In this document: positions 1-64,000 of the stretch, piece after piece | How positions within the stretch are numbered: the stretch's first letter is position 1 | Layout: every line of letters starts with the position of its first letter | Assembly: GCA_903912925.1 (NCBI GenBank) | Contig: CAIWJG010000631.1 | Span: 3,004-67,003 of the forward strand | Direction: 5' to 3' | From: an uncultured Verrucomicrobia subdivision 3 bacterium | Lineage (GTDB): Bacteria; Verrucomicrobiota; Verrucomicrobiia; Limisphaerales; UBA8199 | DNA length: 64,000 bases | Program-made: the position numbers and the translations under genes | Notes under the pieces: generated by a model | The model's input: the letters and a program-made list of their open reading frames with translations, nothing else | The model's database searches: none | Told to the model about the DNA's origin: nothing

Positions 1-2
1 AC

Positions 3-962
3 GCTTGCCAGGCCGTTGATTGGCTTACGACCGGCAAGGGCGGAGCGGAGGTGATGGTTGCGGCGCTGCCTTTGTTCCACATATACGCCATGACCTGCGT
101 GATGATTGCGTCGGTCCTGAAAGGCGGGAGTGTGGTGATCCTGCCCCGCTTCGAGCTGCGCGCCACGCTGAATATCATCCGCAAGTATCACCCCACCATA
201 TTCCATGGCGTCCCGACGATGTATGTGGCGTTCAACAACGCGCCGCACGTTGAAAGGTACGGCTTCAAGTCGCTCCGCATCTGCATGAGCGGCGGGGCGG
301 CACTGCCGGTCGAGGTGCGCGAGCGGTTCGAGGCCCTGACCGGCGGCAGACTGGTGGAGGGCTACGGACTTACCGAAGCCTCGCCCGTAACACACATCAA
401 CCCGCCGACCGGTTCACCCAAGGTGGGCAGCATCGGCCTGCCGTTGGCTGATACGGAGGCGCGGATAGTTGATCTGGATGACAGCGAGCGTGAGGTAGCC
501 GTCGGCGAAGCCGGCGAGATCGCCATCCGCGGTCCGCAGGTGATGAAAGGCTACTGGAACAAGCCGGAGGAAACCTCGCTGGTGCTGCGCGACGGTTGGC
601 TCTACACCGGTGACGTGGCGAGGAAAGACGAGGATGGGTATTTCTACATCGTTGACCGCAAGAAAGACATGATCATTGCGGGCGGCTACAACATTTATCC
701 ACGCGAGGTCGAAGAGGTGCTATGGGAGCATCCCAAGATCCTGGAAGCCGCCGTAATCGGTGTGCCCGATGCATATCGGGGTGAAACCGTTAAGGCCTTC
801 GTTGTCTTGCAACCCGGCACCTCGGCCACCGCTGACGAGATTATGGCTTTCTGCCGCGAGCGCCTGGCGGCCTACAAAGTGCCGCGCATGGTGGTCTTTC
901 GCGAGTCCTTGCCCAAATCCGGCGTGGGGAAGTATCTTCGGCGCGCGCTCCGAGATCTGTAG
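3..962 (+). CDS. fadD: Long-chain fatty-acid--CoA ligase (ANL/AMP-binding superfamily), C-terminal ~320 aa; 5' end lies outside the window
   Basis: Frame 3 is open from the window edge (track ORF 51..962). ANL hallmarks: GYGLTEASP, YTGDVARKDEDGYFYIVDRKKDMII, GYNIYPREVEEVL, KVPRMVVFRESLPKSGVGKYLRR. Confidence 0.9.
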   Translation, partial: ACQAVDWLTTGKGGAEVMVAALPLFHIYAMTCVMIASVLKGGSVVILPRFELRATLNIIRKYHPTIFHGVPTMYVAFNNAPHVERYGFKSLRICMSGGAALPVEVRERFEALTGGRLVEGYGLTEASPVTHINPPTGSPKVGSIGLPLADTEARIVDLDDSEREVAVGEAGEIAIRGPQVMKGYWNKPEETSLVLRDGWLYTGDVARKDEDGYFYIVDRKKDMIIAGGYNIYPREVEEVLWEHPKILEAAVIGVPDAYRGETVKAFVVLQPGTSATADEIMAFCRERLAAYKVPRMVVFRESLPKSGVGKYLRRALRDL

Positions 963-1125
963 GCGCCAACGCGCGACTCGCTTCTGCAGGAAACACGGAT
1001 TGCATCCGTGCCTGTAGGTGTTGCATCATCCCCGAAAGTTAACTGAGATGAATAGACCGCGCATGAATACCAGACTCGCCACCGCACATCAAATCCCGGC
1101 AAGAACCGTATTGTCCCGACAGTGG

Positions 1126-1402
1126 CAGGGCTACTCTAAAGTCCGGCCAGTTGAGGGAAGATCATGTTCTGCAGCCCTGGAATCCGAAGACCGAAGGCCG
1201 AAATCCGAAGCCCGAAGGATCTCAACATCGAACATCGAACATCGAACATCCAACATCGAACATCCAACGGCGGCGGCGGCTCCCTTTCAGGTATTGGATG
1301 TTGGATGTTGGATGTTCGATGTTCGATGTTTCCTTCTTCGCCCTTCTTCGGTCTTCGGGTTTCGGGTTTGGAATGGCCCGTGCCGACTTTAGAGCAGCCC
1401 TG
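1126..1402. repeat. Hairpin element H1: ~277-bp imperfect palindrome with microsatellite arms
   Basis: Outer stem cagggctactctaaagtccggc (1126-1147) pairs with gccgactttagagcagccctg (1382-1402). Middle arms are ccgaag-type units (~1180-1218) against cttcgg-type units (~1332-1371). Inner arms are aacatcg/aacatcc 7-mers (~1224-1268) against ggatgtt/cgatgtt 7-mers (~1294-1330). GC-rich loop cggcggcggcggctccctttcagg. Confidence 0.85.
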
Positions 1403-2638
1403 CGACAGTGGCTCCTGCTAGCGTTCTGCTTCTTCGGCCTGGCCCAGGCGGTCAGCGCTGCCGACCAAATTACCCTGGCCGATCACGGCAAGAGCAAGTA
1501 CCGGATCGTGCTGCCGGCGGCCGCGATCCCAGCCGAACGTTATGCGGCAGAAGAACTGCAGCATTACCTCGAAAAGATAAGCGGCGCGCTACTCCCCATC
1601 GTAACGGATGCGGTAAAGCCGACCGCGTATGAAATCCAACTTGGCAATACCGCGCATCTGGCCCGGCTGCGCTCGAAGGTGGATTTCGCAGGACTGGGCC
1701 CGGACGGCTTTGTGCTGGGCGTGGAGGGCAAGACTGTCATCATCGCCGGCGGCAGACCGCGCGGTACGTTGAACGGCGTCTATACGCTTCTGGAAGAGAA
1801 ACTCGGCGTGCGTTGGTTCACGCCGGAAGTCGAAGTCGTGCCCAAGCTTGACCGCGTGCGGCTGCTTAAAGCTACGGAAACGCGAGTCCCAGCGCTGCAA
1901 AACCGCGACGTCTTCTGGCGGGAAATGATGCGCAACGCAGACTTCGCGGCGCGCCACCGCCTCAACGGGCAGCATTACGGCCTGACGGAGAAGCAAGGCG
2001 GTGCCTTCACCGTTTATTTCCCCTTCGTCCACAGCTTTGACGCTCTGGTTCCGCCTGACCTGTATCAGGCGCACCCTGAGTATTTCCCGCTCATAAACGG
2101 CAAGCGCAAAAGCGGCTACGTCCAGCGCTGCCTGTCCAATCCCGACGTGCTGAAGATCTCGATCGCGCGCGTGCAGCAGTGGATCAAAGAACACCCGGAG
2201 GCGACCATCTTCAGCGTCTCGCAGAACGACGCGATCGAGAACTGCCGGTGCGAACAATGCAAGGGGCTGGACGACGCGGAAGGCAGCCCCGCGGCTTCGC
2301 TGCTCAAGTTCGTGAACGCCATTGCCGAAGCCATCGAGCCAGACCATCCCAACATCCGCATAGATACGTTGGCCTACCAATACACGCGCAAGGCACCCAA
2401 GACAATTCGTCCGCGCCACAACGTAATCGTGCGCCTCTGCTCGATTGAATGCTGCTTCTCGCACCCCCTCGACACCTGCCCGGCGGAGGAGAACAAGCAT
2501 TTCCGGGATGATATTATTGCCTGGGGCAAGGTCGCGCCGCTGATCTACGTGTGGGACTACACGACCGACTTCGGCCACTATCAGCAGCCGTTCCCGAACT
2601 TCGATTCGTTGCAGTCGAACGTCCGGTTCTTCGTCTAG
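1373..2638 (+). CDS. DUF4838-like secreted glycoside hydrolase, fragment 1 of 2 (ends at in-frame TAG 2636-2638)
   Basis: The ATG at 1373 gives the signal peptide MARADFRAALRQWLLLAFCFFGLAQAVSA. The mature N-terminus ADQITLADHGKSKYRIVLPAAAIPAERYAAEELQHYLEKISG and the motif SQNDAIENCRCEQCK are typical of DUF4838. The part of the track ORF upstream of 1373 only translates the hairpin repeat. Confidence 0.8.
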   Translation: MARADFRAALRQWLLLAFCFFGLAQAVSAADQITLADHGKSKYRIVLPAAAIPAERYAAEELQHYLEKISGALLPIVTDAVKPTAYEIQLGNTAHLARLRSKVDFAGLGPDGFVLGVEGKTVIIAGGRPRGTLNGVYTLLEEKLGVRWFTPEVEVVPKLDRVRLLKATETRVPALQNRDVFWREMMRNADFAARHRLNGQHYGLTEKQGGAFTVYFPFVHSFDALVPPDLYQAHPEYFPLINGKRKSGYVQRCLSNPDVLKISIARVQQWIKEHPEATIFSVSQNDAIENCRCEQCKGLDDAEGSPAASLLKFVNAIAEAIEPDHPNIRIDTLAYQYTRKAPKTIRPRHNVIVRLCSIECCFSHPLDTCPAEENKHFRDDIIAWGKVAPLIYVWDYTTDFGHYQQPFPNFDSLQSNVRFFV

Positions 2639-2653
2639 CACGGCGTCAAGAGC

Positions 2654-3157
2654 TTGTTTGAGCAGGGCAATTATTCCGGCGGCGGCAACGGCGAAATGGG
2701 TCCCCTGCGGGCCTATGTCCTGGCCAAGCTGCTTTGGAACCCGGACACGGATGTGCAAAAGCACATCCAGGAGTTCGTGAACGCTTACTATGGCAAGGCC
2801 GCCCCGAAGATCCTGGCCTACATAGACACCACGCACAGCCCAGTGCGCGAGAAAGGCCTGCACGCCCACATCTTCGACGCTCCTACGTCTCGCTACCTGA
2901 AGAGCGATGTGATGGAAGCCGGGGAGAAGCTCCTCGACGAGGCTGAGCAATTGGCCGAGAACGACGACATTCGCTTCCGGGTGCAGGTAGCGCGCTTGCC
3001 CGTGTGGTACACGAAGATCGCCAACAAACGGATCACCGCGGAGGCCAGGAAGGATCTGGCCCGGCGGCTGGTTGGCATCGCTCGCAAGGCCGGCGTTTCG
3101 AACATAAACGAAGGAACCTCCCTTGACGACTGGGCCAAACAGCAGGGGGTTGAGTGA
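2654..3157 (+). CDS. DUF4838-like hydrolase, fragment 2 of 2 (same reading frame as 1373..2638)
   Basis: 2636 and 2654 are both frame 2. Reading through the TAG gives the continuous peptide RFFV*HGVKSLFEQGNYSGGGNGEMGPLRAYVLAKLLWNPD, so this is the C-terminal part of one gene. Confidence 0.75.
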   Translation: MFEQGNYSGGGNGEMGPLRAYVLAKLLWNPDTDVQKHIQEFVNAYYGKAAPKILAYIDTTHSPVREKGLHAHIFDAPTSRYLKSDVMEAGEKLLDEAEQLAENDDIRFRVQVARLPVWYTKIANKRITAEARKDLARRLVGIARKAGVSNINEGTSLDDWAKQQGVE

Positions 3158-3163
3158 GAATTG

Positions 3164-3321
3164 GAGTAACTGTTCAGGTGTGGGGCAGACCTCCGGTCTG
3201 CCGGTTCACGGAGTCTCTGACTCCGTGCCCATCGGGTCGCCGGAACACCGGGCCAGAGGCCCGGCTAACCGGCAGACCGGAGGTCTGCCCCACATTCTGA
3301 CCTGAACAGTTACCGCTCTCC
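3164..3321. repeat. Compound palindromic intergenic element (multi-stem, ~158 bp)
   Basis: ggagtaactgttcaggtgtggggcagacctccggtctgccggtt (3164-3206) is mirrored by aaccggcagaccggaggtctgccccacattctgacctgaacagttaccgctctcc (3267-3321). Nested small hairpins: cacggagtctctgactccgtg and ccgggccagaggcccgg. Confidence 0.8.
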
Positions 3322-3344
3322 ATGAACCCTGGCTCAACAGACTG

Positions 3345-3387
3345 CCCCCTCACCCCGACCCTCTCCCCCTCGGCGGGGGAGAGGGAG
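3345..3387. repeat. Short GC hairpin repeat (ccctcacccc...ctctccccctcggcgggggagag)
   Basis: Stem ctctcccc/ggggagag around a tcggc loop. A related ccccctcaccc...gggtgaggggg hairpin occurs at 30556-30605. Confidence 0.6.
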
Positions 3388-3509
3388 ACATGCGGACAGT
3401 GGTCGAGAATGCGGACGCGCTTGCCTCCACCAACGCACGGCGGGGTGAGGGGTCCGTTTTGGCAATGGGGTTTATGGTCTCTCTGTGCGCTGAGAGCAAG
3501 GAGGAGGCT

Positions 3510-4892
3510 ATGACAACCTTCCCCACCACGCTGACCGCCCTCAAATCAAGCGGGACCTTATTCACTCCGGACCGCCCCATCCGCTACAGCCGCGCGCCCG
3601 GCCGACTCGACCTGATGGGGGGTAACGATGATTACACCGGAGGACTGGTCTTTGAAGCGACGATTCGCGAAGCCACCTGGGCGGCGGTGCAGTTGCGCGG
3701 GGATCGCCGGATTGTATTTCTCAACCCGCAGATGAAGGAGCGGGGATGGCAGGACCGCACTGAGTTCTCGCTCGATGACCTCACAGCGGATGACGCGGTG
3801 CGCGCGCTGGTGAACCGTGATCCTGGGGTCCGGTGGACCGCTTACGTGCTGGGCTTGTTCCATCTGCTGCAAAAGCGGTTCCCGCAGCAAGTGCAAAATG
3901 GAGCCAGCGTTTACATCGAGTCGGATGTGCCGCTCAACAAGGGCGTCAGCTCGTCCGCTTCGGTTGAAGTGGCGGTGATGAAGGCGGCGGTGGGAGCCTA
4001 CGGCATCAACCTCGCGGGCGTTGAGCTCGCCGAAGCTTGTCAATGGGTGGAGAATGTCATCGCCGAATCCGCCTGCGGGATTATGGATCAGATCACCGTG
4101 GTATTGGGGGACGAGGGTTGTATCCTGCCATTGCTATGCCAGCCTTGTCTGCCGCGCCCGCTCGTGCAACTGCCGGAAGGGCTCGCCTGTTGGGCGGTGG
4201 ATTCCGGCGTCAGCCATATGGTCTCCGGCATCGAATATGAGGCCGCACGCGCCGGCGCATTCATGGGCTACAAGCTGATCTGCGATTGGGAAGGACTACC
4301 GGTGCAGCTTGATGAGTCGGGCCAAATCCCCCGCTGGACGGACTCGCGCTGGAACGGCTACCTCGCCAACCTGTCCCCTTCCCTCTTTCGCGCGCGCTAC
4401 GAACCGCGCTTGGCCGAGACGATGACCGGCGCCGAATACCTGCGCGATGGCCAGATCCATGTGGATCCCTTCACTCGTATGCGCCCGGAGGTGACCTACC
4501 GTGTCCGCGCCTGCACCCGCTACGCGGTCGAGGAAAACTTCCGCGTGAACCTGTTCGCCGAACTGGCGCGGGGCGGAGTCGGGTTCGAGCAGATGGGCGA
4601 CCTGATGTATCAATCCCATCATGGCTACACCGAATGCGGCCTGGGATGCGAGGCCACCGATCTGCTGGTGGAGCTTGTTCGTGAGGCGGGGGCAGCGAGC
4701 GGGCTGTTCGGCGCGAAGGTCACCGGCGGCGGTGCGGGTGGGACTGTGGCGGTGCTCGGCCGCAAGGACGCGAGGCCGGCCTTCGACCATGTTGTGAGCC
4801 ACTACGCGGAAGCCCGTGGTATTGCGCCCTACGTCTTTGAAGGCAGTTCGATGGGCGCGGATCAGTTCGGCATCAAGACCCTGGAACCTTGA
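3510..4892 (+). CDS. GHMP-family sugar kinase (galactokinase / arabinokinase-like)
   Basis: ATG 3510 is preceded by aaggaggaggct. Galactokinase-type signature GRLDLMGGNDDYTGG, GHMP motif PLNKGVSSSASVEVAVM, and C-terminal AKVTGGGAGGTVAVLG. Confidence 0.85.
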   Translation: MTTFPTTLTALKSSGTLFTPDRPIRYSRAPGRLDLMGGNDDYTGGLVFEATIREATWAAVQLRGDRRIVFLNPQMKERGWQDRTEFSLDDLTADDAVRALVNRDPGVRWTAYVLGLFHLLQKRFPQQVQNGASVYIESDVPLNKGVSSSASVEVAVMKAAVGAYGINLAGVELAEACQWVENVIAESACGIMDQITVVLGDEGCILPLLCQPCLPRPLVQLPEGLACWAVDSGVSHMVSGIEYEAARAGAFMGYKLICDWEGLPVQLDESGQIPRWTDSRWNGYLANLSPSLFRARYEPRLAETMTGAEYLRDGQIHVDPFTRMRPEVTYRVRACTRYAVEENFRVNLFAELARGGVGFEQMGDLMYQSHHGYTECGLGCEATDLLVELVREAGAASGLFGAKVTGGGAGGTVAVLGRKDARPAFDHVVSHYAEARGIAPYVFEGSSMGADQFGIKTLEP

Positions 4893-4895
4893 CCT

Positions 4896-5846
4896 ATGGA
4901 GAACGCCGCCCCACCGCCTGCCGCCAAGTCGAAGTCCCGAGCGCTCTGGTTCTTCTTGCTGCTCGCCCTGGTGAACCTGATGTGGGCCGCTCAGGGCACA
5001 GCGGTCAAGTTCCTCGAAGGCAAGCTTGGCCCGATAGCCATCACCTTCCTGCCGTTCTATGTGACGACGCTGCTCTTCGTCCCGTTACTGATGCGCGAGC
5101 GCCGACGCAGCCCGGGAGCCGCTGCCCTCACCCGCGCCGACTGGCTCCGATTTGCTGCCGCCGGGATTGGCGGGCAGGTCCTGGCTCAGCTTGGCATGAC
5201 CTGGGGCATCACCAAGTCCCTCGCTTCCAATGCTGCCATCCTCAACCTGCTCATCCCAGTGCTGACGGCGGTGCTCGCCTCGTTCATGCTGCGCGAGCGG
5301 GTCACCCGGCTGCGGGTGGCCTGTCTCATCGTGGGGTTGGCAGGGGTATTTCTGTTGTCCGTCCAGGACCTCAAGCAAAGCTCGTTCCTGCAATCGAATT
5401 ACCTCGCCGGAAACCTGCTCATCCTCGCGGGGTGCCTGGGCTCCGCCTTCTACAACGTTTACTGCAAAGGGCTGCTCCAGCGGTTTCAGGAAATCGAGAT
5501 CCTCATCTTCAGCTATGTAACGGCCTCGATCGCGAGCGTGCCGCTGCTCATCTGGGCTGAGCCGTTCCACTTTGCACAACTGGCCGCGCTGGACTGGCGC
5601 GGCTGGCTGGCCTTCGCCTTCCTGGCGATCTTCATGTACGGTCTTTCGATGGTGCTGTTCTTCTACGTCTTGCAGCACTTGCCCGTGACGGTCGCCTCCG
5701 CATCGCTCTACCTCGTGCCGGTGTTTGGCATCCTGATTGCCGCCGCTTTCCTGGGAGAACGTCTGACGCCGGTGGCTTTCGTTGGCACAGGCGTCGTGCT
5801 CCTTTCTACCATCATCATCATGAAATGGGACAAGAGCGCCGTATGA
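4896..5846 (+). CDS. EamA/DMT-family transporter
   Basis: About 10 hydrophobic helices with two EamA-like halves. N-terminus ALWFFLLLALVNLMWAAQGTAVKF. Confidence 0.85.
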   Translation: MENAAPPPAAKSKSRALWFFLLLALVNLMWAAQGTAVKFLEGKLGPIAITFLPFYVTTLLFVPLLMRERRRSPGAAALTRADWLRFAAAGIGGQVLAQLGMTWGITKSLASNAAILNLLIPVLTAVLASFMLRERVTRLRVACLIVGLAGVFLLSVQDLKQSSFLQSNYLAGNLLILAGCLGSAFYNVYCKGLLQRFQEIEILIFSYVTASIASVPLLIWAEPFHFAQLAALDWRGWLAFAFLAIFMYGLSMVLFFYVLQHLPVTVASASLYLVPVFGILIAAAFLGERLTPVAFVGTGVVLLSTIIIMKWDKSAV

Positions 5847-5873
5847 GCGCCCGCGGTTGGCGGCGCGGCGAAG

Positions 5874-6503
5874 TCAACTCTTGAGCCGATGCTGTCGCAG
5901 CAGGGTGGGATAATCATGTCCCTTGTCCCGGGCAGCCAGAAGAATCTTCGCGCAAGCCTGAGCATCGGAGACCGCATCGTGATGCTTGAGCGGAATGCTC
6001 AAGTGCCGGCACACGTGCGCCAGGGTGGTGGGACGCAGGCCCCAAACGGAGCGTGCCAATCGGACCGTACACAGGTAGCTATTCGGAGCGGGAAAGATTC
6101 CGGCGCTTTCGCAACAGGCACGCAACACAGAGCGATCAAACGAGGCGTTGTGGGCAGCGACGAAATCCACCCCCTGCAGCACGCTGGAAATCTCGGGCCA
6201 TAGCTCCGCAAATGTCGGCTTGTGCTGCACATCCCGCCAGGTAATGCCGTGAATGTAGGTAAACACAAAATGAGACCGTGGCGGCCGAACCAGGCTGCTC
6301 CAGGTTTGCACGAGGGTGCCATCTTCGACCAGCACGATTGATAAAGCGCATGCGCTGTCGCGTCCCATGTCCGCCGTTTCAAAATCAATGGCCGCAAACC
6401 GCGCGGGACGCGGTGGGGATGGGGAATCGCCCGGAGGCAAGTCCGGCTTGGCCGCGTGGGGACAAGCGGCATGACTGGGTTGGACGGGTTCCGAGCTGAC
6501 CAT
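5874..6503 (-). CDS. DEDDh 3'-5' exonuclease (DnaQ / epsilon-like)
   Basis: Exo motifs FAAIDFETADMG, AHNASFDRSVL and HHDAVSDAQACAKI. ATG at 6503 is preferred over the TTG at 6554 used by the track. Confidence 0.8.
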   Translation of the reverse strand: MVSSEPVQPSHAACPHAAKPDLPPGDSPSPPRPARFAAIDFETADMGRDSACALSIVLVEDGTLVQTWSSLVRPPRSHFVFTYIHGITWRDVQHKPTFAELWPEISSVLQGVDFVAAHNASFDRSVLRACCESAGIFPAPNSYLCTVRLARSVWGLRPTTLAHVCRHLSIPLKHHDAVSDAQACAKILLAARDKGHDYPTLLRQHRLKS

Positions 6504-6610
6504 CCCGCCATCATATCCCAGCCAGCTTCTTACGTTCAAGCCTGCGAAGCACAAGTTGTTCGTTAATTCTTCTCAATTGACGCCAGATTCGCCATGATTC
6601 GCTGTTGCTT

Positions 6611-8041
6611 ATGACAAAGCGTTTCTTTCTTTCCGTAGTCGCAATTCGCCTCGCCACGAGTTCCGCGCTCACGCCCCTGCTCGCCGCGGAGCTGGAGAAA
6701 GAGCCGGTCGCCCTCGGCACACGCGTGGAGATGTTTGTGGACGATTGGCTCATTGATGCAGGCCGCTCGCCCGGCACGGTATCGCTGCAACTGACCCCGC
6801 CCGTAAAGCGCGAGATTGTGCTCGTGACCGACAAGCCGTGGGAAGGGCCGGACAGCGCGTATTTCAGCGTATTCCAGGACGGCCCGCTGGTGCGGCTTTA
6901 CTATCGTGGCATTGTTCCGGCGGGTGACACCTCCATCGGGCAGGTCACTTGCTACGCGGAAAGCACCGATGGGATTCATTTCACCCGGCCTAACCTGGGG
7001 TTGGTTGAATTCGAGGGCTCGAAGGAGAACAACATCATTTACCGGGGCATCGAGGCACACAACTTCGCGCCGTTCCGCGATGCCAATCCGGCGGCCCGAC
7101 CGGAAGAGCGTTACAAAGCGATGGCCGGCATCCAGAGCAAACTCTACGCCTTCGTTGCCCCTGACGGCATCCACTGGACAAAGCTGCAAGCTGACCCGGT
7201 GATGACCAAAGGCGCGTTCGATTCGCTCAACCTATCCTTCTGGGACGACCGGACCCAGAACTACCGCTGCTTCTCCCGGCATTTCGAAGAGGGGGTGCGG
7301 GCTATTCAGAGTTGCACCTCCACGGACTTCATCCACTGGGCCGACCCGGTGCCTAATCGCTACCCCAAGCGCGCGCCGAAGGAGCACTTCTACACCAACG
7401 GCACGCGCCCCTGCCCCGGCGCGCCGCACATCTACCTGTCGTTCCCGAAACGCTTCGTGCCGGAGCGCAAGAAGTTCGCCGACTACAAAGAGATAGGCGT
7501 ATCCGACGCGGTGTTCCTGAGCAGCCGCGACGGGGAGAACTGGGACCGCACGTTTCTGGAAGCCTGGGTGCGCCCCGGCCCGGACAACCGCAACTGGACG
7601 CAGCGCAGCAACATGCCCGCCTGGGGCATCGTGCAACTCGATCCAACGGAGTTCTCGATGTACATCACCGAGCACTACGAATGGCCCGACCACCGGCTGC
7701 GCCGCATCACCGTGCGCCGACACGGCTTTGCTTCTGCACATGCCAGTGCGGCGGGCGGCGAATTCACAACGCGACCTGTGACGTTTACCGGGAAGAATCT
7801 GATACTGAATTACGCGACCTCAGCCGCGGGCGCGATCCAGGTCGAGGTGCAGGACGCGCACGGCAAGCCCATCGAAGGCCGGTCGCTTGCCGACATGCCG
7901 GTGCTGTTCGGCGACGAACTGGACGCGGTCGTCAGTTGGAAGTCTGGCAGCGACCTGTCCAGCCTTATCGGCAAGCCGGTGCGCTTCCGATTTGTCATGA
8001 AAGACGCTGATCTATTTGCTTTGAGAACTGGAACATTATGA
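6611..8041 (+). CDS. Secreted beta-propeller glycoside-hydrolase-like protein (GH32/43-clan-like fold, family not assigned)
   Basis: ATG 6611 gives the signal peptide MTKRFFLSVVAIRLATSSALTPLLAA. LFVDDWLID-type N-terminus and a C-terminal beta-sandwich-like part (NLILNYATSAAGAIQVEVQD...VRFRFVMKDADLFAL). CDS confidence is high; function confidence is low. Confidence 0.75.
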   Translation: MTKRFFLSVVAIRLATSSALTPLLAAELEKEPVALGTRVEMFVDDWLIDAGRSPGTVSLQLTPPVKREIVLVTDKPWEGPDSAYFSVFQDGPLVRLYYRGIVPAGDTSIGQVTCYAESTDGIHFTRPNLGLVEFEGSKENNIIYRGIEAHNFAPFRDANPAARPEERYKAMAGIQSKLYAFVAPDGIHWTKLQADPVMTKGAFDSLNLSFWDDRTQNYRCFSRHFEEGVRAIQSCTSTDFIHWADPVPNRYPKRAPKEHFYTNGTRPCPGAPHIYLSFPKRFVPERKKFADYKEIGVSDAVFLSSRDGENWDRTFLEAWVRPGPDNRNWTQRSNMPAWGIVQLDPTEFSMYITEHYEWPDHRLRRITVRRHGFASAHASAAGGEFTTRPVTFTGKNLILNYATSAAGAIQVEVQDAHGKPIEGRSLADMPVLFGDELDAVVSWKSGSDLSSLIGKPVRFRFVMKDADLFALRTGTL

Positions 8042-11000
8042 TTGCTGCACGAACGAACCAAGTGGGGAGAACATCCAACAACCAACATCGGCCGAACACC
8101 GAACATCGAACATCCAACATCCAACATCCAACGTCGAACATCCAACGGACGATTCCTGCCCCATCAGTGGGTGTTGGGTGTTCGAGGTTGGATGTTAGAT
8201 GTTTCCAGATCGTAATTGGTCTTATTGTGTTGCTCACAGCCGCGGCTGCTAGCCGAGGTGCGCAGCTAGACTTCCCGCCGCTCTGGCAGACCGACCTGCA
8301 GACGTTCCTGGAAAGCTCCGGGCTCGTCGCCGACCTCAAAGGCGACGGCCATGAGCGAGCGGTCATTGCGGGACGCGAGGATATGTTCGCCCTCGACGGC
8401 CAGGGGAAGGTGTTGTGGCGCTGGCGGTCCAAAGGACGCTTTATGACATACCCGGCGGTGCTGGTTCGCCCACCGCAGCCGTCCCTGGTTTACGCAGCGG
8501 ACAACAGCGGCTTGCTTACCTGCCTGGACGGAACGGGCAAGGAGGTTTGGCATGCGAAGTTGAATGCGCCGTCGAGCTGGTCCGCTTCTGTCGTTTGCGA
8601 TCTCAAGGGCAATAACGATGCTGATGTCATTCAGACCGACGAGACGGGCACGGTCTGGGCCTTCGAGGCGTTGACCGGCAAAGTGCTATGGCAGACGAAG
8701 CTCAAGGGCATACCCGTCAGCCCGGCGGTTGGCGACCTGGACGGTGATGGCAAGCCGGAGATCGTGGTGGCTACTGGGCAAGGAATCATCACAGCCCTCG
8801 GCGGCAACGGCACGGTGCTATGGGAGCGGACGATCGGCGGGTCGTCCCAATCCTGGGCCACCGCGGCGCCCGTCATCTTTGCTGGATCTGATGGGCGCGG
8901 TCGCGTGGCGGCTGCCTCAAGCGGCGGCCAACTCGTGTGCCTCGATGGCAAGGGCGAGGTATTGTGGCGCCGTCCAACTCATGGCGCGGCGGCTAGCTCG
9001 ATTTCCGTGGGTGATCTCGACCTGGATGGCCGGGCGGATATTTGTCTGATCACCCAAGCCGGCGTGATCTATCGCTTTGATGAAGACGGACGCGCAATCT
9101 GGGAGATTGACATGCAGGGCCGGAGCCTGGCACCCGGTGCGATCATCGACCTAGACGGCGATGGAAAGCCGGAATACGTGCTTAGCACGCAGGATGGCTT
9201 CTTGCAGGTCCTGAACGAAGCGGGCGAGTTCCTCTACCGCTTCCACTTCAGCAATCGCACAATCAATGTAACGCCAACCTTTGGCAACCTATCGGCGGAT
9301 TCGCCGGGGCTGGAAATGCTCATAACGGGCGGCGAAGCAGGCATTGTGTTCTGCTTACACACGCCGGCGGCAACCAACGCCGTCGCGCAGTGGAAGTCTT
9401 ATCGCGGCGACGTGCGCAACAGCGGTTCGTGGTTTGGCCTGCGGCAGTCGGGCGCGGTCCGGATCTCGCCGGTGAATCTGGCCGCCGATGAGGTGCTGAG
9501 CGGCCAGAGCCTGCGGTTCACGGTCGAGAATCCCCAGACGGAGCGGCATCCGCTCACCGCCACAGCCGTCTGCGTCCGTCCCGACGGCGCGAGGCAGGTC
9601 ACGACCACAACCGTGCTGGGCCGGAGCGGCGAGCTGCTGATGCCGTTGGATGTCACCGCGCCGGGCACCTACCAATTCAGTTGGACCTTGGCCGACGCAG
9701 GCGGGCGCACGCTGGTATCCGGCGGTCGGTCGCTGTTTCTTCAGCCGTTTGCCAACGACCGCGCGCTCGTCACGCGCGCGCTGGCTGCGCTCCGCGCGGC
9801 GGCGGAAGCAACAGATCCAGTGCTTCCACTTTCCGCCACGGCGCTTCGGCACGAAGCGACATCGCTGGAAGAGCGAGCCCGAGCGGTCGCCTCGCTTCAA
9901 GACTCCCTGCCCGGCAGCGGCGTAACCGGTTCGCAGGTCGTCCTGGATAAGTCAGCGGCGCTGGTTTCGCACGCCAAGCGGGCGCTGGCAGTCGCTGGTG
10001 TGATTCACCAGGCGACGGCCCTTGGTCAAGGCACAAGCCTGGTCGCTTTCCAGGGGACGCTATGGGAGAACCGGAAGGTGGACGAACAACTGCCCGCCCA
10101 GGCGGCCAACCCGCTTCGCATCACCCGCAAGGTGGTTCCCGGCGAGCATGAACCGGTCAGCTTGAACCTGTTCAACGTAACCGACCATGAGTTGCTGGTG
10201 CGCGTGCAGTTCCATGCTCTGACCAACGGGGTTGTGGTGGTTCCGCATCGGGCGGTGGGGGTGCCCACGTCTTTGGGTGAGGTCGCCTGGGACGCGATGC
10301 CCGAGTTGGACGAGAGCGGCACGCTGACCATCCCGTCCCTGGCCAGCCGGGAATTATGGCTGGATGTGGACCTGGGCGCCGCGAAACCGGGCAGCCACCA
10401 GGTCAAACTGCGTTTGCAGGCGCTCAACGGCGCGGGCGTGCTGGATGCGCCGACGCATCCTCACTCTGTGCCGCCGCCGGAGACTGCGATTGAAATTACG
10501 CTCCAGGTTGCCGACTTTGCTATGGCCGCGCCGGGTGATTTCCGCCTTTGCACGTGGGCCGCGCCGGAGGCAGCGCAACTGCCCGACCTGCTTGCCCACG
10601 GGAACAATGTCTTCACCGCTTCATTGCCTGCAGCGAAATATGACGCTCAGGGTCACTTGGCCGCGTCTGACTACAACGCGCTGGACCCGGTGTTGAGCAG
10701 GCTGCGAGGGAAGGATGTGGTGCTGATGTTGATGGGGATTCCCAGCCTGCACGGCGAATCCGGCAGCGCGGCTTATCGAGGCGACTTGAAGATATTCCTG
10801 GATGAGCTGGTGACACACATGGCGGGGGCGGGCTTCGATATAAAGCATTTTGCGCTGTATCCGTTTGACGAGCCGGGCGGTGTCGGTTGGACGCTGGTCA
10901 ATCCACTAGTCGAGTTCGGGAAGCAGGTCCGCGCGATCAACCCCGACCTGATGCTGTATGTGGACGGCGGGGGCGAGCTTCCCATGTTCCAGGCGATGGC

Positions 11001-11601
11001 GCCCTACATTGATATTTGGTCTCCGAGCATCTACATGCTCGCGGAAAAGACGCCAGTGATGGACGTAGTGCGCCAGAGCGGCAAGCTACACTGGTCGTAC
11101 AATTGCGGCTATGGCTATAGCCGGCCGGCCGGGGCGAATCTCAAGAACATGAACCTGGTTAGCGATTACCGGAACGCCGCGCTGTTTGCCCTCCGGCACA
11201 ATGCCACGGGAATCGGCTTTTGGTGCTACAACATGGGCGGCGATCCGTGGGGACGCATAGACTTGGAGTATATGCTGGTCTATCCGGGCCGAACCGGGCC
11301 GGTCACAAGTCGCCGCTGGGAAGCGGTCCGGGAAGGCATCGAGGATTATCGCATAGTGACCGCGCTGCGAAAGTGCCTGTCGGAAGACGGCGGAGCGAAG
11401 GTGCCTGCGGCGGTTCGCACTCGCATTGAACGGCTGCTCCAGGTAAGCCTGCCCGGCCTGGTGGATCAGAGCTATGAGGAGATGACGCGCGGGCTGGGGC
11501 GGAACGTGATTGACGCCAGCAACAACGACGCGACCTCGGGTGCGTTCCGCAGCGAGATGATGGAGTGTGTGGAAGCGGTAGCTGCCGGGAAGGCGAAGTA
11601 A
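8038..11601 (+). CDS. Giant secreted protein: FG-GAP/PQQ-like beta-propeller + DUF4091-like (GH123-like) C-terminal domain; paralog of 13383..16520
   Basis: Repeats GDLDGDGKPEIVVAT, GDLDLDGRADICL and IIDLDGDGKPEYVLST. C-terminal YPFDEPGG...IDIWSP...WSYNCGYGY...GIGFWCYN...WEAVREGIEDYRIV. ATG 8038 overlaps the upstream stop (ATGA), but the first ~45 codons translate hairpin H2. GTG 8167 or TTG 8188, directly before the signal peptide FQIVIGLIVLLTAAAASRGA, are plausible true starts. Confidence 0.85.
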   Translation: MIAARTNQVGRTSNNQHRPNTEHRTSNIQHPTSNIQRTIPAPSVGVGCSRLDVRCFQIVIGLIVLLTAAAASRGAQLDFPPLWQTDLQTFLESSGLVADLKGDGHERAVIAGREDMFALDGQGKVLWRWRSKGRFMTYPAVLVRPPQPSLVYAADNSGLLTCLDGTGKEVWHAKLNAPSSWSASVVCDLKGNNDADVIQTDETGTVWAFEALTGKVLWQTKLKGIPVSPAVGDLDGDGKPEIVVATGQGIITALGGNGTVLWERTIGGSSQSWATAAPVIFAGSDGRGRVAAASSGGQLVCLDGKGEVLWRRPTHGAAASSISVGDLDLDGRADICLITQAGVIYRFDEDGRAIWEIDMQGRSLAPGAIIDLDGDGKPEYVLSTQDGFLQVLNEAGEFLYRFHFSNRTINVTPTFGNLSADSPGLEMLITGGEAGIVFCLHTPAATNAVAQWKSYRGDVRNSGSWFGLRQSGAVRISPVNLAADEVLSGQSLRFTVENPQTERHPLTATAVCVRPDGARQVTTTTVLGRSGELLMPLDVTAPGTYQFSWTLADAGGRTLVSGGRSLFLQPFANDRALVTRALAALRAAAEATDPVLPLSATALRHEATSLEERARAVASLQDSLPGSGVTGSQVVLDKSAALVSHAKRALAVAGVIHQATALGQGTSLVAFQGTLWENRKVDEQLPAQAANPLRITRKVVPGEHEPVSLNLFNVTDHELLVRVQFHALTNGVVVVPHRAVGVPTSLGEVAWDAMPELDESGTLTIPSLASRELWLDVDLGAAKPGSHQVKLRLQALNGAGVLDAPTHPHSVPPPETAIEITLQVADFAMAAPGDFRLCTWAAPEAAQLPDLLAHGNNVFTASLPAAKYDAQGHLAASDYNALDPVLSRLRGKDVVLMLMGIPSLHGESGSAAYRGDLKIFLDELVTHMAGAGFDIKHFALYPFDEPGGVGWTLVNPLVEFGKQVRAINPDLMLYVDGGGELPMFQAMAPYIDIWSPSIYMLAEKTPVMDVVRQSGKLHWSYNCGYGYSRPAGANLKNMNLVSDYRNAALFALRHNATGIGFWCYNMGGDPWGRIDLEYMLVYPGRTGPVTSRRWEAVREGIEDYRIVTALRKCLSEDGGAKVPAAVRTRIERLLQVSLPGLVDQSYEEMTRGLGRNVIDASNNDATSGAFRSEMMECVEAVAAGKAK
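8070..8206. repeat. Hairpin element H2 (same aacatcg/aacatcc 7-mer family as H1)
   Basis: Left arm 8070-8147 (acatccaacaaccaacatcgg...gaacatcgaacatccaacatccaacatccaacgtcgaacatccaac). Shorter right arm 8169-8206 (gggtgttgggtgttcgaggttggatgttagatgtttcc). Confidence 0.8.
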
Positions 11602-11617
11602 TGGGGCGAGCAAGCGG

Positions 11618-11719
11618 CGCGCGGACATTCTTGTCCGCAGCGGCTCCCGAATGCGAACAAGGCTTGGACTTGTTGGCCGTCTCGACGAAACACGTTGCTG
11701 CGGACAGGAATGTCCGCGC
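11618..11719. repeat. Palindromic intergenic element (gcgcggacattcttgtccgcagc ... gctgcggacaggaatgtccgcgc)
   Basis: 23-nt terminal inverted arms at 11618-11640 and 11697-11719, with an inner aacaaggcttggacttgtt hairpin. Lies 17 nt after the stop of 8038..11601. Confidence 0.75.
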
Positions 11720-11920
11720 TCCAGCGGCGGTGTGAGGATGAGCCCCTTGTTTAGCCCACCTAAAGAAGCTCCTCGACACGAGGCCCACGGTCTCTCAGCA
11801 TGCGCTCGAAATGAGAGCGGTCGGGAACCAATTGCCTCTCGCCCACACCTGCGACGATGAAGGCACACGGCGGCAGAATGCAAGTTCCTGTCACGCTCTT
11901 CCACGAGCCAGGAGCCACCA

Positions 11921-13360
11921 ATGAGAACAGTCATTTCCCGCAGAGTCAACATTGCGGCAGCCGTCTGGCTCGCGGCCCTGTACGTCGGCACGCAAAGAGC
12001 TCCCGCTGCCCCTCCCGCCGCGGGTCAAGCCGTGCCGATCCCCCTGGAGCAACTCGGCGCCGTGGCTGGCAGACAGTATCGGGGCGACGGCTTGGCCGTT
12101 ACCGCCACAGCCGAGCAGCTCACATTCAGCGACACGGACTGGTTCAGCTTGGGGCCGGGGGTGAACGGTGCGGTCAATGCGCTGGCGGTGTCGGGCAGCA
12201 ACCTGTATGTGGGAGGCCAGTTCACCTCGGCGGGCGGCATCAGTGCCAGCAACGTGGCGAAGTGGGACGGGAACACGTGGTCGGCTTTGGGGTCGGGGGT
12301 GAATGGCTCTGTCGGCGCGCTGGCGGTGTCGGGCAGCGACCTGTATGTGGCGGGTGCGTTTACCACGGCGGGCGGCAGCAACGCAAATTACGTGGCGAAA
12401 TGGAACGGGATCGCATGGCTGCCCTTGGGCTCGGGACTGGGCTACATGATACCTGTCGAGCACTTTGCGCTGGCGGTGTCGGGCAGCAACTTTTTCGCTT
12501 GGCCTTTCTGCGTTGCCATCCTTCCGGGCGGCCAGATTATTTGTGATGTGGCGAATTGGAACGGCAGCGGGTGGTCGGTGCTGGAGCCGGGATTGAACCT
12601 CTGCCCCCTGGTGGTATCGGGCAGCGACCTGTATGGGAGTAGTTCGTTCAACTTTCCGGGCGGCGAACGTGGAGGCTATGTGGCGAAATGGGATGGCAGC
12701 GAGTGGTCGGACTTGGGGTCGGGTGTGTTCGGCTCGATCAATGCCTTGGCGGTATCGGGCAGCGAAGTGTACGCTGGCAGCACGTACTTCTTTCCGGACG
12801 GCCACAGTTATCCATATGTGGCGAAATGGAATGGCAGCGAGTGGGCGGTTTTAGGGTCAGAGGTGGGGGTTGGCAGCACGGTCAATGCGCTGGCAGTGTC
12901 GGGCAGTGACCTGTATGCGGGCGGCAACTTCACCACGGTGGGCGGCAGCAGCGCAAATTGCGTGGCGAAATGGGACGGGAGTGTGTGGTCGGCTTTGGGG
13001 TCGGGGGTGGGTGGCCTGAGCAATTCCTGTGTCTTTGCAATGGCGGTGTTGGGCAGCGACCTGTATGTGGGAGGCTGTTTCAGCACTGCTGGCGGGAAGC
13101 CGTCCGCTTATGTAGCCAGGGCGCACATCGGCCCGGCACGCGGCAGACTCACCAACTGTCTCAGTTCACCGGTCACCGGGTTCAGTTGCACCTTCAGTGA
13201 CGGCTCGCTCGGCCAACCCTACCGCATCCAGACCTCCCCTTCACTGGCAGGTGATTCTTGGACCGACCTCACGAACTTCACTTACGCCGGGCCAACCATC
13301 ATTACCGACACCTCCGCCGTCTCCACGACGAACACATTCTATCGCGCCGTCACACCTTGA
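11921..13360 (+). CDS. Secreted 7-repeat beta-propeller protein (~46-aa ALAVSGS.LY.GG.F...GG....VAKWDG..WS.LGSG repeats)
   Basis: Signal peptide MRTVISRRVNIAAAVWLAALYVG. Seven tandem repeats are visible in the peptide, with near-identical DNA blocks such as gcgctggcggtgtcgggcagcgacctgtatgt. C-terminal beta-sandwich-like tail ends in FYRAVTP. Confidence 0.85.
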   Translation: MRTVISRRVNIAAAVWLAALYVGTQRAPAAPPAAGQAVPIPLEQLGAVAGRQYRGDGLAVTATAEQLTFSDTDWFSLGPGVNGAVNALAVSGSNLYVGGQFTSAGGISASNVAKWDGNTWSALGSGVNGSVGALAVSGSDLYVAGAFTTAGGSNANYVAKWNGIAWLPLGSGLGYMIPVEHFALAVSGSNFFAWPFCVAILPGGQIICDVANWNGSGWSVLEPGLNLCPLVVSGSDLYGSSSFNFPGGERGGYVAKWDGSEWSDLGSGVFGSINALAVSGSEVYAGSTYFFPDGHSYPYVAKWNGSEWAVLGSEVGVGSTVNALAVSGSDLYAGGNFTTVGGSSANCVAKWDGSVWSALGSGVGGLSNSCVFAMAVLGSDLYVGGCFSTAGGKPSAYVARAHIGPARGRLTNCLSSPVTGFSCTFSDGSLGQPYRIQTSPSLAGDSWTDLTNFTYAGPTIITDTSAVSTTNTFYRAVTP

Positions 13361-13382
13361 TCGCACCGCAGGGAAGGGCCTC

Positions 13383-16300
13383 TCAGTCCGGAACCAGCGC
13401 CAGCGTCAGCCGGGCGATCTGGGCCCGGTGGCGGCGGAACGTCTCGATGTCCGTCCACGTGTGGGCTATGACGCGGTCCCCTGCGCGCAGGAAATCGCGG
13501 CTCTCGGTGAAGGCCTCGTCCGACAGCTCCATGACGTCGCGCAGCGCAATTCGTAGCGTCTCTTCGGCCTCATGCACCAGTTCCGGGCGCTGGCCTGCCT
13601 GGCGATTCCGCTGCATGGCTTGTTCGAGCAGGGCAATGGCGGATACGTCTTCCAGTCCATCGCGCACTGCCTCCCAGCGAATGCTCGGTGTGGGGAGGTC
13701 GCCCGGATAGACCAGGCAATACTCGTCGTTGATCGTCTTCCCGGGGAACCAGAGGTCCACGTCGGCGGTGCTATGGGTCCAGAAGCCGATGCCGGTCAGG
13801 CCGAAGAACTCGGCCCGCCATGCGTTGGCACGGTTGTAGCGCAGCGGAGAGAGGGACTTTACCTGGGACACGCACTCGTAGGACCAGACGGTCTTGGCCG
13901 ACATAATGCGTTTGATGCGGGGATCGCCGGAGAGCAGGCCCGACACGAGCCGCATGTTCGGCGCCCAGATATCCACCAGCGGTTCGATGCGCTCGAAGTC
14001 CTTCCAAGAGAGGCCGGGGACCGGATCGGTGTAGGTGCGCAGCTTCGGGTCAGCCTCGCGGAACAGTTTGCCAGCATCCACCAGAATGGCGACGTTCGGA
14101 CCGTAGTCCAGGCCCGGCTCATCGAGCAGGTAGAAGGCGTAATCTTCGTATCCCCTGCCCCGCTCCCGCAGGTGATCGCGGAGGGCGAGGATGTAGGCGA
14201 TTTCAGTCGGGCGCTTCTCCGCGTCAGAAGGTTTCACCGCGAACTCGATGGGTGGATGGTCCAGGTGAAAGAGGATCTTCCCGCGTCCCTGGAGCCGGTC
14301 CAATTCAGCATCGAGCACCGACCAGGCAATGGTCAGGTGCCCCGCCGCATCAACGCGGCCCGGGGGGATGGTTGAGCGAGGAAAGACGTTCACGCCGTGC
14401 CGGCCCATGTCATCCAGCACCTCTTTGGTGTGGTTGGGGAACCAACGGTTTGGGATGTAGTCCCAGATGCATAAGGCCAGAGGCGGATTGGTGGGCATAC
14501 GCAAGTTCAGCACTTCGATGGTCAGCGGCAGCTCGACTATCCCGGTCTCACGGCGTAGCAGAGCAATCGTGACGCGGCCTGCGTAGTTCCCGGGCGCGAC
14601 GCCGCGAGCATCCGCGCTGAGCCAGATCTTCACCGCGCGGTGCGGCGGCACGGTTAGCAGGCCCGCGTCATCCAGCGGCGGCAAGGCGTCGGGGACAAGC
14701 TCGCCATTCACCGAGCCGGTGGCGACTACTTCGCGCAGCACGAGCGGCCCACTGAAAGCCACGCCGTCCTTGCGGACCAGATTGGTGATCACCACTCGCG
14801 CTCGAATGGCCTCATCGAGGGCAGAGGCTATAATAAACGCGCCGTGTCCGGCTTCATTTACGTAGAGGTTTCTCACGGCGATGCCCTGCTCGACGCCGGA
14901 TTCGGTCTCGTTGCTAAACGGGCCAAGGCGCGCGTCATTGAAGGTGCCGTAGGGTTGAGTAGGCCAGGAGAGCAAAGTTCCGCTTGGTGCGACCTGATGA
15001 GTAGGCTCACCCGAGGCTGGAAGCTGCCACGTCTTTTCCGTGAGCAATGCGCCGGCAGCGGCATTCTGTGCGGTGGCGTGCAGGGACCACGATCCCGTCC
15101 GCACCATTGCCGGCAGGGGCATTTCGAAGGCCGACCTTGCGCTCACGCTGCCCATGATCCGCGTCCACTGATTGCTCGCGCTCATCTGCACCGTCACACT
15201 CAGCAGTGCTCCGTGGGGATTCTGCACCTGGACCGACCCACCTTCCCGGCTTTGGGCGGCTGGTAGTAGATTCAAGCTTACTTGCCTGGGTTCGCCCGTT
15301 TGGCCGTAAGGCGAGCGCGGCGGTCCGGGCCGCAGCCGGTAAGCCAACAATGCGGTGGTAGTCACCAGAAGGTCCGACCGACCGCTGGAGGAATCGCGGA
15401 GCGGCGTGAGCGCCGAGGGCATGATGCCGGAGAGGCGAATATCGTCGGCCAATCGACCATCCTCGTCGAACACATAGAGGTGCTGGTTAAACGCGGGCAG
15501 GAAGACCTGATGCCGACCGCTTCCCGCCGCTTCGCCTATCACAGGCGCCGCCCGGGTTTTCGTGCGGAACAGGTGGGTCCAAACGCGGTGACCCTCCACA
15601 TCAATGGCGTGCAGGTTGCCCCACTCGCCCGTGCATAGAATCAGCGGATTCGAATTGCTTCGGGGCAGGAGAACGATGTGTCGGTTCAAAGTGTCCCCCG
15701 TGGGACATTCCCAGCGCACTTCCCCTGCGAGACTCAGGCCGAAGAGCGACCCGGAAGCGGTGCCGCACAACACAAGATCACCCGCAGGCAAACTCACCAC
15801 CTCCGGCGTGGTCACTATCCCCTGCCCTACTGCGCGCTGCCAGCGTACGCTTCCGGATGCCTCCAGGCAGAACAAGTTGGAACCAGCGCCAACCAGAAGA
15901 GCCTCGGCTTTTTGATTTAGAAGAAGCTGCCGCGGCGCGGCTTTGATGGGGCCGGCCCCCAGCGCATTGGTCCAAACGACCTTCCCATTGCCGGTCAGGC
16001 AGGTGACCGTGCCTGAGCTATCGCCGAAGGCGAACACGGTGCCCACGCCCGCAGTCAACCGAGCCGGGATCGCATTGCCCCAACTGGTTTCTCCGGGAAG
16101 TTTATGCTGCCAGAGCACCTGACACTTCTGATCCAACCCGACGACCAGCCCCTCGACGCTCGCGGCCAGCAGACGCGCATCTGCCGGTGCGTCCAGCAAT
16201 GTCGGCGCAGTCGTCCAGCGCCCTGCCGGCAATTGAGCGACCAAACCGTCCTGACCCGCGCCCACTGCGGTGCCGTCGTCGGCCCACAGCATCAGTTGGC

Positions 16301-16520
16301 CGCCGCGGTTGAGCACGAGGATCTGGGATTTGCCGGAGCCGCTGAAGTCCGCTACGAGCGGCGAGGCTTCCACGGGCCATTGTCCCGCCATGCGCGTCCA
16401 CTGGATTTCCATTGCCCGGCTTAGCCCGGGCGCGAGGGCGATGGCGAACAGGAGTGCCGTGACGGCCTCAACAAAAGAAGCACGGTAAAGCCGGGGCCTG
16501 GAGCATCTGATTCTCATCAT
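13383..16520 (-). CDS. Giant secreted protein: beta-propeller + DUF4091-like C-terminal domain; paralog of 8038..11601
   Basis: Signal peptide MMRIRCSRPRLYRASFVEAVTALLFAIALAPGLSRA. C-terminus FYLLDEPG...VDIWAPN...WSYECV...GIGFWTH...WEAVRDGLEDVSAI aligns with the paralog. Confidence 0.85.
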   Translation of the reverse strand: MMRIRCSRPRLYRASFVEAVTALLFAIALAPGLSRAMEIQWTRMAGQWPVEASPLVADFSGSGKSQILVLNRGGQLMLWADDGTAVGAGQDGLVAQLPAGRWTTAPTLLDAPADARLLAASVEGLVVGLDQKCQVLWQHKLPGETSWGNAIPARLTAGVGTVFAFGDSSGTVTCLTGNGKVVWTNALGAGPIKAAPRQLLLNQKAEALLVGAGSNLFCLEASGSVRWQRAVGQGIVTTPEVVSLPAGDLVLCGTASGSLFGLSLAGEVRWECPTGDTLNRHIVLLPRSNSNPLILCTGEWGNLHAIDVEGHRVWTHLFRTKTRAAPVIGEAAGSGRHQVFLPAFNQHLYVFDEDGRLADDIRLSGIMPSALTPLRDSSSGRSDLLVTTTALLAYRLRPGPPRSPYGQTGEPRQVSLNLLPAAQSREGGSVQVQNPHGALLSVTVQMSASNQWTRIMGSVSARSAFEMPLPAMVRTGSWSLHATAQNAAAGALLTEKTWQLPASGEPTHQVAPSGTLLSWPTQPYGTFNDARLGPFSNETESGVEQGIAVRNLYVNEAGHGAFIIASALDEAIRARVVITNLVRKDGVAFSGPLVLREVVATGSVNGELVPDALPPLDDAGLLTVPPHRAVKIWLSADARGVAPGNYAGRVTIALLRRETGIVELPLTIEVLNLRMPTNPPLALCIWDYIPNRWFPNHTKEVLDDMGRHGVNVFPRSTIPPGRVDAAGHLTIAWSVLDAELDRLQGRGKILFHLDHPPIEFAVKPSDAEKRPTEIAYILALRDHLRERGRGYEDYAFYLLDEPGLDYGPNVAILVDAGKLFREADPKLRTYTDPVPGLSWKDFERIEPLVDIWAPNMRLVSGLLSGDPRIKRIMSAKTVWSYECVSQVKSLSPLRYNRANAWRAEFFGLTGIGFWTHSTADVDLWFPGKTINDEYCLVYPGDLPTPSIRWEAVRDGLEDVSAIALLEQAMQRNRQAGQRPELVHEAEETLRIALRDVMELSDEAFTESRDFLRAGDRVIAHTWTDIETFRRHRAQIARLTLALVPD

Positions 16521-16752
16521 CTGGTGGCTTCACCGCTACCATAGCCAGCGTTCCATTTCAATTCTTTCGCCCACCATGCCCCAGGGCTCCACGCTCCAAG
16601 AGCCTCAAAACCAGGCGTAGCCCCCGGGGCCGAGATCACCATCCTGCGGCGATGTGCGGCACATCCGACTGTGCGCCAAAGACATAAACGGGATACGACT
16701 GGCCAACGCCCGCCTTTGCAGAGTAGCCGGTTTGAGCGGACACGACCAGACG

Positions 16753-17100
16753 TTACCCACAGAACGCTGGCTCAGCAATCAAGCCAGGCCGAAGCTGTCG
16801 CACTGTGCGGATTGAATCGGAAACTTCAGAAGTCCGCGCAGTTTGTGGTTTGTTGGCTTCCAGCAACACCCTCAACGCTGCCTCCAGGAGTCCGGCGGGC
16901 GCGCGCGGCGTTTCTTCCTCAATGATGGTGATATCCTGGGCCTTGACACGCAAAAGTCTTCCCAACTGTCCGCGCGTCATCTTTGCGCCCTCGCGCAATT
17001 GCGTCACCGCCTCGCCCAATTCCAGCAATTGGCGGGCAGCGGCATAAAGCGGGTCGCTCGCCATATTGCGCGCATCAAATTGCTCCAAATCATCGCTCAT
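16753..17100 (-). CDS. XRE-family HTH antitoxin (HigA-like)
   Basis: The ATG at 17100 overlaps the toxin stop (ATGA at 17097-17100). HTH segment MTRGQLGRLLRVKAQDITIIEE. The track ORF 16753..17277 is an upstream over-extension. Confidence 0.75.
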   Translation of the reverse strand: MSDDLEQFDARNMASDPLYAAARQLLELGEAVTQLREGAKMTRGQLGRLLRVKAQDITIIEEETPRAPAGLLEAALRVLLEANKPQTARTSEVSDSIRTVRQLRPGLIAEPAFCG

Positions 17101-17450
17101 AGATAACCGTGCGTCTGAAGATACCGCTTCTTGCGCTGCTCGGCAATTTCCAATTCCTGGCGCGGCGTTTTCTGGGTTTTCTTTTGGAAACCGTGCAGCA
17201 AAATCACGCGGTTGCCCTTGTAGGTGCAGGCCAGAATCCGGTAAATGTTCCCCGCATATTCCGTTCGCACCTCCCACAGATTGTCCGTCCCCGGCATCTT
17301 CTGCCAGAATTTCGACGGAACAAACGGCAGCGTTCGCAATAGCTCCAGGGAACGCACCATCTTCGCTCGCGGGCCGGGTTCAAGTCCCGCCAGAAAGCCT
17401 CCGACAGGTTTGTCGCCGAAATCTGTTTGGTAGAAAACTATCTCGCGCAT
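17097..17450 (-). CDS. RelE/ParE-superfamily toxin, Gp49/DUF891 (HigB-like)
   Basis: MREIVFYQTDFGDKPVGGFL...LWEVRTEYAGNIYRILACTYKGNRVILLHGFQKKTQKTPRQELEIAEQRKKRY matches the Gp49-like toxin pattern. The toxin-first order is typical of HigBA. Confidence 0.85.
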   Translation of the reverse strand: MREIVFYQTDFGDKPVGGFLAGLEPGPRAKMVRSLELLRTLPFVPSKFWQKMPGTDNLWEVRTEYAGNIYRILACTYKGNRVILLHGFQKKTQKTPRQELEIAEQRKKRYLQTHGYL

Positions 17451-17578
17451 GAGAACTACGGGCCGAGTTTCCGCACAAATACAGTAAATTAAAAGTCAGT
17501 TTTTCGCCTGCTCCAGCATTCAACCTGAAAACAGCAGTTGGAACCACGGATTTCGCGGATAACACGGATAAAGAGAGA

Positions 17579-17703
17579 CCAGCTCATTATGGTCGAGATG
17601 GGAACGCCGGGTGAGGGCACCCGGCCTACAAGAGGGCGGTTTTGCGGGAGTTGTAGGCTTGGTGCCCTCACCCGGCTGGGGATGACATGGCCATAATGGG
17701 CTG
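17579..17703. repeat. Palindromic intergenic element (~125 bp)
   Basis: ccagctcattatggtcgagatgggaacgccgggtgagggcacccggcctacaa (17579-17631) is mirrored by ttgtaggcttggtgccctcacccggctggggatgacatggccataatgggctg (17651-17703). Confidence 0.75.
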
Positions 17704-17739
17704 ACTTTCGCGAAGAACCGGCGAAACCCGCACGAATGG

Positions 17740-17825
17740 CTCGATTGTTCCTCGATTGTTCCTCGATTGTTCCTCGATTGTTCCTCGATTGTTCCTCGAT
17801 TGTTCCTCGATTGTTGCTCTATTGG
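17740..17825. repeat. 11-bp tandem repeat ctcgattgttc x ~7.5
   Basis: Perfect 11-nt periodicity from 17740 to 17805, then two degenerate units. The TAG stop of 17819..18610 lies in the last degenerate unit. Confidence 0.95.
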
Positions 17826-18610
17826 TGGCGGGGCGCCGTCGGCCATCTTCCCAGAAGCGCGGCTATCTCCTTCGCGCGCGATTCCCGGTTGACTAGCACC
17901 AGGGCATTGGCTTGAAACATCCCCGCCTCATTCACCCAGCCGTTCATTTGCTGCCACACACGGATGAAGATCTTCGAGCCTTCGAGCGGCACCTGGTAGC
18001 GCTTGTAATTCAGTTTCCGCCACTCCTTAAGCTTCTTCAGGTAGATGTCGGTGATGTCTATCTCGTCGCCAACCGGCGGGGGCAGGAGGCCAAGCAAGGC
18101 GTAGAGGCTGTTTTTCCGGGTGCCCGCGTGGTAGGGCGCCCAGCCATGCACCATGATGTCTTCCAAGGGAGATCGAGCCTCCCACAGAAGCTTTCGGGAA
18201 ACCTTGAGGATAAGCAGTATGCGGCTGCGGGCTTTGCGGATCTCGAAGCCTTGAACCGGGTTGGGGCCGAACTGGGGCAGCGGTGGCGGGTCAAGCAGCG
18301 GCGGCCGGTGGCAGGTCGCCAGCACTCGGTTGATCTTCTTAAAGAGCTGGCAGCCACTCAGGCGACCAGAGATTCCGAGGTTTGGCCGGCTGTGGACCCC
18401 ATCCCCAAGCCTTCCCCAGGCTGCCCGCTGCTCCTCCTCCAGCAGGTTCCACAGCGACGACACGTCAGCCATGTTATCCCACGTGGCGCATTGGGCGGCC
18501 GTGGCGGGTTGATTAGGGGAGACACGCTGGCGCTGAAAAGCGCCCGCGCGGTTGCGGCTCGCGACGATATTGCCCCGGGCCCCGCTCTGTGGAACATCCA
18601 GATATTTCAT
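17819..18610 (-). CDS. Orphan hypothetical protein (263 aa) with basic N-terminal arm
   Basis: ATG start with no overlap to other credible genes. N-terminus MKYLDVPQSGARGNIVASRNRAGAFQRQRVSPNQPATAAQ. No signal peptide, TM segment or catalytic motif recognised. Confidence 0.65.
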   Translation of the reverse strand: MKYLDVPQSGARGNIVASRNRAGAFQRQRVSPNQPATAAQCATWDNMADVSSLWNLLEEEQRAAWGRLGDGVHSRPNLGISGRLSGCQLFKKINRVLATCHRPPLLDPPPLPQFGPNPVQGFEIRKARSRILLILKVSRKLLWEARSPLEDIMVHGWAPYHAGTRKNSLYALLGLLPPPVGDEIDITDIYLKKLKEWRKLNYKRYQVPLEGSKIFIRVWQQMNGWVNEAGMFQANALVLVNRESRAKEIAALLGRWPTAPRHQ

Positions 18611-18847
18611 AGGTTGCAGTTAGTTCTTCCGCCGGTCGTGTGGCCCGGACACTCATCGGCCCAAGCTCGCGCTGCCGGCGGAGATGTCATTGACATTCTG
18701 TGTGCTACGCGCTTAACGGTAGCACACCCACCCGCCTCGGCGCAAACCCGCCCCCACCTTCTCAAGTTGAATTTGGCTTGCAAACGGCGGGCAAAAGCGG
18801 AAGGTTATTCTCGTGCGAAGCCTAACTAATTAAGGCGCATCTGACTT

Positions 18848-19639
18848 ATGCGAACACTGAAGTCCCAAGGGCGTGGCATCAAGCGGCTGCTTGCAGCGTT
18901 CACCCTCATCGAACTGCTGGTCGTCATCGCGATTATCGCCATCCTGGCCGCCTTGTTGTTGCCCGCATTGGCGCGGGCCAAGGAGAAAGCGGCTCGCATC
19001 GCCTGCATCAACAATTTGAAGCAGTTGGGTCTGGCGATGGCCTTGTACACCGGTGACAGCAATGATATGATGCCCTGGTGCCAATGGTACAACAACTACG
19101 GCCCCAGTTGGGTTTACTTGCCCTACGCTCTCCAGCCCTGGCAGGCCGGTGGGGGGAGAGCGCCGGATCCTTGGACAACCGTCGGCAAGTCTCTGGTCGA
19201 CAACACCAATGAGATGTCTTATGTGCAACAGGGCGTGTATTTCGCTTACCTTCGCAGCCGGCCGGTCTATTACTGTCCGCTCGACAAGCAGGGGAATGAT
19301 GATTTTATCAACCGCAAACAGCGCGTCTCCAGTTACATCATGAACGGGGCCGTCTGTGGTTTCGGCACCTATTCCACGCCGAAATTCAAGATCAGCCAGT
19401 TTAACCCGGTGGCCTATGTGCAGTGGGAACCGAAAGTGAATAACTTCGGGGGCTATTACGCTTACAACTCAGGGCTGGACGCCAGCCAAAGGCCGGACAA
19501 CGTAGAGGGCATCGGGAACCGGCATGGCACCGGAGCGGGAATCCTGGGGTTCGATACGCATGTCCGCTGGATTTCGCTTAAAGAGTTTAACCGCGAGGCG
19601 GCTTTGAGCCCCGGGCTGCTTTACTGCACCCCAAAATAG
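18848..19639 (+). CDS. Prepilin-type N-terminal cleavage/methylation domain protein, DUF1559 / H-X9-DG-like
   Basis: [46 protein letters not shown], and near the C-terminus [16 protein letters not shown] (H-X9-D). Confidence 0.9.
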
Positions 19640-19722
19640 CCCGACCGGCGGGCGCTGACCGATTCGAACCGCCGTATCCCGGTCGTCTGTCGCCAGGCGG
19701 CCGGTGTGAGCTTCGCTCGAAT

Positions 19723-20673
19723 TCAGGCTGCGGCAGGTGCCGGGTGATGGTTCGCGACCAGCTTGTCAACGCCGGCCTTCAACTCCGGCAGGCAGCTCTC
19801 AACCCGTGCGCGCTCCTCGGCGCGGAACCGGTGGAACGGTTCGGCCATGAAATCATCGCAAATCCCCTGGCACGCCAAGGCGCACTTGATTCCTTTGATG
19901 ATCGACGAAGAGTAGCGCCCGATACGGTAGAGCGACTGGCTGATCTGCATGACCTGGGCATGGAGTAGCTCTGTCCGGGGGAGATCGCCCGCGCGGGCGG
20001 CCTGGTAAAGCTGGACGTAGAGTTTGGGGAAGAGGTTTGCTCCCCCGTTGACGCCGCCGTGACCGCCAGCGAGGACGGTTTCAGCGAGGCGTTCTTCCGG
20101 CCCTACGAGCAGCGTCCAGTCGGGGCGGTGCTGCAACAAGGCGAGGGCCTCCTTGAAGTAGGTCATGTTGTTTGAGCTGTCCTTAAGACCGACGATACGC
20201 GGTATATCCATCGCGCGGCGCAAGCACTCCATCTCGTATTGCACTTTGGTCAGGCCGGGCATGTTGTAGAGGAACAGCGGGAGAGGCAGTTCGGCCGCCA
20301 AGTGCTCCACGTATTCTTGCATCTCCGGCTGACCTGGCGGGAGGTAATAGGGCGGCGCCAGCACCAGCGCGTCGGCGCCGGCATCAGCAGCATGACGGGC
20401 CAGATTCAAGGATTCAACAAAGGCGGTATCCGTGATGCCGACCAGCACGGGCACCCGCCCCCGGACCTGCCGGCAGGCCAGCGTAATCAGCTCCCGACGC
20501 AGACGGTAGCTCAGGCTCGGCCCCTCCCCGGTCGTGCCGAGGATAAAGAGGCCGCTCACGCCGCCGTTCACGATATGCTCAATGAGACGTTCCGCCCCCG
20601 CTACATCCAACTCATCCCGCGCGCGCAGCGGCGTCACCATCGGCGGGACCACACCAGTCAAAGGTAATTTCAC
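19723..20673 (-). CDS. DapA/NanA-family class I aldolase (dihydrodipicolinate synthase / N-acetylneuraminate lyase family)
   Basis: VPPMVTPL, ILGTTGEGPSLS, LYNMPGLT and the Schiff-base lysine context IVGLKDSS. Confidence 0.85.
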   Translation of the reverse strand: MKLPLTGVVPPMVTPLRARDELDVAGAERLIEHIVNGGVSGLFILGTTGEGPSLSYRLRRELITLACRQVRGRVPVLVGITDTAFVESLNLARHAADAGADALVLAPPYYLPPGQPEMQEYVEHLAAELPLPLFLYNMPGLTKVQYEMECLRRAMDIPRIVGLKDSSNNMTYFKEALALLQHRPDWTLLVGPEERLAETVLAGGHGGVNGGANLFPKLYVQLYQAARAGDLPRTELLHAQVMQISQSLYRIGRYSSSIIKGIKCALACQGICDDFMAEPFHRFRAEERARVESCLPELKAGVDKLVANHHPAPAAA

Positions 20674-20950
20674 AATTTAATCAGTAGTTCTTCAGGCGCT
20701 TGCTGAACGCGCGGGAACTCATAGGTCACCCACACGGCTTGCACGCTCAGGAGTATGCCAGAGAACCCAGGGGCCAGCGTTCAAGATATTCCACTGGACA
20801 GAATCAAAAGAATCCATGTCGCCTGGAATCTCGCCTGGAATCTCGCGTGTTGACGGTGGGATACAACTCCATACCATGTCTGCGATTGGATGTTGGCTGT
20901 TTCTGAGGTTCATGGGCAGGCGTCCGGGAACGGCCAACTATCCTGACAAA

Positions 20951-22039
20951 ATGAATCATACAAATCTCATAGGGTCCTGTGTTTTGCGCTATTGCCGCAA
21001 CGCTGGCCTCGCGTTGCTGGTCGGTTGCATGATGCCAGCCTTCGCGCAGAGCTCGGCCGCCGATCCCGGCGCGGCTGCTCTGGCCAAGGAAGTAGCCAGC
21101 CTGGGCTGGATTCTGTTCTCGGCCAGGACCGCGCAGGGCGACTACGACCTGTTCCTTTCCCGCCCCGACGGTTCAGCGCGGCGCAACTTCACGCAGACGC
21201 CCGACGTGAACGAGTTTGGGGGAAGGTTTTCGCCGGATTCGAAGCGGATGCTCTACCGGCATCAGCGCCGGAACTCCACTCTAACAAGTGGAAAGGAAGT
21301 AAACCACGATCTCTGGGGCACGCAAGGAGCGCTGGTTATCGCCAAAGCCGACGGTTCGGATCCCCAGACACAAGGGGAGGAAGGAGCTTATCCGTGGGCC
21401 TCGTGGAGCCCGGACGGCACACAAATCGCCTGCCTCTACAAGCGCGAAGGCCGGATTCGGATCTTCGATCTGGGCACCAAGAAGCTGGTGAAGGAGTTGC
21501 CGCGCCAAGGGATCTTCCAGCAACTGTACTGGTCCCCCGACGGCAAGCACCTGTGCGGGACGGCGAATCTCAACGGCCAGGATTGGAATATCGTGAGCAT
21601 TGATCTGAGCACGGGGAAGGAGGAGCTGCTTTCGCGCGTGCTCAACTGCACCCCGGACTGGTTCCAAGGCGACCCCAAGCGAGTCGTCTATTCCAATCGC
21701 ACCCCCGGGCTGGGCAGCGAATATGGATTTACGATGCTGATGCAGGCGACCGCCGACGGCAAGAGCCGCACGTTGGTTTGCGGGGAACGCGGCCGGCACC
21801 TCTACTACGGCTGCACTTCTCCGGACGATAAATACGTAATCTTCTCCCGACCGGAATCCGATGGGGGCACGGATGCGAAGATGGCAATCGTCCGGCTGGC
21901 GGACACGCCGATCATCGTCCCGGACGATTACGCCGCGCTGCGCTCGCTTTACCCCAATGCGAAGAGCGGTCCGGTGCTGCAATTGCAAGTTGATGGGTTT
22001 GAACCGCATTGGACTTACGCTGAGATTGGCGAAAAGTAA
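20951..22039 (+). CDS. TolB-like PD40 beta-propeller protein, secreted
   Basis: ATG 20951 gives MNHTNLIGSCVLRYCRNAGLALLVGCMMPAFAQS. PD40 repeats RFSPDSKRMLY, SWSPDGTQIA, YWSPDGKHL and TSPDDKYVIF. Confidence 0.8.
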   Translation: MNHTNLIGSCVLRYCRNAGLALLVGCMMPAFAQSSAADPGAAALAKEVASLGWILFSARTAQGDYDLFLSRPDGSARRNFTQTPDVNEFGGRFSPDSKRMLYRHQRRNSTLTSGKEVNHDLWGTQGALVIAKADGSDPQTQGEEGAYPWASWSPDGTQIACLYKREGRIRIFDLGTKKLVKELPRQGIFQQLYWSPDGKHLCGTANLNGQDWNIVSIDLSTGKEELLSRVLNCTPDWFQGDPKRVVYSNRTPGLGSEYGFTMLMQATADGKSRTLVCGERGRHLYYGCTSPDDKYVIFSRPESDGGTDAKMAIVRLADTPIIVPDDYAALRSLYPNAKSGPVLQLQVDGFEPHWTYAEIGEK

Positions 22040-22067
22040 CTGGCTGGCCGGTCGAGTCCGCCGCTCT

Positions 22068-22673
22068 ATGGAAGGCCAATCCCCGGAGACACGCCACACG
22101 CCGCCAGTCGGTGTTCCGTCGCCGACTGCGGGAGCATCGACTGGAACTTCGGAGTCGCCCCCAACCTGCGGTTATGAGGGCGGTCCCGGTCCCTTGCGTG
22201 GCCTGACTGTTATTGCAGGTCTCGCTCTCCTTATCTGGGCACTTGCGACCCAGGGGGAGTCCGGGGCGGACGCAATGGTGCAGAAACTGGGACGGCTGGA
22301 AGTGACAGCGCGGCTCGTGGAGAGGCCGGACCAGTTTCCCAAGCTGGGCGCCTATCGCTATACCTACGTGCTGAAGTACAAAGTGGTCAGCGTCCACCGG
22401 CAGGATCCCGAGGGCAAGCATCCGCTCAAGACCGGTGATGAGATCTTCGTGGGCCATTACAAGCCGTGGCTGCCGCGGTCGGAGATCAAGGATTCAGACT
22501 GGGGCGACAGTCCGCTAGGCGGCAAGCTGGACCAATTTGTGACAGGCGACGTCCACCGCCTGGCGCTGGATTATGAGCTGCAAGATCTGGCGCCCAGCGG
22601 GGCGCTGGACTATTGCTTTCCGCCCGCCACCAACCGCTTCTTCGCCCTGTGGGCGAACCGGACGGCGTATTGA
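22068..22673 (+). CDS. Hypothetical single-pass membrane protein
   Basis: TM segment GLTVIAGLALLIWALA followed by a ~150-aa soluble domain. Start is uncertain; ATG 22068 is the first start after the upstream stop. Confidence 0.55.
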   Translation: MEGQSPETRHTPPVGVPSPTAGASTGTSESPPTCGYEGGPGPLRGLTVIAGLALLIWALATQGESGADAMVQKLGRLEVTARLVERPDQFPKLGAYRYTYVLKYKVVSVHRQDPEGKHPLKTGDEIFVGHYKPWLPRSEIKDSDWGDSPLGGKLDQFVTGDVHRLALDYELQDLAPSGALDYCFPPATNRFFALWANRTAY

Positions 22674-22677
22674 CTGT

Positions 22678-22880
22678 GAGTTACATGAGTTACATGAGTT
22701 ACATGAGTGCATGGGTTACATGGTTACATGGTTACATCGTTACATCGTTACATCGGGCAAGGGCAAGGGCAGCGGCTCCTCATGTAACTCATGCAACCAT
22801 TTAACCATGCACCCATGCACTCATGTAACCATGCAACCATGCAACCATGCACCTCATGTAACCGTGTAACCGTGTAACCA
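22678..22880. repeat. Hairpin element H3: ~200-bp imperfect palindrome with gttacatg-type 8-9-mer arms
   Basis: Left arm: gagttacat x3, ggttacat x3, cgttacat x3 (22678-22754). Loop ggcaagggcaagggcagcggctcc. Right arm: tcatgtaac / catgcaac / cgtgtaac units (22780-22880). Confidence 0.85.
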
Positions 22881-22893
22881 GACCAGAAAAGAC

Positions 22894-24300
22894 ATGGTCT
22901 TCACCACCCACATTTTTGTCTTCTACTTCCTGCCGGTTTTCCTGCTGGTGTATTTCAACCTGCCGTTCCGCTGGCGGAACTTGTGCATTACGGGCGCGAG
23001 CTACATCTTCTACGGCTGGTGGCAGCCCTGGTTCGTCTGCCTGATGATGTTTACCACCGTGATGGACTTTATCTGGGGCAAGTTCATCACCCGACCAGGC
23101 GCCACCCAGGCCCAACGCAAGCTCGCCGTCCTAGCCTGCGTCTTAACCAACCTGAGCTTCCTGGGCTTCTTCAAGTACTACATGTTCTCGGCGGAGTCAC
23201 TGAACCAGCTCCTGGGCTTGGTCGGAGCCGAGCCGTTCCGGGTGCTGCGCGTCGTGCTGCCCATCGGGATCTCTTTCTACACGTTCCATTCGCTGACCTA
23301 CATCATTGACCTTTATCGCGGCCATGCGACGCCGGCCAAATCCTTCACTGATTTCTCGGCGTTCGTGGCCCTGTTTCCCGACCTGGTGGCGGAGCCAATC
23401 ATCCGCTACAAGACGCTCGCAGCGCAGCTTGCCTTTCGCGAACACACGCTCCCACGCTTCACTAGCGGCATCACGCTCTTCATTCTCGGCTTCGCCAAGA
23501 AGATACTCCTGGCAAACCCCTGTGGGCACGTCGCCGACGCCGTATTTAACGCCGCAAATCCTTGCGCCCTCGACGCGTGGGTGGGGGTGCTGGCGTATGC
23601 CTTCCAGATCTACTTCGACTTCTGCGGATACTCCGATATGGCGGTGGGGCTCGGGCGTATGCTGGGCTTTGAGTTCCTCAAGAACTTCGATGCGCCCTAT
23701 CTGTCTGAGAGCATTACGGACTTGTGGCGCCGGTGGCACATCTCGCTTTCCAGCGTGCTGCGGGACTACTTGTACCTTCCGCTCGGCGGCAATCGTCTCG
23801 GCCCCTCGCGCACCTACGTAAACCTCGCCATAGTGATGCTCCTGGGCGGCCTCTGGCACGGCGCGAAATGGGTGTTCGTCTTGTGGGGCGCCTACCACGG
23901 CCTGTTGCTGGCTTACGAGCGCTGGCGCGGCAAACGGAGCTTATACCATACCCTGCCGCCGGGCTTCCGCATCGCGGTTACCTTTGTGCTTATCCTGTTT
24001 TCCTGGGTCTTGTTCCGGGCAGAGAACCTCAGGGCCGCCGGGCGTTACTTCGGCGCCATGTTCGGACTGATCCCAGCCACCACCACCTCGGCCTTATTGG
24101 CCGCAGACATCTATGCACCGCTCTATTTTCTGGTAATGACGGTCTGCGGCGTGCTGGTTTTCCAGCACGTGCAGGCTCACGAGTGGTCTCTGAAACCCCA
24201 GACCTGGCCCCGGCTGACGTTGCTGGTGCCCTTGTTCGTGTTCTCGTTGATGGTGATGTTCTCGCAGGCCTTCAACCCGTTTCTCTACTTCCAATTCTGA
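22894..24300 (+). CDS. MBOAT-family polysaccharide O-acyltransferase (AlgI/DltB-like)
   Basis: MVFTTHIFVFYFLPVFLLVYF, ISFYTFHSLTYIIDLYRG, WRRWHISLSSVLRDYLYLPLGGNR and GGLWHGA (conserved His). Confidence 0.9.
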   Translation: MVFTTHIFVFYFLPVFLLVYFNLPFRWRNLCITGASYIFYGWWQPWFVCLMMFTTVMDFIWGKFITRPGATQAQRKLAVLACVLTNLSFLGFFKYYMFSAESLNQLLGLVGAEPFRVLRVVLPIGISFYTFHSLTYIIDLYRGHATPAKSFTDFSAFVALFPDLVAEPIIRYKTLAAQLAFREHTLPRFTSGITLFILGFAKKILLANPCGHVADAVFNAANPCALDAWVGVLAYAFQIYFDFCGYSDMAVGLGRMLGFEFLKNFDAPYLSESITDLWRRWHISLSSVLRDYLYLPLGGNRLGPSRTYVNLAIVMLLGGLWHGAKWVFVLWGAYHGLLLAYERWRGKRSLYHTLPPGFRIAVTFVLILFSWVLFRAENLRAAGRYFGAMFGLIPATTTSALLAADIYAPLYFLVMTVCGVLVFQHVQAHEWSLKPQTWPRLTLLVPLFVFSLMVMFSQAFNPFLYFQF

Positions 24301-24306
24301 GCCGCG

Positions 24307-25596
24307 ATGTTGCACCCCACCCGCAAAAGCGAGTTAATCCTGCTGATCTGCTTCCTGGCGGTGATCGCCGGGGTGCCGGTCACTCAGACTTGCATCGAAC
24401 TCGCTCGGCACGAGCGGGTCCAGGCGACGGACGTTTTCCGGTATGAGCCGACTGCGAAGAACCTGCGGGAGTTCGAACACACACTTGAGGAGAAGTCGTG
24501 GTTCCAACAGCACCTGCGGCCCGTGCTGCAAAGATTTCTATTCGTGACCGTGCGCGATACCGGTGCCAAAGGTGTCCTCGGCCGCGACCAGTGGCTTTTC
24601 TATCGGCCGGATCTGCGCTACCTCGTTGAGCCCGACCGGGTGGAAGCCAGCACGAGCGAATCAAAATGGGTGCAACCACCGGAACAAAGCACCCATCGCG
24701 AGAGCGTCGAGCAGGCGATCCTCCGATTCCGGGACCAATTGAAGGAGCGGGGCATCATGCTGGTCGTGATGCCCGTGCCCGGCAAACCGAGCATCTATCC
24801 GGATCAGGTTACCCGGCGTGCCGTGGGGAACGAGCGCCAGTTCCGATCGCCCACGCTAGAGTTGATCGAGGAGCTCCAGCGCCAGGGGGTGGCAACCGTG
24901 GATTTGTTTACCGCCTTCCAAGAGATGCGGGGCAGTGGTGGGCCGCTTTACCTGGCGCGCGACACGCATTGGACACCGAGAGGGGCGCAAATCGCGGCGC
25001 AGAAGGTGGCCGCTAAACTTAGCGAATTACACATCCCTCCGTTGACCAGGAAGGAGTTCCGCACACAGAGCGTCACGGTCACGCGTTGGGGGGACATACT
25101 CGATATGATGCAGATTCCCGGCCTGCGAAGCGCATTTGCAGCGGAGACGGCGGAGTGCGCGCAGGTCCTGGATCCCGCTCTCGGCCCCCTGGTGCCTGGC
25201 GCCTCGGACCGGCCAGGCACTTACTGCTACCCCGGACAGCAGGCGGCTGTGCTGGTCCTCGGCGACAGCTTCTGCCGGATTTATCAATACCCCGAGCCGC
25301 AATCGCTGGGCAAAATGCCGACTGCCGCCACAACGGCTCGTCCGGCGGAAACGGGGGGCAAACGCCTGCTCCCCGGTTCTGCCGGCTTCATCTCCCACTT
25401 GGCTCTGGCTTTGGGGTCGCCCGTGGACGCGATCGTGAGCGATGGCGGAGCGGCGACGGATGTAAGGCGCAAGCTCAGCACTAATCCCGAAATCCTTGAG
25501 GGTAAACGGGTCATTATATGGGAATTCGTCGAGCGCGACATTGCCCTGGGCAGCCAGGGATGGCAGGACGTTGCCCTGCCGAGGAAACTGCAATGA
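24307..25596 (+). CDS. AlgJ/AlgX-like (SGNH-like, DHHW-type) O-acetylation partner protein
   Basis: N-terminal TM anchor LILLICFLAVIAGVPV, the motif YLARDTHWTPRGAQ, and position 6 nt downstream of the MBOAT gene. Confidence 0.75.
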   Translation: MLHPTRKSELILLICFLAVIAGVPVTQTCIELARHERVQATDVFRYEPTAKNLREFEHTLEEKSWFQQHLRPVLQRFLFVTVRDTGAKGVLGRDQWLFYRPDLRYLVEPDRVEASTSESKWVQPPEQSTHRESVEQAILRFRDQLKERGIMLVVMPVPGKPSIYPDQVTRRAVGNERQFRSPTLELIEELQRQGVATVDLFTAFQEMRGSGGPLYLARDTHWTPRGAQIAAQKVAAKLSELHIPPLTRKEFRTQSVTVTRWGDILDMMQIPGLRSAFAAETAECAQVLDPALGPLVPGASDRPGTYCYPGQQAAVLVLGDSFCRIYQYPEPQSLGKMPTAATTARPAETGGKRLLPGSAGFISHLALALGSPVDAIVSDGGAATDVRRKLSTNPEILEGKRVIIWEFVERDIALGSQGWQDVALPRKLQ

Positions 25597-26194
25597 CTTG
25601 TCCTTGAGGGGGCTCTCCTCTGAAGGATCAGGCGCTAGCGGACCAGTCGCCAGACGGTGCCCAGGCTCTCGCCCTGGGCCGGTTCCCCGAGCCTCGGCGA
25701 CCTCTCCGAACTCAACTTGGCGCCCCAAACAGCCGAGCCTGTGGCCCCCTATTCCTCCTACGCTGCATCGACCCCTCGCCGGGGTTGCGGAGATGAGCGG
25801 GCGGCAGGGGACGCTGTTGCCCCCATGACCCCGAAAACAGCGAAAAGCCGCTCTCTTCACACTCGGGAAGTGGAGCTGCCGGTTTCCGCCAACGTACGCC
25901 GAGAGCGACCGCAAAGGGGTTGCGCCTTGTGCCGTCCTGCATCGGCTCTCAAGTTTGAAATAATCCATTGGATAATATCGGACGACTTAACCTTGATCTG
26001 AAGTAGTTTGTTGTGGTAACCTTTGACCTTAGTAGCAGAGGGACCATGAAGGTCGCCGTCAGCCGCGGGCATGGCGGGAGACCCGAACAGCGGATTGCCA
26101 CATCCGCAGGAGTCGTTGGGGGTTCATGGCGGAAGGAATGAGGGGTCGGGACCCTGACTACCTAATGCCCGGAATACAGTAAGAAATTGAATAT

Positions 26195-27061
26195 ATGAGT
26201 CAGAGTCGTAGGGCTTTTGCCCGCAGGTCTGGTTTTACGTTGATTGAGCTGCTGGTAGTCATTGCCATCATCGCCATCTTGGCGGCGTTGCTGTTGCCGG
26301 CCTTGGCCGGGGCGAAGGCCAGGGCGCAGGCGGTGCAATGCATGAACAGCAGCCGCCAGTTGTTGCTCGCCTGGAAATTCTATTGCGACGACAACGGAGA
26401 AAAGGTGCCTTCTGCTTGGTACCCATCTGACGCCGCCAAGCAAGGCGACTGGTGGCCCGTTCCTGACATGCATCGGCCAGTCAATCCCACGACGGATGGC
26501 GCATACGAATACAACTGGAACCCCGACAAGACAGTGAAGCTGAGCCCGTTGTGGCCTTACTGCGGAAACAGCCCTGCCATCTTCCGGTGCCCGGCGGACA
26601 ACAAATATCCCTGTACGGTTACTACCGGGCCTTTCGCAGGCCAATCCTTCCCCCGGGCGCGAAGCATGTCCATGCTCAGTTGGTTTAACGGAGAGGATGC
26701 GCTTAGCGTCAGCGGCACTCCGGGCTACACCGTGTATAGGAAAACCACCGACATGATAAAGCCCGGCCCCGCGATGACTCTGGTCTTCCTGGACGAGCGA
26801 GCGGATACCATCAACGACGGTGAGTGGTGTACCAGCATGGCTGGGTGGGACCCGTATCAGCCTAACTCTTGGACCATTGTTGATATTCCGGGCAATTACC
26901 ACGGCGGCGCGTGCGGCGTTGGTTTTGCTGACGGTCACTCGGAGATTCATAAATGGAAAGACAAAGCACTGAATGCCCCCTTTGGCAGTAATCCGCGTAT
27001 ACCCGCAGCGAATAGCAAGGATGCTTATTGGATTATGGAGCGTTCCACCCGAAAACCCTGA
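26195..27061 (+). CDS. Prepilin-type N-terminal cleavage/methylation domain protein, DUF1559 / H-X9-DG
   Basis: [44 protein letters not shown] and C-terminal [15 protein letters not shown] (exact H-X9-DG). Confidence 0.9.
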
Positions 27062-27083
27062 CCGACCGCGCACCTCACGCGAA

Positions 27084-27428
27084 ATGAAAGCGACCAATGT
27101 TGCCTTTGCTCTACTGGCGGTTTGCTTGGTGGCTGTCGCCGGTTGCAGGAAGTCGGATCAATACGTAGCGACCAACACCCAATTCAACGGCGTTAAGGTT
27201 GACTGGCCTAAGCTCGAAACTGAGTTTGCCAGCGGTGATCAGGAGTTGCAGGCCGCTGCGTCCTTGACGGTCCGTCATATTCGTTATTCGCAGTTCCCCG
27301 AAGCCCTGGGTGACTTGGATGGGCTTATGGCCAACCCCAAGCTAACGGAAGCGCAGAAGAAGTTAGTGGCTGAGTTGGCCGAGCAAACGAAGCAGGCGCT
27401 CGCAAAGGCGCCTGCGCCTGGCCAGTGA
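27084..27428 (+). CDS. Small lipoprotein, function unknown
   Basis: ATG 27084 gives MKATNVAFALLAVCLVAVAGC (lipobox VAGC). Lies 22 nt downstream of the H-X9-DG gene. Confidence 0.65.
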   Translation: MKATNVAFALLAVCLVAVAGCRKSDQYVATNTQFNGVKVDWPKLETEFASGDQELQAAASLTVRHIRYSQFPEALGDLDGLMANPKLTEAQKKLVAELAEQTKQALAKAPAPGQ

Positions 27429-27545
27429 AGCGGCGGGCCGGCATCCTAACCGCGGCCGCGGCCATTAATTGTCGCCACTAAGTGCCTGGAGGGGTGGCCC
27501 AGAACCCCGAGGTTCGTAGCGCTCCCCGGCTTCTACGGAAGCTGA

Positions 27546-28952
27546 TTACTCTCTCACCTCAACGACGCAAATCTGATTCGCCGGCTTCTGAGGCGACGGC
27601 AGCCGTCGCATAAAGGCAATCCTCTTGCCGTCGGGTGAAAACACGCAAGCTTCAGAACGCGGACCAGAGGCATCGTCTGTGCGGGGAGTAAGGCGTTTGG
27701 TTTGGCCGGAGGCCACGGCTGTGACGCAAACACTGTTATCCATTGCGTATGCGATGTAACGCCCATCCGGACTCCAGTTGAACGTGGACGCCACCGGCCA
27801 GCGATTCGTGGTGACTTGCCTGGGGGAGCCGCCGGTAGGCGAAACCGTCCAGAGCTGAACGACCCCGGCGTCGTCCTTCATCAGGAAGGCGATTTGGGAA
27901 CCGTCGGGGGAGCTGCGCAACCAGTGGCGCGGGCCCTGGAGGCCGGGGTAGCGGCGATCAGCAGTGAAGGTGAGCCGCCGCTGGACCGCACCCTTCGGCG
28001 GAGACGCCGCTCGGGTCTCGGTGCCGCACAATGGGCCATCCCCGGGCTTTGTCACATCGTCGGGCAGGTCAACAATGAACACTTCCGAGAACGGTTCGCC
28101 TTTGCTGCTCCGCACCTGACCCTGGAATGCCAAAGCGTGCTTTTGTCGAGAACCATCGGCCCGCGCATAGCCATTGGTGCCAACCCACCCCTCCTCAAAC
28201 GCCTTCTGAATCTCATCCGACCCAGGGCGTGGTTCAGCCGTCGTGCGGGCGGCGAGGACTGTGAAATAGTCGCCATCGTGGTTCCGGGGGGTGCCCTGGC
28301 TCACACGCACGGGGATTCTCGGAACACTCACGCCCAGGTTGCGCTGGTTGATGTCATTGGTCGGCGTGGCGGTTTGGAACTGCGCCAGAACGTGATCCTC
28401 GTAAGTGAAGCTGACCCATTGTCCGGCGGCATCCCACACGTGAACATGCGAGCCGCCGCGCAAGGCGCCCGGGGTGAATGGAGGCGTGATGTCCCGCGCA
28501 TCGAGGTTGGTCTTCTCGCCGGGGCGGTGAACGTCCACCACGACGCCTTGCCGATGCCAGAAAGAGTACTGCCAATCGGCGGTGGGATTCTCCGGGCCGA
28601 GGATGAAGATGACTTTCCATTCGTGCGGGTGGAAGGTAGCGACTCCACAGTGCGCCCCGTTCCGGGACCGGTAGATCTCTTTGATCTCGCCGGTCGAGGC
28701 GTTCACCATCTCAATAGTGTCGCCGGCAAAATCTGAACCTGCCTGGTCCGGGCGGGTATCATAGACGATCCATTGGCTATCGGGCGACCAAATGCTGGTG
28801 TCGGTTAGGATTCGGCCCCCGGGACCACGAGTAAGCTGGCGCTCGGAATCGCTTGTCGGGGCCCCGAGTGTGTTATTGGAAGAAGTCACGCAGCTTGTCA
28901 TAAGCAGTAAAACAACGGGCAGCCTTAGGATCGCTCTGAGACGCGCAGTCAC
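27546..28952 (-). CDS. DUF3748/TolB-like beta-propeller lipoprotein
   Basis: GTG 28952 gives VTARLRAILRLPVVLLLMTSC (lipobox). IWSPDSQWIVYDTRPD, SSPDGSQIAFL, NWSPDGRYIAY and FSPDGKRIAF. The longer track start at 29162 would overlap the divergent gene at 29080. Confidence 0.75.
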   Translation of the reverse strand: MTARLRAILRLPVVLLLMTSCVTSSNNTLGAPTSDSERQLTRGPGGRILTDTSIWSPDSQWIVYDTRPDQAGSDFAGDTIEMVNASTGEIKEIYRSRNGAHCGVATFHPHEWKVIFILGPENPTADWQYSFWHRQGVVVDVHRPGEKTNLDARDITPPFTPGALRGGSHVHVWDAAGQWVSFTYEDHVLAQFQTATPTNDINQRNLGVSVPRIPVRVSQGTPRNHDGDYFTVLAARTTAEPRPGSDEIQKAFEEGWVGTNGYARADGSRQKHALAFQGQVRSSKGEPFSEVFIVDLPDDVTKPGDGPLCGTETRAASPPKGAVQRRLTFTADRRYPGLQGPRHWLRSSPDGSQIAFLMKDDAGVVQLWTVSPTGGSPRQVTTNRWPVASTFNWSPDGRYIAYAMDNSVCVTAVASGQTKRLTPRTDDASGPRSEACVFSPDGKRIAFMRRLPSPQKPANQICVVEVRE

Positions 28953-29079
28953 GTCCTGAACTGATACCACAGGTGGCCGGCCAGGCAAGCCGAAACAGAG
29001 CCGAAATAGAGTGTGAGCGCGTGTAGTCCGGGAATAAAGCTGCTCCGGTTTCGACGTTGCTAACTGGGTAACGCGGCGT

Positions 29080-30495
29080 ATGATCCGGGCCGTGAAAAGA
29101 CTTGTTCGCATCGGGCTCTGGACGCTGGCCGGATTGGCCGTGCTGGTCGTTGCCATGGGCATCCTCTCTCTGGATGGCGTCGATAGCCGGCCTTACTTCC
29201 GTGAGGGTTATTACGCGCAGACCATCGCTCAGTTGCGAGCCAGCGCGGAGACAAACCAACTGGCGCGTGGCGACCTGGCGGCCGGCTTCGGCCGCGCAAA
29301 ACTCAACCCCACGGTGAACGCCGCACAGGATGCCCCGGCGCAAGGTCAGTTCCGCTCGCTCCCTATGGCCGGATACGGCGCCCGGCATGGCAAATCCGCC
29401 ACGGGCACGCACGACGATCTATACATCAAGGCGGTGGCGTTGCGGGTGCAAGGCAAGATTGGCGTGATGGTGGGAGCCGACGCCTTGATCATCCCCCGGG
29501 AGGTAACCGAAATGGCCGTGCAGCGCCTGGAGAAGGAATCTGGCTTGGCCCGCGAGCAGATTTATCTAAGTGCGACACACACCCATTGCAGCGTCGGTGC
29601 CTGGGGCGAAGGGCTCGTAGGAGAAGCATTCGCAGGCGGGTTCCAGCCACAGGCGCGCGTCTGGTTCGCTGATTGCCTGGTCACCGCGGTGCAAAGTGCC
29701 TTGAAGGACCTCAAGCCGGCGCAGTATGGGCATGGCCACTTTGTAGCCTCGCAGTACATCCGGAACCGGCTGGTGGGCGGCTTGGGGAGGGTGGACCCCG
29801 AATTCTGCTATGCCGTGGTCAAGCAGAACACCGGCAAGCAAGCGGTGCTGGGGGTGTTCGGAGCGCACGCCACCGTTCTCGACGATGACATGATGGAATT
29901 CAGCGCCGATTACCCGGGCTGCTGGGAGCGCGCGGTCGAGCAGGCCACGGGAGGCATGGCGGTGTTTCTCGCCGGCGGAGTGGGCAGCCAATCGCCGGTG
30001 CCAGGCGGAAGCGGTGTGGCAGGCACCGAGCAGATGGGGCAGGCCCTGGCGAAAATGTTAGTGGACCAACTGCCGCAGACGGCTCTGACCAATGCGGTCA
30101 CGTTCGGCATGTTTGGCCTCGACGTGACCATGCCCCCGCTCAATGTGCGCCTGACCGACGGCATCCGCCTCCGGCCCTGGCTGGCGGCCAAGCTCGTGCC
30201 GGCCAGGAGCCACAGCTACCTTGAGATCTTCCGCCTCGACGACTCGGTCTGGATTTCGACCCCGTGCGACTTCAGCGGCGAGCTGGCGCTGGGCATCAAG
30301 GATTTCCTGCAAGCCCGGGGAAAGAGCGGGATTGTTACCAGCTTCAACGGGGACTATGTCGGCTACGTGATTCCCTCACGCTACTATCACATGGACGGTT
30401 ACGAACCCAGGCTGATGTCCTTCTTCGGGCCGAACGTGCCGGATTACTTCGATGAGTTGATCCGCACCATGGCGCTAAGCCTTGCGAGCAAGTAG
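29080..30495 (+). CDS. Neutral/alkaline ceramidase-like hydrolase, membrane-anchored
   Basis: N-terminal TM segment IGLWTLAGLAVLVVAMGIL. AAGFGRAKLNPTV...LPMAGYGARHGKSATGTHDDLYIKAVAL resembles the ceramidase N-terminal domain. Confidence 0.7.
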   Translation: MIRAVKRLVRIGLWTLAGLAVLVVAMGILSLDGVDSRPYFREGYYAQTIAQLRASAETNQLARGDLAAGFGRAKLNPTVNAAQDAPAQGQFRSLPMAGYGARHGKSATGTHDDLYIKAVALRVQGKIGVMVGADALIIPREVTEMAVQRLEKESGLAREQIYLSATHTHCSVGAWGEGLVGEAFAGGFQPQARVWFADCLVTAVQSALKDLKPAQYGHGHFVASQYIRNRLVGGLGRVDPEFCYAVVKQNTGKQAVLGVFGAHATVLDDDMMEFSADYPGCWERAVEQATGGMAVFLAGGVGSQSPVPGGSGVAGTEQMGQALAKMLVDQLPQTALTNAVTFGMFGLDVTMPPLNVRLTDGIRLRPWLAAKLVPARSHSYLEIFRLDDSVWISTPCDFSGELALGIKDFLQARGKSGIVTSFNGDYVGYVIPSRYYHMDGYEPRLMSFFGPNVPDYFDELIRTMALSLASK

Positions 30496-30555
30496 AGCAT
30501 GGGAGGGCGAGCATCCTTCCAAGTGCGTCTCAGTGGTCCATTAGGAAGCGGCCTT

Positions 30556-30605
30556 CCCCCTCACCCCAGCCATCTCCTCAGGGAAGAGGGTCAGGGTGAG
30601 GGGGA
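30556..30605. terminator. GC hairpin between convergent genes (possible bidirectional terminator)
   Basis: ccccctcaccc ... gggtgaggggg stem with a ~28-nt loop. Located between the stop at 30495 (+) and the stop at 30625 (-). No clear U-tract. Confidence 0.4.
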
Positions 30606-30624
30606 ACAGGGCACACCCTACGGC

Positions 30625-31968
30625 TTACCGCAACTCGATGGGGTTCGCATAGACCCAGGGAACCCACTTGTCCAGCACCTTGAGCTCTGCCTCGACCCGG
30701 TATTTGCCTGGTCCCGACGGCGTCCAATCCAGCGCGCGACCTTCCTGTTGACAAACGGTGCTGCCGTCTTTGAGGATCGTGAAACGGCACGGCAAGGGCG
30801 ACCTCGCCCCCAGGCGCGTCGCCGGAGTGAACGCGACCGCCTCCCCCATAACCACTTGATTGGTGCCGTCGGCGGCAAACCACTGAAAGCCGGAGCTGTC
30901 GGCGATCATATCAAACCCGACGAAGACCCGTCCTGCCCGGAGACTGTCCATAATGGCGGGCTCAGCTAATGCGTGCGCCAGGACATGGGTATTGACGAAC
31001 CGCGCGCTTCGCTCATAAGGATCCAACTGGACATGAAACAGCTTGCGATTCGGCGTGAGCGGACCCAGGAGCCAGTGTGCCAATGGGCGGGTGAACCAAT
31101 TCAGCTTGAACTCCTTCAGCGTCTTGGGGCTGGTGTCCTCAATCCGGATGGTGTCGGCAGCGGTGTAGATAGCCCGAACGCCGACATTTTGATGGCAGTC
31201 GTTGGCCGCAATTCCAGTGATATGCCGCTTCAGGTTCAGTTCGTCCCAGCGGCACAGGAACTCCACCGGACGAACAAACACCGTGCGGAAGACATGGTCC
31301 GGGTAGCGGCTCTGGTTGACGAGTAGGTCCGGCACCATGCGACCAATGCCCGGGTTGCGGCGTTTGAAGTCCACGTGGATGTTGTAGATCTCCATTCCCA
31401 TCAGTTCAGGACGATCCCAATCCCGCGGCTCCTCCGGATGGGAGTAGAACAGCAGCCCGCCGTTCTCCCCAATCTGCCTGGCCAGTATCGCCGAATCGGT
31501 CTGATTGCTGAGCACCACGCCCGAGGCGACCCCAAAGGGCATGACCCCATTCCGCATCTCGAAGCCCGGGACGAATAGCTTCCCGTCATGGATGCCGCGC
31601 CATTGCAGGCTAAAGTCCGCCCGCCCCTCGTTGGGATGATCGCTCAGGCAGATGAAGTCCAGCTTGGCGGTCTTGAGAACGCCCAGGATCTCTTCGAAGG
31701 GCACCTCGCTGTCGTGGGAGAGCTTGGAATGGCTGTGCAGGATTCCCCGATACTCGTTCCAACCAGTCTGATTCGGCACGTGCTGGAGCTGGGCGCGGAG
31801 TGCTTGCCACGCCACTTCCTCCCGCGGAAAGCCGACGTAGTGGTTGTATAGAGCGCCTCGCAGCCAGAACAAGCCAACCACCGCCACCAGGATCACGCCC
31901 AGTGCGATGAGCCAGAACGCTCGGCGTAACCAGGTCCGCTTCTTGCCATGTGTATCTTCGTCTTGCAT
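30625..31968 (-). CDS. PHP-domain / CehA-McbA-like metallohydrolase, membrane-anchored
   Basis: ATG 31968 gives MQDEDTHGKKRTWLRRAFWLIALGVILVAVVGLFWL. Metal motif YRGILHSHSKLSHDS, then DFICLSDHPNEG. Confidence 0.75.
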   Translation of the reverse strand: MQDEDTHGKKRTWLRRAFWLIALGVILVAVVGLFWLRGALYNHYVGFPREEVAWQALRAQLQHVPNQTGWNEYRGILHSHSKLSHDSEVPFEEILGVLKTAKLDFICLSDHPNEGRADFSLQWRGIHDGKLFVPGFEMRNGVMPFGVASGVVLSNQTDSAILARQIGENGGLLFYSHPEEPRDWDRPELMGMEIYNIHVDFKRRNPGIGRMVPDLLVNQSRYPDHVFRTVFVRPVEFLCRWDELNLKRHITGIAANDCHQNVGVRAIYTAADTIRIEDTSPKTLKEFKLNWFTRPLAHWLLGPLTPNRKLFHVQLDPYERSARFVNTHVLAHALAEPAIMDSLRAGRVFVGFDMIADSSGFQWFAADGTNQVVMGEAVAFTPATRLGARSPLPCRFTILKDGSTVCQQEGRALDWTPSGPGKYRVEAELKVLDKWVPWVYANPIELR

Positions 31969-32128
31969 CTGTTTACAGTAGTTCGACCTCCAGAATGCCG
32001 ACCCGCACCTGATTGTCGATTCGATTTCAATACCCGCCTTACCAGTGCGTTCGACCCTCCGCATGTGCTCGGCGCTTGCGCGCAGACGATGCCCAGATTA
32101 CACCGTCAAAGCGTCGGGAGAACTGGAG

Positions 32129-32172
32129 GAGTACAAGCGGAATACAAGCGGAACACGAGCGGAATACAAGCG
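32129..32172. repeat. 11-bp tandem repeat gaatacaagcg x4 (slightly degenerate)
   Basis: gagtacaagcg gaatacaagcg gaacacgagcg gaatacaagcg. Confidence 0.9.
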
Positions 32173-32249
32173 AGCATCTGGCTGGCAACAGGCTGGCAGG
32201 TGGCTTGCATCACGCTTGCCGCACGACTCCGGGAGGCGTTCCTTGGTTC

Positions 32250-32365
32250 CAAGCCTGCCGCATCGCCGACTTCCCAGTCGGCAAGGCGCACCGCTTCCGT
32301 CGGTTGTCCTCACCTCCGCACTTTGGCAGGTTTGGAAACCCGCGATACGACCGTGGATCTACCGC
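32250..32365. repeat. Intergenic repeat-like element with gccgacttcccagtcggc hairpin
   Basis: Hairpin at 32265-32282 followed by ggcaggtttggaaacccgcgatacg. Spurious translations (..ADFPVGKA.. and ..WQVWKPAIR..) resemble a dispersed repeat class I recall from PVC genomes. Only one copy occurs in this window. Confidence 0.45.
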
Positions 32366-32514
32366 TCCTCCTTGGATAACTTCTCGCAGCTTGGGCCTTG
32401 TCCAGGTAGGTGAGCGGCAGCACAAAGCAGCCAACTATTTCATCGCCCATACTGAGGAAACCGACCGATCAAGGCGAAACACCTTGTCCCGGCGTGTTGG
32501 CTTGCACTCTCCAG

Positions 32515-33159
32515 TCACCGCAGGAATTTTGCCACGGCCGCCGCCTGCGAGTGCACCTGCAGCTTTTCGTAAATGCGGCGCAGGTAGGTTTGAATGGTCG
32601 TAGCGCTGAGGCCCAGATCCACCGCCACTTCTTTGATCCGTTTGCCATGAGCAATCAGCGTCAAGACTTCGACTTCCCGTTCCGTCAGCAGGTTGGCTTT
32701 GGCCGAAGGTTTAGCCTGGCCGTGAAACGACTCGACGACGCGGCGCGCGATGACCGCGGACATCGGGGAGCCGCCCTGCACCACCAATTGAATTCCCTCG
32801 ACGATCTCGGCTGGCGTGGCCGTCTTCAACAAGTAACCGGCGGCCCCCCCTCGCAAGGCCGCGAAGACCAGGTCGCTGTCCTCCTCAATCGTCAACATGA
32901 CCACCTGGCCAGCCGGGCATAGCCGCTTCAGTTCACCCGTGCATTCGATCCCCGACATCCCTGGCAGATTCAGATCCATCAGGACAACCGCCGGCGCTGC
33001 CTTCGGGATTTCGCGCAGCGCTTCTTCGCCCGTGGCGTACATGCCGACGCATTCAATGCCGGGTGTCAGATCGAGTATAGCGGCCAAGCCGCGGCGAAAA
33101 GCCACTCGGTCTTCAACAACAGCAATACGAATCGGACTGGGCGGGCTGGAGGGATTCAT
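32515..33159 (-). CDS. NarL/LuxR-family response regulator
   Basis: Receiver domain IRIAVVEDR...VVLMDLNLPGMSG. HTH domain LTEREVEVLTLIAHGKRIKEVAVDLGLSATTIQTYLRRIYEKL. Confidence 0.95.
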   Translation of the reverse strand: MNPSSPPSPIRIAVVEDRVAFRRGLAAILDLTPGIECVGMYATGEEALREIPKAAPAVVLMDLNLPGMSGIECTGELKRLCPAGQVVMLTIEEDSDLVFAALRGGAAGYLLKTATPAEIVEGIQLVVQGGSPMSAVIARRVVESFHGQAKPSAKANLLTEREVEVLTLIAHGKRIKEVAVDLGLSATTIQTYLRRIYEKLQVHSQAAAVAKFLR

Positions 33160-33181
33160 GGAATCAAAAGGGGCGATATAG

Positions 33182-36067
33182 CTAAGTTTGATGCAGAGGC
33201 ATTAGAATGGAAACCGAGGTGCCGGTGCCAGGTTTCGTCGTAATCTCCAGCGACCCACCAACCTGCTGGACGCGCTCGCGGAGGTTCTGCAAGCCGCTGC
33301 CCGCGATGGTTCGCGCTGGATCGAAGCCGCGCCCGTCGTCTTTGACGGTGAGGTTCAGTTGCCCGTCGTTCAGTCTTAAGCCAACGGTGACCTCGCGCGC
33401 CCCGGCATGTTTGGCAACGTTGGCCAGCGACTCCTTCACCACGGCCAGCAATTCATGCCGCACGCGAGCGGGCACCTCAACCGAACTTTCGCCGGCGGGC
33501 AAGTCCAGCCGGCATTCCAGGCCGGCCGCCTGACAAAATCGTTCGGTCAATTCGCCGATGAACGCTACCAGGCTGCCGGTGTTGTCGCAGCGCGGATTGG
33601 TCGTCCACGCCAGCTCGCGCAACTCGTGCGCCAGCGACCGTGTCTCGCCGGCCAGGCTCTCAAGCTGCCCGGACGCAGCGCTGCCGCGGCGCTGAGCGGC
33701 CTCGAGCTGCAGCGCCAGGCCGGTGAGGCTGGCGCCCAGGTCGTCGTGCAGATCCCGGGCGATACGAGCCCGCTCTTCCGCCAGTACGGTGACCTGCTGG
33801 GCGCGCAGGGTGCGCCCTTGCCAGCGGAGCCGGTAAGCTTGCACGCCCCCTGCGGTGCCGATAACGAGCGCGGCGCACAGGACGTAAAAGGCCCACGTTT
33901 CGTAAAAGTGCGGCGCAACGTAAAACGAGAACTGCTCGCCTTGCTCGTTCCAAACGCCGTGCGAGTTGCAAGCCGCGACGCAGAAGGTGTAGTCGCCGGG
34001 GCGGAGGTTGGTATAGAACGCCACCCGGCGGTTTTGGTCATCCTCAAGCCAGTCCGCGTCGTAGCCCTCGAGCCTATACTTGAAGCGCACCCGCTCGGGC
34101 GCCGCGAGACTGTCGGCCGTGTAATGAATTTCCAGCACCCGCCCCCGCCCCGGCCTGATCTGCATTCGAGGTTGGATGTTCGATGTTGGATGTTCGATGT
34201 TCTTGCCCCCGCCCGCGCATCCATCCCCAAACACCACTTCCCCATTCGCCCGCACCTGCTCAATCACCACCGGCGACGCCAATTCCGCGCTCTGCATTTC
34301 CTTGGGATCAATCATCACGACGCCCTGCACAGTGGGAAACCAAATCCGCCCCTGCTGGTCCTTGCAACCGGCGGGCTGATTGTCCCCGCCATTGCACTCG
34401 CTGTTCAGCATCCCATCGGCCTCCCCGTAAGCGGTGCACTCCACCCTGGCCCGCCGCCCGGCCGCCACCTCGTTCAGTTGCTGCCGCGAAATGCGGTAAA
34501 TGCCGCGCAACCCGCTCAGCCAAAGATAGCCGAAATCATCCTCCTGGATGTTATTCACCACGTTCTCGCCCAATCCCTGCTCCTTCGTGAAGGTGAAGAA
34601 CCGCCGCTCGTTCTCCCCCGCCTGCCCATTTCTACTTTCTGCTTTCTGCTTTCTGCTTTGTTCAGCCCCTGCGGGCACAAACCGGTTCAGGCCGTCCTCC
34701 GTGCCCACCCAGAAAACCCCATCAGTGTCCTCATGAATCCACCACGCACGGTTATTGTGCTCGCCGCGGTTGGTTTTGTAGGCCGTGAATCTTCCATCCT
34801 TGAGGCGATTCAGCCCGCCGCCATAAGTCCCAAACCACATGTCCCCACGCCGGTCCTGATAGATAGCGCGCGCGTCACCGTGAGAAAGCCCCTGGTTGGT
34901 GGAATAGCTGCTCCACTGCTCACCATCCCGGCACAGCACTGCGGTCCTGATGCCAAGCCATATCCGGCCCTGCCGATCCTCGAACAGAGCCTTAAGGTCC
35001 TGCCCATCCCCTATTTCTCCCGGGGCGGGCAGCATCTGCCATTCCCCGCCTCGGAAACGCGCCAAGTGAGGGCCCGGCCAGGCTACCCATACCGCGTCGT
35101 GCCGGTCGGCCAGGAACACCCCGATCCGGCCCCACTCCCTGCCCTCCTGCGGGGCTTTCACATTCTCCACTTTCCCTGCTCGAATGCCGCTGAGGCCCGC
35201 GGCCGTCCCCACCCAACTCGTGCCGTCGGTGCCCTGGGTGACCGCTTGCGTGTCATCGTTCCGCAACCCCTCACGCCGTGAATACGCTCTGATCCGCTTC
35301 GGCTCCAACCGGAACAGCCCGGTCGTCGTCCCCACCCAAAGATCCCCTTCGCGATCTTCCAGCACGCGGGTGACATTCAGATCCTCGGGAAACTCAGGCG
35401 CCGCAAAAGGCTCCAGCCGCCCCTGAATCAGCCGGTGCAAGCCAGTGTGGCCGCCCTCGAGACGACGAGTGACCCATACCCGGCCATCGCTGGTCCGGCA
35501 AATCCGCTGTTGCCAGGGCCTTGATTCCAGGCCCGCGCTCGCCACCACTGTCCAGACGCCCTTGCTGCCCCGCCAGATGCTGGTGCCGGTGCAGAGCCAG
35601 AGCGAGCCGTCGGCCGCCCCAAGAAACGAAAAGCACGACGAGAGATCCGTGGACGGCACCTCCGGCGGGCTGAGCGAGGTCAACGACTTCGTGTTCAAAT
35701 CCAGCCGCTGAAGGCCACCCCCTACAGCCGCCCCCCCGAGCAGGACCAGCAGTCGTGAGGAACTCTCCTCGCCCAACTGCCTTACAGGATACTCACTGCC
35801 CGCCGAACCGAACGTCCAGGTTTGCACCCGCCCCCCGCGCGCCAGCGCCACCCGGCCTGCCTGCGGCGAGAACCAAACGCCGCCCGCCCGAGCCGCGCAG
35901 AGCGGACCAACCGGATCAGTCACCCCCCCTTCCGCCTCATAGCGCTCGAACCGATGATCGCGGTAATACAACAAGCCGTCGCCGGCACCGATCCACAAGC
36001 TGCCATCCTTCTGGTCCACCGCCAGATCGTTAAAACCGTTCCCGACACCGTGCCATCGCTCTTCCAC
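33182..36067 (-). CDS. Sensor histidine kinase: Reg_prop beta-propeller repeats + Y_Y_Y + TM + HisKA_3 + HATPase_c (5' end apparently displaced by a frameshift)
   Basis: Repeated DG.LW.GT..GL motifs. Y_Y_Y segment RPGDYTFCVAACNSHGVW. TM segment WAFYVLCAALVIGTAGGV. H-box ARIARDLHDDLGASLTGL. ATPase segment DDGRGFD...GSGLQNLRERV. The track ORF starts at a GTG directly after a TGA and has no N-terminal signal or TM segment. Confidence 0.9.
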   Translation of the reverse strand: MEERWHGVGNGFNDLAVDQKDGSLWIGAGDGLLYYRDHRFERYEAEGGVTDPVGPLCAARAGGVWFSPQAGRVALARGGRVQTWTFGSAGSEYPVRQLGEESSSRLLVLLGGAAVGGGLQRLDLNTKSLTSLSPPEVPSTDLSSCFSFLGAADGSLWLCTGTSIWRGSKGVWTVVASAGLESRPWQQRICRTSDGRVWVTRRLEGGHTGLHRLIQGRLEPFAAPEFPEDLNVTRVLEDREGDLWVGTTTGLFRLEPKRIRAYSRREGLRNDDTQAVTQGTDGTSWVGTAAGLSGIRAGKVENVKAPQEGREWGRIGVFLADRHDAVWVAWPGPHLARFRGGEWQMLPAPGEIGDGQDLKALFEDRQGRIWLGIRTAVLCRDGEQWSSYSTNQGLSHGDARAIYQDRRGDMWFGTYGGGLNRLKDGRFTAYKTNRGEHNNRAWWIHEDTDGVFWVGTEDGLNRFVPAGAEQSRKQKAESRNGQAGENERRFFTFTKEQGLGENVVNNIQEDDFGYLWLSGLRGIYRISRQQLNEVAAGRRARVECTAYGEADGMLNSECNGGDNQPAGCKDQQGRIWFPTVQGVVMIDPKEMQSAELASPVVIEQVRANGEVVFGDGCAGGGKNIEHPTSNIQPRMQIRPGRGRVLEIHYTADSLAAPERVRFKYRLEGYDADWLEDDQNRRVAFYTNLRPGDYTFCVAACNSHGVWNEQGEQFSFYVAPHFYETWAFYVLCAALVIGTAGGVQAYRLRWQGRTLRAQQVTVLAEERARIARDLHDDLGASLTGLALQLEAAQRRGSAASGQLESLAGETRSLAHELRELAWTTNPRCDNTGSLVAFIGELTERFCQAAGLECRLDLPAGESSVEVPARVRHELLAVVKESLANVAKHAGAREVTVGLRLNDGQLNLTVKDDGRGFDPARTIAGSGLQNLRERVQQVGGSLEITTKPGTGTSVSILMPLHQT
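34168..34202. repeat. Half-copy of the H1/H2 7-mer array inside the kinase CDS
   Basis: gaggttggatgttcgatgttggatgttcgatgttc is translated on the minus strand as GKNIEHPTSNIQP, in frame, within the kinase. Confidence 0.85.
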
Positions 36068-36408
36068 AGTTCATATCCGCTACTTTCTTGATAGGCGGTA
36101 AAGATGATATTGGTCCGCAAAAGCTTGAATTCGGTAATATAGCCACCGCTTCGGGTTTGATTGATATCTTTGAGCAGGAAGGGGTTCGGCAGACCTTGCG
36201 ACAGCATCCCCAGGGCCGGCAGCATCCAAAGGAGGAGCACCGCCCAGAAAGAAGTGCGCGCGCTTCTTGAACCTCTCCCGGTGGAGTTTTCCTGGCTTGT
36301 GGACGCGTCCACCGCTGCCTGCGGTTCGGGTATCGCAAGCTGTGCACGGTTACAAAGCTCGCCCTTGTCACAACCTGGTGACCGCTCAAGCATTTCTTTT
36401 GATTTCAT
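35920..36408 (-). CDS. Membrane-anchored ELWxxDGT-repeat fragment; probable frameshifted 5' part of the sensor kinase gene
   Basis: TM segment FWAVLLLWMLPALGML, then LLKDINQTRSGGYITEFKLLRTNIIFTAYQESSGYELWKSDGTVSGTV (ELWxxDGT repeat). The remainder of the ORF is out-of-frame reading of the kinase 5' region (overlap 35920-36067). Confidence 0.5.
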   Translation of the reverse strand: MKSKEMLERSPGCDKGELCNRAQLAIPEPQAAVDASTSQENSTGRGSRSARTSFWAVLLLWMLPALGMLSQGLPNPFLLKDINQTRSGGYITEFKLLRTNIIFTAYQESSGYELWKSDGTVSGTVLTIWRWTRRMAACGSVPATACCITAIIGSSAMRRKGG

Positions 36409-36447
36409 ATCTTTTCGACGTTGATCCTATGGCAGGCGGTAATCCGC

Positions 36448-38331
36448 TCAGGGCTCCAAGAGCGCAACCCGGGATGCAAGGTGCAATCTGAAGGTTCCCC
36501 TCGTCACCAAGGGCGTCTTGTGCAAACCATAAATGGTTTCGGTGTAGCTGCCTCCAATCCGGTTGTCTCCCCAACCGGACAAATTCTGACTGACCAGGTC
36601 AGGATCGTCAGCCGAGAAGATAAGGGTGATGGCCCGGTTGATGGACCACGATTCGGCGGTGTAGGTCAGACCAGCGCTGTTGGTATGCGGGAGCAATGGA
36701 TTGCGTTCCGGGCGGTCGTCCCGGTTGTCGTGGTCGGGATGAAAGCGATGCACAAACGGGTTGAGCGAGTCGTCGAATGGCAGCGGCACGATGCAGGCAA
36801 GTTGATTGCCGGCATCGCCAAAGCCAGTGCCGTTCATAGGAATCGTGCCCCGGAACCCGAACGCGGCCGAACTGAACCTGCGAGCCACCGCAGTGCCATC
36901 TCGCAGCGCCGCACCCGCGAACTGCCCAACCCGGTTATCATCGGTCAGCAGCACGAAGCGCCCCGGTCGGTCCACCACGAGGTTTGTCGTCCCGTCCCCG
37001 GCCGATTTGTAAGTGCCGGGCGACCATACCTGGAGGATCTTCTGCAGCAGCCTGGCCTGGCCGCTGGCGTCCAGATGCACCATCAGCCGGAACGAGAATT
37101 CGGAGGCAGTGGGCACCGGTTCCGCGGGGTTACCCGAGCCAGGCTGATTGACCTGATTGATAGTGGCCGTGCCGACCCAGAGGCCGGCGCGCGGGGGCGT
37201 CGTGGCCGAGGCGGCCATCAGTGAACGTCCTCCCGCCAAGGCAGCGGAAGCGCTCTGGGGGCCGTAAGCGGAAACCGGAACAAGCGCGCGGGTGCCGTTT
37301 GCACTATCGGTGATTTCCAGCAGGGACTGATAGAGGCTATCGGTGGCGCCTGAGGGCGGCGTGAAAGCCGCCATTTCCCGGCGGCGCACCTCCAAACGGA
37401 GATCCCAGATGCCGCCGGGCGGCAGGTTCGATTGGACCACGCCTGAAAAGGTGATCCAGCCCACGTTGGTGAACACCGAGGAGTTCCGCCAATAACCCAT
37501 CGGCACGGGGCCAGCCAAAGCGATCCCGGAAGTGGCTGGCGGATTGGTCGAGGTCAACGGACGGATGCTAATAACCGTCGAGTTCGTGGAGACGTTACGG
37601 ATGCGGATGGTCTGCTCGGTGAGGATGCGCCCAAATTCCAACCCGGCGTGTCGATCGGTTTGGACTTCGATGGGTCCCGAGTAAGCCGGCAGTCCCCGGG
37701 TACGAGTCCAGAAGGCTTCGCCGCGTTGCATGGCCGTGGTACCCGGGCTGGTGACGCGTTGCCAGGAGCCACTGGTGAGAAGGCGGTATAGGTTGGTTTC
37801 CGAGAGCGCGCTCGAATACGAGCAGAAGGTGCGGTAGGTGGGTGGGCTCGCGGAAGGAAGAGGCGCGCCCACAAAGTTGTAGGAGTCGCGCAACCACTCG
37901 ATGGATCGTAACACCGGCTTGCCCCGAACATTCCAAGTGTTGGTGGGGGCGTTGTCAGCCATTTTGATGAGGTAGGGACGCCCGCCTTCGAGGAAATGGA
38001 GACTGGTCTGGTCCGTCAAAGGGTTACTTGGCGGCACCCAGGTCAACCAGTCCGGCTGGCTGATGACCAATTCATTTGGGTCGGCGATGAACTGCACCAC
38101 TGCCTGCCGATGGTTGTAGCGCCACACACTCTCGACCGGCAGGGAGGCGAAAGCGACATCGCAGTCGGCGGCGTCGGGCTGGACTTCCAGAAAGATCGCA
38201 TTCCAGCCAGGCCGCAAGGTGATCGGTTGATCAATCCATTGCGCAACGACCGAGCGGGCGCTAAAACCGAGCAGCCCAAGTGCCAGTGAGGGCATTAACA
38301 AGGACTTCCAAAGCTGACGGAAAGTCTTCAT
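36448..38331 (-). CDS. Secreted hypothetical protein (627 aa)
   Basis: Signal peptide MKTFRQLWKSLLMPSLALGLLGFSARSVVAQ. The ATG overlaps the upstream stop (ATGA 38328-38331). No family recognised. Confidence 0.8.
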   Translation of the reverse strand: MKTFRQLWKSLLMPSLALGLLGFSARSVVAQWIDQPITLRPGWNAIFLEVQPDAADCDVAFASLPVESVWRYNHRQAVVQFIADPNELVISQPDWLTWVPPSNPLTDQTSLHFLEGGRPYLIKMADNAPTNTWNVRGKPVLRSIEWLRDSYNFVGAPLPSASPPTYRTFCSYSSALSETNLYRLLTSGSWQRVTSPGTTAMQRGEAFWTRTRGLPAYSGPIEVQTDRHAGLEFGRILTEQTIRIRNVSTNSTVISIRPLTSTNPPATSGIALAGPVPMGYWRNSSVFTNVGWITFSGVVQSNLPPGGIWDLRLEVRRREMAAFTPPSGATDSLYQSLLEITDSANGTRALVPVSAYGPQSASAALAGGRSLMAASATTPPRAGLWVGTATINQVNQPGSGNPAEPVPTASEFSFRLMVHLDASGQARLLQKILQVWSPGTYKSAGDGTTNLVVDRPGRFVLLTDDNRVGQFAGAALRDGTAVARRFSSAAFGFRGTIPMNGTGFGDAGNQLACIVPLPFDDSLNPFVHRFHPDHDNRDDRPERNPLLPHTNSAGLTYTAESWSINRAITLIFSADDPDLVSQNLSGWGDNRIGGSYTETIYGLHKTPLVTRGTFRLHLASRVALLEP

Positions 38332-39176
38332 GGTTGGATGAAAAGGTTGTAAAATAAAGGCCCGGACGAAGGGGTGTTGGTGTCAAGAAAGCTATTCATG
38401 GGCGGGGTGCCCGCGATATTGCTGCGGATTATGCTGAAACTGCCAGGCAGTAAAGTGGCCGAGCGCAGCAGGGTGTAGGAGCGACCTTCGGCGCTATTCC
38501 ACTGAACTTCGAATCCGCCCTGGGGTTGACGGGAATACTTGATGAAGTGGAATACCGAGTTGGGGTCGTTGGGATCGGTACCCGCAATGAACTCCTGGAG
38601 GTTGGTCATGCCATCGCCATCTTCATCGTCACCCGGCCGGTGGCCAATGCCGCCAAAGTAAAGGTCTTCCCACCAGTCGCACAGCCCCAAGCCGTCCGAG
38701 TCTTGGCACGGGGCGTTGATCAAGAGATCCACTCGCTCGATGACGCCGCGGTTTCGGGCGGCGAGGGATGTGGCGGCCTGGCCTGGAGTCGCGAAGGAAA
38801 CCTGCAGGCCATCCAGGGTGACCTGCGAGCGGTCGTACGTTAATGAGGAGGGAAGCAATTCCAGGGAGTTGCTGGAAACCGACGCCCCGGAGAGAACCGT
38901 TTCGCAAGGCACAAGCAGTAAATACGAGAACTGCCCCGACACGTTGCCGAGGGTGTTTGTCAGGGTGATAGTACGCCCCGTATCCTGTCGGCGGAATCGC
39001 CAAATAAGGGTGCCGGAAGTGATGCGAGCGTTGTATGCTGCTGTGTTACGGATCATACCGTAAAGAACCAAGTTGGGTTCGGGGAGACCCTCGCTCCATC
39101 CGATCTGGCAGAGCATGGAGAGCCCCAGTAACAAGGCGTGTGGGTTGGCTGAAAGAAGGCTGGATGGCGTTTTCAT
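38328..39176 (-). CDS. Secreted hypothetical protein with thrombospondin-type-3-like Ca-binding motif
   Basis: ATG 39176 gives MKTPSSLLSANPHALLLGLSMLCQIGWS. Motif GDDEDGDGMTNLQEFIAGTDPNDPNS. C-terminal FEVQWNSAEGRSYTLLRS beta-sandwich-like tail. Confidence 0.8.
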   Translation of the reverse strand: MKTPSSLLSANPHALLLGLSMLCQIGWSEGLPEPNLVLYGMIRNTAAYNARITSGTLIWRFRRQDTGRTITLTNTLGNVSGQFSYLLLVPCETVLSGASVSSNSLELLPSSLTYDRSQVTLDGLQVSFATPGQAATSLAARNRGVIERVDLLINAPCQDSDGLGLCDWWEDLYFGGIGHRPGDDEDGDGMTNLQEFIAGTDPNDPNSVFHFIKYSRQPQGGFEVQWNSAEGRSYTLLRSATLLPGSFSIIRSNIAGTPPMNSFLDTNTPSSGPLFYNLFIQP

Positions 39177-39499
39177 AGAAGTTTGAGTTTCAGGTGACGA
39201 GCCGGGTTCTCGACCCATTTTGGAGAACAAAGGGGACTGCTTTCGTGAAAAAGGTGTGTTCTTGTCCTTGCCAGGCAGGGGGACACAAATTCCCGCAGCG
39301 ACTCCTGGCAATTATGCTCCCGCGCTGCGTCGAACCGTTCCAACGCGAGAGCGGTAAGGCTCACGAGCAATCGGGTGAAGCTGGCGGTTTCCTCGCCGCT
39401 GTTGCCCGCCGCCGACAGCACCAGGTTGACCGGCAGGCACGGTCTTTCTTCGCTTGGTGACCCGAGTGGTCGCTCGGCAAGCTGATCAACAGACATCAT
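39173..39499 (-). CDS. Possible small leader protein (~108 aa), unknown function
   Basis: Its TGA overlaps the ATG of the next gene (ATGA 39173-39176). The central part has GC-rich third positions. The 3' third contains regulatory-looking motif A, and the start (ATG 39499/39496 or GTG 39523) is unclear. Confidence 0.35.
   Translation of the reverse strand: MMSVDQLAERPLGSPSEERPCLPVNLVLSAAGNSGEETASFTRLLVSLTALALERFDAAREHNCQESLREFVSPCLARTRTHLFHESSPLCSPKWVENPARHLKLKLL
39221..39293 (-). promoter_or_regulatory. Three-box palindromic motif, copy A (GAGAACAAAG / GTTCTTGTCC / GGGGACACAAA)
   Basis: tggagaacaaaggggactgctttcgtgaaaaaggtgtgttcttgtccttgccaggcagggggacacaaattcc aligns without gaps with copy B over the first 47 nt (about 34 of 47 identical by hand count). 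Lies ~45 nt upstream of ATG 39176. Confidence 0.55.
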
Positions 39500-39546
39500 G
39501 CGGTTGGTTCTACCATCTGACACCCAGGCTCCGGTAGTCTCATTCT

Positions 39547-39614
39547 AGAGGACAAAACGGGGTGGTTTTATGAAAAAGGGACGTTTTTGTCCCTCATTTA
39601 GGGGACAAAACGCG
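39547..39614 (-). promoter_or_regulatory. Three-box palindromic motif, copy B (GAGGACAAAAC / GTTTTTGTCCC / GGGGACAAAAC)
   Basis: tagaggacaaaacggggtggttttatgaaaaagggacgtttttgtccctcatttaggggacaaaacgcg. Boxes 2 and 3 form a near-perfect inverted repeat with a 7-nt spacer. Lies just upstream of the small ORF start. Confidence 0.6.
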
Positions 39615-39731
39615 CTCTTGGTGGCTCACAGCGAAGACACCAAAGCGCGAAGGGGTGATGAAAGGTACTAAATTACAAAGCTAGTGAGATCAAAGCTTTG
39701 CGCTCCCCATCGGATCGCCGGCAGACCAACA

Positions 39732-39763
39732 CCATAGCGCCCCCATAGCGCCCCCATAGCGCC
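39732..39763. repeat. 11-bp tandem repeat ccatagcgccc x3
   Basis: Three consecutive units at 39732-39742, 39743-39753 and 39754-39763. An inverted partial copy ggcctatggcgctc lies at ~39804. Confidence 0.9.
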
Positions 39764-39837
39764 TGGCTTGCTGCAAAGCGCCCCTCTATTCTGAGTTGAG
39801 GGCGGCCTATGGCGCTCTGCTGGCAGGGTGGATTCGG

Positions 39838-41292
39838 TTATTTGGCCCGGTAAGCAGGGTTTGGCTGTGGCAACTGCGCCCCCACTTCCTGCCACCAGGC
39901 ATGGAGGCGCGCACGGAGCTGGGCGGCACGCTCAGGTTGCGCGGCGGCCAGGTCGTGCTTTTCGCCGGGGTCGTCGCGCAGGCTGTAGAGTTCGACATGG
40001 TTGTCCTCGAAGTATTCCAGCAGTTTCCAGTCGCCGCAGCGTACCGCACTGACGGGGGTGGTGGTGGGGTAGTAATGAGGGTAGTGGAAGAAGAGCGCGT
40101 CGCGCGGGAGACTGGCGCGTGGCTGCTTCAGCAACGGGACAAGGCTGAGCCCGTCCAGCGGCTGCAGGGGCGCCGGTTGACTAGAGCCGCTAAGGCCGCA
40201 TAGCTCGCGAATGGTGGGGAAGAAATCCGTGCAGAGGACCGGTTCGTCACAAGTGGCGCCCGGAGGCGTGACGCCCGGCATGCGAACGATCAGCGGCACG
40301 CGGATGCCGCCCTCATAGAGGGAGCCCTTGCCGGAGCGCAGAGGGAAATTGTCGGTCACCTGCAGGCCCCGGTTGGTGTTGACGTAGCCCCCGTTGTCGG
40401 ACGCAAAGATCACCAGAGTGTGGTCGGCCAGACGGCGCTGCTCAAGTTTGGCCAGAACGCGCCCGACATTCTCATCGAGGATTTGGACCATCGCGGCATA
40501 GCCGGGGTTCCGATGATGCAGGCCCGGTTTGAGTTTGCTCTGGTAGTGTTCCACCAACCGCGCCTTGCCTTCGATCGGTGTATGCGGAACATGGAAACAG
40601 AGGTTGAGAAAGAACGGGCGATCCCTCGCCTCATCGATCAGCTTCAGCGCCTCATCCGTGAGCCGATCGTCCAGGTAATCGCCGGGCTTGCCCAAGCCGA
40701 GTCCCGGCACGTAGCGGAACTCGCCCGCGCTGCCGGAAGGCCCGCGAAACGGATAAAAATAGGTCGCGGGCGCACCCCAATGAGTGCCGCCGATGTTCAG
40801 GTCAAAACCCTGCGTCTCGGGTGAATGGGCGGCGTCGCCGAGGTGCCACTTCCCCACATGAAACGTGAGATAACCCGCGCCCTTGAGGACTTCGGCGGTG
40901 GTCACCTCGCTGGCAGGCAAATCAGCGATGGCCGGGGGCGGCACGAGCGGCTGGTCGTGTGGAACCCCGAGGGCTCCCTCTCGCCAGATCGTGTAGTGGA
41001 GGCGGGCGGCATGCCTGCCGGTGAGGATGGCAGCGCGCGTGGGCGAGCAGACCGGCATGGCATAAGCCTGGGTGAACCGCACCCCCTCCCGCGCCAACCG
41101 GTCGATATGCGGGGTCTCATGCAGGTCGGCCCCGTAGCAGCCCACGTCGCTCCAGCCCAGATCGTCGGCGAGGATGAATACCACGTTGGGCGGACGAGCC
41201 TCGGCAAAAGCCAAATGGGGAGCCAGCATGACCAAGGCCCCAAAAAGAATCCATCGCCAGCCGAGCCTTGTCTCCATTGCGTTGAATCTCAT
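39838..41292 (-). CDS. Arylsulfatase (formylglycine-dependent, Cys-type)
   Basis: PNVVFILADDLGWSDVGCYG and the FGly motif CSPTRAAILTGR. Signal peptide present. Confidence 0.95.
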   Translation of the reverse strand: MRFNAMETRLGWRWILFGALVMLAPHLAFAEARPPNVVFILADDLGWSDVGCYGADLHETPHIDRLAREGVRFTQAYAMPVCSPTRAAILTGRHAARLHYTIWREGALGVPHDQPLVPPPAIADLPASEVTTAEVLKGAGYLTFHVGKWHLGDAAHSPETQGFDLNIGGTHWGAPATYFYPFRGPSGSAGEFRYVPGLGLGKPGDYLDDRLTDEALKLIDEARDRPFFLNLCFHVPHTPIEGKARLVEHYQSKLKPGLHHRNPGYAAMVQILDENVGRVLAKLEQRRLADHTLVIFASDNGGYVNTNRGLQVTDNFPLRSGKGSLYEGGIRVPLIVRMPGVTPPGATCDEPVLCTDFFPTIRELCGLSGSSQPAPLQPLDGLSLVPLLKQPRASLPRDALFFHYPHYYPTTTPVSAVRCGDWKLLEYFEDNHVELYSLRDDPGEKHDLAAAQPERAAQLRARLHAWWQEVGAQLPQPNPAYRAK

Positions 41293-41354
41293 ACTCAGTA
41301 GGCCCCTTATGCCATTTCAGCGGCAGGATGTCGAGTGCCGACGAAGCTGGTGCG

Positions 41355-41578
41355 GAGGCCCCCGGGGCTGCTCTAAAGTCCGGCCAGTTGAGGGAAGATC
41401 CTGTTCTGCAGCCCTGAAATCCGAAGACCGAAGGCCGAAATCCGAATTCCGAGAATGGCCTGATTCGATTGGCTGCTGCTCCGCCGGGGTGGCTATCAAT
41501 TCGGACCTCGGCCTTCGGATTTGAGCACTGCTCGCTGGGAACGGGAGGACCTTAGAACAGCCCTGGGAGGCCCCTGCC
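41355..41578. repeat. Hairpin element H4 (shares the outer module with H1 and another module with H5)
   Basis: 41371-41446 matches 1134-1209 at 74 of 76 nt (hand count). Inner palindrome aaatccgaagaccgaaggccgaaatccgaattc...gaattcggacctcggccttcggattt. The right module 41527-41565 is the reverse complement of 46059-46097. Confidence 0.85.
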
Positions 41579-41601
41579 CCTCCGAAAACCGTCAACCCAC
41601 T

Positions 41602-42771
41602 TCAGGCCAGCTCTGCAAAAACGAGGTCCGTCACCTTGTTGCGCACAAGAACAGTCTTGTCGGCCGGCTTCGGCGAGTCGGTGGTGGCGAAAACGAATGC
41701 GACGCGAGTCTTCAGGTCGGCCACGCCAATGAGCGTGTCAATTCCGGCATGGCCGAAGATGCCGGACGAAGTTTGATCGTAGAATCCAAACCATTTGTGC
41801 GCATCGCAGGCCGGGCCGTTACCCCGCAGGAGGGGCCCAAGCCCCCACGGCTCATGCTTTGGCTTCTCGCCCGCGGCCCTTGCCGCAGTGATTTCCTTTG
41901 CATACTGCACAGTATGCATTTCATGCAAAATATCGCGCGAGATCAGCCGTTTCGATTTCCACACGCCTTCCTGCAGGTGAAAGTGCAGCACCATAAGCGC
42001 ATCGCCGAGCGTGCCAAAACAACCCGCGCCCGGCTGGCCGGCGTAGCCAAACGCCACTTCCGCCGATTTGGGTAACGGCTTTTCGGCCTTTGGCTGCGGC
42101 ACAATCGCGGCGTCCGCATTATCTGCGGGCAGGTCGTAGGAAAGTGATTTTGCGCGGAGCGGCGCGAAGAGCTTCACGCGGCACAACTCCGCCCACGGCA
42201 TGCCGCCGTTTACCCGGCGCACGCACTCCCCGGCGAGGAACGCGCCGCTCCAGCCGTGGTAGGCCGTTCTTGATCCGGGTTCCCATTCCACCGTCGCCGC
42301 ACAAAGATCTTGCAACGCCTGGTTCCAACCCGCCGCGTCGTGCACTGGCTTTGATGGCACCTTGGCCAGCCCGGCGGAATGCGTAAGACAGTGGCGGATC
42401 GTGATGGTGTCCTTACCGCCACCGGTGAACTCCGGAATGTGCTTGGAGACCAAATCACTGTAATCCAACTTGCCCTCCGTCTTGGCGATGGCGACCACGG
42501 TTCCGGTCACCAACTTGGAAAACGAATACAGCGGGTGCAGCGTATCCAGCGTGAGCCGCGCCTGTCGGTTGTCGAGCTTGCAGCAGGTGCCCACCGCCTT
42601 CTTCGTCCGCACTGAGCCTCGGCGGGACGCCACGAGAGCAGCGCCAGGCACGGTCCCTTCCTTCACGATCGTCTCGAGAAACTCGGCCGACCTCTCGGGC
42701 TTGGTTGAGGCCAGGGTTTGCATCGCGGCGGGCAGCGTCGCCGCGAGCACCAGGAATTCGCGTCTCTTCAT
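41602..42771 (-). CDS. Beta-lactamase-fold serine hydrolase (class C / esterase-like), exported
   Basis: ATG 42771 gives the Tat-like MKRREFLVLAATLPAAMQTLAS. S-x-x-K motif in LYSFSKLVTG. Confidence 0.8.
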   Translation of the reverse strand: MKRREFLVLAATLPAAMQTLASTKPERSAEFLETIVKEGTVPGAALVASRRGSVRTKKAVGTCCKLDNRQARLTLDTLHPLYSFSKLVTGTVVAIAKTEGKLDYSDLVSKHIPEFTGGGKDTITIRHCLTHSAGLAKVPSKPVHDAAGWNQALQDLCAATVEWEPGSRTAYHGWSGAFLAGECVRRVNGGMPWAELCRVKLFAPLRAKSLSYDLPADNADAAIVPQPKAEKPLPKSAEVAFGYAGQPGAGCFGTLGDALMVLHFHLQEGVWKSKRLISRDILHEMHTVQYAKEITAARAAGEKPKHEPWGLGPLLRGNGPACDAHKWFGFYDQTSSGIFGHAGIDTLIGVADLKTRVAFVFATTDSPKPADKTVLVRNKVTDLVFAELA

Positions 42772-43096
42772 ACGTGGCAGGTTCAGATGCGGTTCTTCGT
42801 CCGACCTCATTGGCCGGTTGTCTTTCTTGCGCGGAAAACAGCTTTCCTCGCGTTGGTGACGATGATGTTCGGCATAACGCCGGCTCAATCTTCCAGAAAC
42901 CAATACAAGTTCACAATCCGATTGTCGCGCCATTTCCAGAGTGGTAAGTGCCTCGTGAACTGTAACGGAATCGGTCAGTCATGGCGTGTACAGCCAGTGA
43001 TGGGGCAGCGCCATGACTGAGGCATTGCGCTGTAGCAGCCATTCGGCATTGCCAAGCACTTGGAGTAGTTGTAAAAACCAGCGAAAGACCCAGCGC

Positions 43097-43816
43097 ATGA
43101 CCAACCCATTTCAAGCTTCGCCCGGTAGGTGGGGAAAGACCTGCCTATGTTTGTGCCTGCTTCCCGGCCTCCTCATCATCCTGCCCCTCATAGGCCGAGC
43201 GCATGATAGACTCGGTTCCTTCGTGCAGCATACCGTCCACGTCGCTGTCGGCGCGCAGCACCTCGATGTCACTCTCGACCTGACTTTCTTCGAGGAATGG
43301 TCCGCGCGCGAGCGCAAGGCAATGGATGCCGACAGCAGCGGCATCATCACGCGATCGGAGCAGGAAGCCTATCTGAGAAGAATCGAGGCCGACACGTGCA
43401 ACCATGTGAAGCTGTTCGTGGGGGGACACGAGGTGCCGCTGGGGTCATTATACCCCCCGGAAATTGACCTCCTGACTGACAACCGGGTTGGCCCGGCTCA
43501 TCATCGGCTCCGCCTCTTCTTCTTCGTCACCACCCCTGCAGGCTTGCGGGCCGGTGATGAGATTGTGGTCGAGGACAAGCTTTGGCCGCAGGCGAACATC
43601 CTCGTGACGCCTCAGATGGAAGGTCGCAATGGGTGCCGCCTCGCAACCGGGCTGCCGGCGGATGCCGATCTGCTGCCGGGAAAGGCCGGCCAATCAAGAC
43701 GGATTGCCTTCAAATGCCTCCAACCGCCCTCAACCAAGCCCGCTGCCCAGGCGGAGCACCGCCGCGGACCTGTCCCAACCGCGTCACCCGGTTCCGGTCA
43801 GGCCCCCCTGCCCTGA
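43097..43816 (+). CDS. Hypothetical exported protein with a canonical EF-hand loop
   Basis: Hydrophobic N-terminus CLCLCLLPGLLIILPLIG. DADSSGIITRSE fits the D-x-D-x-S-G-x-I-x-x-x-E pattern. Confidence 0.65.
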   Translation: MTNPFQASPGRWGKTCLCLCLLPGLLIILPLIGRAHDRLGSFVQHTVHVAVGAQHLDVTLDLTFFEEWSARERKAMDADSSGIITRSEQEAYLRRIEADTCNHVKLFVGGHEVPLGSLYPPEIDLLTDNRVGPAHHRLRLFFFVTTPAGLRAGDEIVVEDKLWPQANILVTPQMEGRNGCRLATGLPADADLLPGKAGQSRRIAFKCLQPPSTKPAAQAEHRRGPVPTASPGSGQAPLP

Positions 43817-43863
43817 AACAACCGGCCTGCGCTATGAAAACATGCCACCCGACTCTCAACCAC

Positions 43864-46038
43864 ATGAAGTTTCTTTTCGTGCCCATGATGGTGTTGCTCA
43901 ACCTCGTATTGGCAGGGGCTGCCGAAACCCCCACGCCCTGGCCGCCGGGTGCCGCAGATTTCGCGGCTCGGATCGCGCGCAATTATTGGTATCTCTTTGG
44001 TGAGGAGAAGCGCGCCGACCTCGATACGATCAACCGCGACTTGCGTCAAGCTGCGCAGCAACTCGGCAAAGCTGATAATGATCAGGCCCGCCGTGCTGCC
44101 ACCGGGCGCGGCACGACCGCAGTCTGCCGGTTACTCGAACATGTGCAAGCCTGCCCTGGACTGATCCGCGTTGATCTTACAGGATCGCACCCCCGAATCA
44201 CACCCACCGGCCCCTTCGCAATGCCCGGAGATACGGGAGCCTTGATCTTCCAAGTTCTATCCGGTGACCAAGGTTTGAGCTACAGCACGACGGTTTTTGA
44301 CCTGTCGCTGCCACCGGGGGAATCGAGCCTCGCGACGCTGGATGTGTCTGCAAATGGAACGAATTATGCCGTGCTGGGGCTTGAACATCTCCCCTTCGGC
44401 CGCACAACCTTGGGGATTGAATTCCGGCGATCAGGCCAACCACCAATTCGGTTCGCCCTCGATGTCACCACTCCCCCGCCGGGGCATCTCAAGCTTACCG
44501 TGCTTTCCGACGATACGGGCCGCCCCGTGCCGGCTATGGTGCGGCTCTTGTGGCGCACTGACGGAGTCTCGCGCCAACCCGGTAACGGCATCGAGTTCGC
44601 CCCGCAGTTTGACAAACAGGGCAAAGCCAGCGGCGCGCGCAACGCCAATCTGCCCGGCCCGCTTGCCGATTCCTTCTGGTGTGTGCCAGGGCCCTTCGAC
44701 ATGGCTTTGGCGCCCGGAAAGTGGCAGATCGGCGTGCGCCGTGGCGTCGAGCACCAGGCCGTCTTCGAAGATATCACCATCGCCTCCGGCCAGACAATCG
44801 CGCGAACCTTCCGCCCTCACCGCTGGGTGGACATGCGCAAGCGGGGCTGGTGGTCGGGGGATGATCACGTCCACTGCCGGATTCTCTCGGACGAGGATGC
44901 GCGTCACTTGATGCACTGGGTCCAGGCCGAGGATGTGCATCTCGCCAACATCGTCAAGATGGGCGACATCTACCGCACTTACTTCGAGCAACGCGGCTTC
45001 GGCCCAACCTACCGTTTTGTGGACGGGGAATTCGTCCTGACCCCCGGCCAGGAATGCCCCCGCACCCATGATCAGATTGGCCATACGCTAGCCATGAACA
45101 TCACCAGTATGGTCCGCGACACGGAACGTTACTTTCTCTACGATGAGGTTTTCGATGCTGTGCATGCGCAGGGCGGCCTCACCGGCTACGCCCACGTCAA
45201 CTCAGGCATCTTCCACGTCCACCGCGACATGAGCCTCAATGTGCCGCGAGAGAAAGTGGACTTCGTGGAGATTCTCCAGTTCAACCAACTCGGCACCGAT
45301 CTTTACTACGAGTTCCTCAATCTCGGGTGCAAGCTGACCGCTTCGTCCGGCTCGGACGTGCCGTGGGGCGGCACCATTGGCGAAGGCCGGGCCTACGCTT
45401 ACCTGGGCAAAAAGCCGTTCTCGGCCGATGCCTGGTTCGAGGCGTTCCGCCGGGGACACACCTTCACCACCAGCGGGCCGATGCTGGATTTCCGCGTAGA
45501 TAACGCGCTGCCCGGCGATGAACTCCGGCTCAAGTCAGACCGCAGACTTCGCATCCGCGCGCGGGCCTGGGGTGATCCCAAACGCATGGCGCCGGTGCGG
45601 CTGGAGATAGTTCGGCATGGAGAAGTAATTCGCTCGGCCGAGTCCGACAATCCGGAACGGCCCGAGGTCGTTCTCGATTTCACCGTGGACTCAGGCTACG
45701 GCTGCTGGCTCGCCGCCCGCGCACGTGCAGTCGATGGCACCAGCGCCCACACGACGCCCGTCTATGTCGTGCGCGAGGGCTTGCGTTTTTGGAAGTTTGA
45801 CGAGCTCGAGCCGCTTCTGGAGAAGCGGGAATCGAGCCTTGGCCAAATCGAACAGATCGTCGCGGAGGCGCGCCGCGACAACGCCGAGGGCAAGCTGGAG
45901 CAGGACCGCTGCCGCAAACAGCTCGCGCTGCAAGGCGACCTGCTGCTCGATCGCGTCGCGCAGGCACGAAAGCTCTACCAGGACCTGCACCGAGTGGCAG
46001 ATGCCGAACGCGCGGAACGAGGTGTTCCCAGGCGCTGA
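43864..46038 (+). CDS. CehA/McbA-family (PHP-like) metallohydrolase, secreted
   Basis: Signal peptide MKFLFVPMMVLLNLVLAGAA. WWSGDDHVHCRILSDED, GYAHVN, ASSGSDVPWG. An alternative ATG lies at 43834. Confidence 0.75.
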   Translation: MKFLFVPMMVLLNLVLAGAAETPTPWPPGAADFAARIARNYWYLFGEEKRADLDTINRDLRQAAQQLGKADNDQARRAATGRGTTAVCRLLEHVQACPGLIRVDLTGSHPRITPTGPFAMPGDTGALIFQVLSGDQGLSYSTTVFDLSLPPGESSLATLDVSANGTNYAVLGLEHLPFGRTTLGIEFRRSGQPPIRFALDVTTPPPGHLKLTVLSDDTGRPVPAMVRLLWRTDGVSRQPGNGIEFAPQFDKQGKASGARNANLPGPLADSFWCVPGPFDMALAPGKWQIGVRRGVEHQAVFEDITIASGQTIARTFRPHRWVDMRKRGWWSGDDHVHCRILSDEDARHLMHWVQAEDVHLANIVKMGDIYRTYFEQRGFGPTYRFVDGEFVLTPGQECPRTHDQIGHTLAMNITSMVRDTERYFLYDEVFDAVHAQGGLTGYAHVNSGIFHVHRDMSLNVPREKVDFVEILQFNQLGTDLYYEFLNLGCKLTASSGSDVPWGGTIGEGRAYAYLGKKPFSADAWFEAFRRGHTFTTSGPMLDFRVDNALPGDELRLKSDRRLRIRARAWGDPKRMAPVRLEIVRHGEVIRSAESDNPERPEVVLDFTVDSGYGCWLAARARAVDGTSAHTTPVYVVREGLRFWKFDELEPLLEKRESSLGQIEQIVAEARRDNAEGKLEQDRCRKQLALQGDLLLDRVAQARKLYQDLHRVADAERAERGVPRR

Positions 46039-46057
46039 GCGCCCCTGGGGCCGGAAC

Positions 46058-46262
46058 AGGGCTGCTCTAAGGTTCTCCCGTTCCCAGCAAGCAGTTCCCT
46101 GTAGGCCGCGTGCCCCCACGCGGCGTTCGGGCTCAAATCCGAAGCTCGAAAACCGAAAAGGGCCAGCCACCCTGGGGGCGGTGTTTCGGTGTTTCGGTAT
46201 TGGGTGTTGGATGTTTCGGTGTTTCGGTGCTTCGGTTTTCGGATTTAGTCAGAGCGCCCCCG
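46058..46262. repeat. Hairpin element H5 (ggtgtttc 8-mer arm; shares a module with H4)
   Basis: The left module gggctgctctaaggttctcccgttcccagcaagcagttc equals the reverse complement of the H4 right module at about 35 of 39 nt (hand count). aaatccgaagctcgaaaaccgaaa pairs with cttcggttttcggattt. Right arm ggtgtttcggtgtttcggtattgggtgttggatgtttcggtgtttcggtgcttcgg. Confidence 0.8.
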
Positions 46263-46300
46263 CAAGAGCGATTTGTTTGCCAGACCGGACGGCAACGGTG

Positions 46301-49165
46301 ATGGCGCTCACTCATCTACAAGACAGGCCTTGCATTGCAGCAAAGTCAGTCAGAAAATTGGTGCCAATGAACCAGATCGAGAAGCAATTACCCAGGAGGG
46401 AGGATCAGGCTGCTAACTTGACAAGGCGCTCCGTTGCCTGGGCCCAACCCAATCAGTCAGCGGCTCTGCCAGCGGGACCAGTTAAATTGCCGGAACGATT
46501 GAGCCGTCGGGACTTTCTTTCGCGAGTGGGTGCTGGCGCCGCGCTGGCGCTGCCGCTCCTGCATCTGCCGCTGTTGGCCCAGAACCTCAAAGATGGCGGT
46601 GCCCCCATTGCGGAGCCTCACTTCCCCAATCGGTTGTTTCTCTTTGTCTGGCGCAACTGGGAACTCGCCAACACGGACCGCCTGGCCAAGGTGCTCAAGA
46701 CCCGCGAGAAGTCAGTCCTCAAACTCGGCGCCATGCTGGGCCTGCCAGCGAAGCCCCAGCTCACCGAGGACCAATTACGCCGCATCTACATCACGGTGAT
46801 TCGTCAGAATTGGCATGTGCTGCCGCATGAGCAATTGATCGAACTGCTGGGCTGGGATCGGGCGCGGTATGAATTCACGCTCAAGGAGGACGATTTTCTC
46901 TGGAGCAAGCTCGGCCTGGGGGTAAAGCCGAGGTGCGAATGGCTGCGCTATGCGGAGCCCTCCGCGAACGCAATTCAGCGCGCCGCCGAGATCAGGCTTA
47001 CCGTCCATGAGTTCTTCGGGGCCAATTTTGCCAAGCGTGGCGAGGCTCCGTTTCATTTCATCACGGAATTGTCGAGCACTCAGCCGGCAGTTTGCCTCAC
47101 TCCCAGAACCCGGCCCTCCGCAGGTGAATTCGCCCTGAGGGGATGCACGGTTCTTGATCCCGAGTCGCCAGTTGCCCAGGCGCTCGTCCGTAATTGGCTT
47201 GGCTATTTGCAGTCCACGTACGGAACAAAACTGAAGATGACCGCCCGGTCCTCCGGCGTTGGCGCTCGAACCATTCGGTTCGCAATTGCACCGGGGCGCA
47301 AGGGCGAGGAAAGCTTCCAAGTCAATTGCGGGGACGAGGGCCTGAGCGTAGCCGCCTCAAATCCCGCCAGTCTTCGCCAGGCCATCTATCATTTGCAGGA
47401 CTTGTGCGAGGAGCACGAGGGGCCACTGCTGCCGCGAGGCACCTGGCACCGCACCCGACGCGTGACCCCAAGTTACATCTATCCTTACTTTGCTCTCTAT
47501 GGCGATCCGCTGTTGGATCGGAGCATTGATCCGTTTCCGGAGGGCTATCTGGAGAAGCTCGGGCGCCGCGGTGTTGATGGAGTTTGGATACAAGCCGTGC
47601 TGCGCAACCTGGCGCCTTCTCGCATTTTCCCGGAGTTCGGCGACCAGTGGCAAGTTCGCCTGGAGAATCTCCGCCGCTTCGTGCAACGCGCAAACGCATA
47701 CGGATTGAAGATCTACCTCTACATCAACGAGCCCAGACCGATGTCCCGCGAGTTCTTTGAAAAGCATCCGGAAATGCGCGGAACGAGTTACGCCGGGGCT
47801 CCCGACGTAGCCCAGGAATTCGCGGTCTGCACCAGTGTCCCGCGAGTCAGAACCTGGCTGAGCGAAAGCCTCACCCATGTCTTCACGCAGGTGCCTGAAC
47901 TCGGCGGCATTTTCTGCATCACGGCGTCGGAAAACCTGACGAACTGTTTTGCCCACGGGCAGGCTCAGCATTGTCCCAAGTGCTCGAAGCGGCAAGGCTG
48001 GGAGGTGGTGACCGAATTGCTGGAAACCTTCAGCGAGGCGGTGCATAAAGCCAGCCCGACGGCAGAAGTCATTGCGTGGGATTGGGGCTGGGGTTGGGTG
48101 CCGAACGGCGCCGACGCCGGACAAACCATCGCGCACATGCCCAAGGGTGTGCAGTTGCTCAGCGTGAGCGAATGGGGCAAGCCCTATACTCGCGGCGGAG
48201 TGCCTCTGTCAGTGGCGGAGTATTCCATTTCCGTTGTCGGCCCGGGGGCCAATGCGCTGGATCACTGGCGAGTGGCCCGCGAGCACAAAGTTCCGGCCTT
48301 GGCCAAGGTCCAATTCAACAATACCTGGGAAATCTCGGCGGTGCCCTACATCCCCGTGCCAAACCTGATCCAGCAGCACATGGAAAACCTGCTGGCTGAA
48401 GACGTCAGTGGGCTGATGCTGTCCTGGACACTCGGGGGGTATCCGTCGCCCAACCTCGAAGTCGCCAAGGAGTATTACTACTCACCCGAACCCGCAGGGA
48501 AAGAGGTATTGGAGCGAGTCGCACGACGCAGGTATGGGGCCGGCGCCGCGCCCCACATTCTCTCCGCGTGGGAATGCTTCAGTACTGCGTTCGAGGAGTT
48601 TCCTTACGGAGTGGTTGCGGGATACAGCATTCCCACCCAACATGGCCCGTCAAATTTGCTGCGCCTGAAACCCACCGGATACAGCGCGGCAATGATTCTC
48701 TTTCCCTACGACGATCTGACAAAGTGGCTGGGACCCTATTCGCCTGCGACCGCGCAGCAGCAGTTCGAGAAGCTGGCCCAACTTTGGGAGGGAGGCTTGC
48801 AGCATTTCCGCCAGGCACTACCGCTCATTCCCAAGGAAAAAGCGCTTTCGGCGCGCAAGGATCTGGGAATTGCGGAAACCTGCTGGCTCCATTACCGGTC
48901 GGTGGCAAACCAAATCCGCTTCTATAGCCTGCGAGCCCAACTTGGAACAGCATCACCGGCCCCCGCAAGCCAGATCAATGAAATGAAGCAGATTGCGCGG
49001 AGTGAAATGAAACTGGCGCGCCAGCTCTATTCCATAGCCCGGCAGGACTCGACAATTGGATACGAGGCTTCCAACCACTACTATTACCGCCCCCTGGATC
49101 TGGCGGAGAAAGTCCTCAACTGCGAATACCTTATCCGGTGTTTGGATGCTGGATTACAGAGTTGA
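46301..49165 (+). CDS. Tat-exported TIM-barrel glycoside-hydrolase-like protein, unclassified; paralog of 61122..63527
   Basis: Twin-arginine signal LSRRDFLSRVGAGAALALPLL. Possible starts are ATG 46301, ATG 46367 and TTG 46499. GVDGVWIQAVL...GLKIYLYINEP...ITASENLTNCFAHGQAQHCPKCS aligns with the paralog. Confidence 0.8.
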   Translation: MALTHLQDRPCIAAKSVRKLVPMNQIEKQLPRREDQAANLTRRSVAWAQPNQSAALPAGPVKLPERLSRRDFLSRVGAGAALALPLLHLPLLAQNLKDGGAPIAEPHFPNRLFLFVWRNWELANTDRLAKVLKTREKSVLKLGAMLGLPAKPQLTEDQLRRIYITVIRQNWHVLPHEQLIELLGWDRARYEFTLKEDDFLWSKLGLGVKPRCEWLRYAEPSANAIQRAAEIRLTVHEFFGANFAKRGEAPFHFITELSSTQPAVCLTPRTRPSAGEFALRGCTVLDPESPVAQALVRNWLGYLQSTYGTKLKMTARSSGVGARTIRFAIAPGRKGEESFQVNCGDEGLSVAASNPASLRQAIYHLQDLCEEHEGPLLPRGTWHRTRRVTPSYIYPYFALYGDPLLDRSIDPFPEGYLEKLGRRGVDGVWIQAVLRNLAPSRIFPEFGDQWQVRLENLRRFVQRANAYGLKIYLYINEPRPMSREFFEKHPEMRGTSYAGAPDVAQEFAVCTSVPRVRTWLSESLTHVFTQVPELGGIFCITASENLTNCFAHGQAQHCPKCSKRQGWEVVTELLETFSEAVHKASPTAEVIAWDWGWGWVPNGADAGQTIAHMPKGVQLLSVSEWGKPYTRGGVPLSVAEYSISVVGPGANALDHWRVAREHKVPALAKVQFNNTWEISAVPYIPVPNLIQQHMENLLAEDVSGLMLSWTLGGYPSPNLEVAKEYYYSPEPAGKEVLERVARRRYGAGAAPHILSAWECFSTAFEEFPYGVVAGYSIPTQHGPSNLLRLKPTGYSAAMILFPYDDLTKWLGPYSPATAQQQFEKLAQLWEGGLQHFRQALPLIPKEKALSARKDLGIAETCWLHYRSVANQIRFYSLRAQLGTASPAPASQINEMKQIARSEMKLARQLYSIARQDSTIGYEASNHYYYRPLDLAEKVLNCEYLIRCLDAGLQS

Positions 49166-49221
49166 ATTGGTCTGTTCTTCCCGGCTGCCTTGAGTTGAAA
49201 GGCTCGACCTTGAGCCGGGCG

Positions 49222-51987
49222 TCAGCCGCGTGGTTGGCGCCGCTCCACCCTGAAGCTATAGCTGCCCGGTTCGGCTGAAAAGACTACCCGGCCGCTTTCC
49301 ACGCGCAGAAACTTCAGGCCTGCCGACTGCCTCGCGGGCTTGCCACCTTCGCTCACGTCCCCGGCCTGGACCGCCGGCACGAAAACGGTGGCCGTCGTAT
49401 TGGGCGGAATGGTTACGTTCATCGTGAGCCGGCTGCCGTCGCGCCGCCACTCGCTAACGATGCGACCGTGCAAGGTTTCGTGGTGCGCCTTGACCCATCT
49501 CAGGTCGTTGGCTGTCTCGGGCTTGATAAGGATGCGCTTGAAGCCCGGTGCGGAGGGGTCCCGGCGAATGCCCGCCAGCGAGTGATAGAACCAGGTGCCG
49601 ATCGGGCCTTGCAGCGATGGCATCTGCACGAGACCGCCGTTCCAATCCTCCTTCATCACGGTGTTGCCGCGGTTGAGGATCGCGTCAATAAAGCTCGGAT
49701 GATTGGTTTGGGTGGCAATGCTCCAGGCGAGTTCCGGCAGGCCGAGATCAGTAAGGCCTTGCAGCAGCAGGGGAGTCCCCACAAAGCCAGTGGTGAGATG
49801 ATGGTCATCCTTCGCCACCCGCTCGGCCAGACGCCGGAGCACGAGGTCGCGTTTCTCGTCCGGCACCAGGCCGAAGAACAAGGACACGAGTTGACAAGTT
49901 TGACTGCCGCTGGCGTAGTCGCCGGTTTCAGGATTGAAGAATTGGCGGTTGTAGGCGGCGCCGATTCCCGCCGCGGCGGTGGAGAATCGCTTCGCCTCAT
50001 CGGGTTTTCCAAGCAATGTGGCGGTGTCGCGCAGGATGCACGCGAACCAATAATACGCGCACGTCGAAGTAAGTGGGACGGGCGTCCGCTTGGGCCGCAC
50101 GCTGCCGACTTCCATCCAGTCGCCAAGTCCCCAGCGCACGATGCCATTGGTGGCGATGCTGCTAAGATAGCCGAACTGCGCCTTCATCGCGGGGTAACTT
50201 TCCGCCAGAATCTCCCGGTCGCCGTAGAACTCGTAGAGCCACCATGGGGCATAAACCACGCAACCGCCCCACCACGGGCCGTTGATCGTCGGGCCGTCGA
50301 AACGGCCGGGTGCGACCGGCGGCATGTAGCCGTTGGCATGAATGATGTCCAGGAAGTCCCGCTGCCATTTCACGTACATCGCCGCAGAGTTGAAGTTGTA
50401 AACGGTTTCGAAAAAGCCGCTCTCGATATCCTGCGTCCAGCCCGCCTTCTCGCGTGTCGGGTCGTTCGGAATATGAACAACGTAGTTCTGCACCGTGCGC
50501 AGCAGAATCTCCTGGAGCTTATTCAGCCGCTCGTCAGAACAGGCAAAGCCGCCCGCCGGCTCAAGATCCGTGCATACCACCTGACCAGCGCAATCCCCCG
50601 CAGCCGGTTCGTAATCCAGCCCCGTCACGTCCACGTAACGATACCCGGCATAACAAAAGCGTGGCTCGAATGTCTCAAAGCCATCGCCCCTAAAGATGTA
50701 TTTGCTCGTCTGGTAGCGTCCCAGCGTGTGCGAGTCCGAGCCGGGCAGGTAGATGGTGATTTCCTGGCCGCGCTTACCCTTGGCGCGCAGCTTCGCCCAA
50801 CCGACTGTTTCCACGCCGAGGTCAAAACGCCAAGCGTTCCCCTCCTTTTTCACGCTCACAGCGGGAAGTTGTTTCACCTTACGCACGGGACGGAGTTGCT
50901 CGCTGACGAGGCGGCCCTCGGGTGCAGCCGCGGATTTAGCCGGTTTCCAACTCGAGTCGTTGAAGCCCGCGTCAGCCCAGCCGGGCATTTCCTGCCGCGC
51001 ATCGTAAGTCTCGCCCGCGAGTATGGAGTTGAAGCGAATCGGACCGTCGGTCGTAAATTTCCAGCTCTCATCGCTGCCGATGAACGAGTGCGAGCCGTCG
51101 ATGAATTCGATGTCTAGGTCGAGGCGCAATTGCGGAGGAGCGATGTAATCGGCCGCGTAATAGCGCAGCGTGTGCGGGATGACGAGATTGAACCAGCCGT
51201 TGCCAAGCACGACGCCCAGGGCATTACGGCCCGCCTGAACCGCGGCGGTTACGTCGTGGGTTAGGTAGAACACCCGCTTCTGGTAATCGGTGAAGGCCGG
51301 ATCAAGCTGGCGATCGCCGATGCGCTGACCGTTGACGTAAAGCTCGTACAGGCCAAGCCCGGAAACTGAAACCGTCGCGCGTCGAACCCGTTTTGGTGCC
51401 TCGAATTCCTTGCGCAGCCAGACGGCCGGGGCGTTAGAAACGGCGGCGGTCATCTCCCGAATCTTTTTGCTTAGGGCCCACATCTCCTTCTCGGGCTCCA
51501 TGCCGAAATCCGGCAGTGCGCGGAGCGACTTCTGGTAATCCAACAGCTCCAGATCCGAAGCGATCCACCGGCCGTGCCAGTCGGATTCGAAAAGCAGGCC
51601 CATTGACCACGCCGCGTTCGTACTCCAATCCGAACCTCGCCTGCGCTGATCCCAAACGCGCACCTTCCAGAAACAGGGCTGGCGGCTCACCAGCGCTTTG
51701 CCGGCATAAGGGAGGAATGTCGCCTGGCCGGTCTTGACCTTGCCGGAGTCCCAGAGGTCGCCTTGGTCGCGGCGCAGCAGTTCTTCAGTGCTCGCGACGA
51801 GAACGTGATACGCCGTTTGGCGCGCACCGCGGTCGTCACCAGCCAGTTTCCAGAAAAGCCGCGGTTTGGCTGAATCAATGCCGAGCGGGTTGGCACTGTA
51901 TTCGCAGCGGAGATCAATAGGGTCTGCGCTGCTCGCCACAGCGCAGGCGCTCAGCCAGCAGAAGAGGAAAGGAAGGATCGGCCGCAT
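49222..51987 (-). CDS. GH78 alpha-L-rhamnosidase
   Basis: ATG 51987 gives MRPILPFLFCWLSACAVASSA. DLRCEYSANPLGIDSAKPRLFWKL is the classic GH78 N-terminus, and the ~920-aa length fits. Confidence 0.9.
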   Translation of the reverse strand: MRPILPFLFCWLSACAVASSADPIDLRCEYSANPLGIDSAKPRLFWKLAGDDRGARQTAYHVLVASTEELLRRDQGDLWDSGKVKTGQATFLPYAGKALVSRQPCFWKVRVWDQRRRGSDWSTNAAWSMGLLFESDWHGRWIASDLELLDYQKSLRALPDFGMEPEKEMWALSKKIREMTAAVSNAPAVWLRKEFEAPKRVRRATVSVSGLGLYELYVNGQRIGDRQLDPAFTDYQKRVFYLTHDVTAAVQAGRNALGVVLGNGWFNLVIPHTLRYYAADYIAPPQLRLDLDIEFIDGSHSFIGSDESWKFTTDGPIRFNSILAGETYDARQEMPGWADAGFNDSSWKPAKSAAAPEGRLVSEQLRPVRKVKQLPAVSVKKEGNAWRFDLGVETVGWAKLRAKGKRGQEITIYLPGSDSHTLGRYQTSKYIFRGDGFETFEPRFCYAGYRYVDVTGLDYEPAAGDCAGQVVCTDLEPAGGFACSDERLNKLQEILLRTVQNYVVHIPNDPTREKAGWTQDIESGFFETVYNFNSAAMYVKWQRDFLDIIHANGYMPPVAPGRFDGPTINGPWWGGCVVYAPWWLYEFYGDREILAESYPAMKAQFGYLSSIATNGIVRWGLGDWMEVGSVRPKRTPVPLTSTCAYYWFACILRDTATLLGKPDEAKRFSTAAAGIGAAYNRQFFNPETGDYASGSQTCQLVSLFFGLVPDEKRDLVLRRLAERVAKDDHHLTTGFVGTPLLLQGLTDLGLPELAWSIATQTNHPSFIDAILNRGNTVMKEDWNGGLVQMPSLQGPIGTWFYHSLAGIRRDPSAPGFKRILIKPETANDLRWVKAHHETLHGRIVSEWRRDGSRLTMNVTIPPNTTATVFVPAVQAGDVSEGGKPARQSAGLKFLRVESGRVVFSAEPGSYSFRVERRQPRG

Positions 51988-52055
51988 AAGATTTCTTGTG
52001 TTCAATTTCTACCAGGCGCGCCTACTTACGATCGGCGACTAATCTGTTATCCGGG

Positions 52056-54950
52056 CTATTCGCCGACATATTGATCGTCCTGGCTGATGATGGTCACGTT
52101 GGCACGAGCACTGACCCCCTCAGCAACCTTGCAGGCGAACTGAACGACGTTGTTCCCGGCTTCCAGTTGCGGGACATCTCCCTGCGGCTTGATGTCGCCC
52201 ATCAGTTCACCCTTGGCGTCGTACACCTTGCACTCCGTCAGGGAACGAAACTCCAAATAACTCCCGCTCGGAAGACTGGTTGGGAATGTGATCGTGTGGC
52301 CGCCGATCTTAATCGAGGGATTCACCAGCTCGACCCTCACATGCCGGAGGGCTTTGACCGGACTCAGATAGCATTCCACTCGTTCCCCTTTCGGCAGGTT
52401 GTTGTACCAGAGCCTTAGCGAATCGAGTCGCCCGTAATCAACCCAAAAGGTCGCTGCCACGCGGTTCAGGCGTTTAATGCCATCAACGCCGCCAAAATCC
52501 TTGTCCGGGTTCGTGTAGAAATAAGGCCAGCCGTAATCCATTAGCCGCTCGGAATCTGGCTCCACAAATTCAAAATAGCGCCAACCGGTAAAATCAATCA
52601 CCGCGTAATGTTCGCTCAAGCCGGCGCTGATATGCTCCGGCGCTCGCCATTGAAAGTTGAGCACCTCCCCCTTGCCATCGCCATGAATCCACACGCCGAA
52701 CCCCTTTTCCAGGAGATTGACAGGCTTCGAGAAGGTTTTGCCCGACATCGCCCAGGCACAGCGCGCATTGGTTTTGGAACTTGTAGCGCTAAAGCAACCA
52801 CTGACCGAGCCCGCCTTGACGGGCGTGGAAACGGTCTGCCATGCACTCGTGACCCCTTCGGTTACCTGCGACAGGCTGAACTCATTGGTCGAATCAAACG
52901 TCGCCACCACCTCTCCGTTGCCTTCATAAGGCGCCAGCGACAACAGCGCCTCAATTCTAACCTTCAGCGGCTGTTTGCGGAACTTGTTCTCGACCTTCCA
53001 TTGGTCGCTCTTCCCATCCAAGCCCAGGACTTTGTGGGTTTGGTATTTAACCGGGCGGAAGCGCCACTGCCCCCCGGCGGTCTTCTCCAATGTGAAGTCG
53101 CTATCCGGGGTTCCGAGCTTCTCCCGAACGGAAGGTGGAAAATAATTCGCGAGGCGCAATTCCTCGTGCTGCTTGACCAGCGCCCCCAATCGCTGTGCAT
53201 TATATGATTTCTCAAACGTGTCCGGGTCAAATCCCATCAGCCAGGAGAGACTGTGATCGCCCGCGATGGCCTTGCACATAATGTATTCCAGGTCATCCGA
53301 AAATGTCCGCATCCTATCCTTCGCTGACCAATCAAAGACGCACCACCAGCCGAGGTTGGCCGGCAGGAAAAACTGCTGGCTGCTTTTGTTGTCGAGAAAA
53401 TGCTGATCAATAAAGCGCTTATATCCCTTCGAAGGCGCGTCCCAAGCCCCGATGCGAGAACGCGCAAACCAGAGATCATGGTTGAAGGTGCTCATCTCCA
53501 TGATCGCCGGCCGCTTCATGGAGTGGCAGAGGGTATGGACGAATTTGGTGGCGTAATATTTATAGCTGTTGGGCCAGCGGCCGAGAATGTCCGTCCCATC
53601 CAGCGCATCGAGGTAGATCATGTCAAACCCGCATTGGTTATACACATCGGCGGTCCGCTCGGCCACTTCCTCGAACATCGACGAGTCGCCGTCCGGTGTG
53701 AACAGGCCAAAACATTCCTTAAGATGGTAAACCTTGGCGCCCGCCGCATGAGTGGTCGCCTTAGTGCCGTGGGCGCCCCGCTGACAACCGGTGAATGCGT
53801 AAGGTGGTTCCTTGCTAATGCCGCCGTAGGTGATCAATTCATCGTCAATCTGCACCGTCACGCTGTTGCGCACCTGGAAGCCCGTCAGCGTGGACATGTC
53901 CTTTGTAGTTTCCTCCACCGCGACGGTTTGGTTGGTTTCCCCCAGGGCCGCGGCCAGCGTAAAACTTGCGTCTTTCCCCAACCGCTTGTTCGGCACCGGT
54001 GTGACCCATTTGCTGTCCTTGGCCACAAAAAAGGCGTAAGTATGCAGGCCGGCGGCAATCCCCGCTGCATGGAGCCTATCAATGACCGCTTTGAGACTGT
54101 CGAAGCCTTTCGGATAGACCTTCGGGTCCGGCTCATAATCTCCAAAACGCAGCGTATGCCCCGTATGAAAATCAATCTGCTTCGCGCCTATTCCCCTGGC
54201 AGTGGCAATCCATTTATCCACGTTCGTTTCCGAAATGGAACCCGGATAATCGATCAGATAGGAGCCGCGGTTGGCTCCCGCATCCAGTGCCCACGGTCCG
54301 CCACGGTCGGTCTGCGGAAGATCCCTGTTCGCTCGGACAACTTCCTTTATGACATTGCGAAGCTCCCCCTGCGGGCAGCCCAGGATCGCGGCCTTGGCGC
54401 CCACGAAACCCGGACGAGGAAAACAACTTGCGAGCAGGTGCCGGCTCGGGCCGGGCAGATCGTTGATGTCCGTCTGGATACTCAAAGCCAGCGCGCAGGC
54501 TTGGAACTTATCCTCCACCGACCCCGCAACATTCAGGGGCACATCAACGAACACTACTTCATCAATCGCCGCATCGCTCACCGACAGCAACTCGAAGGTG
54601 AAATATCGCTTCTCAATGGCCACCCGGATGACAGCCGTTACGCCGGATTCGCCAAATTGCACTTGTAGCTTGCCATCGGCATAAGTTGCCTGCGTTGCCC
54701 CGTATTGCTTCCCGGCCTTTCTCAACCTCGCGAACTTAGCGGCTCCCTTGTGGTCGCAGTAGTCCGTGCCCGACTTCTTGTCCACAAAACCGGAATTCGA
54801 GCCATCTGCCGCGATGACATATTTCACGTGCTCGTTTTCAAGCTCGATAGGCCTGGCCGTTTCCGCGTTGAGAGCCAGCACCGCCGCCACCAGCACGAAT
54901 GCTTGAGCGAGTAATCCCAGTCCGCGTCTTAGTCGGGTATTTGATTGCAT
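52056..54950 (-). CDS. Large secreted hypothetical protein, glycoside-hydrolase-like (unclassified)
   Basis: ATG 54950 gives MQSNTRLRRGLGLLAQAFVLVAAVLALNA. Lies 13 nt downstream of the GH2 gene. TIM-barrel-like central region (IDFHTGHTLRF...GIAAGLHTYAF). Confidence 0.75.
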   Translation of the reverse strand: MQSNTRLRRGLGLLAQAFVLVAAVLALNAETARPIELENEHVKYVIAADGSNSGFVDKKSGTDYCDHKGAAKFARLRKAGKQYGATQATYADGKLQVQFGESGVTAVIRVAIEKRYFTFELLSVSDAAIDEVVFVDVPLNVAGSVEDKFQACALALSIQTDINDLPGPSRHLLASCFPRPGFVGAKAAILGCPQGELRNVIKEVVRANRDLPQTDRGGPWALDAGANRGSYLIDYPGSISETNVDKWIATARGIGAKQIDFHTGHTLRFGDYEPDPKVYPKGFDSLKAVIDRLHAAGIAAGLHTYAFFVAKDSKWVTPVPNKRLGKDASFTLAAALGETNQTVAVEETTKDMSTLTGFQVRNSVTVQIDDELITYGGISKEPPYAFTGCQRGAHGTKATTHAAGAKVYHLKECFGLFTPDGDSSMFEEVAERTADVYNQCGFDMIYLDALDGTDILGRWPNSYKYYATKFVHTLCHSMKRPAIMEMSTFNHDLWFARSRIGAWDAPSKGYKRFIDQHFLDNKSSQQFFLPANLGWWCVFDWSAKDRMRTFSDDLEYIMCKAIAGDHSLSWLMGFDPDTFEKSYNAQRLGALVKQHEELRLANYFPPSVREKLGTPDSDFTLEKTAGGQWRFRPVKYQTHKVLGLDGKSDQWKVENKFRKQPLKVRIEALLSLAPYEGNGEVVATFDSTNEFSLSQVTEGVTSAWQTVSTPVKAGSVSGCFSATSSKTNARCAWAMSGKTFSKPVNLLEKGFGVWIHGDGKGEVLNFQWRAPEHISAGLSEHYAVIDFTGWRYFEFVEPDSERLMDYGWPYFYTNPDKDFGGVDGIKRLNRVAATFWVDYGRLDSLRLWYNNLPKGERVECYLSPVKALRHVRVELVNPSIKIGGHTITFPTSLPSGSYLEFRSLTECKVYDAKGELMGDIKPQGDVPQLEAGNNVVQFACKVAEGVSARANVTIISQDDQYVGE

Positions 54951-54963
54951 CCTTGTTACCCCT

Positions 54964-57798
54964 CTATTCCTGTTCCTTTTTCTGCTGAGCTTCGGCCGGG
55001 GGCTTGGGTTCAGGGCGGGGGCTGAACAGCCGCACGAACTCCGCCTCGGGCACCTGGGCGGTTGGGGCGAACTGTTCGCTCTGGGCATAACGTATCAGGG
55101 ACGCCGTCAGATTTCGCACATCGAGCTTCTGGTTCAGGTTAGTCCTGAGGTTGAGGCTGGTCACAAGCACCCTGCCCTGGCCAACTCCGAACTCCAGCAG
55201 GTGTGCATTGTTGGCATTGTTCTTGTAAAAATCAATCATGCGGATGATCGGCTTCGCCCCGTACTGCCGCAACGGTTCGAAGTTCATGGGGACGACGCCC
55301 CTGATGGCCCAAACGAATTGCAGGTCGCAAAAGTCTTCGCAGGGAAAGCCCGCCAGCGCCGGATGAGGCGTTATCACCGAGCCGGCATTTCCCGGCCCGG
55401 CGTTCCAAGGCAGCGCCCGGAAATAAGTGTAAAAATTGGGCATCCCTTTGTAGTATATCTTGTCCTGCTCGATCACAGCGCCTCTGGTCATTAGCAGGCA
55501 CTTGCCCCCGGCCTTGATGTACTCTTCCAGCGCCTGGTCCAACCCATCGGCTACGACCAACTTTGTCTCCCTGGGTATCAGCGCAGAACTGGCGGGGTTC
55601 AACCGGAGGAACACCGTATCACCTATGGTATGGCCGGCGTTTGTCACCTGCCCAAGCGAGACCACATCCAGCGCTGGCTCGGCAAACGCCCAAAAAGACC
55701 AGTTGTTCGCGTTTACCACTTTACCGCGCTTCTCTAGCGAAACCAGCAGCTCGATCTTATACCCTTTGTCGGCGTTCGGCAGGTTTACCTCCGCGCTTCC
55801 AGCCTGGGTCAGCTCACCGTAGTTGACGGATGCCAGCTTTAGCTGCCCTTGATCAAAAACCTTGTTGCCACGGACTGCTTTCCACTTGAGAACGGAGCCG
55901 GCAAGATTCGCTTCTCCATAGTGGCTCACGGCCAATGGAATTTGCTCGAACCCGCCCATCCTGAGCGCGCGGTTGCCTTCTTTGGCCAACACGACCACGG
56001 TGTCGCCGACGGACTTCAGGAACTCCCTGGCTGAGACGTTCTTTGGCTGCCAAAAATCGTCCACTACGCCTTCGGCATACTGATGAAAGTCCACCCATGA
56101 CCAGAGGATGAAGCCTTCGACGTGCGGGCAGCGCCTGGCATACTCCAGTCCGTCCTTCCGGGAAAGGGCCTGCACCCACAGTGAGTTCTTTCGGTAGGTC
56201 GGGATCAGTTCCTCCTGGCCGTTCCTGCGCGCCGACTCGACTAGCGTGTCGAACCAGGTGGGCAGCATCTGCGTGTCTTTGTACTTGGGTTTGTCATTGG
56301 GGTCAGGGTAGCAGCTCCACCAGTTCCACTCGTGCAACAAGGCCGGATGCTGACCATCGTTGTTGACCACCGTTTCGTCCAGCACTTCCTTGCTCCAAGT
56401 CGGGATGATCGACGCATAGAAGTCGGTGAGCCTGTCGCCCTTGGCGGTCTTCACGGAGTCCAGGTAGCCGGTACAGTCGATGGCCAGCGCGTGTGGTGCC
56501 AGCTTCTTCGCCTGCGAGGTAAGTTCCCGGCTGAAGAAGTCAAATGATTCCTGGGTCTGGGCGCCAAACTCCAATTCGCTCGACATGCTGTAGCTGACCA
56601 CGCTCGCATGATTGCGGCTTTGTTTGACAAGGCCGTCCAGCTCCTGTGAAAAGTAGTTTCTAAACTCCTTGTCAATCGTGTAGCGGTTGGCCCTGAGCAC
56701 CGGCCCCACGCCGAAGGGCATTTCCTGGATGAGCATGATCCCCGCTTCATCTGCGGCTTCCACGAAGTCCTGCGACCAGGTTTCCACGCAGACTTTGCCC
56801 ATGTTGATCCCGAAGTCGCGCGCGAGCTTGAGCCTGGGCAAGTACCAGTTGAGGTCCACCGGCGGAGCAATTGTATCCAAATAGAGGGCCATGTCGCCCA
56901 TACAGCGCACATAAATGGGCTTGCCGTTCAGGATGAACTTGTTTGTGGTGGTGGAGATTTCGCGCATGCCGAAGCGCAGCCCGGATCTGTCAATGGGCTG
57001 CCGCCCCCCTTCGCGATAGATCAGTGTCTCCATCGTGTAGAGCTTGGGATGGGTGGGATACCAGGTGATGAACTTGCGGAGCTTCACCTCCGCTTTGCCT
57101 TCGGTTTCACCCGCAGGGAGCGTGACCTCAGCGCTGCCCAGCGTTCGCTGCCCGTCCGTCGCCTTGAGCACGACCCGGAGCGGCGACGGCGAAGGATGCG
57201 ACAGCGCAAAACTCACGACCGCCTTCGACTGCATCAGCCTAGGCTGGATGTATTCGTCTATTAACGAGACCTTGTCGGTGATCTCCAGACACACCGGTCG
57301 GTAAACACCCGACCAGGTCATGCTCAATTCCTGCCATTCATACATTCCATCCAGCCGGACCTTGGGGAAGTCGCACACCTTGATTGCCACCATGTTCTCC
57401 GCCCCAGGCTGCACGAATTCGGTGACGTCCACTCGTTGCTGTGTGCGCGAACTCTTGGTATAGCCAACACGCCTGCCGTTGAGATACACTTCCGCCGCGG
57501 GGAGGACGCCGCCCAGCCTCAGCCAGACGCGCTTGCCAGACTCAAGGTGCGGCATCTGGAACTTGCGCCTCACCCAGAACGAATCCAGAAACTGGCACTT
57601 CTGCCGGGAATTCGGCGTGCCGATCCCTTGGGCCTGCGGCACGCCGGGAATTTCGATGGTGCGGTCGAAGCTTCCCTTGCCTTCTTGCCAACCCTGGGCG
57701 ACCCCGACGCCGTCTTTGTCCAACTGGAACTGCCAGGTACCATTCAGATCCACCCGAGGCCGGAAACATCCGTATCGAAAGGAGAACACGTCGGGCAA
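54964..57798 (-). CDS. GH2-family glycosidase (beta-galactosidase/glucuronidase/mannosidase-like)
   Basis: LNGTWQFQLD...IEIPGVPQ, VWLRLGGVLPAAEVYLNGRRVGY, FILNGKPIYVRCMGD, and NHASVVSYSMSSE (acid/base region). Only TTG 57798 or GTG 57789 are available as starts, and there is no signal peptide. Confidence 0.8.
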   Translation of the reverse strand: MPDVFSFRYGCFRPRVDLNGTWQFQLDKDGVGVAQGWQEGKGSFDRTIEIPGVPQAQGIGTPNSRQKCQFLDSFWVRRKFQMPHLESGKRVWLRLGGVLPAAEVYLNGRRVGYTKSSRTQQRVDVTEFVQPGAENMVAIKVCDFPKVRLDGMYEWQELSMTWSGVYRPVCLEITDKVSLIDEYIQPRLMQSKAVVSFALSHPSPSPLRVVLKATDGQRTLGSAEVTLPAGETEGKAEVKLRKFITWYPTHPKLYTMETLIYREGGRQPIDRSGLRFGMREISTTTNKFILNGKPIYVRCMGDMALYLDTIAPPVDLNWYLPRLKLARDFGINMGKVCVETWSQDFVEAADEAGIMLIQEMPFGVGPVLRANRYTIDKEFRNYFSQELDGLVKQSRNHASVVSYSMSSELEFGAQTQESFDFFSRELTSQAKKLAPHALAIDCTGYLDSVKTAKGDRLTDFYASIIPTWSKEVLDETVVNNDGQHPALLHEWNWWSCYPDPNDKPKYKDTQMLPTWFDTLVESARRNGQEELIPTYRKNSLWVQALSRKDGLEYARRCPHVEGFILWSWVDFHQYAEGVVDDFWQPKNVSAREFLKSVGDTVVVLAKEGNRALRMGGFEQIPLAVSHYGEANLAGSVLKWKAVRGNKVFDQGQLKLASVNYGELTQAGSAEVNLPNADKGYKIELLVSLEKRGKVVNANNWSFWAFAEPALDVVSLGQVTNAGHTIGDTVFLRLNPASSALIPRETKLVVADGLDQALEEYIKAGGKCLLMTRGAVIEQDKIYYKGMPNFYTYFRALPWNAGPGNAGSVITPHPALAGFPCEDFCDLQFVWAIRGVVPMNFEPLRQYGAKPIIRMIDFYKNNANNAHLLEFGVGQGRVLVTSLNLRTNLNQKLDVRNLTASLIRYAQSEQFAPTAQVPEAEFVRLFSPRPEPKPPAEAQQKKEQE

Positions 57799-58125
57799 GA
57801 AACATTCGCTAGCCTGCTGCTGGTCCGTGCCATACTACGGAGTAAGTGGCTTGCACTACAATTCTCCTCGTTTTGTGCGTATTCTGCGCCTCTTCGCGGC
57901 TATTCCTTAGTGTTCTATCCTGCTGCCCTGGTAGTAAGTCTTGTCTTTTTGAATCTCCGCGCTGGTTGCCTTCGCGCATCCGAACAATGCGAGCAGCAGA
58001 GCCAATTGATAACTGTAAGCTTCGAGTGTTGCGACCTGGCCTTTACGTTTAATCTGCGACTGTTTGCGCCTTTCGGGAACGCGCGTCGTGCCCAACTCAA
58101 GGTCAGAAGTCACAGGATACCGCTA

Positions 58126-59649
58126 TCAAGGTTTCTTTGCTGTTTCCCTCGCGTAGGCAATTGTAATTACGTCGTCCAGGGCAGTATAGATAGAGCCCTT
58201 CAGGCGCTGGATTCTCTGGGTAGCCGTGAATTGATCCTCTATGTCGCAAACATTCTTAAGGCACGCTTCCAGTGCCTTCGCATAGGCTGCCCTGCCTTTA
58301 TCAATAAGGTTGGGTTCCAGCAGATAAACGGGAACGGCCGATGTGCCGCCTGCCAATCCGATTCCGAATCCGATGTGCAGTTCTCCCGGCCCCGGATAAG
58401 CCGGTAATGCCTTCAAATGGACGCCATCCGCATCATAGTCCATGTTGCTGAAGTAACCGTTCTCCGCGAGTTGGAAGGTTTCCACCAGCTTGGCCAGCGC
58501 AGCCGGGCTCTTGGGCTGGTACAGTTCCTCGAGGACCTCCGCCAGTACATCCTCCACCCTCCGGCTGGTGTCCGACATGATCTTGCCGCCGAAAGCGATG
58601 TTCACCTCCACCCCGGGATTCGTAATCGGTCCCTGGTAATAAAGGGTCGTGCGGCCGCCGTCGGCATAAAGCTGCTTGATATGCGCCCCGGTCTTCTGGG
58701 TGTAGGGCAGGAACCAACGCTGGCGATGGCAACGGAACGGTGGATAAACCCAGAAACCTCCCGACGTGCCAAACTTGCAGTGCAGTCGTTCAATGAACGC
58801 CTTGCGCTCAGCCTGCTTGATGTATTGCCCGTGATGACCCTGGTCCAGGATGCTGTCCACCTTGCTGCTGAGTTCAACCAGGTTGGTCTTGTCTTCCTCG
58901 GTGAAGCCGGTGTTCCAGTCCGCCCAACTGATCGTTATTGCGGCAATATATTTGTCGGGCGCTTGCTTGCGGATGTAGTCGGCGCAGCGCGCGGTGATGC
59001 CATTGTAGTAGGTGGCCTGAACCGGCCATTTCTTCATACAGGCATCGCAAGTGCAGCGGCCCAAATCGGAGGCTTCCAGGTGATAGCCGTCAAAATCATA
59101 GCGCAGGATGAAATCGATGATCTTCTTCTGCCACTGCCACGATTCTTCTTTGGAAGCGCACATCGCGTGCGGATTGGGCCCTTTCACTGCAGGGTCGGCT
59201 TCGATGATTTTGTCAAATCCCCAACTATAGACTCCGAGGCCATAGACCACCTTTATGCCGCGGTCATGTGCAGCTCGCATGATTCTTCGAACGCGGGCAT
59301 CCCGGTCTTTATCCACGGCGCTGACGATGTCCACCGGCCAACCCCAGGCGGCGAACAGACCGAACATGTCAAACATGTTGTAGCCCGACTTGGCCTGCAA
59401 ATCCATTGTCCGGATTATGCTCTGCTCAGCGATATCATCGAGAATCACTGGCGGCCAGGAACCAAACGGAAGCGGCTCGGTCCGGACATCGTTGATCCAC
59501 GCACCGAAAGCCATTCGGTCGGTAATGGCCTGCTTGCCAATCAGTGGCGTTTTGGAGGCTGGATTGGTTTCCGATAATGCGTTGCGGGCCAACAGACCCA
59601 GCCCAGCGGCGGATGCGGTCTTAACGAAATCGCGACGATTAATGTTCAT
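58126..59649 (-). CDS. Tat-exported TIM-barrel hydrolase-like protein with C-x-C-x2-C motif (unclassified)
   Basis: MNINRRDFVKTASAAGLGLLA (Tat signal). GIKVVYGLGVYSWGF. YHLEASDLGRCTCDACMKKW. Confidence 0.8.
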   Translation of the reverse strand: MNINRRDFVKTASAAGLGLLARNALSETNPASKTPLIGKQAITDRMAFGAWINDVRTEPLPFGSWPPVILDDIAEQSIIRTMDLQAKSGYNMFDMFGLFAAWGWPVDIVSAVDKDRDARVRRIMRAAHDRGIKVVYGLGVYSWGFDKIIEADPAVKGPNPHAMCASKEESWQWQKKIIDFILRYDFDGYHLEASDLGRCTCDACMKKWPVQATYYNGITARCADYIRKQAPDKYIAAITISWADWNTGFTEEDKTNLVELSSKVDSILDQGHHGQYIKQAERKAFIERLHCKFGTSGGFWVYPPFRCHRQRWFLPYTQKTGAHIKQLYADGGRTTLYYQGPITNPGVEVNIAFGGKIMSDTSRRVEDVLAEVLEELYQPKSPAALAKLVETFQLAENGYFSNMDYDADGVHLKALPAYPGPGELHIGFGIGLAGGTSAVPVYLLEPNLIDKGRAAYAKALEACLKNVCDIEDQFTATQRIQRLKGSIYTALDDVITIAYARETAKKP

Positions 59650-59950
59650 GTTTTATGACCTTATTATTGCAGTAATTATTTGGATCCACTTGGGTGACTG
59701 CGGATTTGGTTCAAATGTTTAGCTCATGGTCTGTTGGACGACACGTATAGCAGAAGCCAGAAATCAGAAAACGGCTACTGTCAGGATATTGTTTGTTTGT
59801 GCTGGTATGCTGCCGACGGCAGTTATGGAAACAGTATGGAACATATCGTCAGGAGGCCGGTCCGGTCAATTCTCACCGGCGTGACTTTCATCTGTTTTCC
59901 AAATGCACCATCATGTAACTTTGTGCCGGCCAACAGCCAACGACCGTGTT

Positions 59951-60988
59951 ATGAAACCGATCTCCCGTCGCAAATTTGTCCGCCTGTCTGCCATCGCAAG
60001 CGGCGCTGCACCCATCGTTGCCGCCGCGGCGGGCGCCCATTCAAATGCACCTTCAACCCTCCCTGCCACGCCTGCGGAACGACAGACTGCTCGCAATTCA
60101 TCGGCGTTGCCGACCGCGGATAGCCATCGAAAAGAGAACACCACCCTGAGGATCGGGCATTGTCAGCTTGAATCCAAATGCGGGGCGTTTGAAACCAACC
60201 TGGGCAAAGTTGTTCAAGGGTTAGAGCGAGCCGACCGGGAGCACGTCGAGATCGTTTGCTTTCCCGAGTGCTTCCTCACCGGCTATCCCGACACCGAAGC
60301 GCCGGCTCGCAAGGACGCCTTCGCCGTTGATTCGCCGAGCATGCTCAAGCTCCTCGACCGCACGAGCCGGTTTGAGGCCACCTTCATTGTCGGTTTCAAT
60401 GAGCGGCGCGGAGAGGACCTCTACAACTCCGCCGCGGTAATCCGCCAAGGGCGGGTGCAGGGCATCTACAGCAAATGCTCGGCTTACCACCGGTTTCACC
60501 AGCAGGGGCGCGAGTTCCCCGTGTTCGAACGGAATGGCGTGAAGTTCGGCATCGTGATCTGCTCCGACGGCGGTTACATCGAACCGGCCCGCATCCTGGC
60601 GCTGAAGGGGGCCAAGATCATCTTCTCGCCTCACTACAACTACATCAGCAAGGAATATCTCCTGACCCACTTTCAGGAGGTGCGGGCTGATCATGTTGCC
60701 CGGGCGGTTGAGAACCGCGTTTACTTCGTCCGGGGCAACAACGTCAGCGAGGGCCTCGACCCAGGTGTCCAGCGTTACGAGGGCGTCGGCTACGGCGATA
60801 GCTATATCATGGACCCGTATGGTGAGATCGTGGTCCGCAGCCGTAGGCATCGCGAGGATTTTATTTTTGCCGACGTTGACCCGGGCATGGCCCCGGATAA
60901 TGCATGGCAAATCGGCAGGTCGCGGTGGAGCTTTCGGGAGTTCGGCGCGCAACTTGCCGCGGCGGCTGGTCAGCCCTCTCGGGGTTGA
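59951..60988 (+). CDS. Carbon-nitrogen hydrolase (nitrilase superfamily), Tat-exported
   Basis: MKPISRRKFVRLSAIASGAAPIVAAAAGA. Candidate E-K-C triad contexts CFPECFLTGY, GIYSKCSAY and GIVICSDGGY. Confidence 0.85.
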   Translation: MKPISRRKFVRLSAIASGAAPIVAAAAGAHSNAPSTLPATPAERQTARNSSALPTADSHRKENTTLRIGHCQLESKCGAFETNLGKVVQGLERADREHVEIVCFPECFLTGYPDTEAPARKDAFAVDSPSMLKLLDRTSRFEATFIVGFNERRGEDLYNSAAVIRQGRVQGIYSKCSAYHRFHQQGREFPVFERNGVKFGIVICSDGGYIEPARILALKGAKIIFSPHYNYISKEYLLTHFQEVRADHVARAVENRVYFVRGNNVSEGLDPGVQRYEGVGYGDSYIMDPYGEIVVRSRRHREDFIFADVDPGMAPDNAWQIGRSRWSFREFGAQLAAAAGQPSRG

Positions 60989-61121
60989 CCCGGCGGACTG
61001 GAAGACCGAATAATTGCGCTATCTCGGGTGGGTCGGAATGCCGGTGTGGGTCGAGCTTTGGATGAACCGCGCAACATCAAGAAAGCAAACTCATTGGAAA
61101 TAACTGCTTCGCCAGGGTTGT

Positions 61122-63527
61122 TTACGGATCATCGAGGCGGAAGGTCTCGGTCACGAACCCACAATGTTTTGCGAGCGCGGGGAGAAACTGGTTGATTTCG
61201 ATTTCGAGAATCTCGAGCTTCTTGCGAATCATGTCGGCACCGTGGGCCTGGCCAGGGGCGACACTGCCGGCAAAGCCATAATAGAAATCCAGCCTCATGT
61301 CGGCAGCCATAACGGGCATAGCTTCCCTTGCGTTTCGCTTTTCATCCAACAGGACTCTCCGCCACTGACCGTAAAGCCCCCTGGCCTCCGCCACTTCGCT
61401 TGGGGACCGTTCGCGTCCTTTCGCGAAGGCGAGCAGTTTGTCGCGAAGCAGGCAGGATTCATAGTAATTGGCGGCACTTCTGAAGGTGTGGTAGAACCAG
61501 CGCAGGTTTGAGACCTCGGCATCGTAGGCGAAGCAGTTTGTCTTAGGAGCAACTTGGTCGGCCAAGTTGATTTCTTTGACCGACATGTCAAGGGAATCCG
61601 CCATCTTTCGATAGAGCTTGGCAAAGACGGGGACATCTCCGGTCGGAGGCAGGACGAAACTTGCTCCACCGCTCATCTTGAATTCATCAGGCAGCTGGGC
61701 GGTCGGGTCGGCGCACATCGGGTGCGCTGGGCCCAGGTAATAAACGCCGGTAAAGTAGGGACCGATTTCGGGCGAATAGTCCACGGCTTGGGAGGCGTAA
61801 TGCCAGGCACTTCTGAGATGCGGACCTGCCTTTCGGCCGGCGATGCGGTCCGCGAACCGCCGCAGAAATTCTTCCGCAGCCGGCGCGGGCTGCCACCAGA
61901 AATAGCTGAACACTTCGGCCGTGCTCGCGCCGAAATACGGCACAAACCAGGGGAATACCCAGGCACCGTCGGCGTTGCAGGAGGTCATCGCCTCAGCGCG
62001 TTTCACCCAGCGATCCAGACAGGGCAAACCGGGCAGCCTCGATGCCTCGAAGGCCAGTTCGGGTTCGCTTTTGAAGTGGATGGGGATGCCTCGCTCGTGG
62101 CAGGCATTGAGTTGTTGTTGGGCAAGTTTGCCGGGGCCAGGCAGATCAATGCTGTAATCCCAGAGCAGTTTGCTGACACCCTCGGGCTTACTGACGGTGT
62201 CGTCTTTCACGATATCGGTGAACAGAGCCACGCCGGGTTTGAGTTTGCGGATGAAACCCAACTGGGCGGGGTCGCCGATGGACCAGACAGCGACGGCAGA
62301 GTAAGGCCAGGCAAAGACTTCGGCGGCAGGATTGATCTGGCGCGCAGCGTCAGCCATGTAATTGCAGAGATTCGCCACCACGGTGTCGTGACCGAGAGCT
62401 TCGCAACGTGGACAAGTCGTGTGGCCTTTTTCGGCCGCATAGGGCCGCATGAAGCAGTGGTGGAATTCTTCACCCCCGATGATCACGCCGATGCCGGACA
62501 AACCGGGCAGCGCCTGAAAGATGCCTTTTACCGTTTCGGAAATATACTGCCGGACCAGGGGGGATTCGGTGCAAAGGATGTATTTCCCGGATTTTTGATA
62601 CCAGGTCGTGTCGTCGTACATCAATGCACCGCGGATATCAGGGTGAGCTTTAAAGGCGGGGTGGTCCTGCGTGAATATGGGGCGCAAGTTTAACCAAATG
62701 TAAGTTTTGAGATCATACTTCCGGGCGCCTTCAGCGTACCGGTTCAATCGAGTAGAGGCTTCTGGATTTCGCAGGGTCTTGAGTTCAGGAATGGCGTCAC
62801 TGGTGGAGAGGGCATAGATGCTGAAGATCGGATCGGGAATGGGACGGAAGCTGCCTTTGCTTTCTGCTCCGGACAGGACGACACCGTTGTACCCCATGAA
62901 GACAAGGTCGCGATACGAACCCATCCAGGGGACTTCGCCGACGCGCAGGCGGACGCGGGGCTCATAAACCTGTTTACCCAGTTCCAGAATGGGCGCTTGT
63001 CTGAGCCCGATGACACTGACCAGTTTGATGATGCCGTTGCGAAGACCGATCGAGCCTTTGCCCAGCACGATGATTCTCCGTGGTTCGGCGGTGATACTGA
63101 AAGATTCCGGGGGCGTGTTTGTGTCGCCAACCTCAGTTTCAAGGAGCGTGACAGTTTCATCTGTATTCTTGGACAAGGCTTCGGGAGCCCGGTTCTCGAC
63201 AGACACGTTCAGTTCCATTCTTTGGTTTAGAAAATCCCTAAGATGGCCCGCCATTAGTCCTGTCAGTGGTTTAGCATCGACGGGCAGAAGGATGCGCCAG
63301 GTCTTGCCGATCACCATCTCGGTCTTGGCAGGCGTCGCCTCCGGGTCGCGACTGAAACGGGCGAAGTAGTCCACTGACAATTGGGAAAACGCGCTCGCCC
63401 GGTAAGCCAGGCAGGCCTCCCTGGAGCGCGCACTTGTGTATTCCTCTTCCGCCACGCAAGTGGCGGTGGCCAGGACCCATGAAAATGCAAGACCCCGAAG
63501 AAAAGCAAGGAGTTGCACTTGGCTCAT
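61122..63527 (-). CDS. Secreted TIM-barrel glycoside-hydrolase-like protein, unclassified; paralog of 46301..49165
   Basis: ATG 63527 overlaps the upstream stop (ATGA 63524-63527) and gives MSQVQLLAFLRGLAFSWVLATATCVA. CTESPLVRQYISETVKGIFQALPGLSGIGVIIGGEEFHHCF...TTCPRCEALGHD aligns with CTSVPRVRTWLSESLTHVFTQVPELGGIFCITASENLTNCF...QHCPKCSKRQGW. Confidence 0.8.
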   Translation of the reverse strand: MSQVQLLAFLRGLAFSWVLATATCVAEEEYTSARSREACLAYRASAFSQLSVDYFARFSRDPEATPAKTEMVIGKTWRILLPVDAKPLTGLMAGHLRDFLNQRMELNVSVENRAPEALSKNTDETVTLLETEVGDTNTPPESFSITAEPRRIIVLGKGSIGLRNGIIKLVSVIGLRQAPILELGKQVYEPRVRLRVGEVPWMGSYRDLVFMGYNGVVLSGAESKGSFRPIPDPIFSIYALSTSDAIPELKTLRNPEASTRLNRYAEGARKYDLKTYIWLNLRPIFTQDHPAFKAHPDIRGALMYDDTTWYQKSGKYILCTESPLVRQYISETVKGIFQALPGLSGIGVIIGGEEFHHCFMRPYAAEKGHTTCPRCEALGHDTVVANLCNYMADAARQINPAAEVFAWPYSAVAVWSIGDPAQLGFIRKLKPGVALFTDIVKDDTVSKPEGVSKLLWDYSIDLPGPGKLAQQQLNACHERGIPIHFKSEPELAFEASRLPGLPCLDRWVKRAEAMTSCNADGAWVFPWFVPYFGASTAEVFSYFWWQPAPAAEEFLRRFADRIAGRKAGPHLRSAWHYASQAVDYSPEIGPYFTGVYYLGPAHPMCADPTAQLPDEFKMSGGASFVLPPTGDVPVFAKLYRKMADSLDMSVKEINLADQVAPKTNCFAYDAEVSNLRWFYHTFRSAANYYESCLLRDKLLAFAKGRERSPSEVAEARGLYGQWRRVLLDEKRNAREAMPVMAADMRLDFYYGFAGSVAPGQAHGADMIRKKLEILEIEINQFLPALAKHCGFVTETFRLDDP

Positions 63528-64000
63528 TTCGCCCATTCAGGGAAAGCGGTCATTGCGTCCACGAAATTGTGGAGCTTGTCGGTGTGCGCGTCCTCCTGCC
63601 AACCACCGCGGCGTCTCCCCTTCCAGACCGCTTCGGATGGGCAGCCATCGTTATCAATCGAGTAGAGTGCGTAGTTCATTGACTGCCAGGCAAGCCCCTT
63701 GAACTCGTCCGAGCCTGTCGCCCGGGCAAACATCGCCAACCCGGCGCCGTAAGTGGACACGGCCCCGCCCCATGGTTTGGTGTCAACATCCTGCTCGCCG
63801 CACACGAGCACGCCGCTGTAAATGCTGGTGAAGTGTTTATTCACGAAGTTAATCAATATGCGCGCGTCTTGCTGCCAGTCGGGATCGAGCGATTCCTGCT
63901 CTTCGCAGAGATAACGGACGGTGTTCATCGCCGCCCAGGAGTTGCGGTTGGTCGTCGAGTCATAATCTTCGAAGAACTGCACCCACAACCGCCCATCCTT
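63524..64000 (-). CDS. C-terminal part of a hypothetical (possibly glycoside-hydrolase-like) protein; 5' end outside the window
   Basis: The frame stays open to the window edge (..KDGRLWVQFFEDYDSTTNRNSWAAMNTVRYL..). It is translationally coupled to the next gene. Confidence 0.7.
   Translation of the reverse strand, partial: KDGRLWVQFFEDYDSTTNRNSWAAMNTVRYLCEEQESLDPDWQQDARILINFVNKHFTSIYSGVLVCGEQDVDTKPWGGAVSTYGAGLAMFARATGSDEFKGLAWQSMNYALYSIDNDGCPSEAVWKGRRRGGWQEDAHTDKLHNFVDAMTAFPEWAK

Follow-up and report, generated by a model that had tools for sequence, protein, structure and literature searches.

Five long imperfect palindromes, each built around a G+C-rich centre, lie within the window, the 64,000-nt stretch of DNA that was analysed here as a whole. 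The question raised by this locus is what these palindromes are and whether they act on the genes beside them. In the original prediction they were regarded as one family, and operon insulators/terminators with a riboregulatory role, cruciform-forming DNA and a non-autonomous mobile element class were put forward as candidates. All five elements (H1 to H5) were recovered where they had been predicted, and by Tandem Repeats Finder and an inverted-repeat search their arms were found to consist of tandem 7-9-nt units with a reverse-complement array on the opposite side. When arm complementarity was compared with shuffled controls, all five folded better, with z-scores from -11.7 to -2.3. The palindromes are real and non-random, and the puzzle they pose is largely solved: H1, H4 and H5 are best explained, with a probability of about 85%, as members of a MITE family of foldback-like build, in a genome where heptamer arrays readily arise.

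Ends, anatomy and folding of H1

H1 carries, in order, a left terminal inverted repeat (TIR) with a subterminal module, a CCGAAGR array, an AACATCS hairpin cassette, a YCTTCGG array, and a right module with the second TIR. Its features are the following:

1117-1125: left copy of the H1 target-site duplication, 9-bp CGACAGTGG, present as a single-copy site in orthologous loci
1126-1402, plus strand: H1, complete 277-bp MITE copy (sequence, TIR and duplication analysis, folds)
1126-1141, plus strand: left TIR CAGGGCTACTCTAAAG, with 1 mismatch to the consensus
1126-1179, plus strand: local left-end stem, bases 1-9 pairing with bases 46-54 (CAGGGCNGC / GCNGCCCTG; alignment of 101 left ends)
1184-1217, plus strand: left-arm heptamer array (CCGAAGR)n in the family frame (Tandem Repeats Finder, family anatomy)
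1224-1330, plus strand: central cassette 'B' (Tandem Repeats Finder, inverted repeats, family anatomy)
1332-1369, plus strand: right-arm arrays CCTTCTTCGC and TTCGGGT, the complement of the CCGAAG units on the left arm (Tandem Repeats Finder, family anatomy)
1387-1402, minus strand: right TIR, read as CAGGGCTGCTCTAAAG on this strand (TIR search, family anatomy)
1403-1411: right copy of the target-site duplication, 9-bp CGACAGTGG, perfect and directly outside the H1 end

Cassette 'B' is itself composed of an (AACATCS)x6 arm (1224-1268), a 25-nt G+C-rich loop (1269-1293) and an (SGATGTT)x5 arm (1294-1330); Tandem Repeats Finder reported AACATCG x6.4 and TTGGATG x5.3 in H1. The TIR consensus CAGGGCTGCTCTAAAGTC, 16-18 bp in length, stands at the termini of H1 and, in the same form, at those of H4. 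A search of the window with the 16-mer TIR, allowing up to 3 mismatches, returned 5 matches against 0.53 expected, and all five fall at ends of H1, H4 or H5. It had been stated that neither a TIR with target duplication nor a known RNA family explains the elements. The second half of that statement holds, with 0 Rfam matches in the window; the first fails for H1, H4 and H5, and in H1 and H4 the 16-nt TIRs are accompanied by perfect 9-bp direct duplications.

H1 folds far better than its dinucleotide shuffles (z=-11.7), and folds of its minus strand and with DNA parameters are as strong as that of the plus strand, as is expected of a true DNA palindrome. The potential for cruciform formation is thus real, as the DNA-parameter fold of H1 indicates; it follows, however, from the element being built as a palindrome and provides no evidence of function. 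Across 101 left ends, the left-end stem is 92.6% paired, compared with 26-45% in slid controls, and none of 500 shuffles reached its score. Three of its pairs have changed on both sides (UA in 26 and GC in 11 copies at one pair, and two singleton double changes). A possible structural constraint is suggested by these changes, and only suggested, because kinship among copies can inflate compensatory counts. Compensatory change in this stem is not something that a purely selfish model demands.

Insertion of H1 into the DUF4838 gene

All five elements had been placed in tail-to-head spacers. H1 was instead found within a 5' coding region, and H2 within an ORF that begins at 8038. Two positions in the gene interrupted by H1 are central:

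1063-1065, plus strand: ancestral ATG of the DUF4838 gene, cut off from the gene body by H1 (in-silico excision, orthologue N-termini, orthologous DNA)
2636-2638, plus strand: in-frame TAG in the DUF4838 gene, Lys in all orthologues; second lesion of the interrupted gene

Excision of H1 together with one duplication copy joins ATG 1063 to the signal peptide in frame, yielding MNTRLATAHQIPARTVLSRQWLLLAFCFFGLAQAVSAADQ (predicted start MNTRLATAHQIPARTVLSRQWLLL...). As its closest homologues, 603-aa DUF4838 proteins were found, from Verrucomicrobiota wherever named; they match the excision reconstruction over its full coverage and have the N-terminus MNT[RK]...LLSR[QK]W.LL..CLFGL..ASAADQ. At the DNA level, the H1 site is uninterrupted in four orthologous loci (L108-L111), which constitutes a precise empty site. 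Since excision restores the orthologue N-terminus and four orthologous loci read through, H1 is an insertion at codon ~21 of the DUF4838 gene.

The start codon of this gene therefore has to be reassigned. ATG 1373, formerly held to be the only plausible start, lies inside the right end of H1, and the '..DFRAAL' peptide ascribed to it is encoded by the right TIR itself; the ancestral start, according to excision and to orthologous proteins and DNA, is ATG 1063, upstream of H1. Likewise, the ribosome-binding region thought to be buried in the stem is a consequence of the gene having been split by the element, the orthologues using the upstream ATG. The element-encoded peptide was found as the N-terminus of no DUF4838 orthologue. 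Use of the element's ATG as a gene start was considered and ruled out by the mixed orientation of insertions; shorter DUF4838 orthologues start otherwise. Because the 286 bases added by the insertion shift the frame relative to the true DUF4838 start and an in-frame TAG follows, the interrupted gene is most simply read as a pseudogene. The effect of H1 on this gene is incidental and damaging. For annotation, this means that the element produced a false 'only possible start codon' and masked a pseudogene.

H4 and H5, two further copies in the window

Transposon ends are common to H1, H4 and H5 and were found in neither H2 nor H3, so that the five elements do not form one family. The relevant features of the two further copies are:

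41354-41362: GGAGGCCCC, perfect 9-bp target duplication at the left end of H4
41363-41565, plus strand: H4, 203-bp MITE copy (TIR and duplication analysis, family anatomy)
41566-41574: GGAGGCCCC, perfect 9-bp target duplication at the right end of H4
46057-46262, plus strand: H5, decayed copy with a sister-type end on the left (TIR search, end comparison, fold)

The 9-bp sequence duplicated around H4 differs from that around H1. The cassette of H4 is the commonest type, a plain 60-nt hairpin, and its fold exceeds dinucleotide shuffles with z=-5.0. Judged from its parts, H4 is a chimera: its left end is canonical, its core is of the common 'A' type and its right end belongs to a sister type. 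This sister end type, CAGGGCTGYTCTAAGGTYCTCCCGTTCCCAGC, was found at the right end of H4, at the left end of H5 and in a short element in contig L064. H5 is an old, decayed copy: its right terminus (46243-46262) is of the sister type broken by a 4-nt insertion, no target duplication is any longer recognisable in its flanks, and its right arm has been enlarged by CGGTGTTT units. Its weak fold (z=-2.3, with 2 of 200 dinucleotide shuffles as good) is consistent with this age and decay.

A dispersed family with one frame and many cassettes

The 76-nt outer module, which had been proposed as a search query, proved common to H1, H4 and more than 100 public contigs. The 24-nt subterminal motif CTCTAAAGTCCGGCCAGTTGAGGG has exact matches in 106 metagenome contigs, many of which terminate within the element because repeats break assemblies; similar copies are therefore a hazard for metagenome assembly as well as for annotation. 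In the representative-genome collection, the same motif gave one match, at the end of a short contig in a fragmented MAG labelled Hydrogenedentes. Protein homologues indicate a host of the family in Verrucomicrobiota, unlike that label.

Both ends are present in 45 copies from metagenome contigs, with lengths of 177-412 bp, and over 101 left ends the first 58 nt are 96% identical. Perfect 9-bp flanking duplications were found in 20 of the 45 complete copies and duplications with one mismatch in about nine more; the duplicated 9-mers vary by locus, have no consensus and repeat only where one locus was sampled twice. About 7 of 43 scorable copies lack a matching duplication and were counted against the MITE reading; inter-copy recombination, decay or the choice of right end in the analysis may account for them. 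In addition, about 25 loci have a left end with no right end within 900 bp. These were ruled out as full-length elements, all of them being shortened or decayed copies. The window itself holds three family copies (H1, H4 and H5).

Throughout the family the frame is fixed: TIR, left module CCGGCCAGTTGAGGGAAGATCATGTTCTGCAGCCCTG, (CCGAAGR)n, central cassette, (YCTTCGG)n, right module GGGTTTGGAATGGCCCGGACCGA and TIR. Within this one frame, at least seven central cassette types were found, including those with tandem arms of their own, namely AACATCS (H1 and 5 other loci), CACGAATNA, CGCAGATNA and GTGAAAC, and also a pure CCGAAGR type.

By every criterion that could be tested, except for a cognate IS, H1 and H4 are MITEs. 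They combine TIRs, fixed-length duplications of varying sequence and dispersed copies; the family's elements are small (177-412 bp) and without a transposase gene, the six-frame ORFs over the arrays being translated repeats; and empty-site polymorphism is present at the H1 site (L108-L111). The proposal of a non-autonomous mobile element class was accordingly borne out for H1, H4 and H5 by their TIRs, duplications and family copies, and not for H2 and H3.

Arm slippage, cassette exchange and the question of regulation

Two insertions, each recovered from different samples, show how the arms change: copies of one insertion differ chiefly through gain or loss of repeat units. One (L015 and L086) differs by 7 and 18 nt and 2 substitutions, and the other (L063 and L077) by exactly one 7-nt unit and 0 substitutions. 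Left and right unit counts are uncorrelated (Spearman rho=0.14, p=0.36), so nothing enforces a symmetric stem, and selection for such a stem was ruled out. Every copy folds strongly, with a mean z of -8.3 and about 75% of bases paired. Furthermore, the AACATCS cassette carries its loop the same way round in 5 loci and inverted in L046 (1 of 6), a difference that arm-arm recombination would produce. Recombination within the arrays is also the probable source of the chimeras.

When 34 copies were excised in silico, the restored sites proved to be intergenic or no more than ~100 nt away from the start or stop of a gene, the elements pointing either way with respect to the gene beside them. This is the pattern in which purifying selection on random insertions would leave them. 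The same sites near gene boundaries would also favour the view that the elements are selected cis-regulatory structures, acting as insulators/terminators or as translational riboregulators in which the ribosome-binding region is hidden, with their spread being secondary. We consider this view very unlikely. Gene-end location is equally expected from purifying selection, and a directional terminator or riboregulator would not leave both orientations. In favour of the view, the hairpins are very stable, and an ATG conserved 30 nt from the element's right end leaves the element in frame. Against it, the lengths of the two arms are uncorrelated and vary from strain to strain, and at H1 the element breaks a coding sequence; the orthologues of that gene start at the upstream ATG, none of them with the element peptide. 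The weak covariation in the left-end stem is a further point in favour; further against it, Rfam gave 0 matches in the window, and neither H1 nor H2 is followed by a T-tract or a terminator-like site, such sites being no commoner there than in shuffles. With both orientations, positions near either gene end, freely varying arms and no T-tract, the proposed combination of insulator/terminator and riboregulator is not supported, and neither are the regulatory readings as a whole.

Heptamer arrays inside a sensor-kinase gene

Heptamer arrays also occur outside the MITE copies, even within a protein-coding gene. The sensor kinase gene at 33182-36067 on the minus strand reads through two of them in frame:

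34165-34202, minus strand: solo (AACATCS)x5 array, in frame as KNIEHPTSNIQP, in a sensor-kinase loop (array search, orthologue comparison)
34629-34659, minus strand: solo (GCAGAAA)x4 array, in frame as QSRKQKAESRN, in a second loop of this kinase (array search, orthologue comparison)

Orthologues of the kinase carry other low-complexity inserts at both loops. At one loop, the same codons are occupied by (AAAGCAG)x4 in three genomes and by (AAATCCG)x4 in a fourth; at the second, AGTCCAA, AAATCCG or AACATCS arrays are found depending on the lineage. Split sensor-kinase calls in related contigs, which frameshifts caused by arrays might explain, come from sequences with many fragmented genes that are probably error-prone long-read assemblies. 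It follows from these comparisons that arrays homogenise internally while diverging from each other, which explains why the repeat unit differs between copies, as had been noted for the five palindromes. The dismissal of six-frame ORFs over the repeats as artefacts is appropriate for H1 and does not apply generally, since the sensor-kinase arrays are read in frame. In-frame heptamer arrays are evidently tolerated in protein loops.

H2, H3 and the standalone hairpins

The remaining two palindromes are of a different kind, and the MITE explanation does not extend to them:

8070-8206, plus strand: H2, AACATCS-type tandem-array hairpin with unequal arms; no transposon ends or duplication; absent from syntenic L110
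22678-22880, plus strand: H3, GTTACAT-type tandem-array hairpin; no transposon ends or duplication

CAGGG ends and TIRs were looked for in both by the window TIR search, and none were found. Target duplications were likewise absent around H2, H3 and 9 other standalone hairpins, except in an 11-mer palindrome family with duplication-like flanks (perfect 8/8 in L051, 8/9 in L008). Folding relative to dinucleotide shuffles gave z=-4.3 for H2 and z=-7.7 for H3, and in H3 an 8-nt unit was reported by Tandem Repeats Finder in runs of x9 and x12. The AACATCS unit of H2 also builds the H1 cassette. An ORF starting with an ATGA overlap at 8038 runs through H2 in frame; a TTG in the right arm of H2 is an alternative start that would also yield a normal signal peptide. 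In the syntenic contig L110, the position of H2 is occupied by just a ~60-nt spacer. The orthologous site of H3 lies between the upstream stop codon and the start of MBOAT, and four states of it were found:

L115 (MBOAT 91% identical to the window): empty, TAG tgcccggac ATG
L116/L117 (MBOAT 90% identical to the window): ~100-nt hairpin with 4+4 GTTACAT units and a different loop
Window: 203 nt
L114 (MBOAT 99% identical to the window): same hairpin, with a right arm ~130 nt longer and a triplicated higher-order block

The presence/absence polymorphism that had been suggested as a check is therefore observed at orthologous loci of H1 (empty in L108-L111), H2 (absent in L110) and H3 (empty in L115). 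H2 and H3 are, from these alignments, lineage-specific. The graded series at the H3 site indicates that repeat-armed hairpins stay at their locus and enlarge in place, asymmetrically. For the first origin of H2 and H3, a decayed insertion and a fold-back copy of a pre-existing array are candidates.

For H2 and H3, and for these two alone, generation in place is the leading account. Its extension to all five elements, H1 included, as palindromic microsatellites made by fold-back copying that never moved, with the outer module as ancient homology, is barely credible. H3 clearly grows at its locus, heptamer arrays arise and turn over genome-wide, even within genes, and many standalone hairpins have unrelated units, all of which suits such an account; it leaves unexplained, however, more than 100 copies at unrelated loci whose 58-nt ends are 96% identical, fixed 9-bp duplications of differing sequence, and the precise H1 empty site in four orthologous loci.

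The lack of target duplications at H2, H3 and most standalone hairpins is also what would be predicted by the chemistry of REP/REPIN-type elements, moved as single-stranded hairpins by a tyrosine (HUH) transposase of RAYT-like or IS200/IS605-like type. Such elements are, as here, hairpin-forming, intergenic and multi-copy. This alternative is nonetheless highly improbable: the clean 9-bp duplications and classical TIRs of H1, H4 and 20 or more relatives are not products of that chemistry, the standalone hairpins have, by eye, no common end or GTAG/CGTC head, and a Y1 transposase domain is absent among the ~40 window proteins. Moreover, the elements (137-277 nt) are 5-10 times as long as REP palindromes (20-40 nt).

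A census of 690 kb returned 251 short-period arrays, mostly heptamers. Among the 120 that lie outside MITE copies, about 10 form standalone palindromic pairs with diverse units. Identical unit families (AACATCS, GTTACAT, AAACGTG, AAAGCAG and CACGGAT) recur at unrelated loci, which makes an independent in-place origin hard to reconcile with the data. One could suppose, although we find it rather doubtful, that H2, H3, the standalone hairpins and the MITE cassettes represent a separate self-propagating DNA class that spreads without TIRs or target duplications. Copies of such DNA would arrive in protein loops and intergenic spacers as well as at the apices of hairpins, and the MITE would be one carrier only; its driver could be a lineage-specific process that makes and homogenises 7-nt arrays.

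A foldback-like MITE model and its possible parent

The foldback-like MITE reading of H1, H4 and H5 can be set out as a sequence of events. Each element consists of a frame of 16-18-bp TIRs (CAGGGCTGCTCTAAAGTC), conserved subterminal modules, a CCGAAGR arm on the left with its complement on the right, and an exchangeable central cassette. A DDE-type transposase supplied in trans would bind the ends and insert the element via a 9-bp staggered cut, leaving the 9-bp duplication; this chemistry is suggested by the fixed duplication length. The palindromic shape stems from the foldback build, and selection on RNA structure is not required. After insertion, the arrays act as microsatellites, with each arm gaining or losing 7-nt units on its own, and the unit sequence drifts as a block owing to internal homogenisation. 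Shared arrays probably permit recombination or template switching by which cassettes and ends are swapped, as in the chimeric H4. At the DUF4838 gene, the insertion of H1 into codon ~21 put the frame out of step with the true start. H2 and H3 are part of a larger set of repeat-armed hairpins in the same genomes, without these ends or duplications, that grow by slippage and block duplication.

The source of such a transposase was sought in several ways. No inverted TIR pairs 600-4000 bp apart were found in ~690 kb, Pfam gave no transposase domain among the ~40 window proteins, and tblastn with E. coli YhhI gave no match in related contigs. Neither a transposase nor an autonomous partner was thus found in the window or in 720 kb of related contigs. 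Scanning of viral contigs with the terminal 18-mer returned one chance match inside a coding region. The E. coli H-repeat element that encodes YhhI ends in CAGGGAAAGATC / CAGGGCAAGATT, with CAGGG termini, and the likeness of the MITE terminus to this end stops after CAGGG(C). The YhhI domain pair, DDE_Tnp_1_assoc with DDE_Tnp_1, is one that we take to be associated with ISAs1. Elements of the ISAs1 family typically have CAGGG ends and 8-10-bp duplications, with which the termini and the 9-bp duplication of the MITE would agree. The ISAs1 family may thus be regarded as a lead to the MITE parent, and as a lead only, because the shared sequence ends at CAGGG(C). The CAGGG termini are the one feature behind this assignment.

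Comparison with known systems

Several known systems share individual traits with the family described here. Mobile DNA of Verrucomicrobiota has, to our knowledge, been little studied. Bacterial MITEs include the Correia elements (CREE) of Neisseria, Chunjie of Geobacter and Nezha of cyanobacteria (PMC3184786). Like these, the present elements are small (177-412 bp) and non-coding, with TIRs and a fixed-length target duplication; their many dispersed copies fold into long stem-loops, and insertion occurs near or into genes, sometimes with reading-frame fusion. They differ in that the arms are heptamer microsatellites of variable copy number, with an exchangeable cassette between them. Their duplication has 9 bp, where Correia elements have TA, the host phylum is Verrucomicrobiota, and no cognate IS was identified.

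In architecture, the closest match is the Foldback (FB) group. In Tm1 of root-knot nematodes, the inverted arms are composite, with tandem repeats whose number varies and arms that are unequal even within one element; its duplications are of 9 bp and show no target consensus, and MITE-like derivatives exist (PMC3169594). The present elements likewise combine inverted tandem-repeat arms of variable, unequal copy number with a 9-bp duplication. FB and Tm1 elements are, however, eukaryotic, have a Mutator/FB-type transposase and 13-31-bp units, and reach up to kilobases, whereas the present elements are found in a bacterial host, with 7-nt units and a length of ~200-300 bp. The resemblance is taken as an analogy in architecture, and not as homology or as membership of the group.

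A modular organisation is also known from BOX elements. The boxB module, ~45 nt in length, is no heptamer and does not form two complementary arrays, and the sequences are unrelated to those studied here. BOX elements of Streptococcus pneumoniae are modular and MITE-like, with variable internal tandem modules and stable structures, and are presumed to be mobilised in trans (PMC3184786). Heptamer arrays, in turn, have been described as a lineage trait, with TAACTGA in Beggiatoaceae (MacGregor 2015, as cited in PMC4853749) and heptamer tandem repeats (STRR) in some cyanobacteria; a heptamer excess has also been noted (PMC4692102). The arrays reported here are similar in being lineage-wide, of 7 nt, mostly intergenic, and both direct and inverted. 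They differ in units and phyla, and the consulted parts of those sources describe such repeats neither as arms of transposons bounded by TIRs and duplications nor as arrays read in frame in which one unit has taken the place of another inside a gene. With the ISAs1 insertion sequences, as represented by the E. coli H-repeat (YhhI), the likeness consists of the CAGGG termini and ends after CAGGG(C); a transposase of the ISAs1 type was found neither in the window nor in related contigs.

In the literature search, no description was found of a bacterial element bounded by TIRs and duplications with complementary heptamer-array arms and swappable cassettes. What is new here is a bacterial MITE family with the build of a Foldback transposon, none having been described for bacteria in the literature searched. 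This family provides a natural system in which microsatellite slippage, concerted unit change, loop inversion and module swapping can be followed within a transposon.

Additional dispersed palindrome families

Other palindromic elements were also found in the window. A 148-bp palindrome at 3165-3312, bearing no relation to the heptamer family (the MITE with CCGAAGR-repeat arms to which H1 belongs), recurs in eight loci of related contigs, including a 100% identical copy at the orthologous site in L108 and a 91% copy in L053, an unrelated locus, and probably constitutes a second MITE-like family. Furthermore, a 73-bp palindrome within 17600-17680 (GCCGGGTGAGGGCACCCGGCCTACAA...) is present at approximately 93% identity in 11 loci of related contigs and is a third dispersed hairpin family.

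Another palindrome, carrying five TACCTCCGTAG 11-mers per arm, was detected at two unrelated loci, L051 2772-2886 and L008 636-748, the latter being the same as L031 4163-4275. The L051 copy lies between perfect direct repeats of 8 bp (CCAATGGA), and in L008 the flanking repeat matches at 8 of 9 positions. This palindrome may represent an independent mobile element of foldback type, with duplications of 8 bp. The window itself holds the following tandem 11-mer arrays, for which neither an inverted partner nor any relative among the related contigs compared was found:

17740-17824, CTCGATTGTTC, 7.7 copies
32128-32225, GGAATACAAGC, four copies, followed by GCAACTGGCTG, three copies
39732-39763, CCATAGCGCCC, three copies

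Rearrangement and assignment of MITE copies

Within the AACATCS type of the MITE's central cassette, where heptamer arms enclose a G+C-rich loop, the 24-nt loop was inverted in one of six copies (L046, minus strand) relative to H1, L038, L067, L069 and L078, the result that arm-to-arm recombination would give. In addition, the right end occurs twice in the 412-bp copy at L004 393-804 (minus strand): the element's final ~40 nt stand both before and after an unrelated palindrome of ~130 nt (CCGGAGCGCAGCCTTCAG...CTGAAGGCTGCGCTCCGG), a layout pointing to nested insertion or to rearrangement at the terminus.

The only match in the representative-genome collection, L001 (CAIYET010000299.1), is a 2-kb contig that terminates inside the element and belongs to a MAG labelled 'Candidatus Hydrogenedentes', whereas the homologues of the window's proteins indicate Verrucomicrobiota; the contig may be mis-binned.

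Repeats within and beside coding sequences

The hairpins H2 and H3 consist of tandem arrays. The H3 site lies upstream of an MBOAT gene. In L114 (1140-1490), from a strain whose MBOAT protein is 99% identical to that of the window, only the right arm is extended relative to the window (22678-22880), by ~130 nt, a ~64-nt higher-order block of the 8-nt units having been triplicated. At H2, the ATGA at 8038-8041 overlaps the upstream stop with a downstream ATG, and the reading frame from this ATG (8038-8260) is stop-free through the whole hairpin. An alternative candidate start, a TTG near 8185 in the right arm, would also yield a normal signal peptide (MDVRCFQIVIGLIVLL...).

The DUF4838 gene (1063/1373-3157), which carries H1 in its 5' coding region, contains an in-frame TAG at 2636-2638, where all close orthologues encode Lys (VRFFV*HGVKSLFEQG in the window versus VRFFVKHGVKSLFEQG). 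Taken together with the H1 insertion, this gives the gene the look of a pseudogene, provided that the TAG does not stem from an error in the assembly. Separately, a 411-aa gene between DUF4838 and galK in the syntenic contig L110 is missing from the window.

Heptamer arrays also occur in frame in two surface loops (34165-34202 and 34629-34659) of a Reg_prop/Y_Y_Y sensor kinase (33182-36067, minus strand). Their unit sequence varies among orthologues at identical codons, for example (AAAGCAG)x4 versus (AAATCCG)x4 (window, L118, L119 and L120); such variation represents the concerted turnover of a microsatellite located within a protein.

Follow-up and report, generated by a model that had tools for sequence, protein, structure and literature searches.

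How does a hairpin of about 200 nt, built of some 20 short repeat units, come to lie between two genes of a Verrucomicrobial operon, and what is kept in it, the structure or the sequence? A sequence-only reading of the locus had proposed that structure rather than sequence is propagated or selected, or else that a common mechanism makes such hairpins de novo. Here, the element, called H3 (positions 22678-22879), is set against the rest of the 64-kb stretch of DNA that was analysed (the window), against relatives and against metagenome loci. The host of the window belongs to the Verrucomicrobiota and is of Limisphaerales/Pedosphaera type; its GC content is about 60%, and the best matches of its MBOAT protein are MAG proteins, 90% identical.

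Layout of the element

H3 stands directly behind gene X (22068-22673, plus strand, from gene calls on the identical contigs L081 and L082), whose TGA stop at 22671-22673 is followed by CTGT and then by the left arm. Gene X gave no family match in a Pfam scan; it is a conserved neighbor of the MBOAT gene, and its C terminus (...NRFFALWANRTAY, then the stop) is kept in relatives. The arms are two opposed arrays of 8- to 9-nt units (core GTTACAT/ATGTAAC) flanking a GC-rich loop. TRF detects both arrays, and a repeat finder gives 22 inverted pairs.

In the left arm (22678-22753), eight of the nine units consist of a GA, GG, G, or C linker and the GTTACAT core, and the ninth is the variant GAGTGCATG. 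The order is GAGTTACAT three times, starting with the first unit of the element, then GAGTGCATG, GGTTACAT three times, and two full copies of CGTTACAT, the last block yielding three copies only when read in phase GTTACATC. An earlier description of this arm as three blocks of three is right for GAGTTACAT and GGTTACAT but not for CGTTACAT, and it passed over GAGTGCATG. The loop (22754-22779) is made of a C and three copies, or near copies, of a GGGCAA-type hexamer, followed by GCAGCGGCTCC. The right arm (22780-22879) consists of 12 units with the core ATGTAAC and the variants ATGCAAC, ATTTAAC, ATGCAC, and GTGTAAC. Its units (TCATGTAAC, CATGCAAC, CATTTAAC, CATGCAC(C), and CGTGTAAC, with GTGTAACC as the last) are of the general type (T)CATGYAAC or CGTGTAAC, and they show a higher-order period of roughly 32 nt. 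This arm had been read as the complement of the left one; the two do pair, but the order of the units is not mirror-wise, and pairing works because all units have one common core.

Downstream lies what looks like a retained native spacer of 14 nt (AGACCAGAAAAGAC, 22880-22893, plus strand), which resembles the 9-nt spacers of element-free relatives. The gene that follows encodes an AlgI-like MBOAT O-acyltransferase (22894-24300, plus strand; Pfam PF03062, E value of 1.5e-20; homologues are named AlgI by JGI), and its operon partner encodes an AlgX/SGNH-like acetyltransferase (24307-25596, plus strand; PF16822, E value of 6e-33). The sequence thus bears out the layout first described, with opposed arrays filling the gap from the stop to the MBOAT gene and ending 14 nt before the ATG.

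A likeness between the loops of H3 and of another hairpin in the window, H1, was also correctly seen: the 12-mers GGCAGCGGCTCC in H3 and GGCGGCGGCTCC in H1 (1272-1283) differ by one mismatch, and there are only four such matches in the window, two of them being these loops. As a family signature, GGCGGCGGCTCC was rejected; it is found only in H1, in H3, and partly in L003, and other GTTACAT loops are unrelated. CATG was likewise rejected as a conserved feature, given units with a C, T, or A linker that lack it. The MBOAT start context (ACATGGTC) resembles the unit ACATGGTT at seven of eight positions, and we judged the likeness, which might have suggested seeding, to be coincidental because it occurs at the wrong flank of H3 and is missing at other loci.

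Folding and reality of the sequence

As plus-strand RNA, H3 folds at -92.5 kcal/mol, compared with -58.9 ± 4.7 in dinucleotide shuffles (z of -7.1), and none of 200 shuffles folds as well. The folding-energy check that had been proposed therefore places H3 far beyond chance. As DNA, the z value is -7.7. The minus-strand RNA reaches -104.1 (z of -8.6), so that the antisense folds better than the sense. H3 is unchanged in three other assemblies of the same strain (L081, L082, and L083; 99.99% identical), in one of which (L083) the contig breaks in the loop. It is not an assembly artefact, and the worry that it might be unique to one assembly can be set aside.

History of the gene X-MBOAT spacer

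Spacers of relatives were fetched from 80 loci, many of them with a short gap of 9 to 12 nt. The distance from the gene X stop to the MBOAT ATG is of this size in L001, L204, L208 to L212, and most of about 30 relatives, and a relative with a 97%-identical MBOAT has a 9-nt spacer (by gene coordinates) and no element. One lineage at 90% identity (L003 and L205 to L207) carries a short homologous element at the same site, with 4 + 4 GTTACAT units and the loop GGGGCGGCGGAGGTAGCTGC. The stop context is GTATTGA in the element-bearing lineages and CTACTAG or GTACTAG at empty sites. In the tree, the window, L001, and L003 form a trichotomy at about 85% nt identity; together with the element-free relative at 97%, this means that the element must have been either lost precisely more than once or gained more than once.

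The empty orthologous spacers (9 to 12 nt) contain no unit-like seed, which argues that H3 was brought in and did not grow from local sequence; a de novo origin at this site thus seems unlikely. Of the suggestion that a common mechanism makes such hairpins de novo, the common mechanism finds support only in the sense of slippage within the arms, and the de novo origin seems unlikely given the seedless empty sites. Between filled sites (window and L003) and empty ones (L001, L204, L208, and L211), we found no target-site duplication and no duplicated flank.

A check of orthologous MBOAT upstream regions for hairpins built from yet other units had been proposed, and two other lineages have different hairpin repeats there: in L002 the spacer is occupied by a pair of GTAG-headed palindromes, and in L004 by an inverted-repeat element of CCCTCACCC type. 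These two hairpins appear to have colonized the spacer independently, and the spacer itself tolerates various self-folding insertions. Persistence of the core over about 15% nt divergence (window versus L003) could reflect selection instead of homogenization.

Unit number between strains

In a sister strain (L213/L214), the MBOAT protein is 99% identical to that of the window, and the flanks are 96 to 98% identical in nucleotides. Its spacer measures 361 nt, compared with 220 nt in the window, and its right arm has 31 units, compared with 12, both values resting for L213 on a single short-read assembly. In the right arm of L213, seven units, about 57 nt in all, form a block that is present in triplicate, and there is one extra CGTGTAAC; the left arm, with 9 units, is nearly as in the window, with two linker changes. 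At an unrelated orthologous pair (L115/L121), between convergent genes, one arm has 15 units versus 5. These differences indicate that the arms expand and contract independently. Pairing survives such changes because every unit has the same core, yet with 31 units on the right and 9 on the left, a matched hairpin is not maintained in the sister strain. Comparison of strains and relatives thus shows both the insertion of H3 at this site and the independent gain and loss of units and unit blocks in each arm. Unit slippage clearly appears to be the common mutational process that shapes the arms.

Over the 16.4 kb in which the window and the sister strain could be compared, indels of at least 5 nt are nearly all tandem arrays or palindromic elements.

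Several other differences between these strains were seen along the way. An 11-mer direct array without an inverted partner (CTCGATTGTTC, 7.7 copies, 17740-17824) has four units more in the window than in the sister strain, and a separate 120-nt hairpin lies just upstream of it, at about 17600-17720. L214 carries at 8276-8345 a 69-nt GTAG-headed palindrome (GTAGCACCTCTAACCC/GGGGTTAGAGGTGCTAC) that is missing at window position 25777, a REP-like presence/absence polymorphism. At 30549-30603, the window has a bare hairpin (CCCCCTCACCCCAGCCATCTCC/GGAAGAGGGTCAGGGTGAGGGGG), just the two outer arms of an inverted-repeat element; L214 (12990-13160) has 165 nt more between the same arms (window 30583), including an AACATCC tandem-unit hairpin. 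Microhomology of 1 to 4 nt is found at the junctions, and the comparison suggests a hairpin-mediated deletion in the window strain. Identity between the strains drops to 78.7% at 25774-27435, versus 97 to 99% in the flanks. A gene with a prepilin-type N-methylation motif lies within this region (26195-27061), which suggests recombination or diversifying change in the pilin-like gene. Finally, 109 nt of the window (27435-27543), between a small ORF 3' of the pilin-like gene and a DUF3748/PD40 gene, are missing in the sister strain.

The GTTACAT family and other unit families

Hairpins with GTTACAT units were found at at least 13 independent, unrelated loci, on contigs with a GC content of 0.54 to 0.65. 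Where neighboring genes were checked, at two of these loci, both were Verrucomicrobiae, Pedosphaera-like. The polarity is fixed as 5'-GTTACAT...ATGTAAC-3': the inverted partner lies downstream in 17 arrays (13 elements) and upstream in none, compared with an unbiased 4 versus 5 in a control on viral contigs. GTTACAT had been introduced simply as a different repeat unit; with at least 13 unrelated loci and a fixed polarity, it is no one-off. The same recurrence (17 versus 0 in polarity) speaks against the proposal that structure rather than sequence is propagated, as do the unequal arms of the sister strain (9 versus 31), the nonconcordant linkers, and the lack of a sense-strand bias, the last two of which are taken up below.

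More broadly, tandem runs of at least three GTTACAT units occur at no fewer than 120 metagenome loci, many of which lie on high-GC contigs, and about half of the arrays on such contigs have no inverted partner. The primary entity may therefore be the array, not the hairpin. Units grow more degenerate outward along the arrays (GTTAAAT, GTTACAA, and GTTATAT), as would be expected of arrays homogenized by slippage. The loops are GC rich and unrelated between loci; copies at other loci share only the unit core and the polarity, and none is nearly identical to another. We infer dispersal from the common unit and polarity only, as neither a target-site duplication nor conserved termini accompany it. 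Plasmid and phage collections yielded no similar DNA in a search whose low-complexity filter may hide matches. The window has one GTTACAT element, with 7 copies of the motif outside it versus 2.3 expected. Dispersal in the manner of uptake sequences was rejected, with only these 7 extra copies in 64 kb.

The architecture does recur with many units, as first proposed, both in this genome and in relatives: AACATCS, CCGAAGN, CGTAAT, AACGCTC, a 12-mer, and TGCGTGT. In the window, H1 (1128-1403) has AACATCS arms inside CCGAAGN arms, in a MITE-like frame shared with 41365-41575; H2 (8066-8205) has AACATCC units in the same architecture; and a further tandem-unit hairpin lies at 46130-46250. The relatives contribute L041 (CGTAAT), L063 (AACGCTC), L065 (the 12-mer), L166 (TGCGTGT), and L155 (CCGAAGC). 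The density is about 5 such hairpins in the 64-kb window versus about 9 in 0.9 Mb of relatives.

Some of these repeats touch coding sequence. The frame of H1 has the ends CAGGGCTRCTCTAAAGTC and GACTTTAGAGCAGCCCTG, and about 60 nt of it, including GTCCGGCCAGTTGAGGGAAGATC, recur at 41378; on the right, the frame extends over the first codons of a DUF4838 glycosidase-like gene (ATG 1373). The stretch 8038-8205, which includes H2, lies inside the 5' end of a 1,187-aa ORF that starts at 8038 in an ATGA stop/start overlap. Either translation would run through the repeat before reaching a signal-peptide-like segment, or the gene would really begin at TTG 8188, within the right arm. Within the ORF of a 961-aa hybrid sensor kinase (33182-36067, minus strand) lies, in frame, a heptamer array of AACATC type (TTCGATG, 5.4 copies on the plus strand, 34165-34202); its translation, ...GGGKNIEHPTSNIQPRMQ..., immediately precedes the Y_Y_Y domain. 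By appearance, a repeat has been inserted into a coding loop and tolerated there. Of all local folds in the window, the most stable (GC-corrected z of about -6) is at 3150-3340, a near-perfect inverted repeat of roughly 190 nt without tandem units (GAATTGGAGTAACTGTTCAGGTGTGGGGCAGACCTCCGGTCTGCCGG...), which looks like another MITE-like element. In L133 (1-130), four GTTACAT units stand in tandem, on one side only, in the loop of a hairpin whose arms are of AAAGGCT/GAAGGCT, so that two unit families are nested.

Likeness to known systems

H3 shows the defining features of REP/BIME sequences, MITEs, heptamer arrays, and 5'-leader simple sequence repeats (SSRs) each only in part. With REP and BIME sequences it shares being extragenic, hairpin forming, dispersed, and 3' of stops within or between operons, as well as presence/absence polymorphism between strains (PMC3733652, PMC2817692); H3 itself lies 4 nt after a stop, inside an operon. 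REPs, however, are single palindromes of 20 to 40 nt with a conserved tetranucleotide head (GTAG and CGTC superfamilies) and an associated RAYT transposase (PMC3733652, PMC2817692). H3 is about 200 nt long (about 350 nt in the sister strain), with a 76-nt arm of 9 units and a 100-nt arm of 12 units, and has neither a GTAG nor a CGTC head. GTAG-headed palindromes coexist with it in these genomes (the L002 spacer and the L214 insertion at window 25777) and look different. Among about 35 window proteins scanned with Pfam, there was no RAYT, other transposase, or other mobilizing gene.

MITEs, like H3, are small noncoding inverted-repeat elements inserted between genes, and in Porphyromonas gingivalis, MITEs that carry an internal minisatellite are documented to vary in repeat number within the element (PMC4596501). 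H1 offers a parallel, being a tandem-unit hairpin nested in a MITE-like element whose inverted ends are common to 41365-41575. In contrast, H3 has no distinct terminal inverted repeats outside its arrays, no target-site duplication, and no near-identical copies.

Cyanobacterial STRR and Beggiatoaceae TAACTGA repeats (PMC4679880) are family-specific 7-nt tandem units that are intergenic and often a few nucleotides from a start codon, with one unit at many loci in several genomes and in variable copy number. Those are direct repeats, however; the same source reports 169 direct TAACTGA sets and one indirect set in the "Maribeggiatoa" genome (PMC4679880). H3 is an opposed array pair forming a long hairpin, with a polarity that is fixed here and at at least 13 other loci. 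Phase-variable SSRs in 5' leaders resemble H3 in that hypermutable units stand in tandem ahead of the start codon, downstream of a promoter or of another gene, and in Haemophilus influenzae, RNA structure and RNase III are implicated (PMC12721329); the H3 class, in contrast, is not confined to contingency genes.

Intrinsic (Rho-independent) terminators share with H3 a stem-loop 3' of a stop codon. Their stems have 5 to 20 bp, whereas that of H3 has about 80 bp, lacks a T-tract, and is followed 14 nt on by the next gene of the operon. A consensus scan of H3 found no promoter and no terminator (no T-tract on either strand). Rfam 15 gave 0 matches over the whole window at the gathering threshold, and on H3, at E values of up to 10, only weak subthreshold miRNA-like chance matches. 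H3 is thus probably not a terminator, a promoter, or a riboswitch. Our literature search found no description of this hairpin class, and "GTTACAT" as a search term yielded only primers.

A likely inserted inverted minisatellite

At somewhat better than even odds (about 0.55), we take H3 to be an inserted member of a dispersed, lineage-restricted, noncoding family of "inverted minisatellites" that grow and shrink by unit slippage. The family plan would be two opposed tandem arrays of an 8- to 9-nt unit whose core, GTTACAT, is usually followed by G, GA, or GG. Insertion occurred right after the stop of gene X, into what is otherwise a 9- to 12-nt intercistronic spacer of a conserved gene X-MBOAT-AlgX operon, and the later changes in units would be due to slipped-strand mispairing or unequal exchange. 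A strong hairpin would persist, as DNA or as RNA of either strand, because the common core lets any register of the arms zip up. H3 would be tolerated between such tightly spaced genes because self-folding brings stop and start together: in the folded element, the stop (4 nt before the stem) and the start (14 nt after it) would again be close. On the polycistronic mRNA, the likely effect would be that of a long near-perfect duplex, which might block exonucleases or be cut by RNase III; such an effect is plausible but unproven. In sum, H3 looks like a fast-evolving genomic repeat and not a conserved regulatory RNA.

Other explanations

One could instead see in H3 a selected cis-acting RNA hairpin of the operon mRNA, serving as a stabilizer, an RNase III site, or a terminator without a U-tract that uncouples MBOAT and AlgX. 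The very stable fold would suit this role, as would the position of H3 right after a stop and 14 nt before a start and its persistence in two lineages that are 15% diverged. The class as a whole also lies 3' of stops: in the gene context of about 30 such hairpins, almost all closely follow a stop codon, the neighboring genes being tandem or convergent, and at most two doubtful cases are placed between divergent genes. We nevertheless consider this role unlikely. The antisense of H3 folds better than the sense, and among 24 elements of known orientation, the sense was the more stable in 14 and the antisense in 10 (P = 0.34), which is no bias; this comparison gives no support for RNA-level selection. 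The covariation that had been suggested as a check is not seen either: across 13 independent elements, arm-to-arm linker concordance within elements is not above that between elements (P = 0.20), and there are no compensatory changes between arms. Close relatives with the same operon lack the element, the arms of the sister strain are grossly unequal, and there is neither a T-tract nor an Rfam match.

A bolder idea, which we hold to be quite unlikely, is that Pedosphaera-like Verrucomicrobia harbor undescribed self-propagating "zipper" repeats, inverted minisatellites fixed in polarity and comprising several unit families (GTTACAT, AACATCS, CCGAAGN, and others). A dedicated sequence-specific factor would copy them or seed them after stops, and the arm lengths, which change rapidly, would act as tunable intercistronic valves.

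Genes for surface-polysaccharide O-acetylation are often phase variable, and by Pfam, the genes downstream of H3 are of this type. Could H3 then be a contingency locus, a phase switch or rheostat in which the number of units in the 5' leader tunes the AlgI-like MBOAT and AlgX-like pair? Unit number differs between close strains (12 versus 31 right-arm units), as at contingency loci, and the change lies directly before a start codon. Repeats in the 5' untranslated regions of Haemophilus genes are described as acting via RNA structure and RNase III (PMC12721329). But the same kind of element flanks housekeeping genes (such as those for an M42 peptidase, an rRNA methyltransferase, and glycosidases), the window strain has the same sequence in three assemblies, and the unit length is not tied to the reading frame or to promoter spacing. 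This makes a contingency locus very unlikely.

We give just as little credence to an array of binding sites for a factor that recognizes GTTACAT(G) in DNA or RNA, with the hairpin incidental or serving to present the sites. Such a factor would account for a core that is kept while linkers vary in length and sequence, for the fixed polarity, and for direct-only GTTACAT arrays, which are common. The closest described case is the Beggiatoaceae TAACTGA arrays upstream of starts, for which binding of a posttranscriptional regulator was proposed (PMC4679880). Against this stand the degenerate cores in the right arm of H3 (ATGCAAC, ATGCAC, and GTGTAAC), the only mild enrichment of the motif outside the element (7 versus 2.3 expected in 64 kb), and the lack of a candidate protein; the conservation of the core in the metagenome set is also partly a matter of ascertainment. 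Lastly, an assembly or sequencing artefact, such as a fold-back chimera or a repeat that was collapsed or expanded, is scarcely credible, for although contigs do break within such hairpins (L083 starts in the loop) and the L213 length comes from one short-read assembly, H3 lies inside long contigs, recurs unchanged in three other assemblies that differ in sample and in record-naming style, has orthologous versions in other species, and shares its architecture with other loci.

Implications

Should the description hold, the genomes of these bacteria would contain hundreds of long minisatellite-armed hairpins, a figure extrapolated from about 5 in 64 kb (versus about 9 in 0.9 Mb of relatives). 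Such elements are a hazard for assembly and annotation: contigs are interrupted in the loops, and ORFs are called across the arrays. They would also offer a natural system for studying how palindromes survive in bacterial genomes, with a common unit core making pairing robust to slippage. At this locus, strains are predicted to differ in how a polysaccharide O-acetylation module is coupled to the genes upstream of it. For an abundant and poorly studied soil and freshwater phylum, the family would be a previously uncharacterized source of strain-level indels.

Follow-up and report, generated by a model that had tools for sequence, protein, structure and literature searches.

The closest described counterparts of the locus analysed here are the Tc (ABC) toxins, among them Photorhabdus TcdA1/TcdB2/TccC3, Yersinia entomophaga YenTc and Serratia SepABC. 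The YenTc shell carries extra subunits (chitinases) that are not TcA proteins. TcA itself combines an alpha-helical shell, a long-helix translocation channel and a C-terminal TcB-binding domain (PMC6795518), and in a 2021 survey 96% of Tc loci lay in Proteobacteria and 3% in Firmicutes (PMC7861908). A second set of known relatives, the Y_Y_Y/Reg_prop sensor kinases (HisKA_3 class, with NarX/NarL-like wiring) with NarL/LuxR regulators, is represented at the 3' end of the same locus.

The window (the whole stretch of 64,000 nucleotides that was analysed, from an uncultured Verrucomicrobia subdivision 3 bacterium) contains a seven-kb block of genes, all on the minus strand, in the order small ORF, P2, P3, remnant and kinase, and regulator. 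The ORFs reported in a first-pass annotation of this DNA are real, as are two ATGA overlaps (small ORF/P2 at 39176-39173 and P2/P3 at 38331-38328), a 39-nt gap from P3 to an ATG at 36408, a 22-nt gap between kinase and regulator, and a duplicated motif at the head of the block. The block had been proposed as a self-contained sensing module; it is, instead, what remains of a larger co-directional locus after a deletion of ~17.6 kb. Strains that are ~99.3% identical in DNA to the window retain the intact locus, which on a single 28.4-kb contig reads small ORF, P2, P3, a ‘giant’ protein (3299 aa), an RHS protein (2363 aa), kinase and regulator. The explanation that best accounts for the whole, and that we hold to be quite probable, is that the block is the deletion scar of a TcA-like locus, with the giant very distantly related to the injection subunit of Tc toxins and P2 and P3 its accessory partners.

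The giant protein and its likeness to TcA

The giant consists of N-terminal ELWxxDGT repeats and a ~1800-aa core that is conserved at 60-84% per block across phyla; the N-termini of its homologues are variable and of beta-propeller type (ELWxxDGT, SBBP, FG-GAP_2, Laminin_G_3). The core has no match in Pfam or NCBIfam, their TcA models (such as VRP1, neuraminidase-like and TcA_TcB_BD) included, and the giant has none among PDB sequences. Structural comparison relied upon an AF2 model of the C-terminal 1153 residues of a homologue (P0164), a region that is deleted in the window. This model, of medium confidence (pLDDT 71.7), predicts helices of 93, 44 and 113 residues and a C-terminal alpha/beta domain, and the fold features of TcA are found in it. 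In a Foldseek search of the PDB the top 19 matches were all TcA chains (TcdA1, XptA1/2, TcdA4, YenTcA and TcaA-TcaB): ranks 1-18 had a probability of 1.00, E-values of 1e-7 to 6e-5 and 935-1070 aligned columns, and rank 19 a probability of 0.97, an E-value of 4e-3 and 616 columns, with the next match at E 0.06 and TM-scores for the TcA matches that were low (0.16-0.22). Alignment of the giant family to genuine TcAs with hhalign gave 69% probability, an E-value of 4e-5 and 1277 collinear columns (37% probability in a first run), and controls scored below this alignment. By these predictions the fold of the giant core is TcA-like, its C-terminal ~1150 residues matching TcA structures only.

The next gene 3' of the giant in the intact haplotype (contigs L008 and L004) encodes a 2363-aa protein of the fused TcB/TcC type. 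Its domains are SpvB (on record for the full 2363-aa product), an FG-GAP propeller, TcdB_midN, a YD/RHS shell, an Rhs core and a C-terminal cargo of ~190 aa; the matches include TcdB_toxin_midN (118.9 bits), FG-GAP_3 (86 bits), RHS_repeat (72 bits) and YD_repeat_2x, and Rhs_assc_core lies at residues 1748-1847, followed by the last ~190 aa. An RHS gene is present in 7 of 80 P3 loci, all on Verrucomicrobiota-type contigs; the Verrucomicrobiota loci share with Tc toxins an A-type giant and a neighbouring gene with the full TcB/TcC domain set, its variable C-terminal cargo included, and in the lineage studied here the two are linked in the intact haplotype.

In several respects the system differs from classical Tc toxins. 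Its A protein carries a signal peptide and variable propeller-repeat N-termini and escapes the TcA sequence models, whereas signal peptides are absent from classical TcAs; its B and C components form one fused protein; and P2 and P3, which are almost obligatorily linked to it, have no counterpart in classical loci. Most loci outside the Verrucomicrobiota have no BC gene nearby, none being seen within ~10 kb of most Gammaproteobacteria and Acidobacteriota loci. The hosts are free-living Verrucomicrobiota, Acidobacteriota, Lysobacterales, Hydrogenedentota and others, and in the window itself the A and BC genes are deleted.

Several of these features would also suit a large extracellular protein of another kind, such as a surface adhesin, in which the likeness to TcA would reflect long helices only and P2 and P3 would serve as adhesin accessory or anchoring proteins. 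Signal peptides are found on P2, P3 and the giant alike, the N-termini are variable and propeller-like, most loci have no visible BC gene, the TcA signal is absent at the sequence level, and the neighbours of the Gammaproteobacteria loci are DUF11/lactonase/Calx-beta surface proteins and a PPIase. However, generic coiled-coil proteins appeared in the Foldseek search at E-values above 0.7, as against 1e-7 to 4e-3 over 616-1070 columns for the 19 TcA chains, and the 1277-column profile alignment to TcAs is collinear; moreover, adhesins seldom show conservation of the observed degree between phyla along a core of 1800 aa, and a TcB/TcC gene lies directly 3' of the giant in Verrucomicrobiota loci, this lineage included. 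We therefore regard the adhesin reading as unlikely, though it is the strongest of the competing explanations.

P2 and P3 as partners of the giant

P3 (36448..38331, minus strand) is a 627-aa, all-beta, multi-domain protein with a signal peptide and with invariant motifs that include HxYHPDHDN and GWGDNxxGG. More than 400 homologues were collected, every one of them annotated as ‘hypothetical’ and lacking Pfam domains, and P3 loci number at least 555 in GTDB species representatives of several phyla. Its AF2 model (pLDDT 84.5) returned only generic Ig-like or PapD-like fold matches, and no relative was found among PDB sequences.

P2 (38328..39176, minus strand), as had been proposed, is a secreted protein with a TSP3-like motif; its length is 282 aa rather than the 283 first given, since the reading frame has its first ATG at 39176. 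It is made up of an N-terminal domain (PEPNLVLYG...), a TSP3-type calcium-binding motif (Pfam TSP3_bac, 22.4 bits, slightly below the cut-off of 25) and a small C-terminal domain. P2 homologues lie immediately upstream of P3 in Verrucomicrobiota loci. The N-terminal domain is conserved across phyla, being homologous (hhalign 95.8%, E 7e-9) to the N-terminal domain of a protein encoded 3' of the giant in Gammaproteobacteria and Acidobacteriota loci. Membership of P2 in the Amuc_1099 family of pilus-like proteins (NCBIfam NF042425) was considered and rejected: the score of 29.4 bits falls short of the cut-off of 50, and the match spans positions 125-180 of 321 (56/321), in the TSP3 region only. 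P2 and the Amuc_1099 family share the calcium-binding motif and the start of the small domain that follows it, but their genomic contexts differ.

The earlier statement that neither secreted protein could be assigned to a family holds: searches of Pfam, NCBIfam, PDB folds and sequences, PHROG and PADLOC placed P2 and P3 in no described family. Their linkage to the giant is, by contrast with that of the kinase and regulator, conserved. The giant core is found 3' of P3, on the same strand, in 53 of the 55 loci with enough downstream sequence, across several phyla. From this linkage and the predicted TcA-like fold of the giant we take P2 and P3 to be conserved accessories of a TcA-like system that bears signal peptides and is undescribed, with P3 the signature partner of the giant. 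The undescribed multi-gene system that had been suspected in the window thus exists as far as P2 and P3 are concerned, but it is a different system from the one drawn.

By analogy with Tc toxins, the giant would be the membrane-penetrating A component, perhaps acting as a pentameric injector, and the RHS protein would be the BC cocoon that carries the toxin. P2 and P3 would then be exported beta-sandwich partners of the A component, possibly shell-decorating subunits (compare the chitinases on the Y. entomophaga TcA), receptor-binding subunits or assembly factors; these roles are guesses, because the fold matches of both proteins are to generic beta-sandwiches only. The two-component system or the head motif may regulate the cassette.

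The deletion junction and the truncated kinase

The ORF at 35920..36408, previously read as a 5' fragment of the kinase, is not part of a kinase gene. Its first 124 codons (36037..36408, minus strand) are the start of the giant ELWxxDGT-repeat gene, as identified by DNA identity to the intact haplotype and by an ELWxxDGT match, and the last ~38 codons come from kinase DNA in the wrong reading frame. The remnant encodes a long N-region, a hydrophobic signal-like segment and the first ELWxxDGT repeat; with one repeat left, it matches ELWxxDGT_rpt (TIGR04534) at 43.5 bits against a cut-off of 65, and that repeat matches the N-terminal ~900 residues of the intact homologue about 10 times. On contig L003 the giant ORF begins with a stretch to which the remnant is 94% identical; from the intact haplotype the remnant diverges by 3%, as against 0.35-0.8% for the adjoining genes.

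The deletion junction was placed at 36033..36036 by alignments to both sides of an intact contig (SESF01022043.1). Five contigs (L003, L009, L010, L011 and L012) match the window at 99.2-99.3% identity as far as 36036, the 99.3% identical DNA then running on into an ORF of 2328+/3299 aa, and the match to two others (L004 and L008) begins at 36033 and continues onward. Here codon 125 of the giant runs, with a change of frame, straight into codon 136 of the Y_Y_Y kinase (1101 aa when intact), and the junction shows no meaningful microhomology. What the window has lost is the giant beyond its first 124 codons, the whole BC gene and the first 135 kinase codons; P2, P3 and the regulator are intact but orphaned. 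L005, L006 and L007, which come from three other samples, have this very junction (99.9-99.98% identity). Besides the window's own assembly, at least three independent ENA assemblies show the deletion, and a fourth shares the gene order.

What remains of the kinase (33182..36032, minus strand; codons ~136-1101 of the intact gene) is otherwise intact, its frame being open across 33182..36067. It retains the order Reg_prop, Y_Y_Y, transmembrane segment, HisKA_3 and HATPase_c of the described kinases (Reg_prop 85, Y_Y_Y 62, HisKA_3 49 and HATPase_c 46 bits), and scores far below every NCBIfam equivalog cut-off. The intact homologue of 1101 aa begins MLCRVFQQALWVGLAFAGLVVPAWAAA and has a signal peptide. 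In contrast to it and to the described kinases, the window copy is missing its signal peptide along with 135 N-terminal residues and is joined, in a different frame, to the 5' end of the giant; its sole in-frame start is a GTG inside the remnant. Because the truncated ORF is still open some expression is possible, but the 961-aa window kinase is most likely non-functional. The regulator 22 nt downstream (32515..33159, minus strand; 214 aa) is an intact NarL/LuxR-family protein of the Response_reg-GerE type, as in the described systems. Its best NCBIfam similarities are to MctR, UvrY and NarL, all under the equivalog cut-offs; the protein is identical in deleted and undeleted haplotypes, and exactly this protein occurs in 56 collection blocks.

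The proposal of a self-contained, autoregulated operon made up of the small ORF, P2, P3, kinase and regulator, with the duplicated head motif as the regulator's operator, draws on genuine features of the block: the genes are co-directional and tightly spaced, no convincing terminators were found inside it, and the motif is duplicated ahead of the small ORF and of P2. The kinase, however, adjoins P3 only because the ~17.6 kb between them has been deleted. Co-occurrence in other genomes had been named beforehand as a test of the module, and HK/RR-like sequences lie near P3 in just 2 of 80 loci; nor was the motif found upstream of P2 homologues in distant loci. Since the kinase is truncated and fused out of frame, a working autoregulated sensing module in the window is unlikely, and the operon as a whole is a very improbable account of the block. 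In the intact haplotype, too, the two-component system lies directly downstream of the cassette, and there may be a lineage-specific regulatory link between them. Least credible of all is an artefact of assembly or binning, with a chimera at ~36036 in place of a biological deletion. The source is apparently a metagenome assembly, and assemblies often break at giant repeat-rich and RHS genes (also PMC7861908), but contigs from at least three other samples and assemblers have the identical junction, flanked on either side by ~10 kb that match; the breakpoint has no repeat able to mislead an assembler; and the deleted haplotype stands apart as a lineage of its own, with 99.98% identity internally and ~99.3% to the intact one.

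The small ORF and the head motif

The small ORF (minus strand) extends over 39173..39499 from an ATG (108 aa) or to 39523 from a GTG (116 aa). Its coding signal is weak (GC3 0.62, codon score -0.02), and it has no match in Pfam, NCBIfam, PHROG or PADLOC. Among 1.84 billion representatives, 21 relatives were found at E <= 1e-3. Two of them are long and rich in repeats (4991 and 414 aa); the others are 97-186 aa in length and have the core LTVNxVxPAxGDSAxExASFxRLLxxLxALALERFGAA in common. The 80 P3 loci contain none of these relatives. The small ORF is probably a genuine small gene whose family is small and lineage-restricted, and it is outside the widely conserved module.

The head motif is present twice on the minus strand, the two copies being related by a 52-nt direct repeat (39216-39267 and 39541-39592, 73% identical) that is accompanied by additional GTTTTGTCC/GGACAAAAC boxes. 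Copy B (39216..39290), a degenerate three-box version recognized by the 52-nt repeat, lies within the small ORF ~40 nt upstream of the P2 start and has no stable RNA fold (z = +1.4). Copy A (39541..39612; direct repeats D1, D4 and D6) sits ~40 nt upstream of the small ORF ATG and consists of a near-perfect palindrome, CGTTTTGTCCC-N8-GGGACAAAAACG, then a T-run and then the third box, GTTTTGTCC. The RNA of 39620..39535 folds at -23 kcal/mol (z = -3.8) into a hairpin followed by a U-run, a structure that could terminate transcription of the sulfatase gene upstream or serve as an operator.

A deletion junction between P3 and the kinase

The minus-strand block at 32515-39523 derives by deletion from an undescribed and divergent Tc-toxin-like locus, in which P2 and P3 (two genes for secreted proteins) are conserved accessory genes that have survived without the translocator and toxin genes, next to a truncated kinase. 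The first-pass annotation, which had proposed that the same block may be a self-contained sensing and secretion module, was largely right in what it observed. Every open reading frame that it named is present on the minus strand: a small ORF (39173..39523 from a GTG start, or 39173..39499 from an ATG start), P2 (38328..39176), P3 (36448..38331, 627 aa), a 162-aa ORF (35920..36408), a kinase frame (open over 33182..36067; Reg_prop, Y_Y_Y, HisKA_3 and HATPase_c in Pfam) and a regulator (32515..33159; Response_reg and GerE), as are the two ATGA overlaps (39176-39173 and 38331-38328) and the 39-nt and 22-nt gaps. The product of P2, read from the first in-frame ATG at 39176, is 282 aa long rather than the 283 reported, and its TSP3-like motif is seen in Pfam, but with a sub-threshold score.

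The 162-aa ORF had been taken for a 5' fragment of the kinase; it instead carries an ELWxxDGT repeat (NCBIfam), a domain unrelated to Y_Y_Y kinases. A contig whose P3 differs from that of the window by only two residues (L003) is 99.3% identical to the window between 41518 and 36036, past which point the two diverge, and the ORF after P3 on that contig extends for at least 2328 aa, through ELWxxDGT repeats and further. When the exact regulator protein was used as a query, two haplotypes were recovered: one in which the regulator accompanies a full-length kinase (1101 aa) that comes after a giant SpvB/FG-GAP/TcdB_toxin_midN/RHS protein, and one with the arrangement of the window, where P3 is followed by a 961-aa kinase. 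The complete intact order lies on a single 28.4-kb contig (GCA_005795915.1, SESF01022043.1; loci L010 and L008) and reads sulfatase, 108-aa ORF, P2, P3, a giant gene product (3299 aa, hereafter the ‘giant’), SpvB/RHS protein (2363 aa), kinase (1101 aa) and regulator.

Alignment of both sides to this intact haplotype places the breakpoint of the window at 36033-36036, with no real microhomology there; codon 125 of the giant meets codon 136 of the kinase, out of frame, and approximately 17.6 kb is missing. An assembly error at the junction is ruled out, because the identical junction recurs in three further assemblies, each from another sample (L005, L006 and L007, at 99.9-99.98% identity) and because the undeleted left and right sides are found on five and two contigs, respectively; the deletion is thus biological. 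The gene order of the window also occurs in a fourth sample. The remnant of the giant gene (36037-36408) has diverged from the intact haplotype by 3.0% (11 of 372 nt, with six amino acid changes), as compared with 0.35-0.8% for the flanking genes, a pattern compatible with selection having relaxed once the deletion had occurred, or with a recombination tract. A typical signal peptide opens the intact kinase; the kinase in the window has lost it together with the first propeller blades, its frame being otherwise open. For genome annotation, the lesson is that a tidy co-directional ‘operon’ may be the scar of a deletion; in the window, both the 162-aa ORF and the 961-aa kinase call for annotation as pseudogene fragments.

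The two haplotypes also differ in a hypervariable, low-complexity loop directly before the Y_Y_Y domain (kinase residues ~593-638, window ~34155-34220), which is wholly different between them, the kinase being otherwise nearly identical; in the intact haplotype it contains a duplicated GQKTEVR unit.

The conserved neighbourhood of P2 and P3

Homologues of P3 number more than 400, all of them unnamed and none with Pfam domains, and a scan of one genome per species returned at least 555 P3 loci, in Verrucomicrobiota, Phycisphaerales, Hydrogenedentota, Thermoanaerobaculia, Lysobacterales and relatives (including a cultured isolate, Chiayiivirga flava DSM 24163) and Omnitrophota. Neighbourhoods were counted in the best 80 of these loci, and linkage to the giant was scored on the 55 that extend at least 9 kb downstream. 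The proposed sensing and secretion module does not survive this comparison: the conserved core of the giant lies 3' of P3 on the same strand in 53 of 55 loci, whereas kinase- or regulator-like sequences were found near P3 in only 2 of 80. The two-component system is not part of the conserved set. RHS/TcB-like genes occur in 7 of the 80 loci. P2 homologues are found upstream of P3 in Verrucomicrobiota; in Gammaproteobacteria and Acidobacteriota, a domain homologous to the P2 N-domain (hhalign 95.8%) resides in the protein that follows the giant, fused to Calx-beta and lactonase-type domains. From these counts and this homology, the conserved set therefore consists of a P2-type protein, P3 and the giant.

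Both P2 and P3 carry signal peptides. The predicted model of P3 (pLDDT 84.5) is all-beta, with several sandwich domains, and matched only generic Ig-like structures in the PDB and BFVD. Profile comparison revealed no resemblance of P2 or P3 to any part of classical TcA (the translocator, or A component, of Tc toxins), and the classical Tc loci examined contain no P2- or P3-like genes. The two proteins might serve as partner subunits to the A component, whether by decorating the shell, binding receptors or aiding assembly.

Additional genes accompany the set in some lineages. The Gammaproteobacteria and Acidobacteriota loci (L086 1-9896 and similar) harbor, upstream of P3, a second giant of ~2970 aa with DUF11 and lactonase-propeller domains and a 335-aa PPIase-like (SurA/PpiD-type) protein, which suggests a larger conserved export or assembly neighbourhood. 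Some Verrucomicrobiota loci encode a further protein of 350-550 aa, which lies between P3 and the giant in L002 (12011-13060) and after the giant in L001 (19031-20134), and which has a weak match to the N-domain of a Bdellovibrio mosaic adhesive trimer fibre (NF053851, 29 bits, cut-off 60). In these two distant genomes, the cassette adjoins an integrase, an HNH nuclease and a helicase (L001 1-7091), or stands beside a divergent ECF-type sigma factor and is followed by an orphan Rhs-core/toxin cassette (L002 8335-8964 and 19776-20783), contexts that suggest a mobile or variable island.

Resemblance of the giant to TcA

The giant combines a variable N-terminus (ELWxxDGT, SBBP, FG-GAP_2 or Laminin_G_3 repeats) with a core of ~1800 aa that is 60-84% conserved per 50-residue block across phyla and that has no match among Pfam models, NCBIfam models or PDB sequences. 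For a homologue of the giant, the C-terminal 1153 residues were modelled with AlphaFold2 from a 50-sequence alignment (pLDDT 71.7); the model has a helical region, a C-terminal alpha/beta domain and three helices of great length (93, 44 and 113 residues). The top 19 Foldseek matches to this model in the PDB are all TcA structures (TcdA1, XptA1, XptA2, TcdA4, YenTcA and TcaA-TcaB), ranks 1-18 with probability 1.00, E-values of 1e-7 to 6e-5 and 935-1070 aligned columns, and rank 19 with probability 0.97, E 4e-3 and 616 columns; the next match has an E-value of 0.06, and generic coiled coils exceed 0.7. Against a profile of genuine TcA genes taken from plasmids, the C-terminal alignment of the giant reached 37% probability (score 48.6, with reversed and block-shuffled controls at 19-36), and the full alignment reached 69% (E 4e-5, 1277 collinear columns). 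In the lineage of the window, the gene after the giant encodes the full TcB/TcC domain set, including an Rhs core followed by a C-terminal region of ~190 aa. On fold, weak profile homology and gene context combined, a divergent Tc (ABC) toxin-like system is the best reading.

Tc toxins are of research interest both as insecticides and as programmable injectors of protein. A wider and more tentative proposal, which seems quite possible if a little short of probable, is that P2, P3 and the giant form an unrecognised, phylum-spanning branch of Tc-toxin-like injection machines, relying on export signals rather than release by lysis, equipped with two obligate accessory subunits and missed by current TcA sequence models. 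Its claimed host range would cover at least 555 species representatives from Verrucomicrobiota, Acidobacteriota, Lysobacterales, Hydrogenedentota, Planctomycetota and Omnitrophota. If so, free-living environmental bacteria might use these machines as weapons against protists or other microbes, and presence or absence of the locus, as in the window, would mark strain-level gain and loss of a weapon. A 2021 genome survey (PMC7861908) found hardly any Tc loci outside Proteobacteria and Firmicutes, and a literature search for this giant/P2/P3 family returned no description. A divergent TcA-like family with its own partners, widespread among uncultured phyla of soil and freshwater, would extend the known range of these machines, make one ask how a TcA with a signal peptide can be assembled and offer new receptor-binding modules; the cultured C. 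flava strain makes it experimentally approachable. The content of the window itself is degraded and modest, and it is the family to which it points that deserves further study.

The small ORF and the duplicated motif at the head of the block

Coding signal in the small ORF is weak, and none of the 80 P3 loci contains it; among 1.84 billion representatives it has 21 relatives, all but two of them 97-186 aa long. Since these 19 share a common core, the small ORF is probably a real, lineage-restricted gene. The other two relatives are long and repeat-rich: one (P0266, 4991 aa) matches the small ORF in 18 stretches, best at its N-terminal core (residues 17-52), and the other (P0269, 414 aa) matches, in six stretches, the C-terminal tail SPKWVENPARHL (window 39173-39260), which resembles its tandem unit ESPGWSENPDRI. 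Both parts of the small ORF may be derived from, or translated across, repeated elements.

The duplicated motif that had been noted at the head of the block is indeed there, as a 52-nt direct repeat (39216-39267 and 39541-39592, 73% identical) plus extra GTTTTGTCC/GGACAAAAC boxes. For copy A (39541..39612), RNA folding gives a stable hairpin with a U-run behind it (z = -3.8); this copy could act as an operator or terminate the upstream sulfatase gene. Copy B (39216..39290) does not fold. The motif was not found upstream of P2 in distant loci. Between the sulfatase stop codon and the motif, an 11-nt unit, CCATAGCGCCC, is repeated three times in tandem (39732-39764); a fourth copy, at 39774, is degenerate. 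Upstream of the sulfatase, a sequence of 82 bp (41365-41446) recurs 40 kb away on the opposite strand (1128-1209) at 96% identity, and may be a small dispersed repeat element.

Follow-up and report, generated by a model that had tools for sequence, protein, structure and literature searches.

A probably regulatory three-box palindromic element upstream of a small-ORF family in uncultured Verrucomicrobiota, with a partial duplicate before a second operon

Introduction

Short palindromic and repeated segments upstream of bacterial genes belong to several well-described systems. Activator-dependent (class I) sigma-70 promoters carry a palindromic factor site near -61.5, as for CRP at lac, and operators may also be paired or auxiliary, on the same helix face. 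Attenuator leaders, among them the bgl/sac RAT-terminator overlaps and the pyr and trp leaders, are a second such system. NarL/LuxR-family sites comprise 7-2-7 heptamers, the 20-bp lux-box palindromes and the DosR box GGGACnnnnGTCCC.

Here, we analyze a 64-kb stretch of DNA from an uncultured member of the Verrucomicrobiota (the window, meaning the whole stretch), in which a three-box palindromic element lies at one locus as a full copy (unit B) and a partial one (unit A), both read on the minus strand. The element recalls each of the above systems and departs from each. By analogy with class I promoters, it has a 16-20-bp palindrome with an AT-rich centre located ~62 bp upstream of the predicted start; as in these promoters and their auxiliary operators, the -35 region is poor or absent, a TAnnnT hexamer is present and a further half-site lies ~5 helical turns off. 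In contrast to class I promoters, its -10 is imperfect in some members; to our knowledge, the half-sites TTTGTCC and TCTACCT match no known operator consensus. Reminiscent of attenuators, its central segment can pair upstream or downstream, and a U-run follows in members of the TCTACC type. It differs from them in that no U-run follows box 1 in the window, the “antiterminator” is always the more stable form and the terminator helix would enclose a ~30-nt loop, with no leader peptide logic, no known binding protein and, in unit A, no upstream partner. With NarL/LuxR sites it shares heptamer-like half-sites that are both inverted and direct, a LuxR-type gene within the gene string of the window and, in unit B, a GGGAC-N6-GTCCC motif; this motif is missing from unit A and from the family described below, and the heptamers are spaced 7-10-7 in unit B and 7-13-7 in unit A rather than 7-2-7. 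Like REP/BIME sequences and MITEs, the element is a short imperfect intergenic palindrome that is present twice, but it has neither terminal inverted repeats nor target-site duplications, and both of its copies sit at a single locus.

Results

All genes around the element were called on the minus strand (Table 1). The 282-aa gene directly downstream of unit A is the first of a conserved pair with the 627-aa gene. Among 80 orthologous loci retrieved using the 627-aa protein as query, this pair is conserved within Verrucomicrobiota; relatives of the query number in the hundreds, in this phylum and in others. The boxes are found where the original prediction had placed them, and the start codons that it named (ATG 39176, GTG 39523, and ATG 39499) were confirmed. 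Three tandem 11-nt repeats, with related GCGC(T/A)nTGG motifs nearby, lie ~120 nt upstream of unit B.

Table 1 Features of the element and of its surroundings in the window
Feature	Position	Strand	Basis or remark
Unit B, full three-box element	39541-39611	-	repeat, heptamers, covariance model
Box 3 of unit B, TTTGTCC	39603-39609	-	left arm of palindrome/hairpin
Box 2 of unit B, GGACAAA	39586-39592	-	right arm; complements boxes 3 and 1
Central motif CCTTTTTCA, unit B	39571-39579	-	same in unit A
Central motif, unit A copy	39246-39254	-	same in unit B
Box 1 of unit B, TTTGTCC	39550-39556	-	
Hexamer TAGAAT of unit B, -10-like	39542-39547	-	2 nt after box 1; read by eye
Unit A, partial copy, box 2 to ATG	39216-39267	-	repeat search, shuffles
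Pseudo-box 3 of unit A, TGTGTCC	39281-39287	-	small-ORF coding sequence, codons E-F-V-S
Box 2 of unit A	39261-39267	-	
Box 1 of unit A	39225-39231	-	
Hexamer CAAAAT of unit A	39217-39222	-	
3 tandem 11-nt repeats	39732-39764	-	GCGCTATGGGG on minus strand; repeat search
Sulfatase	39838-41292	-	
Small ORF, 108 aa (116 aa from GTG 39523)	39173-39499	-	stop overlaps ATG of 282-aa gene (ATGA)
282-aa secreted protein	38328-39176	-	weak TSP3 repeat match, under Pfam cut-off
627-aa conserved hypothetical protein	36448-38331	-	motif HxYHPDHDN
Reg_prop/Y_Y_Y histidine kinase	33182-36067	-	
LuxR-type response regulator	32515-33159	-	

The repeat search aligned positions 39216-39267 with 39541-39592 over 52 nt without gaps, at a spacing of 325 and with 38/52 identities (73%). 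Over 300 dinucleotide-type shuffles of the region 39000-39900, the best gapless 52-nt match had a mean of 27.8 identities (sd 1.06) and a maximum of 32, bearing out the gapless two-unit repeat that had been predicted. The duplicated repeat is real, and so is its identical core, TGAAAAAGG, present in both units. Exact heptamers GGACAAA/TTTGTCC occur nine times in the 64-kb window, both strands counted, and those at 39550, 39586, and 39603 are all three boxes of unit B. Unit A contains one-mismatch heptamers at 39225, 39261, and 39281; as triplets of such heptamers are frequent by chance (~3 per shuffle), its boxes are meaningful only via alignment to unit B. From box 2 to box 1 the two units align without gaps around a spacer of 29 nt in both, and a 3-nt indel offsets them at box 3. 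A duplicated gene 5' end, with the small ORF and the 282-aa gene as paralogues, was rejected, since protein comparison of the two revealed no similarity; local DNA similarity between them is confined to the 52 nt. Both units share EPG codons behind their ATG (GAR CCY GGS, three third-position changes), a suggestive observation that was made post hoc on an ambiguous alignment and carries no weight here.

On the minus strand, unit B reads GTTTTGTCCCC-TAAATGA-GGGACAAAAAC-GTCCCTTTTTCATAAAACCACCCC-GTTTTGTCC-TC-TAGAAT-G. Its boxes 1 and 3, 53 nt apart, were recovered as a 14-nt internal direct repeat, which extends by eye to ~22 nt (CGTTTTGTCCyCTA(G)AATGAG). The TAGAAT hexamer overlaps the ATG at 39543-39541, the start of a 15-codon uORF whose end in turn overlaps the small-ORF start as ATGA. 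Two strain variants, L085 (99.2% identical and harboring both units) and L086 (~98%), diverge from the window by 0.8-1.6%.

Homologs of the small ORF were collected by exhaustive phmmer search with the 108-aa sequence, which returned 21 representatives, two of them spurious or probably so, leaving about 20 homologues. One of the two (P0125) is a translated 55-nt satellite of a 10-Mb contig, and its protein-level likeness to the small ORF is therefore spurious; the other (P0122, 4991 aa with 18 matched stretches) was put aside on analogy with it. The remaining ORFs are 97-186 aa long and share the core LLTVNLVLPAAGNSGEE.ASFTRLLFGLTALALERFGAA.EN.CQDALRE.VPS.LAGVPVDPFDGQLLRF..AD.GYQLHSIG. We take the tail to resemble the C-terminal motif of GspG-type pseudopilins, a likeness that profile searches of the family against Pfam and NCBIfam (no matches) did not confirm.

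Contigs with seven homologous small ORFs were readable (L087, L090-L093, L095/L096, and L097). An element of the same architecture is present in all seven loci, ending ~40-45 nt before the small-ORF start. Altogether, at least eight such elements from uncultured Verrucomicrobiota span roughly 75-95 nt each, 40-110 nt upstream of the small ORF and within non-coding intergenic DNA in every family locus. Their order is box 3, AT-rich centre, box 2, conserved centre, box 1, hexamer, the leader CAGATGrnAGAAyC and the small-ORF ATG, with a typical sequence of (A/T)TCTACCT-GAAATC-AGGTAGAAGAAC-CCCCTTTTGGGCGAAAGAATCTGACG-TTTCTACCT-ATTTTT-AGGGATACCC...CAGATGAGAGAATC..ATG. Box 3, a 6-10-nt AT-rich centre and box 2 form a palindrome that is near-perfect in each member, the conserved middle carries CCyTTTT...CGAAAG, and the third box repeats box 3 ~53 nt downstream (53 bp in both unit B and L087). 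Unit B shows the full order, aligning over its whole length with the seven other loci, including the leader CAGATGGTAGAACC. The covariance model matched it at 39527-39620 with 68.5 bits (E 9.5e-15), compared with 83-109 bits for the other members. Rfam 15 contained nothing relevant at E<=5 for positions 38000-41000 or at E<=1 for five family loci, and a literature search likewise found nothing relevant. By these alignments, unit B is a member of a small, undescribed element family tied to the small-ORF family. The original prediction of a locus-specific cis element thus gives way to one of a kind that recurs, with other box sequences, upstream of homologous small ORFs.

Whereas the boxes read TTTGTCC/GGACAAA/TTTGTCC in the window, they read TCTACCT/AGGTAGA/TCTACCT in the seven other loci, that is, all three boxes change in concert. 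The AAAT of the palindrome centre and the middle of the element are conserved despite this box change. Complementarity amounts to 84% between boxes 3 and 2, with four pairs altered on both sides, and to 86% between boxes 2 and 1, with two pairs altered on both sides, nearly all of this covariation stemming from the one lineage split between the window and the other seven loci. The symmetry of the palindrome reaches deep into its centre (CTACCTGAAATCAGGTAG in four loci, one base off in two more). In the hexamer after box 1, position 2 is A in 8/10 copies and position 6 is T in 10/10; units A and B and the family members alike place this hexamer 34-43 nt from the ATG.

Unit A reads GGACAAGAAC-ACACCTTTTTCACGAAAGCAGTCCCC-TTTGTTC-TC-CAAAAT-G on the minus strand and sits 41 nt before ATG 39176, with its own ATG (39218-39216) in frame with the 282-aa gene. 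It had been described as a three-box copy falling inside the small ORF, which is correct as to position, whereas the three boxes apply to unit B only. Homology to the small-ORF family ends at 39269 in 14/24 tblastn alignments and in blastn matches, thereby stopping one or two bases short of box 2 in unit A (39267) and placing a sharp junction at 39268/39267. The C-terminal 30 residues of the small ORF are therefore just translated unit A. The “box 3” of unit A (TTTGTGTCC) lies within the small-ORF-family homology, its equivalent in L092 being GAATATGTGTTT; unit A is thus a partial copy from box 2 to ATG that is fused to the small ORF at codon ~77, with a third box that looks fortuitous on this comparison. 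The covariance model search did not recover unit A, which agrees with the family from box 2 onward only. Judging from the alignments, unit A is a partial duplicate that has displaced the small-ORF 3' end and stands directly before the 282-aa/627-aa operon. A degenerate second element directly after the small ORF of L097 parallels this arrangement.

Both the sharp junction and the second copy in L097 would also fit a neutral by-product of local rearrangement. In this scenario, a truncated small-ORF module came to lie before the 282-aa operon through illegitimate recombination or a duplication, what is left in unit A is decaying, and the palindromes owe their persistence to DNA-level homogenisation (gene conversion or templated repair) and not to function. 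The 14-nt (~22 nt by eye) direct repeat within unit B is in line with homogenisation, and the small ORF is weakly constrained: dN/dS in the family is 0.4-0.7, differences by codon position are 1.25:1:1.5, the copy in L090 is frameshifted, and AlphaFold run on a seven-sequence alignment yielded a single helix with a pLDDT of 52. Conservation between units A and B is, by manual count, 12/14 positions in the boxes and 26/38 in the spacers, a difference that is not significant. Yet at 27% divergence between the units each box has acquired at most one change, the boxes are intact in the strain variants, and architecture, centre, and leader are conserved across eight elements from several samples and projects at 65-85% identity. 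We consider a neutral origin doubtful on balance.

Duplicate elements flanking the small ORF in two independent loci (window and L097) also bring to mind a tyrosine-type recombinase core site, with inverted arms about a 6-8-bp spacer and an FRT-like third arm, in which two direct copies would bracket the small ORF as an insertable or excisable cassette. Inverted 7-9-bp arms surround an asymmetric 6-nt centre (GAAATC), the third arm is direct, and the unit A junction falls at a spacer/arm boundary beside a box-3-like sequence. However, unit A has no true left arm and hence is not a normal recombination product, no recombinase gene was present among the genes examined around the locus, and neither an empty site nor an excised form appeared among the strain variants. 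Moreover, the small ORF forms a conserved pair with its downstream gene in most family loci, which is not the behavior of a cassette, and altogether a recombination site is highly improbable. In L087, L091, and L093/L090, this downstream gene encodes secreted, partly Ig-like proteins of a single family, which has no relation to the 282-aa protein.

Within the 64-kb window, no further copies were found by pattern search, a two-unit HMM, a sequence-independent three-box search or the covariance model. Other true dispersed repeats do occur in the window, none matching the element. A pattern scan of viral contigs gave no matches, and a scan of JGI metagenomes gave one chance match (L084) and the strain variant L085 only. 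As both copies are confined to one locus across the window, orthologous loci, viral and metagenome searches, the predicted cis element, as opposed to a dispersed repeat, holds. The boxes had further been expected upstream of orthologous operons. Upstream of the 282-aa orthologues, however, neither the heptamer triplet nor the unit HMM nor the covariance model detected the element in any of the 80 loci, and the small ORF was not found in these loci either; the element is therefore not tied to the 282-aa/627-aa operon.

Several known classes were rejected. The integron attC consensus RYYYAAC/GTTRRRY does not fit ACAAAAC and GTTTTTG by eye; a diversity-generating retroelement is at odds with A/B differences that are not adenine-specific and with the lack of a reverse transcriptase; an inverton would have only 29 nt between its inverted boxes; and CsrA sites were likewise dismissed. 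The pattern of an ECF/AlgU-like promoter (GAAC-N19-TCTGA) can be matched by eye to the TCTACC-type, but neither window unit contains TCTGA.

The element is probably a regulatory region. More specifically, it may be a promoter-operator region, a prediction drawn from the layout of its boxes to which we give appreciable weight, albeit short of an even chance. The palindrome would be the candidate site of a dimeric transcription factor, its centre placed ~61-63 bp upstream of a start predicted 7 nt after the hexamer, in a position like that of a class I activator. Box 1 would act as a third half-site in the spacer beside the -10, the promoter would be under activator or repressor control, and the core, once duplicated as unit A, would have brought the secreted-protein operon under a promoter of this type as well. 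A consensus scan revealed no full sigma-70 promoter, with a TTGACA-like -35 hexamer 16-18 bp from a TAnnnT -10, on the gene strand of any member, the -35 region reading CGAAAG/TAAAAC, and the lack of a -35 consensus is consistent with a factor-dependent promoter. A -10-like TAnnnT hexamer follows box 1 in 8/10 copies by eye, with TG for TA in two members. This reading is supported by the significance of the repeat, the family architecture, the boxes changing in concert and a palindrome symmetry as deep as in protein operators, and by the ~5 helical turns (53 bp) that separate box 1 from box 3. Unit A, moreover, retains exactly box 2, the hexamer and all that lies between them, and it forms no stable RNA hairpin, and in both strain variants unit B changes in its hexamer (TAGAAT to TAAAAT) with all boxes untouched. 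Arguing against a promoter-operator, besides the missing sigma-70 consensus and the two TG hexamers, half-site spacing varies between types (7-10-7 in unit B as heptamers), stems that change around a constant loop are more typically seen in RNA hairpins than in operators, and the box changes amount essentially to one lineage split. The concerted box change could also result from gene conversion or templated repair in quasi-palindromes; in unit B, box 1 and the bases beside it directly repeat box 3 and the bases beside that, so homogenisation may explain part of it. No regulator gene is consistently linked in the family loci, most contigs of which span only 0.7-5 kb.

As for the regulator, the LuxR-type protein encoded nearby had been named for a binding assay with the element. 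The histidine kinase/response regulator pair is missing beside the 282-aa/627-aa pair in 79/80 orthologous loci, the exception being the distant L044. At 36036 the strain variant L085 parts from the window sequence, and there an ELWxTDGT propeller-repeat gene follows its 627-aa gene. In the window, a 162-aa ORF (35920-36408) comprises only the start of this propeller gene and then continues out of frame into the kinase, whose predicted N-terminus MEERWHGV is the same DNA in another frame. By the divergence of L085 and the hybrid ORF, the adjacency is due to a strain-specific deletion or rearrangement; it is also seen in L001-L003. By gene order, the LuxR-type regulator is thus not implicated, and we see no link between it and the element. 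A TTGTCC/GGACAA cluster in L044, adjoining its distant kinase/regulator pair, was rejected as unrelated, consisting of two tight hairpins (GCGGACAA..TTGTCCGC).

The same boxes may alternatively act as RNA, in a structured 5' leader of the minus-strand transcript where box 2 pairs with either box 3 or box 1, a reading that we regard as rather unlikely. The box 3:box 2 form would be a stable hairpin with a conserved AAAU-containing loop, and a factor on this loop or on box 3 would set the switch. In the TCTACC-type the box 2:box 1 helix, followed by U4-5, would be a possible terminator, and in the window it would mask the region just 5' of AUG 39543 or 39218. Fold energies agree with the predicted ability of the central box to pair with either flanking box in both units (-16.0/-12.7 kcal/mol in unit B, -8.5/-8.8 kcal/mol in unit A), and the unit B hairpin reaches -15.3 kcal/mol at a z of -3.6. 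The three boxes covary around an invariant AAAT loop; because two copies of a palindromic protein site give the same covariation, and alternative pairings as well, this does not discriminate between RNA and operator. Upon removal of box 3, the box 2:box 1 pairing becomes the minimum-energy fold in most members, with a U-run following in the seven TCTACC-type loci, and two substitutions in unit A preserve this pairing by G-U pairs that are valid on the minus strand only. Against such a leader, the box 3:box 2 hairpin is never weaker than its alternative, so that an RNA switch needs a factor. TAGAAT or CAAAAT stands in place of the U-run in the window units, the box 2:box 1 helix encloses a 29-31-nt loop, an atypical size in a terminator, an A-C mismatch arises in L093 on the minus strand, and no Rfam family matches. 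Unit A, with no genuine box 3, yields no stable fold (z +0.5 to +0.95), and a consensus scan for canonical terminators found none in any member. The attenuator stem of the original prediction, GGGAC-AAAAAC-GUCCC-UUUUU, can be made out by eye in unit B alone, and the terminator scan did not list it; in its place the family has CCC-UUUU-GGG, and unit A is without a stable hairpin (z +0.5). A conserved G+C-rich stem followed directly by a U-run was not found. Of the two options put forward at the outset, the operator is the likelier and leader or attenuator RNA the less likely.

Discussion

The element adds incrementally to what is known of bacterial control regions and introduces no new principle. 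Should the leader reading apply, it might represent a new three-segment leader RNA class in Verrucomicrobiota with the AAAU loop as ligand or protein contact, a proposal we hold to be improbable. Such a class would control operons that combine a small, pseudopilin-tail-like ORF with a large secreted protein, and would have been co-opted in the window, via partial duplication, for a second operon.

How uncultured Verrucomicrobiota, major degraders of polysaccharides, control their genes is almost entirely unexplored. The locus is a clean case of a regulatory region, as the element probably is, copied before another operon. Concerted change of three boxes makes the question testable, as it would point to a matching set of regulators or to RNA self-pairing. 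If functional, the element would be a compact, recognisable control region, made up of a palindrome and a third box, whose box sequence differs between paralogous or orthologous modules and which would mark small-ORF/secreted-protein operons.

Repeats and second copies around the three-box elements

The region upstream of unit B, the complete three-box element of the window, carries tandem 11-nt repeats accompanied by related motifs (see table). With its period of one helical turn, this array resembles the site arrays of response regulators. The strain variant L085 differs from the window by one SNP within the 11-nt repeat region, at 39735. Upstream of the TCTACC-type elements, which share the three-box architecture and lie 5' of homologous small ORFs, runs of 8-nt repeats are followed by a C/T-rich tract (TCCTCCACCCTCCCC), with GATTACT repeats additionally present in locus L087. 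In locus L097 the three-box element recurs as a second, degenerate copy (1093-1154), which starts 9 nt past the small-ORF stop and shares 79% identity with L091 7-67. This layout mirrors the window's order of unit B, small ORF, and unit A.

Repeats and related motifs in the window and at TCTACC-type loci
Feature	Coordinates	Sequence or identity	Context
Tandem 11-nt repeats (n=3)	window 39732-39764	CCATAGCGCCC on plus strand; perfect or near-perfect	between sulfatase stop and unit B
Motifs related to 11-nt repeats	window 39774-39784, 39800-39824	GCGC(T/A)nTGG, part inverted	near tandem array
8-nt tandem repeat runs (3-5 copies)	L087 1-120; L092 1-33; L093 48-126; L095 1540-1598	CTTCGGAT/TTTCGGAC	upstream of TCTACC-type elements
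88-nt direct repeat	window 1128-1215, 41365-41452	94% identity	true dispersed repeat; one copy upstream of sulfatase gene
35-110-nt dispersed repeat	window 1224-1333, 8095-8206, 34164-34202		one copy within kinase gene, peptide EHPTSNIQ
Further dispersed repeat match	window 41527-41565, 46057-46095

The three-box element is unrelated to the 88-nt and the 35-110-nt repeats of the window. Internal tandem or dispersed repetition was further detected at 12148-13095, with several self-matches of 64-78% identity over 160-850 nt, probably reflecting a repeat-domain gene. In the distant locus L044 (4240-4300), a LuxR-type regulator gene is directly followed by a pair of tight palindromes, GCGGACAATCTTGTCCGC and GCGGACAAGAATGTCCGC; these are hairpins lacking a T-run and are not related to the three-box element.

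A conserved gene pair and a strain-specific breakpoint

The genes for the 282-aa and 627-aa proteins (window 36448-39176) form a pair conserved within Verrucomicrobiota (loci L004-L083). The 627-aa family comprises more than 555 loci, with members in Verrucomicrobiota, Hydrogenedentota, Thermoanaerobaculia, Lysobacterales, and other taxa; it displays the motifs HxYHPDHDN and GWGDNQLGG and is without a Pfam domain. In both of the closest orthologous loci, mobile-element-like genes are located just upstream of the pair, which by eye on the translations encode an 827-aa, conjugative-coupling-protein-like ATPase in L004 (2185-4668), and one integrase-like and one excisionase-like protein in L005 (1793-3410).

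Comparison of the window with L085 revealed a strain-specific breakpoint at window position 36036. The gene next to the 627-aa gene in L085 (3700-5802) encodes ELWxTDGT propeller repeats. In the window (35920-36408) this propeller-repeat gene is reduced to its 5' part, which runs out of frame into the gene for a histidine kinase; the kinase has no normal N-terminus and is probably 5'-truncated.

Neighborhoods of the small-ORF module

An identical 129-aa small ORF, represented by P0132 from the phmmer search with the 108-aa small ORF, was found on eight contigs, apparently in two distinct neighborhoods. In the first, GH31 genes precede the ORF and hut genes follow it; in the second, a Tn3-type DUF4158 fragment lies upstream. 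These two neighborhoods, with DNA read from one of them, hint that the small-ORF module is multi-copy or mobile in some genomes.
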